In this document: positions 1 through 64,000 of the stretch, one piece after another
Position numbering within the stretch: position 1 is the stretch's first letter
How the letters are laid out: each line of letters opens with the position of its first letter
Source: Rhizophagus irregularis
Taxonomy: Eukaryota
Assembly: GCF_026210795.1 (NCBI RefSeq)
Contig: NC_089432.1
Span: forward strand, 744,001-808,000
DNA: 64,000 nt
Direction: 5' to 3'
Notes under the pieces: generated by a model
What the model saw: the letters and a program-made list of their open reading frames with translations, nothing else
Told to the model about the DNA's origin: nothing
Database searches by the model: none
Made by a program: the position numbers and the translations under genes

Positions 1-2087
1 ATTCCAAATATAGGATGAGACTTCGTGAAAAGAATATTTTATTTTTAGATCAAATTATTTCAGGTGATAAATCTCGTTTATTGTTATGGAAAGAAATACT
101 TATTAAGGCTTATATTCCTGTTTTTTCACAACGGAAAGAAACTAAATGGTATTCAGATATTAGAAACTTAATTACTTCAGATGGTGTTCATTTGATTCTT
201 AATATAACACAATTATTTGGCGCTCGTGTTGACAATGTGGAAGAGGCTCGATCATATGATATTGCTAAAAAAAATAGATCTTTAATAGCCGTTTATAATT
301 CACAATTTAACTCCGTAGTTATTGGTAAAATTCAAGGAATAGATGATACACAACGACCTGTTATTAAACATTTTCATATTGATATGTCTAGATGTACCAA
401 TACACATACTTATATATATCAATGTATGGAATATGGATGTGCTGCTAATGCATCATTATCAATACGATCACCTTGTACGTTTTCTGCTGACTGGGAATGT
501 TTAGTACCATTATTAACAGATTCTCAATTTGCACCTAGTCAACTTACAAACTTAATAGAATTTAATATTTTTGACATTTTTGATTTTGCAAAAAAGAAGT
601 ATGATATTATACATCAAGCGTTAACGCAAAATCACGTGATTTCATCACAAGTGCAAGATAATATAATTTTGGATTTATTAGATTCTTCAACTTCAAGAAA
701 TGACTTGTTAACTATACAACGCACATTAGCTCCTTTTGACAACAACAATTATTATATTTTTGAGTTTTACACCGATGGATCATTAATAGAATTAGGTACT
801 GAACAATGTAGTATTAGTTGCGCTTTCGCTCAGATTAGTGATTTATTTGATATACCTCATGTAGAATTTTATTCTACTATTGATAAATGGCCTTCTGCAT
901 ATAGAGGAGAATTATTAGCAGTCCTTTTAGCATTAAGCGTTGTTCCAAAAAATAGCAAAGTTAGAATTAATACAGATTCGCTTAACGTAATTACACAATT
1001 TGAAAAATTAAAGAACTCAAGATTTTCTCAAACTTCACGAGAATACTTTAAGACTAATAATAATTTCTTATGAGCTATTTTATGTAGAATTATATTAACA
1101 TTGAACTTGCATGTGGAAATGTTTAAAGTTGTTGCTCATGGTGATGATATGGGTAATAATTATGTAGATAATTTGGCAAAAATTGCACATACTGATCAGG
1201 ATCGCTATATAGTTTTTCAACGGGATGCTTGTATGATGAAAGTTCTTCCTTGTTGGAATGGGATTATTATTGAAAATAAGCTGCGTTCATTTTTGAAAAA
1301 TATATGCAACTACAAAGGATTGGAAAAATTTATTAATTTAAACAGAAATTCTAAATATCGCACGTTAGAAGTTGACTGGACATCCACATTTAGTTGTTTA
1401 AATTGTGATATAAATAACAATGAAACTTCTGTTTCTTCTTCTAAAACGAAAGCTCAAAAAGTTCACTTGTTAATTGAAGAAATTCCTACAATTGAACAGA
1501 TGAAGAAATCATTGCTTGACTTATATGATGGTTGGATGTGCCCTATATGTGGACTACAAGACGAAACTTTTAATCATGTCTGGACGTGTAGTGGTCATTA
1601 TGATATTATTCACAACATTAGAGATAAGACTATTATTCATCTCTTGACCTGGATTTTGGAATATAATGATAATATACACGATTTTAATGCTCTTATGGCG
1701 CTTGATATATGGGATATATCTTATGATCCTAACGTATTTACTTTCATCGATCTTATTAAAGGACTTATACCTATGTCACTTTCAGATTTGTTGAGTTCTT
1801 GGACTACAAAGAATAACGTTGCTGATGTTTTAATTCAAATGAGGCAGTTTATTTTTAATGAGATATTTGAAGAGGTTTGGATTCCAAGGTGTTCGCATTT
1901 GAAGGAATTTGAACGTTCTTTAGGGTTGACTAAAAAGAAAAAATTAGAGTTTAAAAGCGTTCGTTTATTACCTAATAATAATAATAGTAATAATAATATT
2001 ATTCATTATGATTCTTTAGATAGTGTTAGAAATTACATTTATTTTGGCAAAAATATAATAGAATTTTATACTAATCTTACTTCGTAG
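1..2087 (+). pseudogene. Retrotransposon ORF (RNase H + Zn finger) broken by one in-frame stop
   Basis: ORFs 15..1073 and 1101..2087 share a frame. TGA at 1071-1073 sits where the Trp of the RNase H N-x-x-L-W motif is expected (NNFL*AIL), so probably TGG>TGA. Confidence 0.8.
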
Positions 2088-2394
2088 CGCCATCGTAGAT
2101 TTTAGTAGTTGATTTATATAATTTTATAGGGTCAATTTTACTTTCTTCTGCAGGGCGGGCTTCAACTTACCAAGTTTTGGCTAGTGTATGGGAGGTAGTG
2201 GGTTAATTAAAGAAATGGTTTTTAGGTGTAGTTGGTTATATCTTTAATAGTTTCGTGTTTAATTGCCCCACCATCGAAGTAGATTCTTCTGATAGTTTAG
2301 TTCATTTTTTTATTTTACTTTTCATTTTTGATATGTTTATAAAATTTGTATCCGCTAACTATTACTGTTAAATAAAAATAAAAATAAAAATAAA
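1..2394 (+). mobile_element. 3' part of a non-LTR retrotransposon (LINE-like) with RNase H and C-terminal CCHC zinc finger, 3' UTR and (TAAAAA)n tail
   Basis: RNase H motifs FYTDGS, AYRGELLAVL, INTDS, KVVAH..GNNYVDNLAK; C-terminal CPICG...ETFNHVWTC; simple-repeat tail at ~2369-2394. The element continues off the left edge. Confidence 0.85.
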
Positions 2395-2407
2395 TTAATA
2401 ATACTGG

Positions 2408-3460
2408 AACTCTCTCTCCTTTCTCTCACTTTTCTTAATGGAAATAATATTTCACTCATTTTAAAATACTCGTATTTAAAGAAGTTGCCCTAAATACCTG
2501 GTTAAAACACCAACTTGGTTTCCGCTACTTGTCTCTATTGGGTCCAGCGGCACTTGTTCATATGTTTTGAACGACTTTGGTTATAAGGTTGAAGATTCCA
2601 AGCTGGAAGGAAGAAATTTCCATTTCGCTCAGTGATGAAAGTTCGCTTTCTTAATAATAAGGGGTTGTTCCTGGTGATAGTTTGGTGAAATTTCCCTCTT
2701 TACCTAGGTTTTTACTCCTTTGGGTTGGTTTTCCTAGTGTTATGAATTTTTCTTATTTTTTTGGTGAATTTTTCTCGTCTTTCTTTTTTGCCTTCTGCTT
2801 TTTGGAGTTTTTCTGGGGGGTAGAGGGGTATCCCAAAATTGATCGACATCAGGTGGTTTGTAGATCTTTTCTTTTGAGAGAGTTGGGTGTAATTTAAGGG
2901 GGGTGCAGATCTTGGTGATCAGTTTTTGGTCAGGTGAGGTCAAGGTGGCACATGTTTGGACTATCATGAGTTTTTACTGCAGTTTAGTTTAGATTGGAGG
3001 GATCGTTCGAAATGAGGTGGGTGTCCTTTCGGGGATTGCATGACACTAAAAAGTTCCCCTTTAGTTTACTCTTAGGTAGTTTGTTAACTCTGGTAATATA
3101 GTCACTTGGAGAATTTATTTTTATCGACCAGTGTGGGGGGATTTTTCCAACCAGGGGCTGGCGGTTCAGTTTGATAATCTGCGGGGTACGGGCTTCAACT
3201 TACCAAAACTTAGGTTTACCTAGGCGAGAGTATGGGAGGCAGTGGCGTTATCTGGGTTTTTGTGTCGTGGGGTCTAATTTTAGTATCTCACATTATACCT
3301 TCTTCCTGTTAATTGCCCACCGGTTTGAGTAGATTATTTTCGCGTGTAGTTTAGTTAGTATTTTTGTCAATTTTGACTTATATGTAATTTTCTACTTATA
3401 ATCACGTCCATGTTAGGTTTCTAACTGGAACCCATTAATAAAAATAAAAATAAAAATAAA
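2408..3460 (+). mobile_element. Non-autonomous (SINE-like) retroelement, ~1.05 kb, sharing the LINE's 3' motif and tail
   Basis: GC-richer non-coding block ending in (TAAAAA)n, flanked by direct repeat TTAATAATACTGG (2395-2407, 3461-3473); 3' region homologous to the LINE 3' UTR. Confidence 0.75.
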
Positions 3461-5223
3461 TTAATAATACTGGTTATCATCATTACTTAAAAAATCTTAA
3501 ATGGAATAGTAATCAAAGAAACTTGTATTAAGAATACAAATGAAAGGACCAATCTACCAAAAAATTTAATTCATTTTATAATAAAAAATAATAAAATTTT
3601 TTATAATAAGGCAAGAAATTTACAATTATTTTCCTAATGTTATACGGTAGTTGAATTATCATCATTATTATCATTATCATTATTTTATATAATTTTAATA
3701 ATTTAAGATACAATAAAATCTGAAAGATGTGATTGGATTATTTAATGATAAATATAAATATATTTATATTCATAGAATTTCATATAATGTCATTACAAAT
3801 GCTTAATATAAAAGTGATAGAAATACTTGAAAAGATAGAATCGTGTAACTTTTACAAATATAAACTAAAAATATCTATTATTCTCTTGAAAATTCAATGA
3901 ATATAGAAAAGTAAGTGAAAACAATATACTATATATTTTTTATATAAAGTTATTCTATTATAACAATGTATCTTTATTTTTATACAATATCGATAAAACC
4001 ATATTCCTTATAACATGATACCTTAGCACTGATAAGAAAAATCAATCTGCTCATATTACATGGAAATTTGATTACAGACCTGGCTACTCTCCTGCTTTTA
4101 CATAAATTAAATAAATAATAAATATTACAGACCCGGAAATTTTCATATTAATTCTTTAAAACTTAAATTGAAATTTCATTATTCTTCTAATAGATCAAAA
4201 ATTCAATGGTTAATTAAATTATTACCTACAAGAAAAATTGTTAAAGATGAATATGGATTCATCTTAAAAGTAAAGATGATTGGCGGAAAAAACAAGATGT
4301 AAATAAAAATAAAAAATCATTATTACATTTAAATGATGATGGATATTGAAGTAAAATTAACTATAATATGTGATGAATTTAAAAAAAATTTACTATAAAT
4401 GAAAAAAATTGATTAAATGATAAAAATACGAGATTTCATTATTAGATTAGAATTAACAACAAATAATTATAAAATATTTTAGAAAAAAATTTTTTACCTG
4501 ATTATAAAATTCTTATGTCAAAATCAGATTATTTAAAGTGTTACTTATTAATGATTGGATTGATTTATTATATGTTTCCTCTAGATTTCTAATACCTAAA
4601 TTGGTTGAAATTTCTGTGAATATTGATGATGTAGAAGAAATTAAATTAATCGCAAGGGAATGTAATGTCATTTAATTAGTTAGATATTGTGAAATGTATG
4701 AAATTAAAAAATAGAACAAATAAAACAGTTGTATAGAAAAGGACTATAGAAATATGAATAAATTGATATATCAAAATCTAACGCATTATAAAGTTATAAT
4801 TAAAATATGAATGATCATTATTTTGCACTAGTCACAAAATTTTTATTTAAGTCTACAAATTTATTAGTGAACAGTCAAAAATGTGTACAAAAAACTTTCT
4901 TGTAACCAAATCTTGCGTCTAACCAATTTTTCCAGTATTATCATTTTTAGGGAAATAGCTTAATCATGTTTCTGTAAGTCAATTTTAATTCACAAGAGCA
5001 CTGCAAAATTTCGTAAATTCATAATATTACTTAACGGTATGAACTGAAAAAAAAATAAACAAATAAAAAAAAAATTTTATTTTTTAATATTGAAAAAAAT
5101 GAAAAGAAATACTGTAGATTTGAACTTTCTATTTAATTATTTCTGAAAAAAAACATTTTAATGGATCCGAAGAAATTTTGTATTGTTACACTATACCTCA
5201 TGTCTCTTACGTCATAATAGCAC

Positions 5224-6395
5224 GTCCGAAATGTGTGACAGGTTACGCCGAAATCGGTGACAAATAACTGGTGACAAATAAGTTTGGGACCACTAAAAAA
5301 AAAACTAAGTCCCTCAGATAAATAGTGTTTTTGAACCACGGGCTTGCACGTGATTATGTGACGCTAAAAAAACTTACCTAGCGTCACCTAGAAAAAATGG
5401 TAGACGGATAGGTTTGCTGGCTACACGTGATTCGGAAACTGATTTCCGGTTACATTAATTGATTATAAATCAATTTTTACCTTTTTACCTTTTCATCAAT
5501 ATCTTTCTGTAATAATACTTACTTCGGAAGGTGATGGCTATTCATGGGTTTATCGCAATAAAAATCAAAGAAAAGACTCTCTTCATATATTATATTATTG
5601 CAATTGTCGAATTGAACTTGGAAAACGGCAAGTAAAGCATCCTATATTAGATAAACAAAGAGACACATCTACCTATTTATAACGGTACCATTGTGAAGGA
5701 ACAATAAATATAGAAATCTTATCAAAACTGGACTTAATCAAAGTTTAAAAATATTCTCATAAAATGTTACATCCACGACCAAGGCATGTTAATACTATGT
5801 ATAAATTTCATATACAGATGCATTTTTAATCTTTACTAATGTCAAAATAATTTTTTTAGGCTAAAGAATTGTTAAAAGAATCATATAACAAACCAAAACG
5901 ACATCTATGGTTAAAAAATGTTTGCAAAATTTCAGATTGTTGGAAAAGGTGAATAATTAAAAAACGTGGCAAAATCGTTAATAAAACGACAATTTTATGG
6001 CAAAAATACCCTTGTCTACGCCTCCTTTACTTCGCATTTCATTGGTAATATTGGTAATAATATGAAACAATGTAATCATGAAATAATTTGAAATACGTGT
6101 TACTATAGAAAAAGTTTCTTATTATAAACACTTGAGGAAGAGGAGAGAAATTTCTGATCAAACAAAATAACAAACAACAAATTAAATAGATATTAAAGCA
6201 CTAGAAAACTGTTGAACAATGCCAAAAACATCGAAAAACTTTAACAAAATTACAATAAATAAAATAAATAATATCATAGCAATAAATAAAATTTCAGCCA
6301 TTTTCTTAAAATACTTAACACGTGTAACTCGGAAAACCTATCCGGAAAAACTCTAAAGCTAATATATTCGGCGTTACCTGTCACACATTCCGGAC
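5224..6395. mobile_element. Non-autonomous DNA transposon with ~29-bp terminal inverted repeats
   Basis: GTCCGAAATGTGTGACAGGTTACGCCGAA (5224-5252) is the near-perfect reverse complement of TTCGGCGTTACCTGTCACACATTCCGGAC (6367-6395). Possible GCA TSD (5220-5222/6398-6400) if a 1-nt terminal indel is allowed. No intact ORF. Confidence 0.65.
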
Positions 6396-6769
6396 CGGCA
6401 ACAAAATATCAAGTTGTTTGGCACGTGTTTCTCCAAAAATTTGATATGTTATAGTATGTTTTTTTATTAAATAGAATTAATAATAATAATTTACATGTTA
6501 AAAAAAATAATCATTATGAGATTATGAGATCAGATACTGTAATATCATTGACTTATATGAGTAATAATACAAACTAACATATTTTATTAATACGCAGTAT
6601 ATTATAATCATTAATATAAATTAATTAAATAAGTTTTATAACTTAATAAAGAAATGCATTACAAATTTTTTTTTAAAAAAAAACTAAATAAGTTCTATAA
6701 CTGGTATTTATAAGTATATAAATTTGTTATACCTACCTCTGCAAATTTTTCCATATAACTTATGATTGT

Positions 6770-9700
6770 TCAAATCTTGTTCCAGTCAACTAAATATAAT
6801 AAAGTATAAAATATCTTTAATTCAATATCATATTTTAGTAAGTAAAGAATTATAAACTTACCAATCAAATTTGAAGAGAATTTATGATATTCCGAAGGTT
6901 CGGTACTAGTATGCGATTCAGAAATTAAATTACCATCCATTCTTTCAAATTCATCCAATATTTCATTAATAGTTGGTCTTAATCTAGGTTCTTGACTCCA
7001 ACATTTTGTATAAAGTTTCTCATATTTTTCAGGAGTATTGGGAACTAACTTTTCACGAGTATTATTATTAACAATAGAAGCAGCAAGTGCCATTTTATCA
7101 TCAATATGTTTAAATGGAGGATGACCACTAGAAATTTCCCACATTAATACACCAAAGCTATAGATGTCTGAAGATTTAGTATATGGGGATTCTGGATTTT
7201 TAAGATGTTCTGGTCCCATATAAGAAATAATACCAAAATTACCAATATAAGCTGAAGTTTGATTATTTTGATTTTTTGAAATACCAAAATCTGTGATTTT
7301 AGCATTATTTTCATGAATAACTATATTCTTAGAATGCTAAAAAAAAAAATAAATTACATAAATAAATTATTGCTGCTAGTACTAATATGATATTAAATAA
7401 TAAATACTAATACTTACAAGATCTCTATGTAAAATATTTACATGATGCAAATAATTTAATCCATCTGCAATTTGAAATGCTAATTTTTTCTTATCATTCC
7501 ATGTCAAATTATTAAAATTATTTTTGAGATAATTTTGAAGATCCCCATCATTAGCATACTGCATAATAAGAAGATATTCATTTGTTTTTGGATCTAAAAA
7601 TAATTTATAAGAAATTAAAAAAATAACAAAAAATGTAATGTAAAAAAAAAAAAGTTTCAAATTACCTAAACTAATACCAAAGCAACGTATAATTCTTTCA
7701 CTATAATCAAGTTGCATATGCATTTTTAGTTCATGAGTAAATGCATCTAACAAATCATTCTTAATATAAGTTGTGTTAGTTAATTTTTTACAAACAACAT
7801 AATTATTAGTTTTAGTCCAAATTGCTTTAGATATTATTCCAAACCTTCCTGCATCAAGTGGTTCCACATTTTTTAATTCTTTATAAGATATAAGTTTAAC
7901 TTTTTCATATTTTAAAGCATTTTCAATCCATTTATTTGCGCCTAAACTTCCTTTTTCTACTCTTTTAAACGGGCTTTTTAAAACTTCTTTCACCCCTTTA
8001 CCAATCTTATAAAAGAATCCAGGTCTATATTGTGCATTGCTAAATCTTTGTTGAACCGCTTTTTGATACCAATAAGAGGCTTTAACTTCATCTTTTTTAA
8101 CACCAATTCCTTCTTTATAACAAACCCATAAATTAAATTGTGCTTCTTTATCTCCATTTTCTGCTGCTTTTTTATACCAATAGAAAGCTTTTTCTAAATT
8201 CTTTTCTATTCCTATTCCATTTGTATAACATATAGCTAAATTAAACATTGCATAAGTATTACCATTTTCTGCTGCTTTTTGATACCAATGAAATGCTTTT
8301 TCTAAATTCTTTTCTGTTCCTTCTCCATTATAATAACATATGGCTAAACTATTCATAGCAACTTCATTACTATTTTCTGCTGCTTTTTGATACCAATAGA
8401 AGGCTTTTTCTAAATTCTTTTCTGTTCCTTCTCCATAGTAATAATATATGGCTAAACTATTCATTGCAGCTTCATTACCATTTTCTGCTGCTTTTTGATA
8501 CCAATAGAAGGCTTTTTTTAAATTCTTTTCTGTTCCTTCTCCATTGTAATAACATATAGCTAAATTATTCATTTCATTTTTATTGCCATTTACTGCTGTT
8601 TTTTGATACCAATAGAAGGCTTTATCTAAATTCTTTTCTGTTCCTTTTCCATTTTTATAGAATATAGCTAAACTATTCATTGCATAAGTATTACCATTTT
8701 CTGCTGCTTTTTGATACCAATAGAAAGCTTTTTCTAAATTCTTTTCTGTTCCTTCTCCATTTTCATGACATATGGCTAAACTATTCATTGCTTTTTTATC
8801 TCCATTTTCTGCTGCTTTTTGATACCAATAGAAAGCTTTTTCTAAATTCTTTTCTATTCCTTCTCCATTTTTATAACATATGGCTAAACTATTCATTGCT
8901 TTTTTATCTCCATTTTCTGCTGCTTTTAGATACCAATAGAAAGCTTTTTCTAAATTCTTTTCTATTCCTTCTCCATTTTTATAACATATGGCTAAATTAT
9001 TCATTGCAGTTTCATTGTCATCTTCTGCTGCTTTTTGAAACCAATGAAATGCTTTTTCTAAATTCTTTTCTGTTCCTTCTCCATTTTCATGACATATGGC
9101 TAAATTATTCATTGCCTTTTTATTGCCGTTTTCTGCTGATTTTTGAAACCAATAGAAGGCTTTTTCTAGATTCTTTTCTGTTCCTTCTCCATTTTCATGA
9201 CATATAGCTAAATTATTCATTGCATTTTTATCTCCATTTTCTGCTGCTTTTTGATACCAATGAAATGCTTTTTCTAAATTCTTTTCTGTTCCTTCTCCAT
9301 TTTTAAAACATATCATGGCTAAATTAGTCATTGCATTTTTATTGCCATTTTCTGCTGCTTTTTGAAACCAATAGAAGGCTTTTTCTAAATTCTTTTCTGT
9401 TCCTTCTCCATTGTAATAACATATGGCTAAACTATTCATTGCAACTTCATTACTATTTTCTGCTGCTTTTTGATACCAATAGAAGGCTTTTTCTAAATTC
9501 TTTTCTGTCCCTTCTCCATTATAATAATATATGGCTAAACTATTCATTGCAGCTTCATTACCATTTTCTGCTGCTTTTTGATACCAATAGAAGGCTTTTT
9601 CTAAATTCTTTTCTGTCCCTTCTCCATTTTCATGACATATGGCTAAACTATTCATTGCTTTTTTATCTCCATATTCTGCTGCTTTTTGATACCAATAGAA

Positions 9701-12700
9701 GGCTTTTTCTAAATTTTTTTCTGTTCCTTCTCCATTTTTATAACATATGGCTAAATTATTCATTGCAACTTCATTACTATTTTCTGCTCCTTTTTGAAAC
9801 CAATGAAATGCTTTTTCTAAATTCTTTTCTGTTCCTTCTCCATTTTCATGACATATGGCTAAATTATTCATTGCTTTTTTATTGCCATTTTCTGCTGATT
9901 TTTGAAACCAATAGAAGGCTTTTTCTAGATTCTTTTCTGTTCCTTCTCCATTTTCATGACATATGGCTAAATTATTCATTGCATTTTTATCTCCATTTTC
10001 TGCTGCTTTTTGATACCAATGGAATGCTTTTTCTAAATTCTTTTCTGTTCCCATTCCATTTTTATAACATATCATGGCTAAACTAGTCATTGCATTTTTA
10101 TTGCCATTTTCTGCTGCTTTTTGAAACCAATAGAAGGCTTTTTCTAAATTCTTTTCTGCTCCTTCTCCATTGTAATAACATATGGCTAAACTATTCATTG
10201 CAACTTCATTACTATTTTCTGCTGCTTTTTGATACCAATAGAAGGCTTTTTCTAAATTCTTTTCTGTCCCTTCTCCATAGTAATAATATATGGCTAAACT
10301 ATTCATTGCAGCTTCATTACCAATTTCTGCTGCTTTTTGATACCAATAGAAGGCTTTTTTTAAATTCTTTTCTGTTCCTTCTCCATTGTAATAACATATA
10401 GCTAAATTATTCATTTCATTTTTATTGCCATTTACTGCTGTTTTTTGGTACCAATAGAAGGCTTTTTCTAAATTCTTTTCTGTTCCTTTTCCATTTTTAT
10501 AACATATAGCTAAACTATTCATTGCATAAGTATTACCATTTTCTGCTGCTTTTTGATACCAATAGAAGGCTTTTTCTAAATTCTTTTCTGTCCCTTCTCC
10601 ATTTTCATGACATATGGCTAAACTAGTCATTGCTTTTTTATCCCCATTTTCTGCTGCTTTTTGATACCAATAGTAGGCTTTTTCTAAATTTTTTTCTGTT
10701 CCTTCTCCATTTTTATAACATATGGCTAAACTATTCATTGCAGTTTCATTGTCATTTTCTGCTGCTTTTTGAAACCAATGAAATGCTTTTTCTAAATTCT
10801 TTTCTGTTCCTTCTCCATTGTAATAATATATGGCTAAACTATTCATTGCAACTTCATTACTATTTTCTGCTGCTTTTTGGTACCAATAGAAGGCTTTTTC
10901 TAAATTCTTTTCCGTTCCTTCTCCATTTTCATGACATATGGCTAAATTATTCATTGCTTTTTTATTGCCATTTTCTGCTGATTTTTGAAACCAATAGAAG
11001 GCTTTTTCTAAATTCTTTTCTGTTCCTTCTCCATTTTCATGACATATGCCTAAATTATTCATTGCATTTTTATCTCCATTTTCTGCTGCTTTTTGATACC
11101 AATAAAATGCTTTTTCTAAATTCTTTTCTGTTCCTTCTCCATTTTTATAACATATCATGGCTAAACTAGTCATTGCATTTTTATTGCCATTTTCTGCTGC
11201 TTTTTGAAACCAATAGAAGGCTTTTTCTAAATTCTTTTCTGCTCCTTCTCCATTTTTATAACATATGGCTAAATTAAACATTGCATAAGTATTACCATTC
11301 TCTGCTGCTTTTTGATACCAATGAAATGCTTTTTCTAAATTCTTTTCTGTTCCTTCTCCATTGTAATAATATATGGCTAAACTATTCATTGCAACTCCAT
11401 TACTATTTTCTGCTGCTTTTTGACACCAATGAAATGCTTTTTCTAAATTCTTTTCTGTTCCTTCTCCATTTTTATAACATATGGCTAAACTATTCATTGC
11501 AACTTCATTACTATTTTCTGCTGCTTTTTTTTGATACCAATAAAAGGCTTTTTCTAAATTCTTTTCTGTTCCTTCTCCATTGTAATAACAAATGGCTAAA
11601 TTATTCATTGCATCTTTATTGTCATTTTCTGCTGCTTTTTGATACCAATAGAAGGCTTTTTCTAAATTCTTTTCTATTCCTTCTCCATTGTAATAACATA
11701 TGGCTAAATTATTCATTGCAATTTCATTACCATTTTCTGCTGATTTTTGATACCAATGAAATGCTTTTTCTAAATTCTTTTCTGTTCCTTCTCCATTTTT
11801 ATAACATACGGCTAAACCAGTCATTGCATCAATCTGATCCTTTTCTGCTGACTTTTGATACCAATAGAAGGCTTTTTCTGAATTCTTTTCTGTTCCTTCT
11901 CCATTTTTATTACAAATGGCTAAATTATTCATTGCATCTTTATTGTTATTTTCTGCTGCTTTTTGATACCAATAAAAGGCTTTTTCTAAATTCTTTTCTG
12001 TTCCTTTTCCATTTTCATAACATATGGCTAAATTATTCATTGCAATTTCATTACCATTTTCTGCTGATTTTTGATACCAATGAAATGCTTTTTCTAAATT
12101 CTTTTCTGTTCCTTCTCCATTGTAATAACATATGGCTAAACCAGTCATTGCATCAATCTGATTTTTTTCTGCTGCTTTTTGATACCAATAGAAGGCTTTT
12201 TCTAAGTTCATTTCTGTTCCTTCTCCATTGTAATAACATATGGCTAAATTATTCATTGCATTTTTATTGTCATTTTCTGCTGCTTTTTGATACCAATAGA
12301 AGGCTTTTTCTAAATTCTTTTCTGTTCCTTCTCCATTGTAATAACATATAGCTAAATTATATATTCCATTTTTATTGCCATTTTCTGCTGCTTTTTTATA
12401 CCAATAAAAGGCTTTTTCTAAATTCTTTTCTGTTCCTTCTACATTTTTATAACATCTGGCTAAACTATTCATTGCATTAATATGACCATTTTCTGCTGCT
12501 TTTTGATACCAATAAAAGGCTTTTTCTAAATTCTTTTCTCCATTTTCATAACATATGGCTAAATTATTCATTGCAATTACATTACCATTTTCTGCTGATT
12601 TTTGATACCAATAAAAGGCTTTTTCTAAATTCTTTTCTGTTCCTTCTCCATTGTAATAACATATGGCTAAATTATTCATTGCTTTTTTATTGCCATTTTC

Positions 12701-12997
12701 TGCTGCTTTTTGATACCAATGAAATGCTTTTTCTAAGTTTTTTTCTGTTCCTTCTCCATTGTAATAACATATGGCTAAGCTATTCATTGCAACTTCATTG
12801 CCATTTTCTGCTGCTTTTTGATACCAATGAAATGCTTTTTCTAAATTCTTTTCTGTTCCTTCTCCATTGTAATAACATATGGCTAAATTATACATTGCAA
12901 CTTCTTCACCATTTTCTGCTGCTTTTTTATTTTGATGAAATAATTCAGTTTCATTTTTTACACTATTAATTACATTTTTGAATTTTTCTTCAGACAT
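6770..12997 (-). CDS. Giant Sel1-repeat (~45 x 36 aa) protein with C-terminal TKL-type kinase; 4 exons (12997-7666, 7593-7418, 7336-6862, 6789-6770)
   Basis: 1871-aa ORF of AMNxLAICYxNGEGTEKNLEKAFYWYQKAAENG repeats. GT-AG introns restore kinase motifs GRFG, HRDL|HSKNI, ITDFG, YMGPE, SDIYSFG. Confidence 0.9.
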
Positions 12998-13920
12998 TTT
13001 TAGTTAAAATTTTTTTTTTTTTTTTTGCTTACAAAAAATTACGGTGAAAATCTGGCATCTCTAATTATAAACAAAAAAAAAACTAAGAAAGACGAAATAC
13101 TGAAAGTTGAAAACATTTATGTTTGTTGGCGTTATTAATTACACTAGATCAACAGTTTGTGTAATTTAGTTCTTATTATGTTTTCTAAAATGGATGTCGC
13201 ACAAAAAAACGAACAGACAAATGATCAGCGATCACATGATATTAGACCAATCAAATGGTTTATTGTGCACAATAAATTACCTGCCGATCAAGAACTCACG
13301 TGACATTACTTCTGGAAGGACGAAGAGATTTAAAAAGCATAGGATACGTGAAACAATTAAAAGTCAAATATTGCTATAGATATAAAAAAAATTCGGTTTA
13401 CTAAAGCCTACGAACAAGTATTTACGCGAGAAGGCTCCGACAATGTCGTTAGTAAAAATGGTCAGAATATTTTTTAGAATATTTGACTCTAGTTAGTAAT
13501 TAATATTTTTCCTGATACACGATTTTTTGCCTGATACACAATTTATTATAACCATTTTTTAATTATAAAATCACATGATACCGGATAAAATGATGATATT
13601 TGTACGAAAATATTTAATCGGCAAATCAGGCTTAATAATTTCATAACATTTTCTTTAAAGATATATTTTAATTCTATTTTCATTAAGATTATTTGTATAA
13701 ATTTATATTCTAATGTAAAAAAAAATTTCAAGTTCAGTGATTCTTTTAAAACTATTAAAACAATTAATAAAACTCTGCGTATAAAACCAAATTTATTCTA
13801 ACATTAAAAGAAGTTATATTATTTTAATGATGCATTAAAAATTCGTTATTTGCAGAATTTTAATTTGTATATTCAATAAGCAAAATTCTATATCAGTTTC
13901 CAAATGAAATTAGTTAGTAA

Positions 13921-15959
13921 CTAGGTGTAACCCGTCGCGTTGCGGCGGGAATGATACTTGCCCATCAAGTAAGAGAGTAATAAAGAGAGTAATAATAACA
14001 CACGTCTCCCACTACTCCTCTTCATCTTCTCATCACTTCTTTACGCCTCCCATCGCTCCTCTTCGTCTCCCATCACCCTCCCATCACTCCTCTTCGTCTC
14101 CCATCACTTCTTTTTGTCTCTCATCACTTCTTTTCGTCTCCCATCACTCCTCTTCGTTTCCCATCACTACTTTTCATCTCTCATCATGTCCTATTTCTCC
14201 TTTTTGTTTCCTATCACTTCTCATTACTCTTTTTTTCTCTTTCATCTTCTATTACTTTCCATTACTCCATTGTTATTTCATTTTTTTTATTAGCATCTTT
14301 CTCCTTGGTCATTGTAATTTATTTACCTTTTTATTTATTGTTATTGTTTAAATACGGTGATTTTTTTCTTTAAAATCGTAAATGTGTGGCTTAAATTTTA
14401 ATATTTGCAAATATAATTTCATTAAATAAGATTATTTTGAATAAATATGCAAAGAAATTTTTTTTAAAAATATCTTCGCAATAAAATTTTAAGTTTAACC
14501 GATCAAAATAGCTAAGTTAAAAAATAAGACTAATAAATTTGTACATCATGTGACATATTTGAAAAAAACCCAGGCGGTGATCGGTTAGCAATCCTCCCAA
14601 AAAAATATCTCCCCAAAAATCAATTATAACAATCTTATGTTTAGAAATTTCGTTACTTATATAATACTAATTTTTTTGTAATTAGAAATTTGAAGAATTG
14701 AAAGTAAATAAATAATTCAAAATAAAATAAATAATAAAATTAAAATAAAATAAAAATTTAAAAAGGTAAAAAAAAAACCTAAGAAAGGGGTCTAAAAGGT
14801 GGTCAGAACCCTTAGAAAAAATTTTTTTTATATAGAAATATTCTTTTACATATTAGAAAAATTTTTTGGATGTTAATAAAAAACTGAAGTAGTTATGTAG
14901 ATTTATTTAATATTTGACTAAGAATTTAATTTTTGTATAATACTGAACATACAGTAATTTATATTTACAATATTTACAATACAATAATGTGAGGCATATT
15001 TACAATACGATTAAATTAAAATGATATATTAAAATAAATGTTGCAGTATTATAGAATTTATGGTTTATTTATATGTTTGCAGACTCATCACAAAATCAAT
15101 TCTGAATAATTAATTGTTACAAAAAAAAAAATAAATTCTCATCACCAAGAATACCATCATACGAATGTATTATTATAGAAGATTACATCATAATAATCTA
15201 TTTAAAAAAAATTTATATAAAAAAAATTTCCATTATCAAATCTATTATTACAAAAAAAAAATTCTTATCACCAAAGCCTATTGTAAAAAAATTGATAGAA
15301 CTATTACTTAATAGTATTAGAATGATGCCAGTTACCAGGAAGCAAAAAAAAAGTAAATTTTTTTTAACCGGGAACTTACCGAACATAAAGAAAGGGCAAA
15401 GTCCGATCTATTGTTGGAAAAAAAATTTAATGAAAAAAAAATCTGATCTGTTGTTAAAAAATTTCTAAATTAAAAAAAAATCCTAAAAAAAAAAATTAAA
15501 AAAAATTAAAAAAAAATTACTAAATGAGAAAAATTCTGATTGTAAAAAAAAAAAACTAAACAAAAGAAAGGCCAAAAGTTCGATCTATTGTTACAAAAAA
15601 AAAAAATTCTGAAGTTAATGTATTACGGTTAATAAAAAATAAAAATAAATACTAATCGTAAAAAGAAGAGTAATATTGTTTTTAAAAATTTTATAATTTA
15701 TTAACTTTAATTACTTGTTAATATTAGCAAAACTTCAATTACTGGAAACTAAAAAAGTAATCAAACATGGATTTGCTGATCAACTACTATATGAATACGG
15801 AATAGTTCAGGCGCAGACAAATCATGTGTTAGACAATTCAAAATTATTTATACAGGCTCTAACATAATATGGAATAGATTAGGCGTGTTTCATATTACAC
15901 AATTCAAATTATTTATATACGGTAATCTAAACATGACCAAATTTTTTTAGTTATATAGA
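13921..15959 (-). mobile_element. Non-autonomous Helitron (~2.0 kb)
   Basis: Minus-strand 3' end: GC hairpin CCCGCCGC-AAC-GCGACGGG, then TTACAC-CTAG|T at 13921. Candidate 5' end A|TCTATATAACTAA at 15959 (less certain). Internal minisatellite and low-complexity DNA. Confidence 0.65.
14005..14270. repeat. Degenerate ~20-bp CT-rich minisatellite (CCCATCACTCCTCTTCGTCT-like) inside the Helitron
   Basis: Visible tandem units decaying to the right. Confidence 0.75.
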
Positions 15960-16602
15960 TATTTAATATTATATTTCTTTTTAAGAGTTAAGTTTGTTAA
16001 GGAAATAAGGAAATTGCTAGTAAATAAACTGATGCTATCCTATCCTTATATAGTAAATAATAAAAAGATTCTTATATAGAAAAAAATTCTAATAGGAAAG
16101 TAAATGATGAACCTATAGAGACAAAAGAATTAATAAAGGAAAATTTTTTAAGTTCCATCTAGGAGAATTTTAAATACCTATGGAAAAGATTTATAAAGAT
16201 CTATGACAATTATGAGATTATTTGATATAGATGCATAAACAAATTGAACAATTCATGACTAACTTATTTATTATTATATAATTTCATGCAATTAATTAAT
16301 AAAAATTAAAAAAACCCAATAATTAAATATTTTAAAAAAAAATTAAAATACATGCATTAATCCACCTGCTATTATTTATGCTTCCAATTATGTTTCAGAT
16401 TAATCATACATTAAATATTTAATTTTTATGCTTCTAATAATTAAATCATATCCACTTGCTTTTTCCAATTTTCCCATAATCCTTTCTGGTTTAAGGTTAT
16501 AACTTGATTTCTTGATACCACATAATTTCATTTAAAATTTTTTTTGCATATATTGCAATCTAGTGAGAAAAACCAAATTTTGTTTTCACTATACATATTT
16601 TG

Positions 16603-17286
16603 TCATTGGTATGTTTTACAGGTCACTGGATTATTAAAATTTTCAAATCTCCTTTGATATTTCATGCAACAACTATCACAAATTTTATCATTTACCATAC
16701 CATTCATCTCTTTAATTCTTTTTTTACATTCAGGACATTCTTTTTTGCTACTATAAAATCTATTGCTCCTTTTTTGATAACATTCATGACATTCTCCTAG
16801 TCTAACAGACTTTTTCTTATAACAATGGATACATCCTCCTTCTTTCTTTTTTACTAGTTCTGAAAATGCTGGTGAATTCTTTTTCGTTAGTTTGTCTAAG
16901 GATGCTGATGGTATCTCCTTCTTTTTTTGATAACATTCATAGCATTCCCCAAGTTTAACAGGTTTTTTCTGATGACAATGAACGCATTCTCCAGTAGATA
17001 TATTTTTAATACTTTCATTCTTTTCCATTTGTTCAGAAGATGCTAGTGAATTCTTCTTTTTTTGATAACATTCATAACATTCTCCTAGTTTAACAGGTCT
17101 TTTCTGATGACAATGGATGCATTCTTCAGTAGGTATATTTTCAATCCTTTCATTCTTTTTGTTTAATTCTAAAGATGTTGATGGTATCTCCTTCTTTTTT
17201 TGATAACATTCATAACATTCTCCAAGTCTAACAGGTTTTTTCTGATGACAATGGATGCATTCTTCAGTAGATATATTCTTTTCCAT
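16603..17286 (-). CDS. Cys-rich repeat protein (4 x CxHCxxKKxVxLGECxECYQK, putative Zn-binding); possibly truncated or a pseudogene
   Basis: Repeats visible in the 252-aa ORF; first ATG at 17286; the frame appears to continue past the TGA with another stop. Confidence 0.6.
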   Translation of the reverse strand: MEKNISTEECIHCHQKKPVRLGECYECYQKKKEIPSTSLELNKKNERIENIPTEECIHCHQKRPVKLGECYECYQKKKNSLASSEQMEKNESIKNISTGECVHCHQKKPVKLGECYECYQKKKEIPSASLDKLTKKNSPAFSELVKKKEGGCIHCYKKKSVRLGECHECYQKRSNRFYSSKKECPECKKRIKEMNGMVNDKICDSCCMKYQRRFENFNNPVTCKTYQ

Positions 17287-18384
17287 TTGTTTAAAAGATG
17301 CAAAATTCTGAAGATGTCGCTTGCCTAGGATATGAGGATTTAGGAAATGAGAATATAACAATCCTTATGAATTTAAAAAATTCTTTTTTTTTTTTTTAGA
17401 ATTTAAAAAATTAAGAATTTTTTTTTTTTAGAATTTTTTAACCAATGACAAATGATTCCTATTTATACTTTTATTCTTTACAGATTTGCAAAAATTTCAA
17501 ATTATTTTCCAACATTATATATTTGAAAAAAATTATTTGAAACATTTTGCATTATAAAGAATTTCTTTTAACTGTTACATATTTAATGTTTTTAATTTTA
17601 TATAAATCTGCCATAGAATTAAAATAATAATTTGTTTGACACACTTTTTGGAAATTTTCATTGTAAAAATTATACTTACATATCATTGAAACCATTAATA
17701 AAATCTTCCTAACACTATAGGATCATAATTAAATTTTAAATTTTTAGACTATTTCACTTGAAAATTTTTGAAATACATTATTTAATTGATGTTTAAGATT
17801 GTAAATATATTATTATTATGGTAATGTATAAGAATGATTAGAAAAACCATTTAAAGAATATATTTGTTATAATTAAATTAATTGTTATTGTTAGTGGTTC
17901 ACACCCATTAAATCATTTCCTAGTTAATTAGTTATATACAAAGTTTTAAAATTTTTATTAAGTCATGTGATGTATTTAATTATTAGTCATCTTTTATAAT
18001 ATCTTAGAAACTTGTATTATACCAATAGTCGATTAATCGATACTTTTATGGATGATAGTTTATAATCGTGTACGTGACGTTAGTCTCCATGGTTATTTCA
18101 CGGATCAACCCTGATCTAATCATTCGTGATGATCAATGATTCGGAAGATTTACTTTGCACGTTGGAATATCAGAATATCATGATCTTTACAGCTGCGCCA
18201 TGAAAATCAATCATCGATATCCACATGTAAATTTTTATGTTTTGAATAAATAGTTATTGTCTAACTTACTTTTTTAGCTACTTGAAATACTTCGTAATCT
18301 TTTATTACAATAGTTTCTGAAATACCTATATTAGGAAACCAATTTCCATTATTATAATTATAATTCAAATTATTGGAATTAGGA

Positions 18385-18900
18385 ATGATGGTTCAACAAT
18401 TATTGAAAATGCAGAAACGAACATTATTGACAATTCACAAAATTTCCTTGAAATTATGAATATTATGATATAAAAATTGAAGATGGTGATGTAAAATCAT
18501 TGAATACTTACATATTGGTCATTTTATTAATTACCGTTCTCCTCATCTGAGAAAAAAGTTATCGACTAATATAAAAAATAATGATGGAACTTTTGGCACG
18601 CACTGAACTATCTAATATTTTATCAAAAATAATTTTAAGGTAAAAACTAATTGAATCAATGTATTATTAATTTATTTTCATCATTACATTTCCAATCTTA
18701 AAATATTGTATTTTTTATTTTTTAGATACATTTATGGCGGAAAACTTTCTTAAATAGATATTGATAATTAAATATAATTAAATTATTGGTTGCCGTTAAT
18801 GAATTAAGAATTTTCTATATTCAATCCTTTTTAATTGAAATCAAAAAAAACTGGATGGAATAAATTTTTGATTTAATATATTTTTGAAAAGTTTTAAAAA
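18385..18900 (+). pseudogene. Decayed BTB/POZ-domain gene
   Basis: Fragments translate to SQNFLEI, NYRSPHLRKKLSTNIKNNDGT and RYIYGGKLS, resembling Glomeromycotina BTB proteins; multiple stops and frameshifts. Confidence 0.6.
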
Positions 18901-20099
18901 ACTAGAAGTATTTATTCGATAATATGCTACTATTTAGTACACGATTATTAATTATTCATTTCACCAAAAATTGTGATTGAGCGCTCTCTTGAAATTATGA
19001 ATTTTCTAACATAAATAAGAATATATTAAAAATAGAAAATAGAAAATAAAAAATGAAAGATGGAAAATAGAAAATAGTCAAAAGAACATAATTTCTGGTG
19101 TCCATTTATAAGAATAATATATTATATAGAGTACATTTTTTTTATAATTGCTTTACAACTATCTGTTATTGTTAAAAAATCCAAATTCATTAAAATTTAA
19201 TTTGGTATTATTTATTCCATGGACTGAAAAATAAATTATTGGTTACAAAATAAATATATAACCTTGTTATTTCAAAAAAATTTTAAATTATGTTAGTGTT
19301 AGTGTCGGCATTACGGTATATCAAAATGGCATAACTTTATGGCATTACGACACGTGATATAACCTGCAGCCGTGACGCAATCGTATTATAATTTTAACAG
19401 CGCCCTCGTTAAATAAAGATTATAAGCTTTATGACTTTATCCCCTTTGTTCAAATGTATCATGTGATAGAACAAAACAAATACGTATAAAAACTTAACAG
19501 GTTTCTTATTGTTTGTTATGTAAGCAGATTTGTAAGTAAAGGCTAAAGGCTTTTAAAACTAAGCCTTAAAACAATTTGTTCGGCATAACTAAGCCATAGG
19601 AATAAGCCTGCATATTTTTATAAAAAATATCAACTTATTATTGATTTTTATTCTAAATTTATTATAATTTATTTTAATTTATCATCAATAATATGTATCT
19701 TATTCCTGATTTTCAACAAGAATTTAAATGAATTAATATAGTAAAATAAGAGGCTTTTAAGGAAGTTTACTTATGTGGCTTTAATGTCAGTAATATTTAT
19801 TTCAATTCTGGTTTGCAATATTATAAAGATAATTTCAGCCAAACTCTAATAATTGAAAATATAATTAGTAAAGGTACAAATTATTATTTAATTTTTTCAT
19901 CGTAAAACTTTATTGTTATTGGAATATATTTTAATAATGACTATGTAACTTTGAGTGTAACCGATAATTAGTTTCATCCTAATTAATGTATAGTACAAAT
20001 CATTTATTATAAAAAAAAAATAATATATGTATATATTTACTTTCATTCTTTAATATATCTCTACATTACTATATAATTTTAACAAACTTGTAGTTTTTT

Positions 20100-20340
20100 T
20101 GATTTTCAAATGGGTTGAAAATTGTGTGGTTGTGACTAAAGCTTTGATATTATTTATACCCGGGTTGAAATTGTGTGGCTGTGACTTAGGCTTTGACATT
20201 ATACTCGGATTGTAATTGTGTGGCTGTGACTTAGGCTTTGACATTATACTCGGATTGAAATTTTGTGGCTGTGACTTAGGCTTTGATATTATACCCAGGT
20301 TGAAATTTTGCGGCTGTGATTTAGGCTTTGATATTATCAT
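20100..20340 (-). repeat. ~5 x 45-bp tandem repeat, readable as (I/M)SKPKSQPxN(F/Y)NPxI within a 116-aa ORF
   Basis: Direct inspection; ORF track 20050..20400. Coding status unclear. Confidence 0.7.
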
Positions 20341-22208
20341 GTTGCAAAATTCTGATTTAAAAAATAAATAAATAGGTTCAAAATATATTAATTTGATCAT
20401 CTTTATTTCCTTTTTTCTACTTAATAAATGGAGAATATTTTTTACAATTATACTACATATGAATATTAAATAAATTACCTATGTTTAAATTATTCAAGTT
20501 TAGAATAGCTAGTTTCAACAATACGAAGAGAAAAACCATAAACTGATATTTACCAAAAAATCCATATCTTGTCAATAAACAATAAAACAATTATGGACAT
20601 ACAAATGATAATAACAAGGAGTATGCATAAAAGGACAATTCAGGATCATTCCTACCGTCCAAACCATATGCTTATTTCACCTTTGTCAATGATTGACACC
20701 AAGGCTTCAGCTGTGGAATTTTCTTGCTCCTTTCCGCAACATTTGTCCTTACCTGGCACGAAGGCAAAGATAAATTTAAATTTTACATTATATATAGTTT
20801 AAACATTAATTGCATAAAAATAATTCTTTAATAGAAATATTACAACAATATAATAATGAAAGTATCAGTAGCAATTGGATTTATTATTAATAAGCAAATT
20901 TATAAAATAGCATATCTATTAAAGCACATTTCTTAATTTTATAATACTCATTCAGGGTAAATCTAGTATTACTTAATATCCATATTCAATCATTTAAATA
21001 GTATTAATGATGAATACATAATACAATTCTGATCAGAAATAGTCTAATCAATCTGATACTCAAACATCCAATTATTAAAAAATTTTTACAAAAACAATTA
21101 TACGAGTAAAAACTAGAAAAATGATCATTCATTGGAGTTTTTTCCAGATTTTTTTTTATAGGGTAATACTATTGTATACTGTATATCCAATGCAGTTCTT
21201 AAATATTATCAAATATAATTATTATAAAGATATTAGAATAATAAAGTTCGATTGTTGAAATCATGTAAAATTAGACTTGTTTGTAATTTGTAATTTTTGT
21301 GCAAATCTTTTATTAATAAAGAATTTTTTAACGAATACCAAGTAAAATGCTTCTGTTAGTTATTACTCTGTTTAAGTAAAATTTGTTGAAAATTTTTACA
21401 CAATATTTTACTCAAATAGTAACTCCTTTATTGTTACAATTTCTATGAAAAGTCTCACCATCAAATCCATCTCTGCTTGAACGACAAATTCATAGGTGCG
21501 TGCTATACATTTAATTGTGAATTAAATCTCGTGGCAAGATGTATGTCCTTATAAACGAGCAATCTGAGTACGGTATAGTAAAATTAAGCATATTTGTAAT
21601 GACGTCATGGTCATTTAATAAAGAACATACATTAATAAATGGTGTACGAATTAAAATTCGATATAAAAAGGTTTTCTTATCAATCCGATCACTGTTCCTA
21701 ACCTAAAGAACAAAAGAACAAAAAAACAAAAGGAAAAAGAAAAAGTAAAAAAATTTTAAAATTGATAAAATTGATTAAAAATCCGGTTTAAAAAACTGTG
21801 AAAGGAGAAAAGTATTATTGAACCGGAAGGAAGAGAAAAAAAATAATAAATCCGGTTTAACCGTTAAAAAATTTCGTTTTATAGGTTTAACCATTTTAAA
21901 AAGGAAAAACCGAAGGGAAAAAATTCAAAAAATTTATTTTTTACTGTATCGTTTCGAAATGATAATGATAGAACGGCCGAAAAAGAATATGATTAATAAT
22001 TTTATCATTCCCTATAAAAATTCTATCTGTTATTTCTGTAAAAACTCGACTTTTTTTGTTTTGAAATGATAAATATAATATATAAATTTTATACGGTTCT
22101 AAAGATCCTATATAATATTATAATGGTTCCAATTATTTAGTTATTATCTAACACTGGCAGTAATACTTGTAAATTTCTCAATTTGCAATTTTAAATTAAT
22201 TCGTTATT

Positions 22209-22346
22209 TGAAAATTGCTAAGCTCACCGGCGGTGATGATCACCATACCAGCATTATGATGTACTTTCGACCAGAATTAAAAATCTAATAAAATACTGGC
22301 CGGCATTACATCATAATTTCACCACCGGTGATGTTTAGTAATACTC
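22209..22346. mobile_element. ~140-bp palindromic MITE-like element (family also at 40069-40204 and 50420-50467)
   Basis: Imperfect inverted ends around TCACCGGCGGTGA / TCACCACCGGTGA; termini match the other copies. Confidence 0.55.
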
Positions 22347-22929
22347 CTTATTTTATTTATTAAAATACATGTAACATTGTAACATACATAAATAATTTTA
22401 CTTTATAATTTATTTAATTAATCAATAAATACATTTATAACATAATTTACATATATCCGCCAATTCGTCCTTATTTTTTTGCGCTAAGATCGTCTTTCCG
22501 TTATCAACAGGTCAAACAAATCCAAAATTATTTTATAAAAGGAACGTATTATTAAAGAAAAAAGTATTATCATTAAATTATCCACGAATTACTAATAATA
22601 TTGACTTACGTGTTTAATCAAACAATTATCACAATTATCACAATTGTTATACAAATTTAGGAATATCAGCCACAATTTCTCATCAATCAGTGATCAGTAA
22701 CTGGTCATTTTTTATTTTTTACATGTCACGACTCATTACAAAAAGTTTGTATAACCAAAAATATGAACTTTTTTTTCCCACTTAAATTACTTATTTAGAT
22801 AAACTTTTTTTTCCCACTTAAAATATTTAAATAAACTTTTTTTTTCCCACTTTTTTTCCCACTTTCTATAATCTAAAAACTTTTTTCTCTCCTATAGAAA
22901 TATTATTATTTTAGTAAAAGCTTTTTCCA

Positions 22930-23870
22930 ATGGAAGAACCGTTTATAGAAGAATCAGTAAGAGGTGAAATTTTTATACGAGATCCTGATGCTATATTCCA
23001 AGAACTTGCGCGTAAACAATCTTACATCAATTATATGATATTAATGATTTTCCCATGAGAGAAATTATCTATAAAATCGCTTTTTTTTTCCCATTAGAAT
23101 TTTTAGTTTTCGAAAGTTTTTTTTTCCTTTTAATATTCACTCTTGTCCTCAAATATTATTTCTTCAATACAATATTTGCTATTTCTTTTTCTTCAATATT
23201 TCTTTTTCAGTTCAACTGATATGAAATTCAAGGCAATTATGTATGGTGAGTATGAAGGGATGGTGCGCACTGCAGGGTTCACGATCGGGCTAGTTTCTTC
23301 CCAATTGTATCCAAGGTTACAGCCTGAACGGAGTCTTACTTAGTTATTTTTGTAACTAATCTTTAATTCTTTAAAATTTGTAGGTTATCATTCTCAAGGA
23401 GAAATAGGAAAGACTGGAGAAAAATCCGGATGATTATACCTTTGACGTGGTACATACTAAATATTTAAGTTACTATAATGTCAACATTTGAAATGGTTAG
23501 TGTTAGTTAGGGTTAAGGTTAGAGTTAGGGTTAGCACTTCGTTATTGCACCTACAATGTCTATGACAGAAGAAACTTTTTATTTGGTAACAAAGAGACAA
23601 AATATGACATGGACCGTCTTCTTGCATACGCAATTCATACATGGATCGCATTGGACAAGCCAACCTTTAAAGATCTTCTTCAGAATGAGTCCTGTATATA
23701 GCATTTTCTGCCTCGTTCGTTTGATTTCATCAAACAAGATTGATATATTTGGATGACATTTTGGAAGAATTAGATGCTTTCGGATGGAATCCACACGCGG
23801 ACCAGCATACGGTAGGAATAGGAGATGATGAATTAAAAAAGAATAAAAAAGTTGATTTAGAAAGTGTTAT
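22930..23870 (+). pseudogene. Probable decayed gene of unknown family
   Basis: ATG-led coding-like text (MEEPFIEESVRGEIFIRDPDAIFQELARKQ), raised GC and intron-like segments, but no continuous frame. Confidence 0.3.
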
Positions 23871-26093
23871 CTAACCAATATTTCTGATATTGAGGATACG
23901 TTCATTATGTTTTAACAATATTATCTGATTATTGTGATTGAATTCCGAGGGTCCAGTGATGTTTTTTTGCTAAATTTGTAGTAATGCATAAGAAAAATAA
24001 TTAAAGAACGTTGATTTTTAAGTATTTCTTTTTCTTTTTTAACCCAATTTTATTAATTAATTATAATCGGGTTGGTTTTTTTTTAAACCGAAAAAACTTT
24101 CAAAATTTTTTTTTCGGTTTTTTTTAACCTAATTCCTGTTGATGAAATTTTAATGCTATTTTTTTTTTTTTTGCTAATTACTTAAAAGTTTAATTTGTCT
24201 TATTAATCATATTTTATTTTTTTCCAAACAAAAAAAAATGTTTTTCAAACCAAAATATTTTTTTTTTAGATAGTTCTATTTACTTATTAATTATTAAATA
24301 TTAACATTAATATATGCATCTTTAAGTGCAAAAGCTACTGAACATTTATATAATCAATTTTTTTTAGTTTAGCAAGTGTAATAAGAGATAAGAAATAAAA
24401 ACGTTAGGGAACTTCTTATATATTTAAAGTGTCATAGGTAGTACAAAAGGATACGAAAGGGTCAAATTTTACTGTCTACTAAATTAGTAAAATTTCATAC
24501 ATAAATAAAAAACTTCTATTTGGCTTTTAGACGTAATCTCATTATAATTGTAAATAAAAAAAAACTTATAAAATGAAATAAATTGATAATGTAGTATTTG
24601 CGTAAATTTTCTTAAATACGGATTATTTTATTTTATAATATTTTAAAACATTCAATTTTTTATTTTGGATTTTAATTTAATTACTTTCCATTACTTTGTA
24701 TAGTTGTATAAGGATTTTAAATTAATAGGTATATAGCAATCATGTATGGTATGGTAAGGAACTCTTTCAACTACTTATAACTTTTGAGAAAATAACATAT
24801 CTACGAGAGTGAATAAACAGTTGATGATGTCAGAAATGCGTAAACTTCTCTGTCTATTTTTTTCGTTCTGAAAATTTTTTGGACTGATGATTGATGTATA
24901 GAGTTTTACTAAAAAGTTGTTTTTGACCGGTTTTGTAAAAAAAAAAAGAAAAGAAAATACCCAAAAAGCTGGCAGCCTGGCATGGGCCAAGGTTTTTAAA
25001 AAGGCAAGTCTAGAAAGAAGCAACACAGGATAACAAATAATTAAACCAATTTTAACTTTTTTTATAGTCTTTGGATACTTGGACTTGAACTTTTCGGTCT
25101 TTTGGTGATTAATTAGTGATGGAACATGAGGTGATTGTTGTGGTACTGCAACGAATATTCACACCGTAGTATTACCTACAAGGATAATCATCCTTTGACA
25201 CCAGACCTATTGCATTTGCCAAAATAATAACTTCATTTCCGAGTTCATTAGTAAATACAAAAATAACAAAAATAAAACAAATTGGAAAATCCGCTCAAAT
25301 TTTTTTTTTTATTAAGATCAAATTTCTAAAATTAGTTGTTCATAATTATCACCAATCAAATAATTTAACCCAAATTTTTAATATCAACTTCATATCATCT
25401 ATATAATTAAAATCTATATAATTAAACAAGTGGCATTTTCGTTTCTTATGATGTAATATGTTCATAAACAAGTAGTAATAAATGACAGGAAAGTTGAAGT
25501 ATTAGTAGTTTATTGCGGAACATAGTTACTTTTGGGTTAACTTTATTGTTGTAAACAGGGACAGAAAAGTATAACAATTGTCAACAATGGAATTTGAAGG
25601 TATAAAAAACATGTAAAAGACATCAATATTAAGATATATTTTGTATAGAAAGGGTATATGGTGAAATGAGAAGGTTGGCCAAATAATAAATTAATTTTTT
25701 TTTTGTTTCGAAGTGCTATAATTATTTAAAAACAATATAAAAAAATAGTATAATAAAAATAATAAAAATAAGCAAACTAACTTTACTAATTAATATTATA
25801 TATAAAATAATTTCATTGGTGCCTAATAATTATCTAAGATGAAATGAATAATCAGTTACTGCAAATCTGCAATTTTGTAATAATTGAAATACATTCCGGT
25901 TATGCAACATTTGTTTGTCATATATGCAATGATGCAATGCTTGTACTTGTGAACAACGCTTTTGCACATAATGCATTTTGCATAAATATTATTACCATAT
26001 TTATTCATACAAATAGGGGCTTTTAATAATAATAATAAAAAAAAAAGATATTTACTTTATCCTTTTCAATTAGGGAGAATTTTTGATATAGCA

Positions 26094-29000
26094 ATGGACC
26101 AATGTATTGGTAAAGGTAAAGTATATAACATGAATAATAATATAAATTAGAATTATTCAAAATTATTAAACCAAATTTGCAATATAACAAAACTAGTTTC
26201 TAGTAATATTGAAGAATTTGAGGAAAGTGGTACTGAAGAATTTGAAGGAAGTGGCACTGAAGAATTTGAAAGTAGTAGTATTGATGAATTTGAAGGAAGT
26301 TACACCAAGGAATCTGAAGGTATATCAAACAAACTGAAATTTAAGTTTTTATTTATAAACAATTCAAATACTACAAATATAATTTAGACTAACTATATTA
26401 TATAAAAATTATATTAAATATTTAGCTCGTAAGTTAATATAATTGAATAATAATGAATTACTCATTATTTTATTGTATTCCACATAACTAAATAATTTAT
26501 TCGATGATTAATGATGATGTAGTTAGTAAGTTATCAGTTATTTAAATCTTTAGTCCTTTACTTTATTTATTCTACATATATAACATTCAAATAACTAAAT
26601 TCTTTGCTTAAATAACTATTTAATAATTAATTATATTATTACAGTTGGTAAGTTACAACATATATATTATATTTATTTGTTTAATATTTTACATAATTCA
26701 ACTAATTATATTCTTAATTTAAATAACTAGATTGTAAGTAATATATATAATTTACAGCAAATAATGTTATATTATCTTTATATCCAACTAATTAATAATA
26801 ATTAACAATACTACAGGGTGTAAGTTATATGATATTTATATTTGTATTATTTATAAAATTTAACTAATTCTTTATTTAAAAAATTATTAAATAATATAGG
26901 GGGTAAGTTATTTATTTACTTATAATATTTACATATAATTTAAACTAACTAATTTCTTTATTTAAAAATTATTAGATAATATAGCTCGTAAGTTATTTAT
27001 TTAATTCTATTATTACTTATTGTTATAATATTTTCATATAATTTAAAATAACTAATTTCTTTATTTAATAATATAGCTCGTAAGTTATTTATTTAATTCT
27101 ATTATTACTTATTGTTATAATATTTACATATAGTCTAAACTAACTAATTTCTTTATTTAAAAAATTATTTAATAATATAGTTCGTAAGTTATTTATTTAA
27201 TTCTATTATTACTTATTGTTACAATAATTTAAACTAACTAATTTCTTATTTAAAAAATTATTTAATAATATAGCTCGTAAGTTATTTATTTAATTCTATT
27301 ATTACTTATTGTTATAATATTTACATATAATTTAAACTAACTAATTTCTTTATTTAAATATTATAGGGTGTAAGTTATTCATTTAATTCTATTATTAAAT
27401 AATTTAAACTAACTAATTTCTTTATTTAAAAATATTATTAAATAATATAGTTTGTAAGTTATTTATCTAATTCTATTATTACTTATTGTTATAATATTTA
27501 CATATAATTTAAACTAACTAATTTCTTTATTTAAAAAATTATTTTATAGATGGTAGGTTATTTATTTAATTCTATTACAGTATTACTTATTGTTATAATA
27601 TTTACATATAATTTAAACTAACTAATTTCTTTATTTAAAAAAATTATTAAATAATATAGGGTGTAAGTTATTTATTTAATTCTATTATTACTTATTGTTA
27701 TAATATTTACATATAATTTAAACTAATTATTTAAAATATTATTAAATAATTAAGTGGGGTGTAAGTTATTTATTTAATTCTATTATTACTTATTGTTATA
27801 ATAATTACATATAATTTAAACTAACTAATTTCTTTATTTAAAAAATTATTAAATAATATAGCTTGTAAGTTATTTATTTAATTCTATTATTGCTTATTGT
27901 TATAATAATTACATATAATTTAAACTAACTAATTTCTTTATTTAAAAAATTATTAAATAATATAGCTTGTAAGTTATTTATTTAATTCTATTATTACTTA
28001 TTGTTATAATATTTACATATAATTTAAACTAACTAATTTCTTTATTAAAAAATTATTAAATATTATAGACGGTAAGTTACTTATTTAATTCTATTATTAC
28101 TTAGTTATTGTTATAATATTTACATATAATTTAAACTAACTAATTTAAAAAATTATTTATGATCTAGTTTGTAAGTATCTCTACTGTTACATATTTTATG
28201 TAATATTTATTTGCTAACTGAATTCTTTCATTTAAAAAATATCTGTTACTTTACTAGTTGGTAAGTTGTAAATTGTAGGTTACCATATGTATTTATCTGA
28301 AAAATTAAGACTTATATTAATTAAATTTCTATTTAAATTTTAGAGTAAGTAATGATATATTTTGTGTGAATTATAATACAATCTATAATACAATTTTAAT
28401 TATTTATAGATTTGGAAAAAGTGGAAATGCAATTATAGATGATTTTATTCTTGAAAAAAAATTAAGATGGATTCCTTATAACAAATTTAAAAATGTTGAA
28501 TATCTTACTGAAGGAGGATTTGGTACTATATATAAAGCTATTTGGTTAAAGAATAATAGAGATGGAGATGAAGTAATTCTTAAATGTCACAAGAATTTAA
28601 ATGAAAATTTAAATGAATTTTTAAAAGAAGTATGATAGTATATTATTTTCTATTTTTAATTTGAATTAAAATTTATCTATATTAATAAATTATTATTATT
28701 ATTTATAGTGGGAATATCATACAAGTGTTTTAACTTCAAGAGAAATTATAAATGTTTATGGATTCACAAAAGATCCAAATACTTCAAAATATATGGTTGT
28801 AATGGAGTATGCAAATAAAGGTAATTTAAGAGAAAATTTAGCAAGAATAGTCAAAAATAATTGGAATCAAAAATTATATATGTTGTACGAAATTATTTCT
28901 GGACTTAGTGAGATACATGAAAAAAAACTTATTCATTGTGATTTTCATGATGGTAATATTTTAAATCATAATGATGAGAATGAGGATAAAATTTATATTA

Positions 29001-29741
29001 GTGATTTAGGATTATGTCAACCTGTAAAATCATTTTTGAAAGAGCATAATATTTATGGTGTTGTACCATTTATGGCTCCTGAAGTTTTAAGAGGCAAATC
29101 TTATACCCCAGCTAGTGATATATATAGTTTTTCCATGATTATGTGGGAGTTTACATCTGGAATATCACCATTTAATAATAGAGCACATGATATTCAACTT
29201 AGTTTAAGTATTTGTAAAGGTGAACGTCCTGAAATTATTGAAAATACTCCACAATGTTATGTAGATTTAATGAAAAAATGTTGGAATGGAGATCCATTAA
29301 AAAGGCCATCTACTTCAGAAGTGAAAAAAGTTATTTGTAATTGGATTTTCAGTCCTGATTATGATCAAATTGATCAAATTAATGAAGAATTAAAAAACAA
29401 CATTATGGAATTTATAAATGCACCAATTGGGCATAACAATCTTGCTACTAAATCTCATCCTAAAGCATGTTTTACAAGTCGCTTACTTGATTTTACTAGT
29501 AAAAAATTGAATGAAATTCTTGAAAGTGAAGATTCACAAGCATATCATACAAGTCATTCAGATTTGAATGATTGTGTGATTAAAGATTTGAGGTCATTAG
29601 GTATGTACTATGATATATAAAAAAATTAATCTTGCAAATTATTTATATGAAAATTAATTGATCTATTTAATTATTAAAACAGATGAGAATACTAATAAAA
29701 AGTTGAATGAAATTTTTGAAAGTGAAGATTCAAGTTATTAG
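26094..29741 (+). CDS. TKL-type protein kinase with acidic N-terminus and a micro-exon-encoded segment (exons 26094-26115, 26197-26319, 21 micro-exons 26426-28344, 28410-28629, 28709-29600, 29683-29741; alternative last exon 29874-29896)
   Basis: Kinase motifs EGGFG, VILK, MEYAN, HCDFHDGN, SDLG, MAPE, SDIYSF. The predicted splice path is open from ATG 26094 to the stop. The kinase part is secure; the 5' exon structure is inferred. Confidence 0.8.
26320..28409 (+). repeat. Tandem array of ~80-120-bp intron units, each followed by a micro-exon (mostly 3 nt)
   Basis: Unit pattern GTAAGT ... (AA)CTAAC/T branch-like motif ... YAG + NNN, repeated ~21 times with minor variants; the central units are nearly identical. 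Confidence 0.85.
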
Positions 29742-29988
29742 TGTAAAAGTTAGTAAGTGAATAATTATATAATTAAGGATCTGGGTCATTAGGTATGTAC
29801 TATGATGTATAAAAGAATTAATCTTGCAAATTATTTATGTGAAATTAATTTTATTTAATATTTAATTATTTAGATATTAAAGCGGATGAAAATTAACTAA
29901 TGATTGTTTGTTTTTAAAAAATTTAAAGTGACATTTGATATTGCACATTCAAAAAAAATTGTTTTTATTTTATTCTTTTAAATTTCAG

Positions 29989-30190
29989 TTATTTAAACAC
30001 TAAGGCTAGAGTAGTAAAATATTTTACAGGTTTCTTAGTTTGTAATTTAAATAATTCTTTTTTTTTGCTTATGTATTTATTTATATTCACCATTTTTTAT
30101 TATACTTAGAATTATTTAAACACTAGAGTTAGAGTACTAGTAAAATATTTTACAAGATTCTTAGTTTGTAATTTAAATAAATCTTTTTTT
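29989..30190 (+). repeat. Two tandem ~120-bp units downstream of the kinase gene, homologous (inverted) to 63390-63590
   Basis: TTATTTAAACACTA..AGAGTA..GTAAAATATTTTACA..TTCTTAGTTTGTAATTTAAATAA occurs twice at each locus. Confidence 0.7.
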
Positions 30191-30883
30191 TTATAACTTT
30201 TCCAATTACTACTATGGGATATAAATTGAATAAAATAATATAAAACCATTTTCACTGATAATGTAAAACTTTTTATACTTATTCTTGACTTTTATTTTAA
30301 TATTATTTTAAATATTTTGATAAGAAACTACACCAAGGATATCTGCTGGATTATATAATGCATCAGTTACTTATTAAATGAATATATATAATTTATTGCT
30401 TAATAAAAAAAATTCAAATGTACAATAAATTATAATGTTACAAATCACAGTGAACAATTCAAAAAAAATTTTTTTTTTTCATATTTTTTTTAATTAAAAA
30501 TATATAAAAATGTTGTCATGACTTAAAAATAGTTAATCAATTGATAAAAAAGCAAATTAATCATCCGGGATAGCAAATTAATAGGCAGTAAGTAGGGTTG
30601 GATCGGTCCTAGCAAAGACCGGTCCTGTATCAGTCTTGGGACTGGTCTTCCTGGTCTTCCTGGTCTTCATTCAGAGGACGATCCATATGATTATTTGTTT
30701 CAATAAAGATGAGCCAAATTTTTATGCTCACCTATTTCTACTTTAGATTTTGTTTCAGTTTTTTTTTTTTTAACTCGAAATGATTGTATTTATAGCAAAG
30801 TTATATAACCAGACTTTGGAGAACCACAAATTGTACTATACAATGTTTTTTATTACTATAATTGTAAATTTAATTACAATCCT

Positions 30884-31445
30884 ATGGAAAGCCATCCTTG
30901 ACAAAAGGTTGATATCCAGACATCATGTTGGATAATGTCTAGAGCATCATGTCAAATATATGTAGAATAATGTTTGTACATCATGTTACCAAATATAGTA
31001 AATTTTATTTTGTGTAATTCATAAATATACTATATTTGGTAATTTGATCAGCATGATGTCTAGACATCATGTTTGATATATGTAGGATGATGTTTGTACA
31101 TTATTTAACATGATGTGAAAGACATCAACTGACATGATGTCTAGACATCATGCTGATCAAATTACCAAATATAGTATATTTATGAGTTACACAAAATAAA
31201 ATTTACTATATTTGGTAACATGATGTCTAAGACATCATGTCGGTTGATGCTTGAGCATCATGTTGAATGATATACAAACATTATTCTACATATATCAAAC
31301 ATGATGTCTAGACATTATCCAACATGATGTCTGGATATCAACCTTTTGTCAAGGACGGCTTTCCATATAGACATACCATCATGATGTCTAAACATTATAT
31401 TTCATGATGTTTGGACACAACCTTTTGTCAAGGACGGCTTCCCAT
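30884..31445. mobile_element. Foldback-type non-autonomous DNA transposon with long inverted repeats and 8(-9)-bp TSD
   Basis: Ends ATGGAAAGCCATCCTTGACAAAAGGTTG / CAACCTTTTGTCAAGGACGGCTTCCCAT; TSD ACAATCCT at 30876-30883 and 31446-31453; the interior is largely palindromic with CATGATGTCTAGACATCATG sub-repeats. Confidence 0.85.
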
Positions 31446-33468
31446 ACAATCCTGATTCAAATTTCTAATTTAAGTATTTCGCCAACGCACCGTAACCTAA
31501 AATTTATACCCATGGCCTTTTTTCTTTTTCTGCTACATGCTTATCTATCTTTACATAATCTTTTTTACGTTGTTCAGGCACCTCAACTTCAAATATTTCC
31601 TAAAAAAAAGCCATTTTGATAAAGCATTAACATTATATTTATTGAAAAATTGATGCATAGTATATGAAAGAAGTATGGCGAAATATACTGTATCTTATAA
31701 TTACATGTTATCGTTTAGCTTTTTTTAGTTCATATTGAGAGTTATAAAAGTTTTAGTTTTAAAAAAAAATTATATGTAAAAGTTTAAAAAAAGTTTATTA
31801 TATAAAAGTTTAAAGTTTATATAAATGTATAAATAAGTTTATTTTAAGTGATTGTTTTATTTTTTTATTCTACTTACTTAAATTATCGTATGATCATATA
31901 TGGATTATTGTATGTCTGCATAATATGAACCTATGTGGCTAAATGATAATCAATATAATTAAATATTCTATTTTATATTATTAAATTTACTACAACTTAT
32001 GTTAGAGGAAGGAGACAACAAAAAAAATTGCGTCAATTAATTGTTATTTAATTAATAAACAACAAAAAAAAAACTAATTAAAAAAGATTTATTTTTCGGG
32101 TTGAACCAAAAAACAATAAATAAAAAGACAAAAAAATTTTTACTCCAAAATTAAAAAAAAATATGAAAAAACTGATATTTTTTTTTTTGGTATTGAACTA
32201 AAAACTGAAGGATAGCTTCAAATTATGCGATCTGCTGCTGAAATATGATTAAAAGTCAAATTAAACTTTTTATTTCGTTAGCATTATCTACCAGCAAAAA
32301 AAAAAGTATCCGATTAAAATTTCATTAGAAAATCTCTCAGATTGGTTATCAGAACGGATTTACCGACAACATATCACCGACATTCTACAATCCTGACACC
32401 AAGATCCCGATAAACCCAAATCCCTGACAGAAAAATCTTGACAGCCAAAATCCTAATAATTACATTAAAAAAATTCATTTGATTGAGTCTTAGGATTGAT
32501 TCAATCATTTATGATGTCAGAACAAACTGTACATGTGACCAATCAAATTATAATTTATCAGTTTATCAGAATAATTTTTTTTTAGTTATATATTTTAAAT
32601 AGTGAAGAAAGAATAATAACAATTTTAATGGTTTACAGAGATTTTTCATTAAATAGTAATTCTTATTTCTAAATTAATTTTTAATTTGGAAATTACAATA
32701 TGAATCAGTTTTATATATGAAGATTGAACTTTAGGTTATAGTATGGTCTCAAAATAATTTATGTCATCTCTAAATTGAAATACAAAATATAATCCTCTTT
32801 CGGTAAATTTATTTTTTTGGATGAAAATTCAGGATATGAATCAAACTTTCAAACTTTCATCTTAAAAATTCCTTCATTAATCTACATAGAGTACATAGAG
32901 TATCAACATCTTTACTACAATTTGATGAACACATTATTTAATATTTTCTTAATATATTGAAAAGATTTTTAAAAGCCTCAAATCATCAGAATTAACAAAT
33001 CTTTATAATTTCAACCTTTTATGTTAAAAAAGAATATTCTATAGATCCTGTGTTACATCATATACATTACATATGTTCTTTTAACTTATTAAAATGTAGC
33101 AATGTTGTAATTTTGGAATTTTTTTTATTATCTAAAAATATTTTGTAAATAGGTCGATTCAGATATTCACGTAATCGTCGCCAGGAATTATAAACATAAC
33201 CCCCTGTCGCACTAAGTGTCACTCATGATCACCTTCATACTAATTTTTAAAAATTACGAGTGATTAGCAATTTATAAATGACCGAAAATCTTCGTTTAGA
33301 AAAGCGATAAATAATTGTAAAAATAATGTTTTTATTAAAATTATCACGAATCTAATAAGTGAAAATATTATTGGGTTACAATTGTTAATATAATTCACTA
33401 TTTTCCCCTTTTAGGCACAGGATAAATAAAATACTATTAATAAAAAATAATTATCATGTACTTTTTAG

Positions 33469-35824
33469 TTACATTTCGAATAAAAAAATCAATTTTCTTA
33501 ATTTTTTTAATTTAATTTGAGCGTATGTAAATTTTTGTTTAGCAGATTTCTCATACCAATAAATCGCTTGATTTATATCCTTTTCATTTCCCCTTCCGTA
33601 TTCGTACATAAGAGCAAGATTATGTTGAGCATACTTATCTCCCGCATTTGCTGCCTTGTAATATAATTCAAAAGCTTTGTCATAATTTTTTTCAACACTT
33701 GCTCCAATATAATACATATTGCCAAGATTATTTTGAGCATTACTATTTCCTAAATTTGCTGCCTTGTGATATAATTCAAAGGCTTTGTTATAATCTTTAT
33801 AAACTCCTTTTCCTTTATAATACATATTGCCAAGATTATTTTGAGCATCACCATTTCCTAAATTCGCTGCTTGTTGATAAAATTCAACTGCTTTTTGCTT
33901 ATCAACTATAGTTCCAAAACCCTTTCGATAGAAATAACCAATCTTTGATAATCCTGAAGCATAACCCATATTAGCAATTTTTTCGTAACTTATAAAAGCT
34001 AATTTTTCATCTTTTACAGTTCCACGACCAGTTTCATAACACAATCCAGCATAAAATTGTGCTAATATATGACCTTTCCCTGATGCATTAATAAATAAAT
34101 CAAATGCTTTCTTATCATCTTCAATTGTTTCAATCCCTAAATAATTAAAATATCCAAGTAAGAATATAAAATCTAAATTATTTTGATTAGTTAATAATAA
34201 ATAGTAAATTTCTTGTGAATTTATATTATTATCAAAATAATCAAGAATATCTTTATTATTTTTGTCAATCGTTGATTTTTTTCCTTCATTAATTATTTTG
34301 AAAATGTAATTTATTGTATTGTTAACTATTTTATTTAAATTTTTTTCATTTTCATTTGTTAATGATGTAGGTACTATTTCTCTTGTGTTCATTTTATCAA
34401 AATTTTGTATAATTTGAGATATTTCCCCATGTAATGAATTATCAATATTTGATAAAGTATCAATATTAGTTGGATTAAAATTTAGTTCCACTGTTGATGT
34501 TAACATTGTTTGATGATTTTCCATCAATGTGTTTGTTTTTGTCATAGTTGTCTTTAGTCTTTCTACTACTTGATTTATGGTTGGGCGTTTATCTGGCTCA
34601 CCATTCCAACATTCTAAAAAAAGTACATTGTAATAATGAGAGTTTGTTGAAAATTTTATTTTCTAAATAAATATATTACATACCAGTATAAATTTCAACA
34701 TAATCTTTAGGTGTATCGGGAGCGGGTTCTTCTCTAAGACCCTGTGAAATTTCTAAAGCCAAATCAATATCATACTGTTCACTTTTATAATAAAAAGGAG
34801 GTCGGCCACTAGATATCTCCCAGAATAATACACCAACACTATAGATATCACTTTTTTCATTTAACGAAAATACTTGTGTTGAGGCTTGATTTTCTCTTTG
34901 TCCATTAAATCTTTTTGGATCAACGTAAGGAATTATTCCAAAAAGTTTTGATTGTGTGTTGGATGATGATTCAATTCTCTTTGACAACCCAAAGTCGGAT
35001 AATTTGATAATATTTCGATGAACCAATACATTACCCGAGTGCTATAAATGCGTTATGATATTAAAAAATATGGAAAAAAAAATTTTACAATAATACTAAC
35101 AATACTTTTATAGTTAATAAAATAAATTACCAAATCACGATGCACTATTCCTTCATTATGTAAACATGACACGGCACAGGCTAATTGGTATGCAAAGTTA
35201 TATTTATCGTTCCATGTAAGATTATTGAAGTTTTCCTTTAAATAATCTTTAAGAGGACCAGAATCAGCATACTCCATCACTAGTAGCAAATAATTATTTG
35301 ATTGAGAATTTTGGTTTTCTAATTATAAATAATAAAATAAAAAGAAATAATCATTTTTTTTTATTAAAATATATTTTAAAAATCACATATTAAACATACA
35401 AAAATATTAATAAATTTACTATACCTGGATCAAATTTTGCAATTCCATAGAATTTAATAATGTTATTATGTAATTGTATATCACGTTGAAGTTTAAGCTA
35501 GAATATCAATATTATAAATACTATAAACTTTAAATGAACAAAATTTCATATTATGAATATTAAAATGTTTATTATGATGATTATCTCATAATTTCATACC
35601 TCATGAACGATTTCTTTTGCAATGACGTCATCGACGTCATCAAGATTAAAAAAAGATTTCAACGCAAAATATTGAGAATTTTTCCAACTCGCACGATAAA
35701 CTTTTCCGAATCCTCCAGTTCCAACTTTTTGGATATTACTAAAATGTTTTTGTTCATAAAGTCTATAATATTCTCTAGAAATAGCTTCTTCAATCGTATT
35801 CACCCATTTGTTTGTGTTATTCAT
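33469..35824 (-). CDS. TKL kinase (N-terminal) + ~6 Sel1 repeats (C-terminal); exons 35824-35600, 35497-35425, 35318-35131, 35041-34684, 34613-33469
   Basis: GTGGFGKV, ALK, MEYAD, HRDL|HSGNVL, SDFG, YVDP, SDIYSVG, E|CW across GT-AG introns; Sel1 repeats AQNNLGNMYYKGKGV. Confidence 0.9.
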
Positions 35825-38800
35825 TTTGATATTACTAGTAATCGTTAGTAAAAAAAAAATTCAATGAAAATTCTATTTGTGGACTTAAATAGTTTGGTAA
35901 TGTTATACAAACACAATAGTAGCACAATCAAAGCCACCGTGTGTAACATTATTCGTAATCTTCTATATATTTAAATTTTAAAATCGTTGCAGTCACGTGG
36001 TGTCATGTTTAGACCACCCGGTAAATTATTATGAGGAGCTAACGTAACACTGATTATCAAGCTGGAACTTGTGATACAATATAGTGATAACTACAGTATA
36101 TGATGATCAACGAGTTAAAAGTTTAATAGACAAATAATGCTTAGTTTCAATATTGGATTTATAATAAAAATACTTGTCGTTAAAATCCCGAATATTATCT
36201 GCATAATTATATAGCGTACGTACGATCTTTTTTTGTATAAGATATTTATAATTTTTTAGGATATAAACAAGAAAAGAAATAATCCTGTTGTATAAACCTA
36301 TTATATGATCCACCAGTGTATCTTGGCAAATAGAGATAAATTCTTTTAGGATAATTCATCTGGGAACTTGTGATTCAGAGCTGAATTTTTAACATGTAAA
36401 GAATGTTAAATCAAGCTGTACCAAAGATAAATATTGGATTTAACTATTTTACGCTGGTCAGTTCAATCCATATAAAGTAATTTGACGTATTCAAAACTTA
36501 ATAAATAAATAAGTCTATGCATGAATAATCGAAATAATTAAAATATAACATCATTAATATAATGTACTGACTGTATTAATGAAGAGTTGTGTAACAGCAG
36601 AAAATTATCAAAAGCCTTCACCTAAAGATATCTTCATTTATTGTTTTAATAATGAATAAAATCGAGGTCTAAAAAATTATTTGATATAAGAAATTACAAA
36701 AGTAATTGTTGATATTTTTGGTGTTGTATATTTTAAAATTTCGTAATAAAAAAAAAAATTTAATCGATCACTAACTATAATAATAGGCGGACATGTTTAT
36801 AAGATATTTATAAGTTAATGAATAAATTTTTATTTTTTTATATATAGAGCAACTTTAGGTATTAAAAACACATTCATATAATTTTAAAATATTACTAGAT
36901 AATTCACCGATCTTTTATTCTAAAATAGAAAGGAATATTAGTCCTTAATTCTGTTCTATCTAAAAAAATTATTTGTAACCTTTATATTATTTTATTTTTA
37001 AAGCTCATCGAAAGTGTTCCTCTTAATGTTTTTCTCGATAAGAAATTAAAAAGATGCGAAAAACATCACCCTAGTGATATACGGTGAAATTTAATAAATA
37101 AATTTTCTATAAAAAAAAGATCTCTAACAAAATTCTTTATTAAAAAAAATAAACTTCAAGCTTAATACTCACATTACTGCATTAAAAAAAATTATTTTCT
37201 AGACTTCTAAATGAAATTCTCCATTAAAAAAAGACCCACCTATAAAAAACATTTCAACCAACAAATTTATAAAAAACTCCTAAAAAAATTTTTACTAAAA
37301 AAAATTAACTACTCATATAAATAATTTTGAATTGCGTGAAACGTGATTCATTCGTTTAGAAATTTGGATCGGCAGATACTATTTTTTTTAGACAATTAAC
37401 TTTATTAGTATTAGTGTTACTGGAAACTAAAAAAAAATCTTACTAGAAAACAATTATTAACTTAATAAGTAATAAATTACTCCAAACAAATTATATACAT
37501 ATTCATATTTGATGATGAAATGATTATTGATTATTCGATGTTTGTAAAATGATAAAGAAATGATTTTAAACCTTTTGTTAGAAAAAAATTAGCTTTAAGT
37601 GTGTATGAATTTTACGAAAAATAAAATAAATAAATATACTAAAGAGTTTTCATACATTTTAATATTTGTAAAACTACTTTTTTGCTAAATATATATTATA
37701 TACACAACATGTTTATATCATCAACTATACTATCTAAACATTCACTTCCCAGAATTTCATATGTTGTTACATTCATTTTGTGCATTTATAAATTTCATAT
37801 TATATATGTGAAATTGTGAAAATTTTTTGGTTGATTATTAGTAATTCTCCTAAAGGATTTAATAAAAAATTATCGGGCTGTTCTTTCCTTTTGTAGGTAA
37901 TCCCGGCGAGAATTTTTACCATTTTAGAAACTGGCCGAGATTATTATAATTCCAGCAAATAGTAATAATTTACCCCTGTATATATATTTTGAGTCATAAC
38001 TTAATGTCAAAATACAAAATCATTCATCACAAGTATTCGCACAATACATTTATACTTTGTATACATCTATTCTATAGACTTCCAATTCTGGCTGTATGAT
38101 ATTTATACCTTGACGAAAATGTTAAAGTGACAAGTTATATTTAAATAATCTTATAAAAAATAGTTAGGTAAATAATATTAATTAAACAAAATTTTATATG
38201 AATCAAATTCTGTCAGACCTCCAAAATATTAAATTCAAATTTTACAGTTTAAGACCATTGAATAAAAAATCTAGTTTTGTTCTTTGTCAATTTCTTATTA
38301 ATTATTTATTAAAGTTTAACAAAGATTTTAATTGGTTCATAAACAAATCAATAAATGTCTTAAGTTTGTGATTGACAATCAAGAATAGTTTGATGGCTAA
38401 GTCAAATAACATCATTTTAGTTAACAAAATCTCATCAAAAAAGTAGTATTATCAAGATAATTGAACTGAAATTCCTTGTGGCAATAGTAATAAGCACTTG
38501 AAATTATTTTTTTTAATTCTAAAGTCCAATAAGTCTATACTTCACATTAAAAAATTATTCATCTCATTGAACTCACACTAGTCACGTTTCAAAATTTCAA
38601 TACTTCCTAAATTCCTCCTCATACCACAGCTTTCATTTAGTAAAATAGCTTCCTGCAAATGCTGTTGAATCACAATCAACTATGTTCATTCCAAAATTGT
38701 GAAATTTGGAATATATATGAAATATGAATCAATATTTGCTATAAAAATGTATATTTCCTTCCTTTTTCTTTGATATTCAACTAAGCCTACTAGCCAACTA

Positions 38801-39126
38801 AATTTATTAGATCATAGAAGTAATAATCTAAGTTGTTCAGAAAGACCAGTATTAATGATACTTACGATAATGATTCAGTAATTTAGTTGCACTACAATTT
38901 ATAAGAAATAATGATTTTAATATTAATAATACCAGTAAAATTTTAAATTATGGATTTGGGTATTAAACTTAAATTTTCAAAAAAAATTGCAAATGAAAAT
39001 AAACATTGTTTCAATAATTTACACAATAATGCTTTTTTACTTTATTGTAAATGCTGTAATAGAGTACATGGTAAAAATGTTTCTATATAATAACTGATAA
39101 ATGAAGAATGAATAAAAAAATTTATA

Positions 39127-42100
39127 TTAATCTTCAATCATACAATCAAGACTTTGAGACCCTTCTTCTAAAATTTCGTTAAGTCCGCGACTTGTATAAT
39201 GTGCTTGTGAATGATATTGCATAATAGAAGTACCTGCTTGTTCTTGCACTAAAGCTTTGTCTGCTTCTACAAATTCCAACATATCATTTTTTAATCGATT
39301 ATCAATATCAGATACTTCATACTCATAATTACCATCCTTGTTTATCTCATAATATTTATTAATACATCTAATCCATTCAGATATAATTATTTCAAGCACT
39401 ATTATGGTTGGTCTATTGGATGGATCTGAATCCCAACATTTTTTCATTAAATCTATATAACACTTGGGTGTAGTTTTTATAATTTCAGGTCGTTCCCCTC
39501 TACTACAAATATCCAAGGTAAGGTGATGATCATGTGCTTTATAATTAAATGGAGGAATACCTGATGTAAATTCCCACATTATCATTGAAAAGCTATAAAT
39601 ATCACTTGCTGTAGTATAGGCTTTTTTTCTTAATAATTCGGGCGCCATATAAGGTAAAACTCCATAAATTTTATTCACTTTATTATCAGAATATTGTAAA
39701 TCACTTATAGGTTTACATAATCCTAAATCAATAATAAATAACTCATAATTATCTGATATTAAAATATTACCATCATGGAAATCACCATGAGTTAAATTTG
39801 ATTCATGGATTACTTTAAGTCCTAATATAATTTTTTTCAACAATTGTAACTTTTCTTGCCACTTAAGTTTAATTATATCAGATAAACATTTTCTCAAACT
39901 TCCTTTTTTTGCATAACTCATTATTATTATATAATTTAAATTTTTCGGATCTTGGGTAATTCCAAAAAATTGAGTAAATTTTGAAAATGATTTCTTCTGA
40001 CAATTATAATGATATTTCCACTATATATATATAATAAAAAAGATTATTAAATTTTTGAAAAAGAAATAGAGTATTGCTAATATCACCGTTGGCGATTGTT
40101 ACCTTACCAAAATTAGGGTGGCAGAATTAAAAATTTCATGAAACTCCACCCACTAATTCTGGTACAGTGATGATCATCCATCGGTGATATTTAGGCAATT
40201 TTCAACTATTAAATATAAATACTATACCTCATCCAGAAATTTGCTATTTAAACCTGATGAATTATTAAGTGATTTGAGAATAACTTCATAATCTGTTTGT
40301 CTGTTCCATTGTTGTTTGTCAAAATTCCAACTATAAATAGGTCCATCTGACCAGATAGCTTTATGAATTTCACTGAATCCTCCTTTATCATAATAATTAA
40401 TATTTGACAACTTATTATAAGGTATCCACTCTAAAATTTCATAACTATTTTTAGCATTTAGTTGTGCTTCTTGAATAAATTTATCAATAAATTCATTTTT
40501 ACTAGTCCACTTTGAAAAATCTTGTTGGAATTGTTTAGTATTACATTGTTGGCACCACTGGTAATCAGTATATGGTTGTTTGCACTCATTACATAATTCA
40601 GCTTCATTTTTAGGGTTCATTTTGTTATTTTCTGCAGCTTTTTGATGCCAATAAAAAGCCTTTTCAAAATTCTTTTCTATTCCTTCTCCATTATTGTAAC
40701 TATTGGCCAAATTAATCATTGCTTCAGTATAACCATATTCTGCTGCTTGTTGATACCAATAAAATGCTTCTTTTAAATTCTTTTCTGTTCCTTCTCCATT
40801 TTTATAACATATACCTAAACTATTCATTGCTTCTTTACCACCATTTTCTGCTGCTTTTTGGTACCAATAAAATGCTTCTTCTAAATTCCTTTCTGTTCCT
40901 TCTCCATTTTTATAACATATGGCTAAACTATTCATTGCTTCTTTGTCATCGTTTTTCGCTGCTTTTTGATACCAATAAAATGCTTTTTCTAAATTCTTTT
41001 CTGTTCCTTCTCTATTTTTATAACATACAGCCAAACTATTCATTGCTTCTTTATCATTATTTTCTGCTGCTTTTTGATACCAACAAAATGCTTTTTCTAA
41101 ATTCTTTTCTGTTCCCTCTCCATTTTTATAACATACAGCTAAATTAAACATTGCTCCAATGTGATCTTCTTCTGCTGCTTTTTGATACCAATAAAAGACT
41201 TTTTCTAAATTTCTTTCAGTACCTTCTCCAAGTTCATAACATATAGCTAAAGTATACATTGCTTCAATATAATTTTTTTCTGCTGCTTTTTGATACCAAT
41301 AAAGGGCTTTTTCTAAATTCTTTTCTGTTCCTTCTCCATTTCCATAACATATGGCTAGATTAAACATTGCTTCTTTAACACCATTTTCTGCTGCTTTTTG
41401 ATACCAATAAAAAGCTTTTTCTAAAATTTTTTCTGTTCCTTCTCCAATTTCATAACATATAGCTAAACTATTCATTGCTTTAATATGACCATTTTCTGCT
41501 GCTTTTTGGTACCAATTAAAGGTTTTTTCTAAATTTTTTTCTGTTCCTTTTCCATTTTCATAACATATAGCTAGATTAAACATTGCTTCAATATAATCTT
41601 CTTCTGCTGCTTTTTGATACCAGCAAAATGCTTTTTCTAAATTCTTTTCTGTTCCTTTTCCATTTTCATAACGTATGGAAAGATTAAACATTGCTTCTTT
41701 AATGCCATTTTCTGCTGCTTTTTGATACCAATAAAGGGCTTTTTCTAAATTCTTTTCTGTTCCTTTTCCATTTTCATAACATATGGCTAGATTAAACATT
41801 GCTTCTTTAATACCATTTTCTGCCCCTTCTTGATACCAAGAAATGGCTTTTCCTAAATTCTTTTCTGTTCCTTCCCCAATTTCATAACATATGGCTAGAT
41901 TAAACATTGCCTTAATGTGACCATTTTCTGCTGCTTTTTGATACCAATAAAAAGCTTTTTCTAAAATTTTTTCTGTCCCTTCTCCATTTTTATAGCATCT
42001 ACCTAAACTATTCATTGCTTCTTTATCACCATTTTCTGCTACTTTTTGATACCAATAAAAGGCTTTTTCTAAATTCTTTTCTGTTCCTTTTCCATTTCCA

Positions 42101-45100
42101 TAACATATGGCTAGATTAAACATTGCTTCTTTAACACCATTTTCTGCTGCTTTTTGATACCAATGAAGGGCTTTTTCTAGGTACTTTTCTGTTCCTTCTC
42201 CAATTTCATAGCATATGGCTAGATTAAACATTGCTTTAATATGATCATTTTCTGCTGCTTTTTGATACCAATAAAAAGCTTTTTCTAAAATTTTTTCTGT
42301 CCCTTCTCCATTTTTATAGCATATGCCTAAACTATTCATTGCTTCTTTAACACCATTTTCTGCTGCTTTTTGGTACCAATAAAAGGCTTTTTCTAAATTC
42401 TTTTCTGTTCCTTTTCCATTTCCATAACATATAGCTAAACTATTCATTGCTTTAAGATGAACATTTTCTGCTGCATTTTTATACCAATAAAGGGCTTTTT
42501 CTAAATTCTTTTCTGTTCCTTTTCCATTTTAATAACATATAGCTAGATTAAACATTGCTTCTTTTACACCATTTTCTGCTGCTTTTTGATACCAGCAAAA
42601 TGCTTCTCCTAAATTCTTTTCTACTCCTTTTCCATTTCCATAACATATAGCTAGATTAAACATTGCTTCTTTAACACCATTTTCTGCTGCTTTTTGATAC
42701 CAGTAAAATGCTTTTTCTAAATTCTTTTCTGTCTCTTCTCTATTTTTATAACATATGCCTAAACTATTCATTGCTTCTTTATCACCATTTTCTGCTGCTT
42801 TTTGGTACCAATAAAGGGCTTTTCCTAGATTCTTTTCTGTTCCTTCTCCAATTTCATAACATATGGCTAGATTAAACATTGCTTCTTCAATACCATTTTC
42901 TGCTGCTTTTTTATACCAACGAATGGCTTTTTTTAAATTCTTTTCTGTTCCTTCTCCATTTTCATAATATATAGCTAAACTATTCATTGCTTTAATATGA
43001 CCATTTTCTGCTGCCTTTTTATACCAATGAAAGGCTTTTTTAAAATTCTTTTCTATTCCTTCCCCAATTTCATAATATATAGCTAAACTATTCATTGCTT
43101 CTTTAACACCATCTTCTGCTGCCTTTTTATACCAATGAAAAGCTTTTTCTAAATTCTTTTCTGTTCCTTCCCCAATTTCATAACATATAGCTAAACTATT
43201 CATTGCTTCTTTAACACCATCTTCTGCTGCTTTTTGGTACCAGTAAAATGCTTTTTCTAAATTCTTTTCTGTTCCTTTTCCATTTTCATAACATATGGCT
43301 AGATTAAATATTGCTTCTTTAACACCATTTTCTGCTGATTTTTTATACCAGCAAAATGCTTTTTCTAGATTCTTTTCTGTTCCTTTTCCATTTTCATAAC
43401 ATATGGATAAATTAAACATTGCTTCTTTATCATCATTTTCTGCTGCTTTTTGGTACCAATAAACTGCTTTTTCTAAATTCTTTTCTGTTCCTTTTCCATT
43501 TTTATAACACACAGCTAGATTAAACATTGCTTTAATGTGACCATTTTCTGCTGCTTTTTGATACCAATGAAGAGATTTTTTAAAACTCTTTTCTGTTCCT
43601 TCCCCAATTTTATAACATATGGCTAAAATATTCATTGCTTCTTTATCATCATTTTCTGCTGCTTGTTGATACCAATAAACTGCTTTTTTTAAATTCTTTT
43701 CTGTTCCTTTTCCATTTTTATAACATACAGCTAGATTAAACATTGCTTCATTAACACCATTTTCTGCTGCTTTTTGGTACCAGCAAAATGCTTTTTCTAA
43801 ATTCTTTTCTGTTCCTTTTCCATTTTCATAATATATGGATAGATTAAACATTGCTTCTTTAACACCATTTTCTGCTGCTTTTTGGTACCAGCAAAATGCT
43901 TTGTCTAAATTCTTTTCTGTTCCTTTTCCATTTTCATAACATAAGCCTAAAATATTCATTGCTGCTTTGTTATCATTTACTGCTGCTTTTTGATACCAGC
44001 AAAATGCTTCTTCTAAATTCTTTTCTGTTCCTTTTCCATTTTCATAACATATGCCTAAACTATTCATTGCTTCTTTATCATCATTTTCTGCTGCATTTTT
44101 ATACCAATAAAATGCTTTTTCTAAATTTTTTTCTGTTCCTTCTCCATTTTCATAACATATGGCAAGGTTAAACATTGCTTCCTTAATACCATTTTCTGCT
44201 GCATTTTGATACCAGCAAAATGCTTTTCCTAAATTCTTTTCTGTTCCTTTTCCATTTTCATAATATATGGATAGATTAAACATTGCTTCTTTAACACCAT
44301 TTTCTGCTGCTTTTTTATACCAACGAAAGGCTTTTTTTAAATTCTTTTCTGTTCCCTTTCCAATTTCATAATATATAGCTAAACTATTCATTGCTTTAAT
44401 ATGACCATTTTCTGCTGCCTTTTTATACCAATGAAAGGATTTTTTTAAATTCTTTGCTGTTCCTTCCCCAATTTCATAATATATAGCTAAACTATTCATT
44501 GCTTTAATATGACCATTTTCTGCTGCCTTTTTATACCAATGAAAGGCTTTTTTTAAATCCTTTTCTATTCCTTCCCCAATTTCATAACATATAGCTAAAC
44601 TATTCATTGCTTCTTCAACACCATTTTCTGCTGCTTTTTGGTACCAATAAAAGGCTTTTTCTAAATTCTTTTCTGTTCCTTTTCCATTTTCATAACATAT
44701 GGATAGATTAAACATTGCTTCTTTGGCACCATTTTCTGCTGCTTTTTGATACCAGCAAAATGCTTTTTCTAAATTCTTTTCTGTCCCTTTTCCATTTTCA
44801 TAACATATTGCTAAACTACACATTGCTTCTTTATCAATGTTTTTTGCTGCTTTTTGATACCAATAAAATGCTTTTTCTAAATTCTGTTCTGTTCCTTTTC
44901 CATTTTCATAACATATGGCTAGGTTAAACATTGCTTCTTTAATACCATTTTCTGCTGCTTTTTGGTACCAGCAAAATGCTTTTTCTAAATTCTTTTCTGT
45001 TCCTTTTCCATTTTCATAACATATGCCTAAACTATTCATTGCTTCAATATCATTTTCTGCTGCTTTTTGATACCAGCAAAATGCTTTTCCTAAATTATTT

Positions 45101-45597
45101 TCCGTTCCTTCCCCAATTTCATAACATATGGCTAGATTAAACATTGCTTTAATGTGACTATTTTCTGCTGCTTTTTGATACCAATAAAAGGCTTTTTCTA
45201 AATTCTTTTCTGTTCCTTCTCCATTTTCATAACATATGGCTAGATTAAACATTGCTTCTTTAACACCATTTTCTGCTGCTTTTTGATACCAATAAAGTGC
45301 TTTTTCTAAATTCTTTTCTGTTCCCTTTCCATTATAATAGCAAATTGCTAAATTAAACATTGCTTCAATATGACCATTTTCCACTGCTTTTTGATACCAA
45401 TAAAAGGCATTTTTTAAGTTTTTTTCTGTTTCTTCTCCAGTTATATAATTATTGGCTGAATTAAACATTATTGCTTTATCACATTTCTTACACCATAGTT
45501 CTTTGGTAAAATGTTTATTGCAATATGAACAATTTTTGGAATTTACGTTATTGGTATTTTTATTCAAGATACTTGATTTACTAAATCTGGTTTCCAT
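39127..45597 (-). pseudogene. Giant Sel1-repeat (~45 units) + TKL kinase gene with one in-frame nonsense codon; exons 45597-40228 and 40020-39127
   Basis: ORFs 45597..42529 and 42447..40222 are in the same frame. TAA at 42531-42529 replaces the E/K codon of a repeat. The kinase has HGDFHDGN, IDLG, YMAPE. Confidence 0.85.
40069..40204. mobile_element. MITE-like palindromic element inside the kinase intron (40021-40227)
   Basis: Inverted ends TGCTAATATCACCG..GG / CC..CGGTGATATTTAGGCA; homologous to 22209-22346 and 50420-50467. Confidence 0.6.
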
Positions 45598-45764
45598 TCA
45601 GTTATGTAATGGATTTATTTTATTAAAAAAAAAATTTAATAGACAATTATTCTGTTGAGCATGAGTTATTAAAAAGAAATAATTTAGCCAAAAATATTTT
45701 TTATACAATATTATTTATGGCAAGTCGACGAGTCGTGCTTGACAAAAGTGTGCTGCACTTTACG

Positions 45765-45885
45765 GCAGGTACAGCAGGTACAACAGGTATCACGGCAGAT
45801 GTTGCAGCAGGTACAGCAGCAGGTACGGCGGTGTTGCAGCAAGTACAGCAGCAGGTACAGCAGGTGTTGCAGCAGGTACAGCACT
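45765..45885. repeat. GC-rich low-complexity repeat (CAGGTACAGCAG / CAGGTGTTGCAG)
   Basis: Direct inspection; explains the overlapping short ORFs here. Confidence 0.7.
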
Positions 45886-46329
45886 GGATTAATTATTAGA
45901 ATCCATATACATAACGCATAGAGCTGACCCAAAAGTTTATAGTAAGAAAGTGGTTTGGCATTTTTTTTTAAATTTTAAATATAAAAATGCTGAAACTTTT
46001 TATATTCAAATTATTAAGAAAAAAAAGTTCAAAAAAAAAACGTTTTTTATTTTTTTCTTAATGAAAAAAAAGTTGGGTTCAACGTTTTTAGAAAAATTTA
46101 AAACTTCTTTTATTTCTTTTATCGCGTTTGATGTTTATTATTTTTTTTTTAATGAAAAAAATATTTTTAGATAATTTTACAAAAATCCCGCATAACACGA
46201 GATCACGTGATTGTTTATTGATTTGTTATGATTTTTATATAAACCCTTACTTGATCTTCCGATCTTCCTTTCTGTCTTTCTCTTTTCTCTTGTCTTATTT
46301 TTGTTATTTTTTCTAAAATTTTCTTCTTT

Positions 46330-46635
46330 CTTCGTCACCCCCTTTTTAAAAAAAAAATTTTTTTTTTCGTACCTCACTTTAAAAAAGTTTTTTTTTCGTC
46401 ACTCTCCTTTAAAAAAAAATTTTTTTTCGTCACCCTTAAAAAAAAAAATTTTTTTGATTTTATTCTTTTATTCCCACTCTTCTTTTTTTTTAAAAAATTT
46501 TTTTTCTTTCTATTTCTATTTCCTCTCTAAAAAAATTTTATTTTTCTAACTTTGACGTCCTCCCTTTAAAAAAAATTTTTTTTTAACTTTTCTAACTTCG
46601 TTACCCCTCTTTTAAAAAAATATTTTTTTTTGATT
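46330..46635. repeat. Degenerate ~30-35-bp tandem units CGTCACCCC-TTTAAAAAAAA-TTTTTTT
   Basis: About six visible copies with self-complementary A/T tracts. Confidence 0.6.
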
Positions 46636-48059
46636 TATTCTTTTTCCCCTTTCTTTTTATTTATATTTATCCCTTTTTTTATTTCATAGGCCAGCAGATT
46701 TTTTTTTGTGAGAAGATTCAGTTTTCTTTTTTCTTTTTGTAGATCAGTTTGGGAGTCCTTTCCTTTTTGGGAAACTTTTTGCTCAATATACTCCAGTCTA
46801 TTATAAAAAACACCAAGGATAAAGCCTGAGGCGATCGTGGTATACTTTTGTTTATAACAACCTTTTGTACTCGGTCGACCGGTTGGGTTATCGTTAAACT
46901 CCCGAAATTCCTACATTGTCTTTAAGTTATATATGTCCGTCAAAAACCTTTCTTCAAAATTCTCAAAACTTGCAAGAAACGCCTCCATAAAGTCATTTGT
47001 GACCTCTTCCCGAGTTAAAACTATATTTTTCGACATTTTGTATTATAGTTTTATGGTATTTTTTAAAAAAATATTGCTTTATTTTTTGTTGGACCAAAAA
47101 TTACGGGAGAGAGTTTTTCTCTCATTTTCATGCCGACCTTAATTTATATATTTTTCAACCACAATTTTCATTTTATTTATATTATTAAAATTATAAAGTT
47201 TTCAGAGCAACTCTATTAAATGTATTCAATAACATATCAATAAATAAGGTAGGATGTTATAGATATATAATCCTTCTAATTATTTACATTATTTGGCTAA
47301 AAGTAATTCAAGGTTATCAAGATATTGATTATTTAAACAATTCTAACATATTTAAGATTGTGACAAAATTGAGAAATAAATGTTCAGAATTATATAATAA
47401 TATATTATAGCAACGAAACAAGATATATAAGAACCTGAAACTCAGAAAGAACAATAATTATTGTATATTAATTAATTATGAGAAAAAGATTTCAAAAAAA
47501 TCCTTAATCACTCCAATGATTTCTTGTCCAACATTAACTCAATCGAAAAAAGATATAGCTCGAAAAATAATCAGCCCAATATTATAATGCTTCGATCATC
47601 TGACGAACCCAAACATTTGATTGGCTATCAGGTCATGTGGACGTTCCGACACCCATTTTCATTATTAATCAACATTTCTTTTTTTTTTTGCTAATGCGAT
47701 CGACGACTTTTTTCCTTTCAGTTTCTTTAATGGTTAAACCAACTAAATTTTTTAATTGTTTTTTTTCGTTAGACTAAATTTTTTTTTGGTTTTTTTTCGG
47801 TTAAACCGAAGTTAAATTTAATAAATAAACTAGAATATGCATTTTGTAGGGAACTTCGTCCCCCATTGTTTAATTTTTTGTATTAAAATATTGAAATCAA
47901 ATCCATAAGTTGCATTTTGCTACATACCCTTTAAGAGAATAGTTTAAAAATTTTTTTCAATCAAAATTTTATTTTTTATAAACCAAAAATATATTTTTTT
48001 TAAAAAAAAGATAATTGAGATGCAAGTACATTTGACGAATTTTCTTTTCCCCAATCCTT

Positions 48060-48530
48060 TGCCTATTCTCATTACTAACTTTTTTCTCATCCAAGAAGCG
48101 TCTGTCTCCCTATCCTCTGATGTCTTGGGGTTGGTATCAACAGTTTCACAATCAGGCTTACACTGCTCGATCCAAAACGAAGTCGGGTAAATTGGTAGGT
48201 TTTTCGAAAAGGAAATCATTCTGTGGTTGTCTAGAATCCTGTTCCGACTTCGCAACTCTAGCAACATTCTCAGCGTCAAGCCTAGCATTCTCAGCAATAA
48301 TATCTGTCCTTCTCTTCTTCAACTCCTCGATTCTGGCCTTATGCTTGGCTCTTAGTTTTACAATCTCATCCATAGCCTCGTAGTACTTGGCCTCAAGCTC
48401 GAAATTCTAGGCCTCAAGTTCAGCTTTTTCATTCTAAATCTCATTATTCTCGGATTCAAGATCATCTTTCTCAGCCTTAACCTTAATGATCTCAGCCTCA
48501 ACAATAATTTTTAACCTGGATGACATGATC
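48060..48530 (-). pseudogene. Decayed coiled-coil protein gene fragment
   Basis: Heptad-like text (IIAENARLDAENVARVAK; KLRAKHKARIEELK) with stops and frameshifts. Confidence 0.4.
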
Positions 48531-48975
48531 GATTATAATTTTATATACAAGGATTACAGTATTCAATGTTACGTGGCAAATGTAAAGACGCTTTATTAAT
48601 ACAATGTTACGTGGTAAATATAAGGACGCTTTATTAATATGAAATAAAAAATAAATACATATTTGGTCTTAACCCGTAATAACGTAATATTTATATGTAC
48701 ATATAATGGGAAAATAAAATTTTATCGTTCTTAATAGTATATCCAAGCTATCAATGTAATTTAATAAGCCTGTGTAACAAGAAAGAATTTTGATCACGTT
48801 TCATCATTTGTTACTGATGATTACACATTCAGACTTTATAAACTGATAAAATGAGTAATATCAAAATTAGTTCATAAAAAGGTTGAGTATTATAAAAAGT
48901 AAGTTTTGAGTGTATAAAAAGATTGATTATTTAATTTAAAACCAATTGCTTCTATCAAATAATAAACAATTCAAA

Positions 48976-50071
48976 ATGAATTATTTAGTTTTCGCTAGAG
49001 AATACAAAAATATATTTCCAGATGCTTCACCTGATGATGTCAAGCAAGCTTACGAAGTTAGTCAAAGAAATGACAATTTAGGTAAGTTTGCATCCAAATA
49101 TCTAGCCAACACGAATATGACATTTACTCAGCTGTGTAGTATTTGTTGTTAATATGAAGCTAGTACTGTGACTTATACAGAGAAATCTTTTCCTTTTAGT
49201 AAACGTGGGGTCCGCCAACGATATATATATATTTGTAAATAATTCAAATCTTTTTTTTGAAGGAACTCGTTCAATCCGTCGATGTGAGGGTTTAGCTAAT
49301 AACGCCAAACTTACTATTGATTATGGAAGACTGCTTGAAGTCATTCAAGGTGATCGTGAATTAGGTCAGCATCCAATTCTCGTTGGTTATAAACCACCAT
49401 CCAGAGATACATTATGGGAACGTGTTCGAAATGCTGGGTATGATATAATCATTTTTGATCGTTGGGATTATCATGAGAAAGATGTTGGTAATGTAATTGG
49501 GTACTTGATTGATGAAGTAATTTTCACAAAGACTCCTGCTACGATTGCACTTGTCTCGGGTGATGGTGATTTTTATTGGAATGTCAAAGTAGCCCTAGAA
49601 CGAGGCTGGAATGTAGAAATTTGGGCTTGGAACTCAGGTGTTAAATGATTGTTGTTTTGTTCTTTCTCAACTCTATTTCTAAACCCGTTTATGTTATTAT
49701 TAGGTTTATCATTTTATGCCAAAAATATTTTGCCACCATTTCTTAATACAACTTTTATGCCACTTGAGGAATTTTATAGATATTTTTCATGGTGTTATGA
49801 TAATGTTAGTAAAGTTGGAGAAATGAGAGTTCTAAAGCTTGCTGACGGAAATGCGAATCGGAACTGGGGGAGTAATGATGTGATGGATTGTTTTGTAGAG
49901 CTGAATTTATTTGGGTGGTGGCACCGAGATCGACCAGGAATTCTGCTTTTATATTTTAGAAATCAGAATGAGATGCAGAATGCACAAGCATGGTTGAGTA
50001 GGAATCACCCTGAAATATGGGCTGGGGAATTAGTAACAAGACGGCGACATTCAAGACATAATAATAACTAA
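48976..50071 (+). CDS. NYN-domain (PIN-like fold) protein; exons 48976-49081, 49200-49637, 49704-50071
   Basis: YIFVNNSN, IDYGRLL, EKDVG, LVSGDGDF, GWNVEIWAW motifs; phase-1 GT-AG introns join the three ORFs in frame. Confidence 0.8.
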
Positions 50072-51286
50072 ATAATGTATGCCTATATGTGATGTTGTGT
50101 GTAACTGAATAAAAATAAATGTAAATTTTTTATATTAGCTATTTTTCAACTAACTGTCTAATATAAATGCAACTGATTTGTGATTATATAAATTAATATA
50201 TATTTAATACTAACCCATTTAATCTAGTTGAAATTTTGGTACTGATCCTAAATTTTTTATTGAACGACAAGGCTTTTATTTACCCTGATTTTAACCAACT
50301 TTAGTATTACACTGCAGGATAAATATTATGCAATTAAAATATCCATAGCAAGAAAGGTTTTTATAGTTTACCTATTTCACAATTGATTTTAATAATTTCT
50401 AAATATTGACAACTATCTAAATTCTGGTAAGGTGATAATCACCAGCGGTGATATTTAACAATACTCTAAAAAAAAATGAAAAAAAAATTAAATTTTGGTG
50501 GTTTAAAATAAAAACCAAAATAAAAAAATAAAATTATTTTTAATGTTCCCAATTCACTATTTTTAAATTACAATAAAAAGTTTTCTAAGAACTAAACAAA
50601 ACTTAGTAATAGCTAAATTTATTGAATTATTGTTATTATAACCAGTATATTCACATAAATAAAATTCCTTTTTAAAGTTTTTTTTCCATTATTCTCTAAA
50701 AATTTTATTAATAATTCACTTTTTAGACATATTTAAATTTGTAATTTTAAAAGTAGTATATTGTGAAGCTTCAAAATCTTAAACTGTATGAATTCTAATA
50801 TTTAAGTTCTTGGTAAGTCTGTAAATTTAGCGGTAAAGGATGCTTTTCAAAAAGTGATCTAAATTGATTAAGGTATTAGGAAGTTTTGTCATTAACGAAT
50901 TAATTTTATCATCATCAATATCATTCACTAAAGTAAAGTATTTTAAACCTTTCTGATCAAGAAATTAAATCTATCAAATTAACTGAAATATAACGTTATT
51001 ATACTATGACATATTTGAGATAATTGAAATTGAAGTCTTTTTTTTTTTACAATAACTTTCACTTAAAAGATCTTTTAAAAGTATGTCAAACTCCCCCATG
51101 AAAATGACCTCTTGTTGTAAAATAATTTATATGTAACACCGCGTGATAAGATAAAAGCCACATTGATTAGTGAAATTAGTCAATCGTACGGCCACTCGTA
51201 CGACCTGAAAATTACGTAACATTAATTCACTGATTTTTGATAAATTACTTTTTTTACTATTTTTATTTAACTTATTTATATTATAT

Positions 51287-53359
51287 TTAATTATTACTTG
51301 TAGAACTAGTAGATTGTTTATTATTTTGTAAAATTATTTGCTTCAAATCTTGAATTTCTCGTTTAAGTATTTGTATTTCATCATTAGCAATTGGAACAGA
51401 TTCTCGTCCGTGATTGTAACTCGTATTAATTATTGTAGCTGGAGCGAGAGGTTGTACTATTTCTTGTCCAGGGTAATAATTACTTTCATTTCTATTTCTA
51501 TTTATATCATTATTTATCACTTCAGGTTGTTGTACAATTTCCTGTCCGGGATAATAATTATTTCTTTCAGTTTGATAATTATTATTACTATTTTCATTTC
51601 TATTTCTATCTATATCATTATTAATTAATGAAGCTGGAACGGGTAGTTGTACTGTATCTTGTACGGGATAATAACTATAATTTTCTGCTTCATATTGATT
51701 ATAATTACTTTCATTTACAATTCTATTTCTACATCGTCTAAATAAATAGGCTCCTACAATTAATAATACAACACCACTAATCAAAAATACTACAATTACG
51801 CCAATTTTACTTGAAATATTATTAGAATCTTTGCTATAATATCCAGAATAAACTGATGGTGATGAAGATGGCGAAGTTGGCAACGGTATGGGAGCTGTTT
51901 TTGACGCTCCTGCTATTTTTGATGGTACTGCTGATGTTAATGCTACTACTTCGCCTAATGATAAAGATTTAAATTCATTCGTCCATATATATTCGTTTAT
52001 ATTACTGATGTCAAGTAACAGAATATCATTTTCATTATTTTTCTTATAATCTAATCCTATTAAAATTTATTATAACTTGGTTAATAATTTTATTAAACTA
52101 ATTTAAATAATAGTTTTAAAAGTATATTTACCAAATGATAATACCATATAATTTCCAATTACATTTGCTTTATGATACCTTCGGGACTCCGGAATTGACC
52201 CAGAAAATTTCGGGATACGCCATTCAAAATTTATTAAATTTAATTCATGAAGTTGATCTGGCGACGCAGTGAGAAAACCTCCAAAGGTGATTACTCTTTT
52301 ACCATCTAATCCTATTAAAATACAATTACATCTTATTTTAAAACACAGAAAATAGTTTGATAATATTATTGTTTATATACATACCAAGTACAGCGGATCC
52401 TCCATCTTTTCTAGGTGGTATCGTACCTGTAGTTGTCTATAATTTAATAATGAAAATGCTTAGTAGTAGTAAGTCTTTTACAATTAATTGATAATTTATA
52501 ATTACTTACTTTCGTACTCCAATTATTGTTTACTGTATCATATATATAAACCTATATAAATAATTAGTTAAACTAACCCAGAACAAAATTTTATCGGATA
52601 AAACAATAACCTCAAATCGGAATTTATTTATTGATTTCTATACCTCTGCTAAACTACCGGTACTACTATCTAAATAAAAATAAAAAAATGACATATATAA
52701 AGATAGTAAATACAAAGAATTATAGAATTACTTTGCTTACCTAGATAAATTATCTTGTTATCAGGCAATAAAATGGAAGTAATCTCCAATCCCATATTTT
52801 GTGTACCAATAGGACTTGCTTTTTTCCAAACTAAGTTTATTGTATCTAAAATATTAATATTAAATCCACTCCAGATATAGAAATCTATCATTCCATTATG
52901 GTTTATAGCTGTCATCTCATAATTTAAAAGAAACGACGGGTTTTCTCCTGCTATTTTTGGAATACTCCATGAATTACTTCGTGGATTAAATGTGTTAATT
53001 GATTCCATTTTAGGATATTTGGCATTACTGATGCCTACTAATATAAACAACGTATCATTATTTGCGCCACCTATCGCGGATCCAGAATTATAATGAGGAG
53101 AAAGGGTATTAATATTTGATAAATCATTCACTTTTAAATTTTGAGTATTAAATGAGACAGAAAAATCGATATAAAAAAATTCATTTCCAATTTCTTCAAG
53201 TGGGAAACCACCCAAAATATACAATTTTTTATCAAAAAGCGTTGCAGTATGACCACGCCGTTCTTTTAGTATATAGGGTGATATTTGGCAATTTATTTCA
53301 ATAAATAATTGAAATAAAAACCAAAATGTAATAATATAAACTCGATGTATTTGCAACAT
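51287..53359 (-). CDS. Type I membrane protein with signal peptide, Kelch/galactose-oxidase-like propeller, TM helix and N/Q/Y-rich tail; 6 exons (53359-52741, 52669-52644, 52551-52510, 52436-52385, 52311-52132, 52056-51287)
   Basis: Hydrophobic N-terminus; RRGHTATL..LYILGG Kelch motif; TM IGVIVVFLISGVVLLIVGAYLF followed by RR; splice sites keep the frame. Confidence 0.85.
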
Positions 53360-55283
53360 AACAGCACTTCTTTTATTTTTTTTTTTAAAAAAAAAAGAAG
53401 AAATTAATTTTTCAACAAAAAAAAAAAACGAATTGAAGTTTTATATTTATTGCAATTTGTGTTACATTCCAATTTGATTTTTTTTTTTTTTTGCATTTTC
53501 TAAAAAAGTCAAAAAAAGAACCGAAATTTTATATATATTTTTATAAGTTACAATGGGAAAATTATCTTATATAAGCCTTATTATTATATATGTATTTAAA
53601 ATAAAATAAAGTCTATCATAAATATATTCGTCAACTCATCCATTATGTAGTTCTGCTTTGTAGAAAATTTTTTTATTTTACTTAAAAGGACCTACAATAA
53701 CACGTGTTGATTGTACTACTATCTATAAAAAGTGAATTAATCTAATATTGTACGATCAACAATCGAACTAAAAAAAATGAAAATAATGCAACGTTGCACA
53801 ATCACTACTGGTTTGTGATATCAATCTCGCATAATAGTATTAGCATCAAATTATTGTCTGATCAGAATAGGATTATAAGGTAATAAAATAAATCTTTTCA
53901 CCCTTGTTTCGCAATTGTTTTGTGGTAATCATTTGTACATTAAATAAACTAAATTTATTTTATATTGTCAAGTCACTCAAGTGATATCAAGCGGGACGAC
54001 ACTTTTCCTTATAAAGAGATAAATAACGAAATAAATGTTTCTAAATTTAATAGAGATTCAAATAAGACTGATGAAACAGTTATTCGACGTCTTAACTTCA
54101 GTATTATTGTATCTTATGCAAGTTATGTAAAAGTGGATATAATAAATTAAATCTCTAGGCAAAAACTAATTAATTTAAATTAAATTTTCATGCATTTATT
54201 ATTTTCCTGTCATTTTATGAATCAAAAAACTTTCTTATTTCAAATATGATTTTATTGGCGCAGTTGCTAAGTACGTTAAGTACGAGGTATTTAAAAATTT
54301 AAAATTTTAGACACAGCAATCTAACATTTATATGGCCATCCTTATCCCAAGAAAAAGTTAAATTATTTTATTTTTATTTTCAGATTCCACGTGAACGAAG
54401 TCACGATACAAATTACAAGGACAAACTATTCGTAAATCGTGAACCAAACCGCCATTACGACAGCGCCACCCTGGTGTCGAAAAATAAACCTGTGGAGGGG
54501 CGTACCTAGGCAAATTTAATATGAAATTTCTAGAATTTGGAACAATTTATGTATAGATAGAAATACCACGTGTTGTTTTATTCATAATTAGAGGTTTCGT
54601 AAAATTAAATTTTGGAGTCATAATTTTCTGTTAGAATAATTCTGGCTTGCATGCATGATTGATAAATTGATTATGAACTTTCAAACATTTTCGACTTGAA
54701 CAAATTTTAAGTAGTTTTTTGGTCTTGCAACATATGCTTTATTCTTTACTACTAACTTAAAAAAAATGTTTATATACAATGAAATCCACCAATTTTAATT
54801 TTCCTTGCGCACACCTTAAAGTCAGCGTAAACAATAATTATTTATGAGTTTAGTAAATATAAATATTTGAATTTTAAAATTTATCATATATGATGACGAT
54901 CACTAACCATGCTATATAAAACACATACTCATATAATCGGTTTATAATAATAATATTTTAATTCTTAACAAATTTTTGTTTCTAAGTTAAATTTTGATGA
55001 TCAAAATATTATATCGCGTGCCTAGTTTAATTTTAATTTCGCCACAATTTTAATACTTACTATACTTAGTTAAACATTTTATTTATTTTTATTTTATTTA
55101 TTTATCTAATCTTACCTATTATGGAAAATTTAAATAATTTGCCAAAATTGAAATTAATCTTTTTTTATATAATTTTGTTGCCGATCTTGAAATCATTCAA
55201 AACATAAAAATAACAGTTTCCCCACTATTTTTTTTTATTTTACAAATTAACATATTTTTTTATTTAATGAATTATTAGTTAAA

Positions 55284-56904
55284 ATGGATGAAATTAAACT
55301 AAGTGATGATGTATTTGAACAAATAAAAAATTTTACTCATTATCTCCTGACTGAAGAACAAAAATCGTTAATTGATAAACTAATAACAGACAAAGAATTA
55401 AATGAACGGTATAAAAAAAATGGGGTATGTAAAAATTGTAAGAAGATTAATGCTAGATCTTTCTGGTGCCAGCCATGTGTTTCTAAACGTTTTCAACAAA
55501 ATTTCAAAAATTGGACAAGTGGAAATCATGACGTTGATGAATTTATTCAAAAAGCACAATTAAAAGCTAAAGATGAAGAACATATTGTAGAATGGATTGA
55601 ATATGATAAATTTGAAGATGTTGTATATTTAGCAAAAGGGGGATTTGGAACTACTTTTAAAGCAGTTTGGAAAGATGGTCCTTATAATAGACGATTGGAA
55701 AGAAAAGGTGAAACAAAAGTTGCTTTAAAGTGTTTACATAACTCACAAGGTATTACGACAGAATTCTTAAAAGAAGTAAGTTATTTTCATTAAATTTAAA
55801 TTAGCTTTTATAAATGTTGAACTAACTATAATTTTCTTTTAAGGTTGAATCAAACATTTTAGTATATAATTCTCGTTGGATAGTTCGTTGTTTTGGTATT
55901 ACCAAAGATCCAAAAACAAATAATTTTATGATGGTAATGGAATTAAAAAATGGTGGTTTAAGACAACATTTGAATAACAACTTCATTTCACTGAATTGGA
56001 AACAAAAGTTGTGTAGTTTAACTGCTATTTTACGTGGTCTTAGTGATATTCATATAAAAGGATTAATTCATCATGATTTTCATTGTGGAAATATATTAAG
56101 CGATTTCGTTGAACTTGCTTTTATTACTGATTTAGGATTAAGTCAACCGGCAAATATCAAATCCTCTCAAAATAATAATAAAAAAATATATGGAGTATTA
56201 CCTTATGTAGCTCCGGAAGTTTTAAGAGGAAAAGAATATACTCAAAAAAGCGATATTTATGGGTTTGGAATCATTGCATATGAAATTTGTACAGGTTTCC
56301 CTCCTTATTATGATATAGCTCATGATGATTTCTTAGCAATGAAAATTTGTAATGGGTTGAGACCAAAGTCTAATTATAGAATTCCTCAATTAATTTTTGA
56401 CATGATTAATCAATGTTGGGATGCAGACCCTTTAAAACGACCTAATGCAGTTGAATTAAATAATTTATTTCTTGATTTATGGAAAGATATCGCTTACAAG
56501 AAAATGGATTCTGTAATTTATGGGCAAGTTAAAGAAGCAGATGATATTAATAAAAAGTTATCTTTTTCATCACCTTTGATATCCACTGGTACTATATCAT
56601 ATAAAACACATCCTCAAGCGGTTTATACAAGTAGACTTTTAGATTTTAATAATCTTCCAGAACAAAAAAATGCCGATAATAATAATGATTTACTTGGAAT
56701 AGAATATTCAGGTAAACATATATAGTTTTCCATAATAATTTAAATTATTTTTACAATTCTAACAAATAATATTTATAGATTCCTTAAAAATGGATTTTAC
56801 TGAACTTGATATTAATTCTAAAGGTAAATTACTCTCGTATGTGATTTTTTTGATTTATTAAATTTTAATTAAAACTATCTTTTATTATAGATGAAAGTAA
56901 TTAA
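55284..56904 (+). CDS. TKL-type protein kinase with N-terminal CxxC..WCxxC segment; exons 55284-55775, 55844-56711, 56779-56823, 56891-56904
   Basis: KGGFG, VALK, HHDFHCGN, TDLG, YVAPE, SDIYGFG; canonical introns. Confidence 0.9.
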
Positions 56905-57836
56905 ACTTGGATTACTTAAAATTAAAGTATAAAAGATTATCGTATTTATTTTATTTGTATTTGTAATTTTGAAATTTGGAGATTAAAAGAATTATTTATG
57001 ATATAAATTTAACAAATCTATATAAATTTCCTAATTTAAACGGTCTTCAGATTGGAGTCCTGCGCAAAAGTTCATATTTTTAAATCCGATCCGGTTCCAA
57101 TATCTTCGTGTTTATTTATTAAAAAATTTTGTATTTACTATTAAGATATATTTTTGTACTGTATTTATTTGTTAATAAAGTTATTTATATTATTTATTAC
57201 TATTTATTAAAATATTATCAATGAATTTATTATTAAAATTTATTTACTAAAAAACCATCAACAACGTGATTTTACTATTATCTATAATTTTATACTCTAC
57301 AAAACAAATAAAATTTATATTAAATTCTCCATATTTTATAACTAGATAATACATATGTTAAATGTTTGATACTTTTTTTGTTCAATTAAATTTTTATAGC
57401 AAAGGATCTGCAGAAAATGGAAATTTGGCGTGGCATCAAATAAAAGTAAATTATTTGAAACTTTGGGACAAATATTATTTATTAAACTATAATATTGTTT
57501 ACCGCCTGCATTACTTTTTATTTTTACGTAAATTTAAATCCTTACAAAGAATTATCAAAATTAATAACGAAACACATTTCCTAATCCGGAATCACTTACC
57601 ATGAATAACAATGCATCCCATCTAAAAAAAGGTTAGCAATATTAACATTTATCAATAAAGTATTAAACGAACATTAAAGTGTTTGAATTCAAATAACAGA
57701 TAATTTCGTTTTATTAATAATGATATTTATTCAAATCTATGGATATTATATAAAATATATGGAAAAAAAATCTAAAAAAAAATAACACATCAAATAATAA
57801 CAAATAAATAATAATATAAAACCCTATAAAAAATTA

Positions 57837-58190
57837 TCAACATTTATCCAGTTCATCAGATGGGAAAATGTTAATACTTTGATCCTTTAATGAATTAATA
57901 ATTTCTAATTCATCATTCGTCCAATTAAATTCACACATATAACCTTTATTAATTCCCAATATCTTTAAAGAATTATGAACTTTTTGATAATTATTTACAT
58001 ATTTTAAATAATCTTTCCTTAAATCTTCTTCCCCCTCAATATAAATAATCCACTTTTTCAAATTTGCTCTACAATTTTTCGTAAAATATTCAAAAGATAA
58101 TAGATCGATATGAAAATCTAAAAATAAATATTCAACAAAATTTAAATAATTACCCAAAGTTTTTAACCAATTGACTAGCATAATATTCAT
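57837..58190 (-). pseudogene. Probable C-terminal fragment of an RNI/LRR-like (F-box-associated) gene
   Basis: 117-aa ORF with LRR-like periodicity (VEYLFLDF, LKKWIIYI, LKILGI) and no evident 5' part. Confidence 0.35.
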
Positions 58191-58838
58191 GATCTATCTC
58201 AATTTTTAAGAGTTTTAATGATGATATTTCACAAATAAGTGTATCTAAATCTTGTTAATATAGATATTAACGTCACGAAGCATTAACCAATATAAATACA
58301 ACACCATACAATATCCATAAAGTATCTGGTCATTAAAAATTTATTATAACGAGGCTTCCATATGACTTTGTCTTCCAAAAAAATTATTTCTTATGTATAT
58401 AATTTTTACTAGTTGTAACGAGCTCAAAATGTGTAAAGATGAAGTGCTAGGCTCCGGCCATCACGTCCGCAATTTTTTATTATAAAAATCTCACATAAAA
58501 ATATGACTAGAAGAAGTATCATAAAGTAAATTTAGAATTTCTTAATATGATTCAACCTAAATTAATTACTTTCACTTCTTTGACCTTCACTTGCAAATAA
58601 AACTATCGTAAACGTAATACTTAATATTCATTTTATAATAGGTATCCTTTATTATTTTATTTAATATATATATTTCTACCAGATTTCTATTATATCGTAA
58701 ATATTTCACATGAAAATTATTTATGGGAGAGTAATTAATAATTAATAATACTAAATAAGTATGTGAAATATATAGATAAAGATCTTGACATAAATAGTAA
58801 TATAATTTGAAATGGAGTAACCGCTTTTTTACAAGTTA

Positions 58839-59001
58839 GGGCAGTGACATATATTAGCTAATATTATTTTAATAGTAACGTTTACTCCCCCAAGATTTTA
58901 TGACCAATCCAATCATTTCACATAGTTTATATTATGTGTAACCTAAGATATTCTTTTACTCCCCCACCCCCTAAAATATTAGCTAATATATGTCATTGCC
59001 C
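58839..59001. mobile_element. Tourist-like (PIF/Harbinger) MITE, 163 bp
   Basis: TIR GGGCAGTGACATATATTAGCTAATATT / AATATTAGCTAATATATGTCATTGCCC; TTA TSD at 58836-58838 and 59002-59004. Confidence 0.85.
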
Positions 59002-59151
59002 TTATGATACACAATGATATAATGATCGACATGTTATTCATGAATGAAATTTTACTGTACTACTGTACTACTACACTTGTAAAACCAGGTTTACTTTTTT
59101 TTTTCATTATTATTATTATTCATAATTTCTACAATTGCTGATAACATCGAA

Positions 59152-59949
59152 ATGCATGCTACTAACGATTCAGATAACGCAGTAAATATATCTGATATAT
59201 ATAATTTATCACATGAAGAATTATCTCAATTTATTCAAAATTTTAAAAAAATGGATATAAAAGAAGTAGAACCTACGACTCAAAATATTAACAAAAATAT
59301 ATGTGAAGAGGATTTAAGTATTGTGATTGATGAATTGGTTAATTTTTATTTCAAGATGGTAAATGAAGGAAAAGAAGACAGTATAAGTAAGCAATATGTT
59401 CTTGATTATATTAATAATCATAAGTTAAATTTACGAGAAATTCATCATTGGCTTTTAAATAATCCAAATGATTCAAATTCTATTTATTTACTTGGATATT
59501 TTAGTTATCATGGAATTGGAACTGATATTAGCAAACACAAAGCACTTGTACTTTATCAAAAAGCAGCAGGATTAGAAAATAATGTAGCTCAGTATAATCT
59601 TGCTAAAATGTATTTGAATGGAGATGGTGTCGAAATAAATCATGTAAAGGTTTTTGATTTATGTAAAAAATTAGCAGAAAAAGAATATTTGGCAGGAATG
59701 AATAGATTAGGATATTGTTACGAGTGTGGAATTGGAACTGATATTGATACGCAGAAAGCATTTGAATTATATCAAAAGGGTGCGAATTTAGGGAATTGTA
59801 AATCTCAATATAATGTTGCTTTGATGTATGAATTTGGAAAAGGGATTGGAAAAGATTTATATTTGGCAAAATATTGGTATAAAAAATCTGCTGATCAAGG
59901 AGATAATTATTCTAAAAAGAGATTAATACTTTTGATTGGAATGTATTAA
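59152..59949 (+). CDS. Sel1-repeat protein (4 repeats), no kinase
   Basis: 265-aa ORF with AQYNLAKMYLNGDGV and SQYNVALMYEFGKGI repeats. Confidence 0.85.
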   Translation: MHATNDSDNAVNISDIYNLSHEELSQFIQNFKKMDIKEVEPTTQNINKNICEEDLSIVIDELVNFYFKMVNEGKEDSISKQYVLDYINNHKLNLREIHHWLLNNPNDSNSIYLLGYFSYHGIGTDISKHKALVLYQKAAGLENNVAQYNLAKMYLNGDGVEINHVKVFDLCKKLAEKEYLAGMNRLGYCYECGIGTDIDTQKAFELYQKGANLGNCKSQYNVALMYEFGKGIGKDLYLAKYWYKKSADQGDNYSKKRLILLIGMY

Positions 59950-61378
59950 TTATATCTTTAAATATTCGATTAATTGCAAATTTATAAATTATTATTCTCA
60001 CATACATGTTTTTTAGACAAAGTACTTTTTTTAATTTAAATTATATTAATTATTTTTAAATTTCATTTTGTGAAATAAATATTTAATTGTTATTCAAAGA
60101 ATACATGTATATTCAATTATGCATACGGTCTTTATATCTATATCACGTGTAATAAATGCTCGATGTTAAAAATTTGGCCATGTACTGTACGTTACTCAGT
60201 AATTGCTTCGTACGATATTCATGAGAGTATTCTTATTCACTTACGTAACTAGATAACTTAGGTCAAACCCAAATTTAATATTTATTTATTTTTTTTCGTT
60301 CAATTTTTTATGCGGAATAGTAAAATTTTGCATGTGCGCTAACACAAATCATACGTTGACGAAAGCGGGTTAGATCGTGTGGATCAGTGGATCACAATCA
60401 ATTTAAATTCGAGTCGGGGCCCAGGTCGACAAAGTACTAACGTTTCTCACTCTATAAACCTTTTTTGTAGATATTTGAATAGGTTGATATTTATTATAAT
60501 CATCAAAGTAAAAATTTCTTTAATTCTCTAGATTTCAAAATATAATGTACTCATACTAATATTTTTAAAAAATATTACAAAATTATATTCACCTAATTCA
60601 CGTTTATTTATTTACGTAGATTTTATATCAGGATAAATAAATAATTAATTAATCAATACAATCACTTTATTCATAAAATCTTTTTTATATTTCAATGATT
60701 TAAACTCCTTCCTTTTATCCTTTCATTCCTTTGGATGATTTATTTATGGAATATATAATTTTTTTTTTTAAACAAAAAAAAGTTTTAGAATTGAATTAAA
60801 CAATATCAGATAATTAATTTATCAAATTAAATAATGTTTAAATATTATGTCAAGAATGGCCATAAATAAATCACGGGTTTGTAATAGAGGATATTAATAA
60901 ATCAAATTAATTCATTATTTGTTAATACTATAAACAAAACTCGTCATGATTTCGAAGCAAAAAAGAGATGACTAAAATTTGCGATTTTATTGGATGACGA
61001 TCACGTGCGAATTTGAATTATCTTTAATTTCTTTTCTGTACACGCTGTTTTTGATTGATTTGCTTGAAGATGCCGAATTTTCCTGTTAATTCAGTTACTA
61101 TTAACTTTTCACATATTTTATATGTCCTTCGCTTCATTCCGTATCGACTAATAATGAACTAAGTTTAATTATTCGGATAATTTCGGATCATCACTTGCTT
61201 ACGGAAATTGCAGGATCCAAAAATTGATTAGCGCTTTATGGTTGTACTACCAGTATTACAAATAAATACGTATTTATTTAAACAATCAATATTAATAAAC
61301 GATTCAATACTCCTTTTTTTTATAGGAAAATTATTTAAAAATTTTCAAATTCCAAATATTTTTTTTTAAAAAATTGAA

Positions 61379-62164
61379 ATGCAAACTATAAATAATAATT
61401 TAAATAATATTAATAAATCAAATATTAATAATTCATTCCATGATAAATTTATTAAAAATTTTAATAAATTGAATATAAAGGAAATAGAACCTACGACTCA
61501 AAATATTAATGAAAATATATATGAAGAAGATTTAGGTATTGTAATTGATGGGTTGATTAATATTTATTCTAAAATGGAAGGAAAAGAAGAAAGTATTAAA
61601 AGAAAACATATTTTTGATTATATTAATAATCATAAATTAAGTTTACAAGAAATTTATAATTGGCTTTTAGAAAATTCAAATGATTCAAATTCTATTTATT
61701 TACTTGGATATTTTAATTATTATGGTATTGAAACTAATATTAATAAACGTAAAGCATTTATTTTTTATAAAAAATCTGCAGAATTAGGAAGTAATATAGC
61801 TCAATATAAACTTTCTAAAATGTATATGGATGGTAAAGGAGTTGAAAAAAATAATAAGAAAGTTTATGAATTATCTAAAAAATTAGCAGAGAAAGGTTAT
61901 TTACCTGGTTTAAATAGGTTGGGATATTGTTATGATTGTGGAATTGGAACTAATGTTAATAAGAAAAAAGCATTTGAATCATATCAAAAAGCTGCGAAAT
62001 CTGGAAATATTGTAGCACAATATAATATTGCTTTGATGTATGAATTTGGAAAAGGAATCGAAAAAGATATGAGTCAAGCAATTTATTGGTACAAAAAATC
62101 TGCTGAACAAGGAGATAAATATTCAAAAATTAAACTAAAATCTCTTTCAAATGTATTAAATTAA
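61379..62164 (+). CDS. Sel1-repeat protein, tandem paralog of 59152..59949
   Basis: 261-aa ORF collinear with its neighbour (EPTTQNIN..EEDL..NDSNSIYLLGYF..ALMYEFGKGI). Confidence 0.85.
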   Translation: MQTINNNLNNINKSNINNSFHDKFIKNFNKLNIKEIEPTTQNINENIYEEDLGIVIDGLINIYSKMEGKEESIKRKHIFDYINNHKLSLQEIYNWLLENSNDSNSIYLLGYFNYYGIETNINKRKAFIFYKKSAELGSNIAQYKLSKMYMDGKGVEKNNKKVYELSKKLAEKGYLPGLNRLGYCYDCGIGTNVNKKKAFESYQKAAKSGNIVAQYNIALMYEFGKGIEKDMSQAIYWYKKSAEQGDKYSKIKLKSLSNVLN

Positions 62165-62604
62165 TTTAGTATTTAAAGTAGTTATATATGTAATTACAAA
62201 TTTATAAAATTATACATAATAGGAAAATCTAAATATTCTATATGTGTGATTAAAATTATTATTTGGTACATTAAATTAAAGTGAACTTAGGAAAAGAAAT
62301 GCCTTATTTCTAAAGGATAAAAATTAAGATAATTAATTATAAATGGTTTTTGTTGATTTAATAAACATTATGATGTAGTTTTCCATAAATGACTTCTAAT
62401 CAACCAATCATTTGTCATTATTTTGATTTTGATTGGTTGGCATAATATCACGTGATATAATTAGGCCAAGTATAATGTAGGCCGGAATTATATAGTGTTG
62501 ACCAGCCTTAATCTCAAATCGGTTTTGGCTACGAAAATGATCGATCACGTGAATTTCGCTGCCTCACGTGACTTAAAGCTAACGATCATTTCCACATTAT
62601 TTGC

Positions 62605-62926
62605 TAGTGCTTCGATCCGTGTACGGATTGATCCGGATTGATCCGGATTAAATCAAAAATCCGGATGTAATCCGCGGTTTGAACCGGATTTCGTCAGATC
62701 CATCCGGATTGCCAGTTTTCGGATAACTTAAAATATTTCCGAAACCAATGATCAGAATTTAACAATTTAAGACATATTTGATAGTGCTTGACGGTGCGCA
62801 TTTAATGGTAGGACTGGATTTTTTGAAATAATTTTTTTTATCCGGATTTTCGTTTAATAACAGTTTTCATCCGGATTAAATTGTTATTCAATCCGGATGA
62901 CGGATTTCATCCGGATCGAAGCACTA
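62605..62926. mobile_element. hAT-like MITE, 322 bp
   Basis: 15-bp perfect TIR TAGTGCTTCGATCCG / CGGATCGAAGCACTA; 8-bp TSD TTATTTGC at 62597-62604 and 62927-62934; internal ATCCGGAT sub-repeats. Confidence 0.9.
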
Positions 62927-63804
62927 TTATTTGCTTTTATCGCTTTATAATTATGCACCATTATTCATATAATTTGCTGCGCCAATATCAAAGGTAAATG
63001 TGATAACACTGAAACGAGAAATATTATAAAAATTAATATTTTTATTACACGAATTTTCTCAATTTTAATAAATTGGATATAAAAGAAATAGACGAATAAC
63101 TAAAACTTAATGCAATATATACAAAAAATAGTTTATGATTGGTTAATCTTCATTTAGTATATTTTTTTTTAGATTATCTTATATATATGGTAAGATTTTT
63201 ACAAAAGATCGATCAGTTTCACGATTTTAGTGCTTACCAATATCGAACAGGCATAAAGTAATTTTTAAATATGAAAGAAAATATTTAATGGTTGGATGCA
63301 TACTGTTATATCTCTCTATCTTTAAAATACTATACAGCAGTTATTGATTATAATGTAATAAAATCAGATTTATTTAATATTAGATAAGTCATAAAAAAAA
63401 AAGAATTATTTAAATTACAAACTAAGAAACCTGTAAACTTTTACTACTCTAGTCTTAGTGTTTAAATAATCCTAAAAAAAAGAAAGAATACATATTGGAT
63501 AAATCATAAAAAAAAAAGAATTATTTAAATTACAAACTAAGAAAATTGTAAAATATTTTACTACTCTAGTCTTAGTGTTTAAATAATTCTTGAAAAAAAA
63601 AAAAATCAAAAATAACTTCTGTTAAATGTATAGTATCACATATAACATAGTAGAATAGTGTTGTAAAGTTTTAAAATTCGTAAATTTAATAAAATAATTT
63701 TTATCTATTTCCGATATCTAAATAATTAAACAAATTACTTTATATAAAAAAATTAACTTTTTTGTACATACAGTATTATATACTTACTCAATGACTACAT
63801 GTCT

Positions 63805-64000
63805 TTAAATCATACAATCTTCAAAACTTTCACTAGCAAAACTAAGTAAGCCACTACAATCCAAGCAATCAGAGTTTTGATCTAAAATTTTGGTAGTTAA
63901 ACGGTTTGTATAATATGCTTGTGGACGAAATTGTATAATAGAAGTTTCAGTTTGTTCTTGCAATAAAGCTTTATTGGCTTTTACAAATTCTTCTATAACA
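63805..64000 (-). CDS. 3' end of another kinase-family gene (partial)
   Basis: Translates to EEFVKANKALLQEQTETSIIQFRPQAYYTNR...DCMI*, homologous to the tail of the 39127 kinase (LEFVEADKALVQEQAGTSIMQYHSQAHYTSR...DCMIED*). Confidence 0.75.
   Translation of the reverse strand, partial: VIEEFVKANKALLQEQTETSIIQFRPQAYYTNRLTTKILDQNSDCLDCSGLLSFASESFEDCMI

Follow-up and report, generated by a model that had tools for sequence, protein, structure and literature searches.

Upstream of the kinase domain in a gene of Rhizophagus irregularis, the exon junctions fall in phase 1, while the acceptor of the first kinase exon, TATAG in front of position 28410, needs phase 2. This raises the question of how the missing base is supplied. 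The first-pass annotation answered it with an exon of one nucleotide, the A at 28344 in TTTAG-A-GTAAGT (AG at 28342-28343, GTAAGT from 28345), and its coordinates for this unit and for the acceptor are correct on the sequence. The single base lies between the AG and the GT of two full-length introns (83 and 65 nt). The reading preferred here, with a probability of about 0.85, is that this A is an exon of its own, that splicing joins it to a TTG exon on one side and to the first kinase exon on the other, and that it ends a row of about 20 predicted three-base exons, which likely encode a rapidly changing linker ahead of the kinase. That a one-base exon is real in the gene family can be held with still greater confidence, close to certainty, and it very likely belongs to the gene studied here as well.

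The window, that is, the whole 64,000-nucleotide stretch of DNA analysed, is AT-rich (GC 15-34%) and contains several kinase and repeat-protein genes. Two kinase genes on the minus strand, at 7382-13003 and 40222-45597, each carry about 45 copies of a 108-bp repeat, which we take to be Sel1-like, and the latter gene has an in-frame stop near 42529. Also on the minus strand, 135-bp repeats at 16895-17277 encode paired CxxC motifs within an open frame of 253 residues. A segment at 30877-31446 has short internal repeats and the look of a long inverted repeat; it may be a small mobile element.

Judged by its sequence, the gene in question is a typical member of the expanded Rhizophagus kinase repertoire. 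Its first kinase exon (28410-28629) has 168 homologs, and all 120 of those listed come from R. irregularis, R. diaphanus or R. clarus, with a best identity of 90% among these 120. The main kinase exon matches the Pfam family PK_Tyr_Ser-Thr with 123 bits against a cut-off of 23, and the translation contains a Gly loop, Lys, HCD, DLG and APE, which we take to be the catalytic motifs of a kinase. Reads joining 28629 to 28709, of which there are 53, 84 and 34 in three RNA runs, confirm the intron between the two kinase exons (28630-28708). At the N-terminus, the window copy begins Met-Asp-Gln-Cys, several paralogs begin Met-Gly-Gln-Cys/Tyr, and Met-Gly-x-Cys starts are presumably putative lipid anchors. 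Some paralogs have a short segment after the first exon, which the window copy lacks, and exon 2 contains a 24-nt internal repeat. The tail of the kinase (29494-29850) is a 192-bp duplication of exon plus intron, and an in-frame stop at about 29739-29741 in the second copy would remove a last exon that is present in homologs. The features of the gene are collected in the table.

Table. Features of the kinase gene, in positions of the window.
Feature	Position	Strand	Basis and remarks
Predicted first coding exon	26094..26115	+	ATG, ends in phase 1; sequence, and N-terminus shared with database models P0084, P0121 and P0038
Predicted exon 2	26197..26319	+	123 nt, phase 1-1, acidic Glu/Ser/Gly repeats; homologs with same frame, 76-90% identity
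18 predicted three-base exons	26426..28170	+	At 26426, 26523, 26645, 26731, 26817, 26900, 26985, 27077, 27181, 27274, 27367, 27451, 27550, 27660, 27862, 27966, 28069 and 28168
Altered unit	27755..27760	+	Predicted 6-nt exon with AAG acceptor, or skipped; frame open either way
Last three-base exon, TTG	28258..28260	+	Spliced to A in RNA reads; present in L002
Upstream intron, 83 nt	28261..28343	+	Sequence; retained in a few polyA reads
One-base exon, A	28344..28344	+	Phase 1-2, middle base of Glu codon; RNA joint from 28344 to 28410, and 12 of 12 nt kept in L001-L003
Downstream intron, 65 nt	28345..28409	+	RNA joint skips 65 nt, GT..AG
First kinase exon	28410..28629	+	Phase 2-0; encodes FGKSGN motif, Gly-rich loop and catalytic Lys; RNA coverage begins at 28410
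Candidate alternative phase-1 acceptor	28437..28439	+	Its use would leave out the A exon and 10 residues; open frame; junction of model P0084 matches
Main kinase exon	28709..29600	+	PF07714, E 1.5e-35; RNA coverage
Predicted last coding exon	29683..29741	+	Duplicated tail unit with in-frame stop

Taken alone, the one-base motif stands at chance level, as YAG-N-GTAAGT occurs once in the window where 0.54 matches are expected, and one match is also attained by 41 of 100 shuffled sequences. Its context lifts it above chance: it stands at the end of 18 YAG-NNN-GTAAGT units in a row, it is kept in related loci and it is used in RNA. Joining exons 1 and 2, all units and the A gives a single open frame into the kinase. 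At acceptor 28410, a stop-free frame arises only from phase 1 plus the A, and stops appear when the A is left out; the phase gap described by the first-pass annotation, with the A completing a Glu codon, is thus borne out. The same annotation called the exon obligatory and regarded the exact frame fit as independent support. Acceptor 28439 without the A likewise gives an open frame, so the fit is no proof of the exon, and the word obligatory holds for acceptor 28410, which is dominant in RNA, and not for 28439.

Transcript evidence came from raw-read runs carrying the same species label, two from one study (X21 and X22) and one from another study with an ambiguous label (X24). About a quarter to 30% of each RNA run was aligned over 28158-29490, with one DNA contig run as control each time, and 611, 743 and 241 reads (1595 in total) fell on 28158-28520. 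Only three of the 1595 are at least 99% alike to the window, so the reads represent paralogs or other isolates rather than the window's own allele. The joint from 28344 to 28410, which skips 65 nt with GT..AG ends and no ambiguity, is present in all three RNA runs (5, 6 and 4 reads, 15 in total, from 13 start places) and in none of the reads of the DNA run X17. A further eight reads (2, 1 and 5) join 28253 to 28410, and the letters in between, printed for seven of them (two in X21, five in X24), are GTTGA. DNA contigs read GTTGGTAAGTT at this place, and many contigs lack 3 nt at 28252; the reads are therefore composed of intron, TTG, A and kinase exon. The cDNA sequence that had been predicted, TTG-A-ATTTGG with two As, is what these reads contain.

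The largest group of reads consists of loose ends at 28410 (326, 433 and 86 reads, or 845 of the 1595), and the consensus of each run ends in TTTTGA, with an agreement of 0.55-0.62 over 30 letters that is expected for mixed paralogs. A second group of 23 and 24 reads ends in TTTTGAG at 28411, which gives a synonymous Glu codon; upstream of TTG-A, this group has, in our own reading, an open frame of triplets resembling those of the window. Spliced reads, too, extend upstream of TTG-A into sequence that is not intronic. The paralog reads show that the two GT-AG introns flanking the A are removed, whereby a phase-1 junction becomes the phase-2 start of the kinase and the Glu codon is completed.

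The depth of polyA reads differs between the two introns: it is about 9-11 (X21) and 7-9 (X22) in the upstream intron and 0-1 over most of the downstream one, whereas DNA contigs cover both about equally. This suggests that the downstream intron is usually removed first. In 12 X21 reads the loose ends fall before 28407; these reads resemble transcripts of a diverged paralog that keep the downstream intron, and they speak against a strict order of splicing.

A metagenome scan returned eight loci, of which three are informative in having both the exon start and upstream DNA (L001-L003). The others were set aside, as L005 begins inside the exon, L004 is without the exon start of the family and L006-L008 are weak matches. 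With protein identities of 88%, 61% and 67%, all three informative loci have TTTAG-A-GTAAGT 72-90 nt before a phase-2 acceptor, as the first-pass annotation had expected of paralogous kinases. All 12 letters of this unit are identical in each of the three, while the intron bodies of the two distant loci match less, at 60-70% (50/71 and 33/55 in L002, 43/66 and 37/56 in L003). L002 also has the TTG unit, and L003 has one further three-base unit, the unit before its A being disturbed by a small duplication. This tandem duplication, at 130-165 of L003, makes the last three-base unit a candidate exon of 36 nt and keeps the frame before the A. An AAG instead of YAG is used or predicted as acceptor at 245-249 in L002, 331-335 in L003 and 27752-27754 in the window. 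A scan of viral contigs returned no relative.

The row that the A closes was predicted from sequence, and RNA shows splicing of its last unit, TTG. The window contains YAG-NNN-GTAAGT 19 times, compared with an expectation of 0.50 and with none of 100 shuffles reaching this number; 18 of the matches lie between 26423 and 28266. The isolated match outside the array, at 30582-30593, is within chance expectation. The 18 GTAAGT units and one unit with a GTAGGT donor make 19 three-base units, TTG included, to which the altered 6-nt unit is added. The introns of the array are 80-119 nt in length, with donors of the GT(A)AGT type and YAG acceptors, and in most of them an ACTAAC resembling a branch point precedes the acceptor by 30-43 nt. 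G and C account for 29 of 64 exonic letters compared with 252 of 1961 intronic ones. A tandem repeat with a period of 104 spans 27399-28146 in 7.2 copies; introns 7-19 are 90-100% identical, and the older units at both ends of the array have diverged, a pattern pointing to tandem duplication of an intron together with its triplet as the way in which the array grew. Even in the old units, whose introns are about 53-79% alike to those of other units, AG and GT are still separated by exactly three bases. The frame is kept whichever units are included, and stops arise only where a unit ending in T adjoins the A, which may explain the conserved TTG. It is quite likely that the array is spliced into transcripts.

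Among the 11 three-base exons flanked by young introns, there are at least 7 changes in the three triplet sites compared with 24 in 100 intron columns, and no three adjacent intron columns exceed 3 changes. A crude Poisson estimate for this difference, based on three sites in 11 related units, is about 1e-5. Non-majority letters make up 15 of 33 exonic and 29 of 1206 intronic positions when the 6-nt unit is left out. Pairwise divergence (112/171 vs 449/9867) comes from 57 pairs that are not independent of one another and is given no weight here. By these sequence counts, the triplets have diverged at roughly ten or more times the rate of the introns. The most probable explanation is selection for a variable peptide, with homogenisation of the introns as an alternative, and the divergence test fits both. 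For a diversifying role of the array, we consider the odds to be even.

Among the 120 database models examined, none contains the junction supported by RNA. The residues before the FG motif are SK or SN in 23 models, LE in six and a read-through LNFR in three, endings that are interpreted as the result of gene predictors working round the A, and the FG motif is absent altogether from 41. In seven SK-type models, the residues I, L, M, V, F and G make up 74-91% of the upstream sequence against a background of 34%. These long runs resemble an array translated in the wrong frame, which suggests that paralogs may have 20-45 units; an origin of the SK-type models from paralogs with one contiguous exon was also considered. 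A protein search with exon 2 gave six matches, none of them with a correctly read array. The hydrophobic phase-0 translation of the triplets had been entertained as a transmembrane helix, a candidate that was dropped once the RNA junction fixed the frame, and the hydrophobic segments in several models are likely spurious. The models point to an apparent mis-annotation of the kinase N-termini across the family.

Several other explanations of the locus have to be weighed against the one-base exon. Transcripts could bypass the A through acceptor 28439 and yield a kinase shorter by 10 residues, so that the exon would be optional or decorative. The open frame, the junction of P0084 and the many models without the FG motif agree with such a bypass, but RNA depth rises at 28410 together with the loose ends there, no joint at 28439 is listed, and in no run does this position figure among the six loose-end places with the most reads, the lowest of which have 9, 14 and 4 reads. 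An alternative acceptor of this kind had been named in advance as evidence against the exon, and as RNA does not show 28439 as a main site, the bypass is improbable. Less probable again is an exon of 5 nt (28344-28348) that uses the second GT as its donor, in which case the triplets would be whole codons of a hydrophobic, transmembrane-like N-terminus. Read in phase 0, all triplets indeed encode hydrophobic residues or Gly, and the SK/SN endings and hydrophobic runs of the database models point the same way. However, a hydrophobic appearance would follow if the T-rich third codon position were the middle base of each triplet, and the 5-nt exon leads to a stop after the conserved phase-1 exon 2. 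Moreover, the RNA joint lies at 28344, no joint from 28348 is listed at the 1% threshold in the three RNA runs, and the consensus ends in TTTTGA, by which the 5-nt exon is largely refuted. Finally, since the reads stem from many paralogs, the additional A could be ascribed to RNA editing, slippage or mis-mapping of paralogs rather than to splicing. Yet reads that retain the upstream intron run through TTTAG-A and then jump exactly from GT to AG at 28410, the genomic unit is kept in three other loci, and no locus seen carries the additional A at the start of its kinase exon; this explanation is scarcely credible.

A different kind of alternative accepts the one-base exon and concerns the inner array, which could be a neutral satellite within intronic DNA, made up of copied splice signals that are mostly skipped or used at random, the triplet contrast reflecting intron homogenisation. 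Skipping is indeed neutral for the frame, the young block is a tandem repeat, and TTG is the only one of the 19 three-base units for which RNA splicing is seen. Against a satellite, the diverged old units retain their three bases between AG and GT, triplets in such a repeat should be homogenised along with their neighbours, no stop occurs when all units are read through, and the spliced reads continue into non-intronic sequence upstream of TTG-A. We regard a neutral satellite as unlikely, though it deserves more weight than a bypass of the A.

Under the preferred reading of a one-base exon that closes an array of codon-sized exons, the introns would be recognised singly, by intron definition, and excised in sequence, as a rule beginning with the downstream one. 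The A would first be fixed to the large kinase exon, after which the array would be cleared towards its 5' end. Over evolutionary time, the array would have grown by tandem duplication of an intron with three bases, each copy adding one codon and keeping the frame, and selection for a variable peptide would be the most likely reason why the triplets diversify. Putative further isoforms would arise where single units are skipped.

One-nucleotide exons are known from APC11 of Arabidopsis, for which sequential intron removal under intron definition was proposed (PMC4674806), from APC11 and VPS55 in plants (PMC8831610) and from CYP621A in Fusarium (PMC12940212). The first-pass annotation rightly described such exons as known, but in fungi they are less rare than it implied, as Coprinopsis cinerea is reported to have 13 of them, along with 27 three-base exons over 26 genes (PMC12230235). 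The exon described here resembles those reported in being one base between ordinary GT-AG introns that is conserved, missed by annotation and, at acceptor 28410, needed for the frame. Unlike the cases in APC11, VPS55, CYP621A and Coprinopsis, which these sources present as single micro-exons in conserved coding regions, it ends about 20 consecutive predicted three-base exons in a large family of paralogs.

Arrays of 3-bp exons, with dozens of units and reported alternative splicing, have been described in the NACHT-ankyrin (nank) genes of Tuber melanosporum (Iotti et al. 2012, as cited in PMC4986451, PMC10197012 and PMC9815663). Both systems, as far as these accounts describe nank, involve a fungal symbiont, an expanded gene family, many 3-bp exons (19 here by sequence) and a proposed diversification. 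In contrast to nank, an NLR with a C-terminal sensor, the host gene here encodes a protein kinase with the array in an N-terminal linker, it belongs to a distant lineage, and its array ends in a phase-shifting exon of one base. By analogy, the Rhizophagus gene would work like a nank gene without being one, given the kinase domain downstream of its array. The MEG genes of Schistosoma are reported to have 10-20 very short, mostly frame-symmetric exons, mostly of 15 bp (6-81), separated by introns of 100-5000 bp and encoding secreted products (PMC10526429). The Rhizophagus gene resembles them in the number and frame symmetry of its predicted very short exons and differs in having exons of 3 nt, introns of 65-119 nt and a product with a kinase domain.

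In a broader and more tentative proposal, which we hold to be possible though rather less than evenly probable, the array would act as a "one codon per exon" diversifier in a large subfamily of Rhizophagus kinases. Its units would expand, contract and mutate under selection and be skipped combinatorially, while the fixed TTG and the one-base exon would lock the frame of the kinase. The result would be a repertoire, across the whole family, of variable linkers that serve as sensor or bait and connect a membrane-anchoring N-terminus to the kinase. Such an immune-like system of arbuscular mycorrhizal fungi would have arisen independently of the NLR arrays of truffles and would be invisible in present annotations.

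The expansion of kinases in these fungi is large and, to our knowledge, unexplained. The repertoire in Rhizophagus has been put at 2,533 members, in a study from whose main text the word "microexon" is absent (PMC10234402), and no report of micro-exons in mycorrhizal kinases was found in the literature covered, most subscription journals and supplements being outside its scope. One-base exons and arrays of codon-sized exons were known already, whereas the occurrence of both in mycorrhizal kinases is apparently new. For a widespread plant symbiont, there is now RNA support for a one-base exon common to a kinase subfamily. Twenty consecutive predicted exons of 1-6 nt offer an extreme natural substrate for studying intron definition and the order of splicing, and the probable hypervariable linker, built of one exon per codon, provides a concrete, testable lead on what the many kinase copies differ in.

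Follow-up and report, generated by a model that had tools for sequence, protein, structure and literature searches.

A tandem array of codon-straddling three-base exons, hypervariable between units, ahead of the kinase domain in a tyrosine-kinase-like gene of Rhizophagus irregularis

The window, a 64-kb stretch of Rhizophagus irregularis DNA, carries on its plus strand a gene in which two short coding exons are followed by twenty micro-exons, a one-base exon and two exons encoding a protein kinase. Its features, in window coordinates, are these:

26094..26115, + strand: coding exon 1 (ATG), with a phase-1 end; RNA joints leave at 26115 in 4/4 runs
26197..26319, + strand: exon 2, acidic repeats with a 24-nt period and a phase-1 end; RNA joints leave at 26319
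26426..28260, + strand: array of micro-exons, 19 measuring 3 nt and a single one 6 nt, phase 1
26426, 26523, 26645, 26731, 26817, 26900, 26985, + strand: starts of micro-exons 1-7
27077, 27181, 27274, 27367, 27451, 27550, 27660, + strand: starts of micro-exons 8-14
27755, 27862, 27966, 28069, 28168, 28258, + strand: starts of micro-exons 15-20
26426..26428, + strand: first micro-exon, CTC, which paralogs apparently have too
27399..28157, + strand: most recent section of the array, in which a 104-nt intron-plus-exon unit is repeated in tandem about 7 times (88% matches)
27755..27760, + strand: six-base unit with an AAG acceptor; the usual TAG position reads TGG
28258..28260, + strand: last micro-exon, TTG; skipped alone, it leaves TAA
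28344, + strand: one-base exon, A, required for the kinase frame
28410..28629, + strand: kinase exon A, N-lobe, seen in P0122; the 28629>28709 splice is present in 4/4 runs
28709..29600, + strand: kinase exon B, to at least 29600, with the His-Cys-Asp catalytic loop (non-RD)

The introns of the array measure 80-119 nt, and the micro-exons contribute 21 codons in total, the peptide containing Asp, Arg and two Pro. The 19 three-base units fit YAG-NNN-GT(A/G)RG, and splice sites are intact in every unit, older diverged ones included; the motif YAGNNNGTAAG has 19 matches in the window, 18 of them inside the array, against 1.78 expected, and this count was reached in 0/100 shuffles. For the six-base unit, we infer that the AAG acceptor three bases upstream of TGG would preserve the frame. 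Exon 2 ends in phase 1 and each of the 20 units keeps that phase; when exon 1, exon 2, the micro-exons, the one-base exon and the kinase exons are all joined, the frame is open throughout, with a total insert between exon 2 and the kinase exon of 64 nt. Readings of the array in phases 0 and 2 were rejected: the exons on either side dictate phase 1, and stops occur in phase 2. With every codon split between two units, the gain, loss or skipping of a unit also recodes a neighbouring residue, a property that an earlier note on this DNA had pointed out for skipping and that follows from the phase-1 frame. Upstream of the array, exon 2 yielded no Pfam match and no sensor domain, and the sequence of exons 1 and 2 is identical in P0147, a protein from another R. 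irregularis strain. Transcripts of paralogs contain, in the interval from exon 1 to exon 2 (window 26115-26197), an additional short exon some 27 nt long, which matches the longer N-termini of P0018 and P0054. About 4 kb downstream of exon 2, window 30305-30345 looks by eye like the end of that exon with its donor; blastn gave no match for this likeness.

The host gene is, as judged from its deduced protein, that of an intact tyrosine-kinase-like (PF07714) kinase. P0122, which spans both kinase exons, scores 151 bits against PF07714 (curated cut-off 23.1), and its sequence shows the Gly-loop, catalytic Lys, H-x-D, D-x-G and APE motifs. P0001 (Rhizophagus irregularis) is 100% identical over the large kinase exon, identity to P0122 is likewise 100%, and the best 120 matches to the kinase exon are all Rhizophagus or unnamed environmental proteins with identity of at least 66%; solved structures nearest to the kinase include RIPK1, CTR1 and Roco4. 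The residue before the catalytic Asp in these best 120 relatives is Cys in 114, His in 4, Arg in 1 and unread in 1. Non-RD kinases of plants are associated with pattern recognition in the part of PMC3411088 that bears on them; the link is borrowed here from plant receptors, and both kinase activity and binding are putative for the Rhizophagus protein. Tyrosine-kinase-like genes are described as expanded in Rhizophagus irregularis in the cited portions of PMC4219462 and PMC8647823. At the 3' end of the kinase there is a 192-nt tandem duplication (window 29494-29850) within which RNA joints skip or reverse, suggesting that C-terminal exons vary across paralogs. Two minus-strand genes, each containing some 45 Sel1-like repeats of 108 nt (6773-13003 and 39130-45597), lie beside kinase frames; the frame at 39130-40020 shows 72% likeness to the kinase exon of the array gene.

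The RNA mapped to 25900-29950 comprised two runs of poly(A) reads and a pair of contig sets. Of the reads, 25/2620 and 54/3054 were at least 99% alike to the window, almost all reads coming from paralogs, and joints 26315>26440 and 27550>28384 were ambiguous and were left out of the counts. In the cDNA-derived contigs X6 and X10, exon 2 is spliced to the first two micro-exons, and the third is joined to the fourth with both adjacent introns retained, an arrangement with which one X24 read agrees. Micro-exons are thus included intron by intron in a close paralog, and by extension from close paralogs inclusion in the array gene itself is likely. The X6/X10 copy has what looks like a dead donor and is possibly in decay; in both of these R. 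irregularis-type contigs the unit at 27181 begins AG. In addition, the consensus of spliced loose ends at 28410 finishes TTG then A (246 reads in X23, 328 in X24), which matches the last micro-exon followed by the one-base exon, and when the 30-letter consensus strings of X23 and X24 are cut in threes from that end, 9/9 triplets in each start AT, GT, GG, CT or TT, as do those of the genomic units.

One might suppose instead that the array is non-coding, a tandem repeat within a single 2-kb intron whose units never serve as exons. A joint from 26319 to 28410 does exist in RNA, though it may enclose further letters, and the phase-1 micro-exon peptide was found in 0/182 database models (the best 120, plus 33 and 29 from searches for transcript-derived proteins with the spliced peptide). 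Against this supposition, three introns flanking three-base exons are precisely removed in the contigs, reads end in TTG plus A, splice sites are kept unit after unit, and exon 2 joined straight to the kinase would be out of frame. The non-coding reading is largely refuted for paralogs, and we consider it highly improbable overall. Most database models begin within the kinase or translate introns. Nine of the best 120 end in SK ahead of FG, the one-base exon being extended to the next GT; five of the best 120 end in LE ahead of FG, an intron being read into the one-base exon, a form found in the R. clarus model P0106 too; and 5/33 short models end in ARKLI, the first micro-exon having been run into its own donor. 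These endings indicate that the first micro-exon and the one-base exon recur across paralogs. A 5-nt exon in place of the one-base exon, as in 9 of the best 120 models, was rejected: it gives a stop in phase 1, and the reads favour one base. Among the models examined, public models of this subfamily thus lose or mis-frame the N-terminus.

The earlier note had drawn attention to a different property of the array, namely that all 20 micro-exons are in phase 1 and that none begins with AA, AG or GA (hereafter starters, which can complete a stop after an exon ending in T), and both facts are correct. So is the exception it made for the final junction, where a T-ending exon joined to the one-base exon would give TAA while the actual last exon is TTG. 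Its statement that any subset of exons is stop-free holds with exon 20 fixed, in which case 0/171 non-adjacent pairs form a stop, but fails once exon 20 may be skipped, since its loss alone is enough to give TAA; 9/20 micro-exons end in T, and 164,247 of the 447,112 distinct subset strings (37%) carry a stop. The figure of up to ~2^20 subsets comes down to at most 272,015 peptides. How unusual the absence of starters is depends on the null: P is 0.011 for 20 exons under an AT-rich null and 0.067 when the 12 distinct exons are counted, and at the rate of the homologues (8/71) it rises to 0.09 for 20 exons and to 0.24 if the 12 distinct ones are counted. The absence of starters from the array gene is only mildly unusual.

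Other arrays were sought by searching metagenome contigs for a pattern of consecutive three-base exons, which returned at least 104 loci, mostly simple repeats that were not used, and at least 8 that are AT-rich arrays with similar introns. Counts given below as pooled cover the window and seven loci; L051, several of whose units are without splice sites (1 starter among 8 units), was dropped, and L002 was excluded for its 40-nt spacing. The latter (1150-1285) is an AT-rich stretch where a repeated coding-like unit contains four three-base units at intervals of 38-47 nt. A related kinase (48-56% identity) lies immediately downstream in L006, L018 and L059, and L104 has a kinase remnant; we infer that these loci come from a related fungus. 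They are without the one-base exon, and the array is in phase 1 in 6/6 loci with a readable flank; one L006 unit has a GTAAAT donor.

In the pooled arrays starters are depleted, as the earlier note had led one to expect: 8/91 exons, about 2.5-fold below nulls of 20-25% (24.8% in 407 codons from the large exons of the array gene; 24.6% across 22 long frames, some of them antisense shadows; 20% for the AT-rich null), with P from 0.003 to 0.0001, or from 0.02 to 0.002 when distinct triplets are counted (5/56). Pairs of adjacent exons form a stop in 0/82 cases; the pooled shuffle mean is 2.7 (P 0.033), and within-array shuffling gives a mean of 0.99 and a non-significant P of 0.31. The outcome that the earlier note gave as a refutation, homologous arrays freely containing stop-generating triplets, is partly realised, as two of the three long ones contain such exons: L006 has 6/18 starters, with 9/136 non-adjacent pairs giving a stop, and L104 has 2/14 starters, with 3/78 such pairs. 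Across the pooled arrays 12/531 non-adjacent pairs form a stop, against shuffle means of 17.4 when exons are pooled (P 0.23) and 7.0 within arrays, so that stops between non-adjacent exons are no fewer than in shuffles; taken with the stops that skips create in L006 and L104, this leaves stop-proofing as a designed property unsupported.

These figures also bear on a rival in which splicing, as in the nank genes of Tuber, is the main source of diversity, internal exons being skipped while the last micro-exon and the one-base exon are invariant, and selection acting on exon starts such that stops seldom arise from skips. As long as exon 20 is retained, the array gene has only stop-free subsets, L059 is likewise fully skip-safe (0/120 non-adjacent pairs), and L006 and L104 still keep 79% and 90%, respectively, of random half-subsets open. 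Selection for safe skipping also would yield the ~2.5-fold depletion of starters, and codon-sized exons of Tuber are described as extensively alternatively spliced in the relevant portions of PMC4986451, PMC13449251 and PMC9815663. The read ends ahead of 28410 show heterogeneity (agreement 0.57-0.59), but this is what paralogs alone predict, and no skip junction was present among the matches listed (15/53 joint rows and 12/61 between-letter rows, mostly paralog reads). Furthermore, the count of non-adjacent stops is not below shuffles, and one single-exon skip in L006 gives TAG. A toy model of duplication, deletion and mutation that rejects only stops in the full transcript, its base weights being our own choice, left 40% of arrays fully skip-proof when 20 units comprised 12 distinct triplets. 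Depletion of starters can be explained by selection for full inclusion together with tandem duplication, and selection for safe skipping is unnecessary to account for the pattern in the array gene. We view splicing as a possible but less likely main source of diversity.

Stop-proofing is in fact the weaker signal at this locus; the stronger one is that the codon-straddling exons are hypervariable. Where the flanks of two units diverge by 10% or less (39 pairs, mean 4.8%), the exons are unlike at 66% of their positions, these pairwise distances being non-independent, and in the array gene the triplets have diverged about 14-fold more than the introns. A disparity in the same direction is found in L006 (exon p-distance 0.75 vs intron 0.086; 8 pairs) and L104 (0.31 vs 0.055; 25 pairs). 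Exons are 36% G+C, as compared to 14% for the region, and 74/91 exons in the pooled arrays start AT, TT, GG or CT. The junction residues (n=82, pooled) include 10 Trp, 9 Tyr and 11 Asp and a single Lys; for comparison, the kinases contain 1.7% Trp, 4.8% Tyr, 6.1% Asp and 8.6% Lys. Aromatic and acidic residues are characteristic of binding loops. Since codons for Trp, Tyr and Phe start with T, phase 1 demands T-ending exons for them (34/91 in the pooled arrays), and this demand in turn restricts AA, AG and GA starts and hence Lys, Glu and Gln as well. Taken together, the sequence comparisons point to probable diversifying selection on the exon triplets.

The array could alternatively be a tolerated by-product in a bloated gene family, slippage or unequal crossing-over having multiplied intron-exon units within a flexible linker while the triplets drift and the frame alone is conserved. 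Decay of this kind is visible in places: L051 is without several splice sites, L104 has a kinase deletion and the close copy has its dead donor; moreover, the cited sections of PMC8647823 and PMC4219462 describe kinase families in Rhizophagus irregularis as highly expanded and often highly methylated. However, drift predicts similar rates in exons and introns and a trend to A/T, and neither is compatible with exons so much more divergent than their flanks, with their G+C content or with the narrow range of exon starts. We consider this explanation improbable.

We thus favour a reading, to which we assign a probability of roughly 0.55, in which diversity arises mainly in DNA, between gene copies, and forms a hypervariable loop. 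The micro-exons would likely be spliced in one intron at a time, as they are in close paralogs, and the result would be an aromatic-rich loop of about 21 residues ahead of the kinase domain, predicted to determine what the kinase recognises. The unit of change would be an intron plus three coding bases, multiplied by tandem duplication, with introns remaining alike while the triplets change about 14 times faster. Under this reading the shortage of starters would most likely stem from the need to maintain an open full-inclusion frame while DNA shuffling rearranges arrays with many T-ending exons, and some skipping may occur in addition. Diversity made in DNA and diversity made by splicing are compatible and can coexist. 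One could envision a two-layer generator in a large non-RD kinase family of arbuscular mycorrhizal fungi, with units shuffled and re-mutated in DNA and then skipped combinatorially in RNA; we hold this to be rather doubtful, yet if it were true one gene could give up to ~270,000 aromatic-rich loops for non-self or partner sensing in a multinucleate symbiont. The role in diversity and recognition that the earlier note had suggested is compatible with the hypervariability and with the precedent in Tuber, and recognition stands as the predicted function. Within the hugely expanded kinase families of arbuscular mycorrhizal fungi, the array pinpoints a small, bounded and fast-changing segment; because this segment can be sequenced and swapped, a recognition role is directly testable.

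Literature listings, the openings of abstracts and the papers cited here contained no account of such arrays in Rhizophagus or in any other arbuscular mycorrhizal fungus. The present array takes codon-sized exons beyond a truffle NLR family, into a fungal lineage far removed from it and into another class of protein, in a layout that has a codon-straddling phase and a one-base exon. Schistosome micro-exon genes (MEGs) encode secreted proteins from exons mostly of 6-36 nt that preserve the frame, and skipping has been proposed to vary the protein; unlike these, the Rhizophagus array amounts to 64 nt inside a gene for an intracellular-type kinase. In fungal NLR genes, repeats of high internal conservation are near-identical with few highly variable positions and are reshuffled by unequal crossing-over, as described in the portion of PMC9815663 that treats them. 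The array is similar in having near-identical units with hypervariable positions (0.66 vs 0.048, 39 pairs), but here the conserved part is the intron and the variable part is the whole three-base exon, and the protein receives the variable residues alone.

The metagenome search yielded further runs of codon-sized exons. In L023 (2190-7055; also L024), a gene with hydrolase-like, NACHT/NPHP3_N and ankyrin parts has, after its ankyrin region, an array of about 30 three-base exons with an 83-nt period and a phase-0 start (exon p 0.64 vs intron 0.074); this is a nank-type array in a fungus. Six other loci (L010, L032, L074, L096, L097 and L003) have up to about 26 three-base exons with an 80-nt period, the introns being nearly identical and the triplets variable. 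In two of them, L032 and L074, the array follows an open frame that looks by eye like a GTPase and has no Pfam match; arrays of this type are possibly a third gene family using codon-sized exons. More variable runs of three-base units, with 56-113-nt spacing, occur in L039, L068, L072, L091, L031, L084 and L098.

The closest known system is that of the nank (NACHT-ANK) genes of Tuber melanosporum, whose codon-sized, 3-bp mini-exons were described by Iotti et al. 2012, as cited in PMC4986451, PMC13449251 and PMC9815663; PMC3778014 contributed nothing further. As far as these citing accounts go, the two share a long tandem run of 3-nt exons, an expanded gene family, a symbiotic fungal host and a proposed diversification of recognition, and in both the mini-exons are spliced into mRNA, an observation made here for close paralogs. 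Alternative splicing is reported for Tuber in the same three sources, whereas skipping in Rhizophagus is a hypothesis. The proteins differ, nank being an NLR with the mini-exons in a C-terminal recognition domain and the host here a PF07714 kinase with the array N-terminal of the catalytic domain. In contrast to the phase-0 NACHT-ANK array of L023, moreover, the Rhizophagus array is in phase 1, its codons straddle exons and it ends in a one-base exon. The Rhizophagus array thus resembles Tuber nank in layout but, by host protein, position and phase, is not a member of that family.

Follow-up and report, generated by a model that had tools for sequence, protein, structure and literature searches.

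Near-identical introns and variable three-base exons in the middle of a Rhizophagus irregularis protein kinase gene

The window (the whole 64,000-nucleotide stretch of Rhizophagus irregularis DNA analysed here) is AT-rich eukaryotic DNA with several kinase genes and a set of repeat genes that we take to be Sel1-like. The array described here is the middle part of a protein kinase gene of the R. irregularis type, which opens with two 5′ exons and continues through 20 three-base units and a one-base exon to the kinase exons. The coding part of exon 1 (26094..26115, + strand) begins with the start codon at 26094 and ends in phase 1; an RNA contig of run X20 matches 26081-26115 and departs at the donor at 26116. 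Exon 2 (26197..26319, +), in phase 1 at both ends, encodes an acidic linker rich in Glu, Ser, and Gly and contains 24-base repeats (tandem repeat at 26210-26300); no Pfam family was matched in it by a Pfam search. Its ends are placed by the re-entry of the X20 contig at 26195-26197 and by the departure of an X17 contig exactly at 26319. The X20 contig joins exon 1 to exon 2 via an extra 27-base exon and its product starts Met-Gly, as relatives often do, whereas the window copy starts Met-Asp. This 27-base in-frame exon, found in X20 and in many relatives, is absent from 26116-26196 in the window.

A search for short spacers preceded by AG and followed by GTAAGT or GTAGGT showed three-base spacers in dense succession at a single place, 26426-28260 on the + strand. 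This stretch comprises 19 clean units and one at 27758 that lacks its AG, and a one-base spacer follows at 28344. The outer 5′ part (26426..26819, +) consists of five three-base exons (starts at 26426, 26523, 26645, 26731, and 26817) that lie between diverged introns and are conserved among relatives. In the core array (26900..28170, +), 14 three-base units with 8 distinct triplets alternate with 13 introns that are nearly identical, measure 81-107 bases, run from GT to AG, and contain a CTAAY branch motif; the units start at 26900, 26985, 27077, 27181, 27274, 27367, 27451, 27550, 27660, 27758, 27862, 27966, 28069, and 28168 (+). One unit is damaged (27663..27760, +), with the AG before its triplet missing and a doubled branch motif partly deleted; the triplet is either skipped or read within an in-frame 6-base exon from the AAG acceptor at 27752-27754, and both readings leave the frame open. 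The last three-base exon (28258..28260, +) is flanked by diverged introns, and a one-base exon, A (28344..28344, +), with AG before it and GTAAGT after it, sets the kinase frame. A preliminary description of this DNA had given the array a narrower extent: the units are there, but the array is wider (26426-28344) and includes a unit (27758-27760) without its AG. All seven triplets named in that description are present, and the 72-base intron text that it quoted is exact at 27277 and 27969 and carries 1-4 mismatches at the 6 other donors of the 8 compared.

Two long kinase exons, which contribute most of the protein, follow the array. The N-lobe exon (28410..28629, +) has a weak match to PF07714 (E=0.005), with RNA contigs starting to match at 28410, and the exon for the C-lobe and tail (28709..29601, +) matches PF07714 at E=1.5e-35, with further 3′ exons beyond the mapped part. 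The kinase domain lies above the Pfam cut-off (123 bits vs 23; PF07714/PF00069), and its translation contains what we take to be the glycine loop, the catalytic Lys and Asp, and the DLG and APE motifs. The full model of exons 1 and 2, triplets, one-base exon, and kinase is open over 438 codons; without the one-base exon it meets a stop at codon 77. The protein P0001, named from R. irregularis, matches the 28709 exon with 100% identity across 89% of the query, and of the best matches that carry a name nearly all are from Rhizophagus. At 29494-29850 the last part of this kinase exon and its intron are duplicated over 192 bases, giving the array-bearing gene an extra small 3′ exon.

The RNA data are all assembled contigs, which cannot show alternative splicing; four coded runs were compared with each flank. 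The contigs are few (2 at the 5′ side) and derive from alleles or paralogues of close relatives in two studies. Contig 2 of X17 matches 26260-26319 with 3 differences in 60 bases before departing at the donor, and contig 3 of X18 departs at the end of its shorter exon 2 (matching point 26295). Both go on with 30 letters, which is 10 consecutive triplets joined in each of the two contigs. Over units 1-5, 13 of 15 bases counted by eye are the same as at the window locus in X17 and likewise in X18: all three have CTC as unit 1, unit 2 reads TTA in the window and TTG in both contigs, unit 3 reads TTG in the window, ATG in X17, and GTG in X18, and units 4 and 5 are identical throughout. Units 6-10, also by eye, differ from the window at 11/15 bases in X17 and 12/15 in X18, the two contigs differing from each other at 6/15. 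Among relatives, outer triplets are conserved and the core is fast-changing. The outer units had been described as diverged, and they are so with respect to the core of their own locus, but among relatives they are conserved, triplets included. In the DNA run X9 the two variant letters of X17 (26525 A>G, 26645 T>A) occur with intron sequence on either side, and X4 behaves as DNA, its contigs crossing introns.

The triplets are joined in the mRNA of close relatives in two studies, in agreement with the earlier proposal that they are exons. Because these relatives splice at least 10 triplets, splicing extends beyond the five outer units. No RNA contig of the window's exact allele was found across the core among the runs compared; from the relatives we infer that the window's own core units would be spliced in the same way. 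On the 3′ side, X17 and X18 contribute two contigs each, whose match begins at the acceptor at 28410, and 28629 is joined to 28709 in X17; X19 gave nothing at the 28410-side junction. The 3′ consensuses (2 contigs each) are mixtures, with agreement of 0.83 and 0.73. They end in an A not preceded by GTA, and that of X17 ends in the same triplet as 28258..28260 followed by A. Since the RNA at 28410 ends in A without GTA, a one-base exon fits and a five-base exon does not.

The X20 join fixes the acidic frame of exon 2 and thereby places the triplets in phase 1. The triplets are not codons: each one completes a codon with two of its bases and opens the following codon with its third. Were each triplet instead a whole codon, in phase 0, the array would encode a hydrophobic membrane helix and the product would be a receptor-like kinase; read as codons the triplets do give only hydrophobic and small residues, and some public models read them so (P0005, P0008, P0025). 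We reject this reading as scarcely credible, since the RNA holds exons 1 and 2 in the acidic frame ending in phase 1, the five-base exon required for phase 0 does not fit the RNA ends at 28410 whereas the one-base exon does, and in the related metagenome arrays L003, L053, and L094 the kinase is re-entered in phase 1.

The preliminary description had held that changes are concentrated in the triplets while the central introns are homogenised, and the counts bear this out. The 13 core introns (26903-28167) have a mean pairwise difference of 0.054 vs 0.64 for their triplets, with a GC content of 11% vs 46%. In a stricter count, restricted to the 11 units flanked on each side by a normal intron, diversity per site is 0.046 in 91 non-splice intron columns and 0.67 in the 3 triplet columns, a ratio of 14.7, with at least 18 changes in the former and at least 7 in the latter (binomial p about 1e-5). 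None of the 91 intron columns is as variable as the lowest triplet column. The divergence peak is exactly three bases wide, the intron quarters ranging over 0.033-0.052. On average, core introns are 93-97% identical to the core and outer introns 67-86%, the latter close to the 69-76% of shuffled controls; two outer introns retain clear traces of the core unit (z 4.6 and 6.4). Splice signals are maintained, as had been suggested: all 22 introns (26320-28409) start with GT, 21/22 acceptors are YAG, and a CTAAY motif lies 25-42 bases from the 3′ end in 13/13 core introns.

These signals bear on the possibility that the core at the window locus is an AT-rich satellite, unspliced or wholly skipped within one long intron of a decaying gene. 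Such a reading is consistent with the lack of RNA of the window allele across the core, with the lost acceptor of one unit, with a frame that is retained when all triplets are skipped, and with public models that split the gene (P0137, P0001). We consider it very unlikely, as the donors (22/22 GT), acceptors (21/22 YAG), and branch motifs (13/13) are kept, the frame is open with triplets included, the relatives splice at least ten triplets and thus go past the five outer ones, and a neutral satellite would homogenise the triplets as well. The gene itself may be decaying, because the acceptor is lost in one unit and the Gly2 of many relatives is absent.

A homogeneous core with diverged edges points to recombination among units. 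The earlier suggestion of exon birth by unequal crossover finds little support, as identical neighbours are not in excess at the window locus (3 vs 1.5 expected, P=0.17) or when pooled over arrays (21 vs 16.6 expected, P=0.13; significant in 0/10 arrays), and how much two introns differ depends little on how far apart they lie (rho 0.14, p=0.13), with neighbours slightly closer (p=0.049). With no neighbour excess and little distance effect, the pattern agrees better with conversion involving every core unit than with tandem duplication step by step; gain and loss of units in the array is likely. The near-identical introns could act as homology arms of ~100 bases for conversion within and between arrays, and triplets would be swapped among core units by gene conversion. 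Triplet identity showed no link to flanking intron variants at the window locus (p=0.85, 0.50), and 2/18 linkage tests fell under 0.05, the other 16/18 being not significant; carried-along conversion tracts are therefore unsupported. GC-biased conversion as the cause of the GC-rich triplets was set aside by inference, given that the converted introns remain 10-12% GC.

Because neutral conversion would make the triplets alike as well, something must be keeping them different. On balance we lean towards a mechanism in which conversion keeps the introns alike and probably exchanges triplets between units, and in which the peptide, a putative recognition segment ahead of the kinase, probably owes its diversity to selection; the relatives splice the triplets in order into a single mRNA. 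The three-base divergence peak would then stem from selection acting on the peptide and not from faster mutation. Eight arrays have a known phase, and these are not independent of each other: the least diverse base is the second in 3/4 phase-1 arrays and the third in 4/4 phase-0 arrays, which is the wobble position in 7/8, the exception being L094. Stops are absent from phase-0 arrays (0 vs 5.9 expected, P=0.0004); in phase-1 arrays they are absent too (0 vs 2.1 expected, P=0.075), which is not significant. Wobble tracking together with phase-0 stop avoidance leads us to favour selection on the protein over a mutator, so that, where diversifying selection or targeted mutation had originally been offered as explanations, selection on the protein fits best and targeted mutation is disfavoured.

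Targeted mutation or templated replacement, with or without selection, would alter the three bases between acceptor and donor. It would account for a peak of exactly three bases and for flanking intron variants that do not travel with the triplet. A DNA-level mutator is blind to phase, however, and which of the three positions varies least depends on the reading phase; the triplets contain 45% GC and 4 A among their 60 bases, where the introns have 11% GC, phase-0 arrays avoid stops, and the window showed no enzyme or template that could be a candidate. We therefore give this mechanism only a slim chance.

A more serious competitor, although on the whole unlikely, has conversion homogenising the introns while purifying selection maintains a fixed peptide in each gene, the triplets being older than the intron copies and none of them actively diversified. 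A small triplet vocabulary is common to the window, the RNA of relatives, and other loci, the outer triplets are conserved, and the opsin genes, in the accessible text of PMC3924837, present the same peak with fixed differences. Against this, relatives that are 95% identical in exon 2 nevertheless differ at 11/15 bases in units 6-10, which implies a core turnover far faster than that of the adjoining coding DNA. Such fast turnover in units 6-10 between relatives so alike in exon 2 tends to favour selection for new peptides over the guarding of old ones.

Read in phase 1, the array encodes a peptide with a conserved A-L-x-D-W start, a variable core, and an F-E end before the kinase FGKSGN, preceded by the acidic N-terminus. 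Asp, Tyr, and Trp make up 27/75 residues over 7 glomeromycete-like arrays, a richness that may resemble that of antibody binding loops. The peptide of ~20 residues would bind partners and set what the kinase responds to. Other kinases in the window hold cysteine-pair or Sel1-like segments at the array's position, which suggests that the array may occupy the position of a sensor. Two genes on the - strand (8058-12927 and 40627-45486) each have 45 copies of a 108-base coding repeat, presumably Sel1-like, before a kinase, the second with an in-frame stop at ~42529, and an ORF at 16603-17364 (-) has repeated Cys-x-x-Cys units with a 135-base period.

Exon skipping is a possible second, RNA-level source of variants. 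None of the 171 ordered pairs of the 19 intact triplets makes a stop, so any exon skipping at the window locus stays in frame without stops, and skipping all triplets also retains the frame; in related arrays skipping could make stops (L003 9/153 pairs, L094 3/78). By computation, the 8,192 skip patterns of 13 core units yield 3,400 distinct peptides, a modest gain from the phase-1 junctions over the 3,081 obtained if units were whole codons.

A pattern scan of metagenome contigs gave at least 102 loci, which we filtered for at least 4 regularly spaced units and at least 3 different non-stop triplets. Among the 102 loci listed, 17 pass (L019 and L020 being one contig, with L049, L052, and L084 among the 17) and 85 fail, many of the latter being short TAAG-type satellites. 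A kinase lies directly behind the array in the AT-rich loci L003, L014, and L053 by tblastn and likewise in L094 by its next exon, with L014 also rejoining the kinase in phase 1 as judged by eye. The intron units of these four kinase arrays are weakly similar to those of the window (mean z 1.4-3.1). Unrelated phase-0 arrays with their own intron units (z about 0) occur in L019, L056 (together with L067), and L078. Triplets are more diverse than introns in 8/8 other arrays, by 1.5- to 7.3-fold, with p<0.05 in 5/8.

L019 (3190-8061, +) is a hydrolase-NACHT-winged helix-ankyrin gene, with Pfam matches of the NACHT type and to ankyrin, followed by at least 33 three-base units in phase 0 between near-identical 83-base introns (triplet/intron diversity ratio 7.3). 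Further triplets with weak or GC donors are present at about 5058-5215. L056 (4567-7000, +) and L067 (-) are related genes with 18 and 30 three-base units and introns of ~56 bases; L056 has a GTPase-like 5′ part, and the two share their outer units while their cores are wholly different. L078 (5890-7140, +) has a signal-peptide-like exon ending in Lys-Arg and then ~12 three-base exons leading to a Cys-rich peptide, with diverged introns. Variable triplets with their own intron units (80-113 bases, GC 0.21-0.57) are also seen in L063, L088, L083, L092, L028, and L085. L036, L046, L055, and L007 are AT-rich arrays with glomeromycete-like intron units, and L046 looks decayed, several of its acceptors being lost.

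Micro-exon genes of Schistosoma encode secreted proteins almost wholly from symmetric exons of 6-36 bases. The closest known design is that of the nank (NACHT-ankyrin) genes of Tuber melanosporum, which have dozens of alternatively spliced 3-bp exons (Iotti et al. 2012, as cited in the accessible text of PMC4986451, PMC9815663, PMC10197012, and PMC13449251), and the last of these, from 2026, still terms the mechanism lineage-specific in its accessible part. Like nank, the window gene belongs to an expanded family in a mycorrhizal fungus and has tens of three-base exons (20 units, with 10 joined in each RNA contig of a relative), and for nank too a diverse recognition segment has been proposed in the text available to us. 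L019 has the nank architecture itself along with the signature of alike introns and variable triplets, although its intron units have no similarity to those of the window. The window host, in contrast, is a protein kinase and not an NLR, with only kinase families matched in the Pfam search of the gene; its array is N-terminal (5′ of the kinase exons) where that of nank is C-terminal, its triplets are in phase 1, straddling codons, and a one-base exon closes the array. The window belongs to Glomeromycotina and nank to Pezizomycetes, and alternative splicing is reported for Tuber in the accessible sources, while the window family is known from assembled contigs, which cannot show it.

Other systems resemble parts of the design. 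The WD40 repeats of the HNWD genes of Podospora are near-identical, with a few hypervariable positions that are reshuffled by recombination and under positive selection (PMC9815663, accessible text). The likeness lies in near-identical repeats with few variable positions, and wobble tracking suggests selection on those of the window gene; in HNWD the repeat unit is protein-coding, whereas in the window the conserved unit is the intron and only the variable bases reach the protein. In the red and green opsins, introns are homogenised while selected coding sites are diverged, and a divergence peak in converted DNA is an accepted sign of selection, according to the accessible part of PMC3924837; that case involves two genes and a few fixed sites, whereas in the window a single gene carries 14 such units and its peak spans three bases. 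Exons of one and three bases are spliced in fungi and plants, as single exons and not as tandem arrays: Coprinopsis has 13 one-base and 27 three-base exons, the 27 in 26 genes (PMC12230235), and Arabidopsis a one-base exon (PMC4674806), both as given in the text accessible. In our literature search no such arrays were described in kinases or in Glomeromycotina; most subscription journals and supplements lay outside the search, so genome papers may mention them. The accessible parts of PMC3778014 and PMC8778642 hold nothing on such arrays.

The array is a rare design, known from Tuber, in a new setting, and it is real and spliced in the family. A design known from one truffle gene family now extends to a large kinase family of the main plant symbiont model. 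A tentative and rather doubtful extension is that AM fungi would diversify kinase peptides genome-wide through a CDR3-like segment, borne by many members of the expanded family, spelled by triplets and varied by conversion in DNA and skipping in RNA, that these kinases would serve as variable non-self sensors, and that NLR, GTPase, and secreted-peptide genes would have acquired the same design independently. If so, the non-self sensed by these kinases would be other isolates, endobacteria, viruses, or host plants, and exon skipping in phase 1 would generate novel junction residues without ever making a stop at the window locus. The array design offers a testable candidate for why these fungi keep many kinases and for how a clonal multinucleate fungus could vary recognition, and the 21 consecutive exons of one to three bases make a strong test case for intron-defined splicing.

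Annotations of Rhizophagus are affected, and kinase counts and N-terminal domains need revisiting, as public models split or misphase such genes. At the window locus, P0137 covers exons 1-2, being identical to their product, with read-through after the first triplet, and P0001 covers the kinase C-lobe. The family is expanded, with 786 protein clusters at E<=1e-60 and 29 short proteins that match the exon 1-2 region. The correctly spliced, RNA-supported peptide was found by protein searches in none of the best 120 of the 786, the 29 short proteins, and 81 further proteins. By eye, the read-through ending ARKLI occurs in 6/29 short proteins, which indicates that the first triplet is conserved in the family, and 12 of the best 120 of the 786 models have the SK[FS]G read-through of the one-base exon (the five-base exon version). 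A Met-Gly start is present in 6/29 short proteins, and many relatives begin Met-Gly-x-Cys, presumably a lipid-anchor motif, which the window copy lacks. The N-terminal stretches of P0005, P0008, P0025, P0027, P0089, and P0102, rich in Gly, Leu, Ile, and Met, look like microexon arrays read in the wrong phase.
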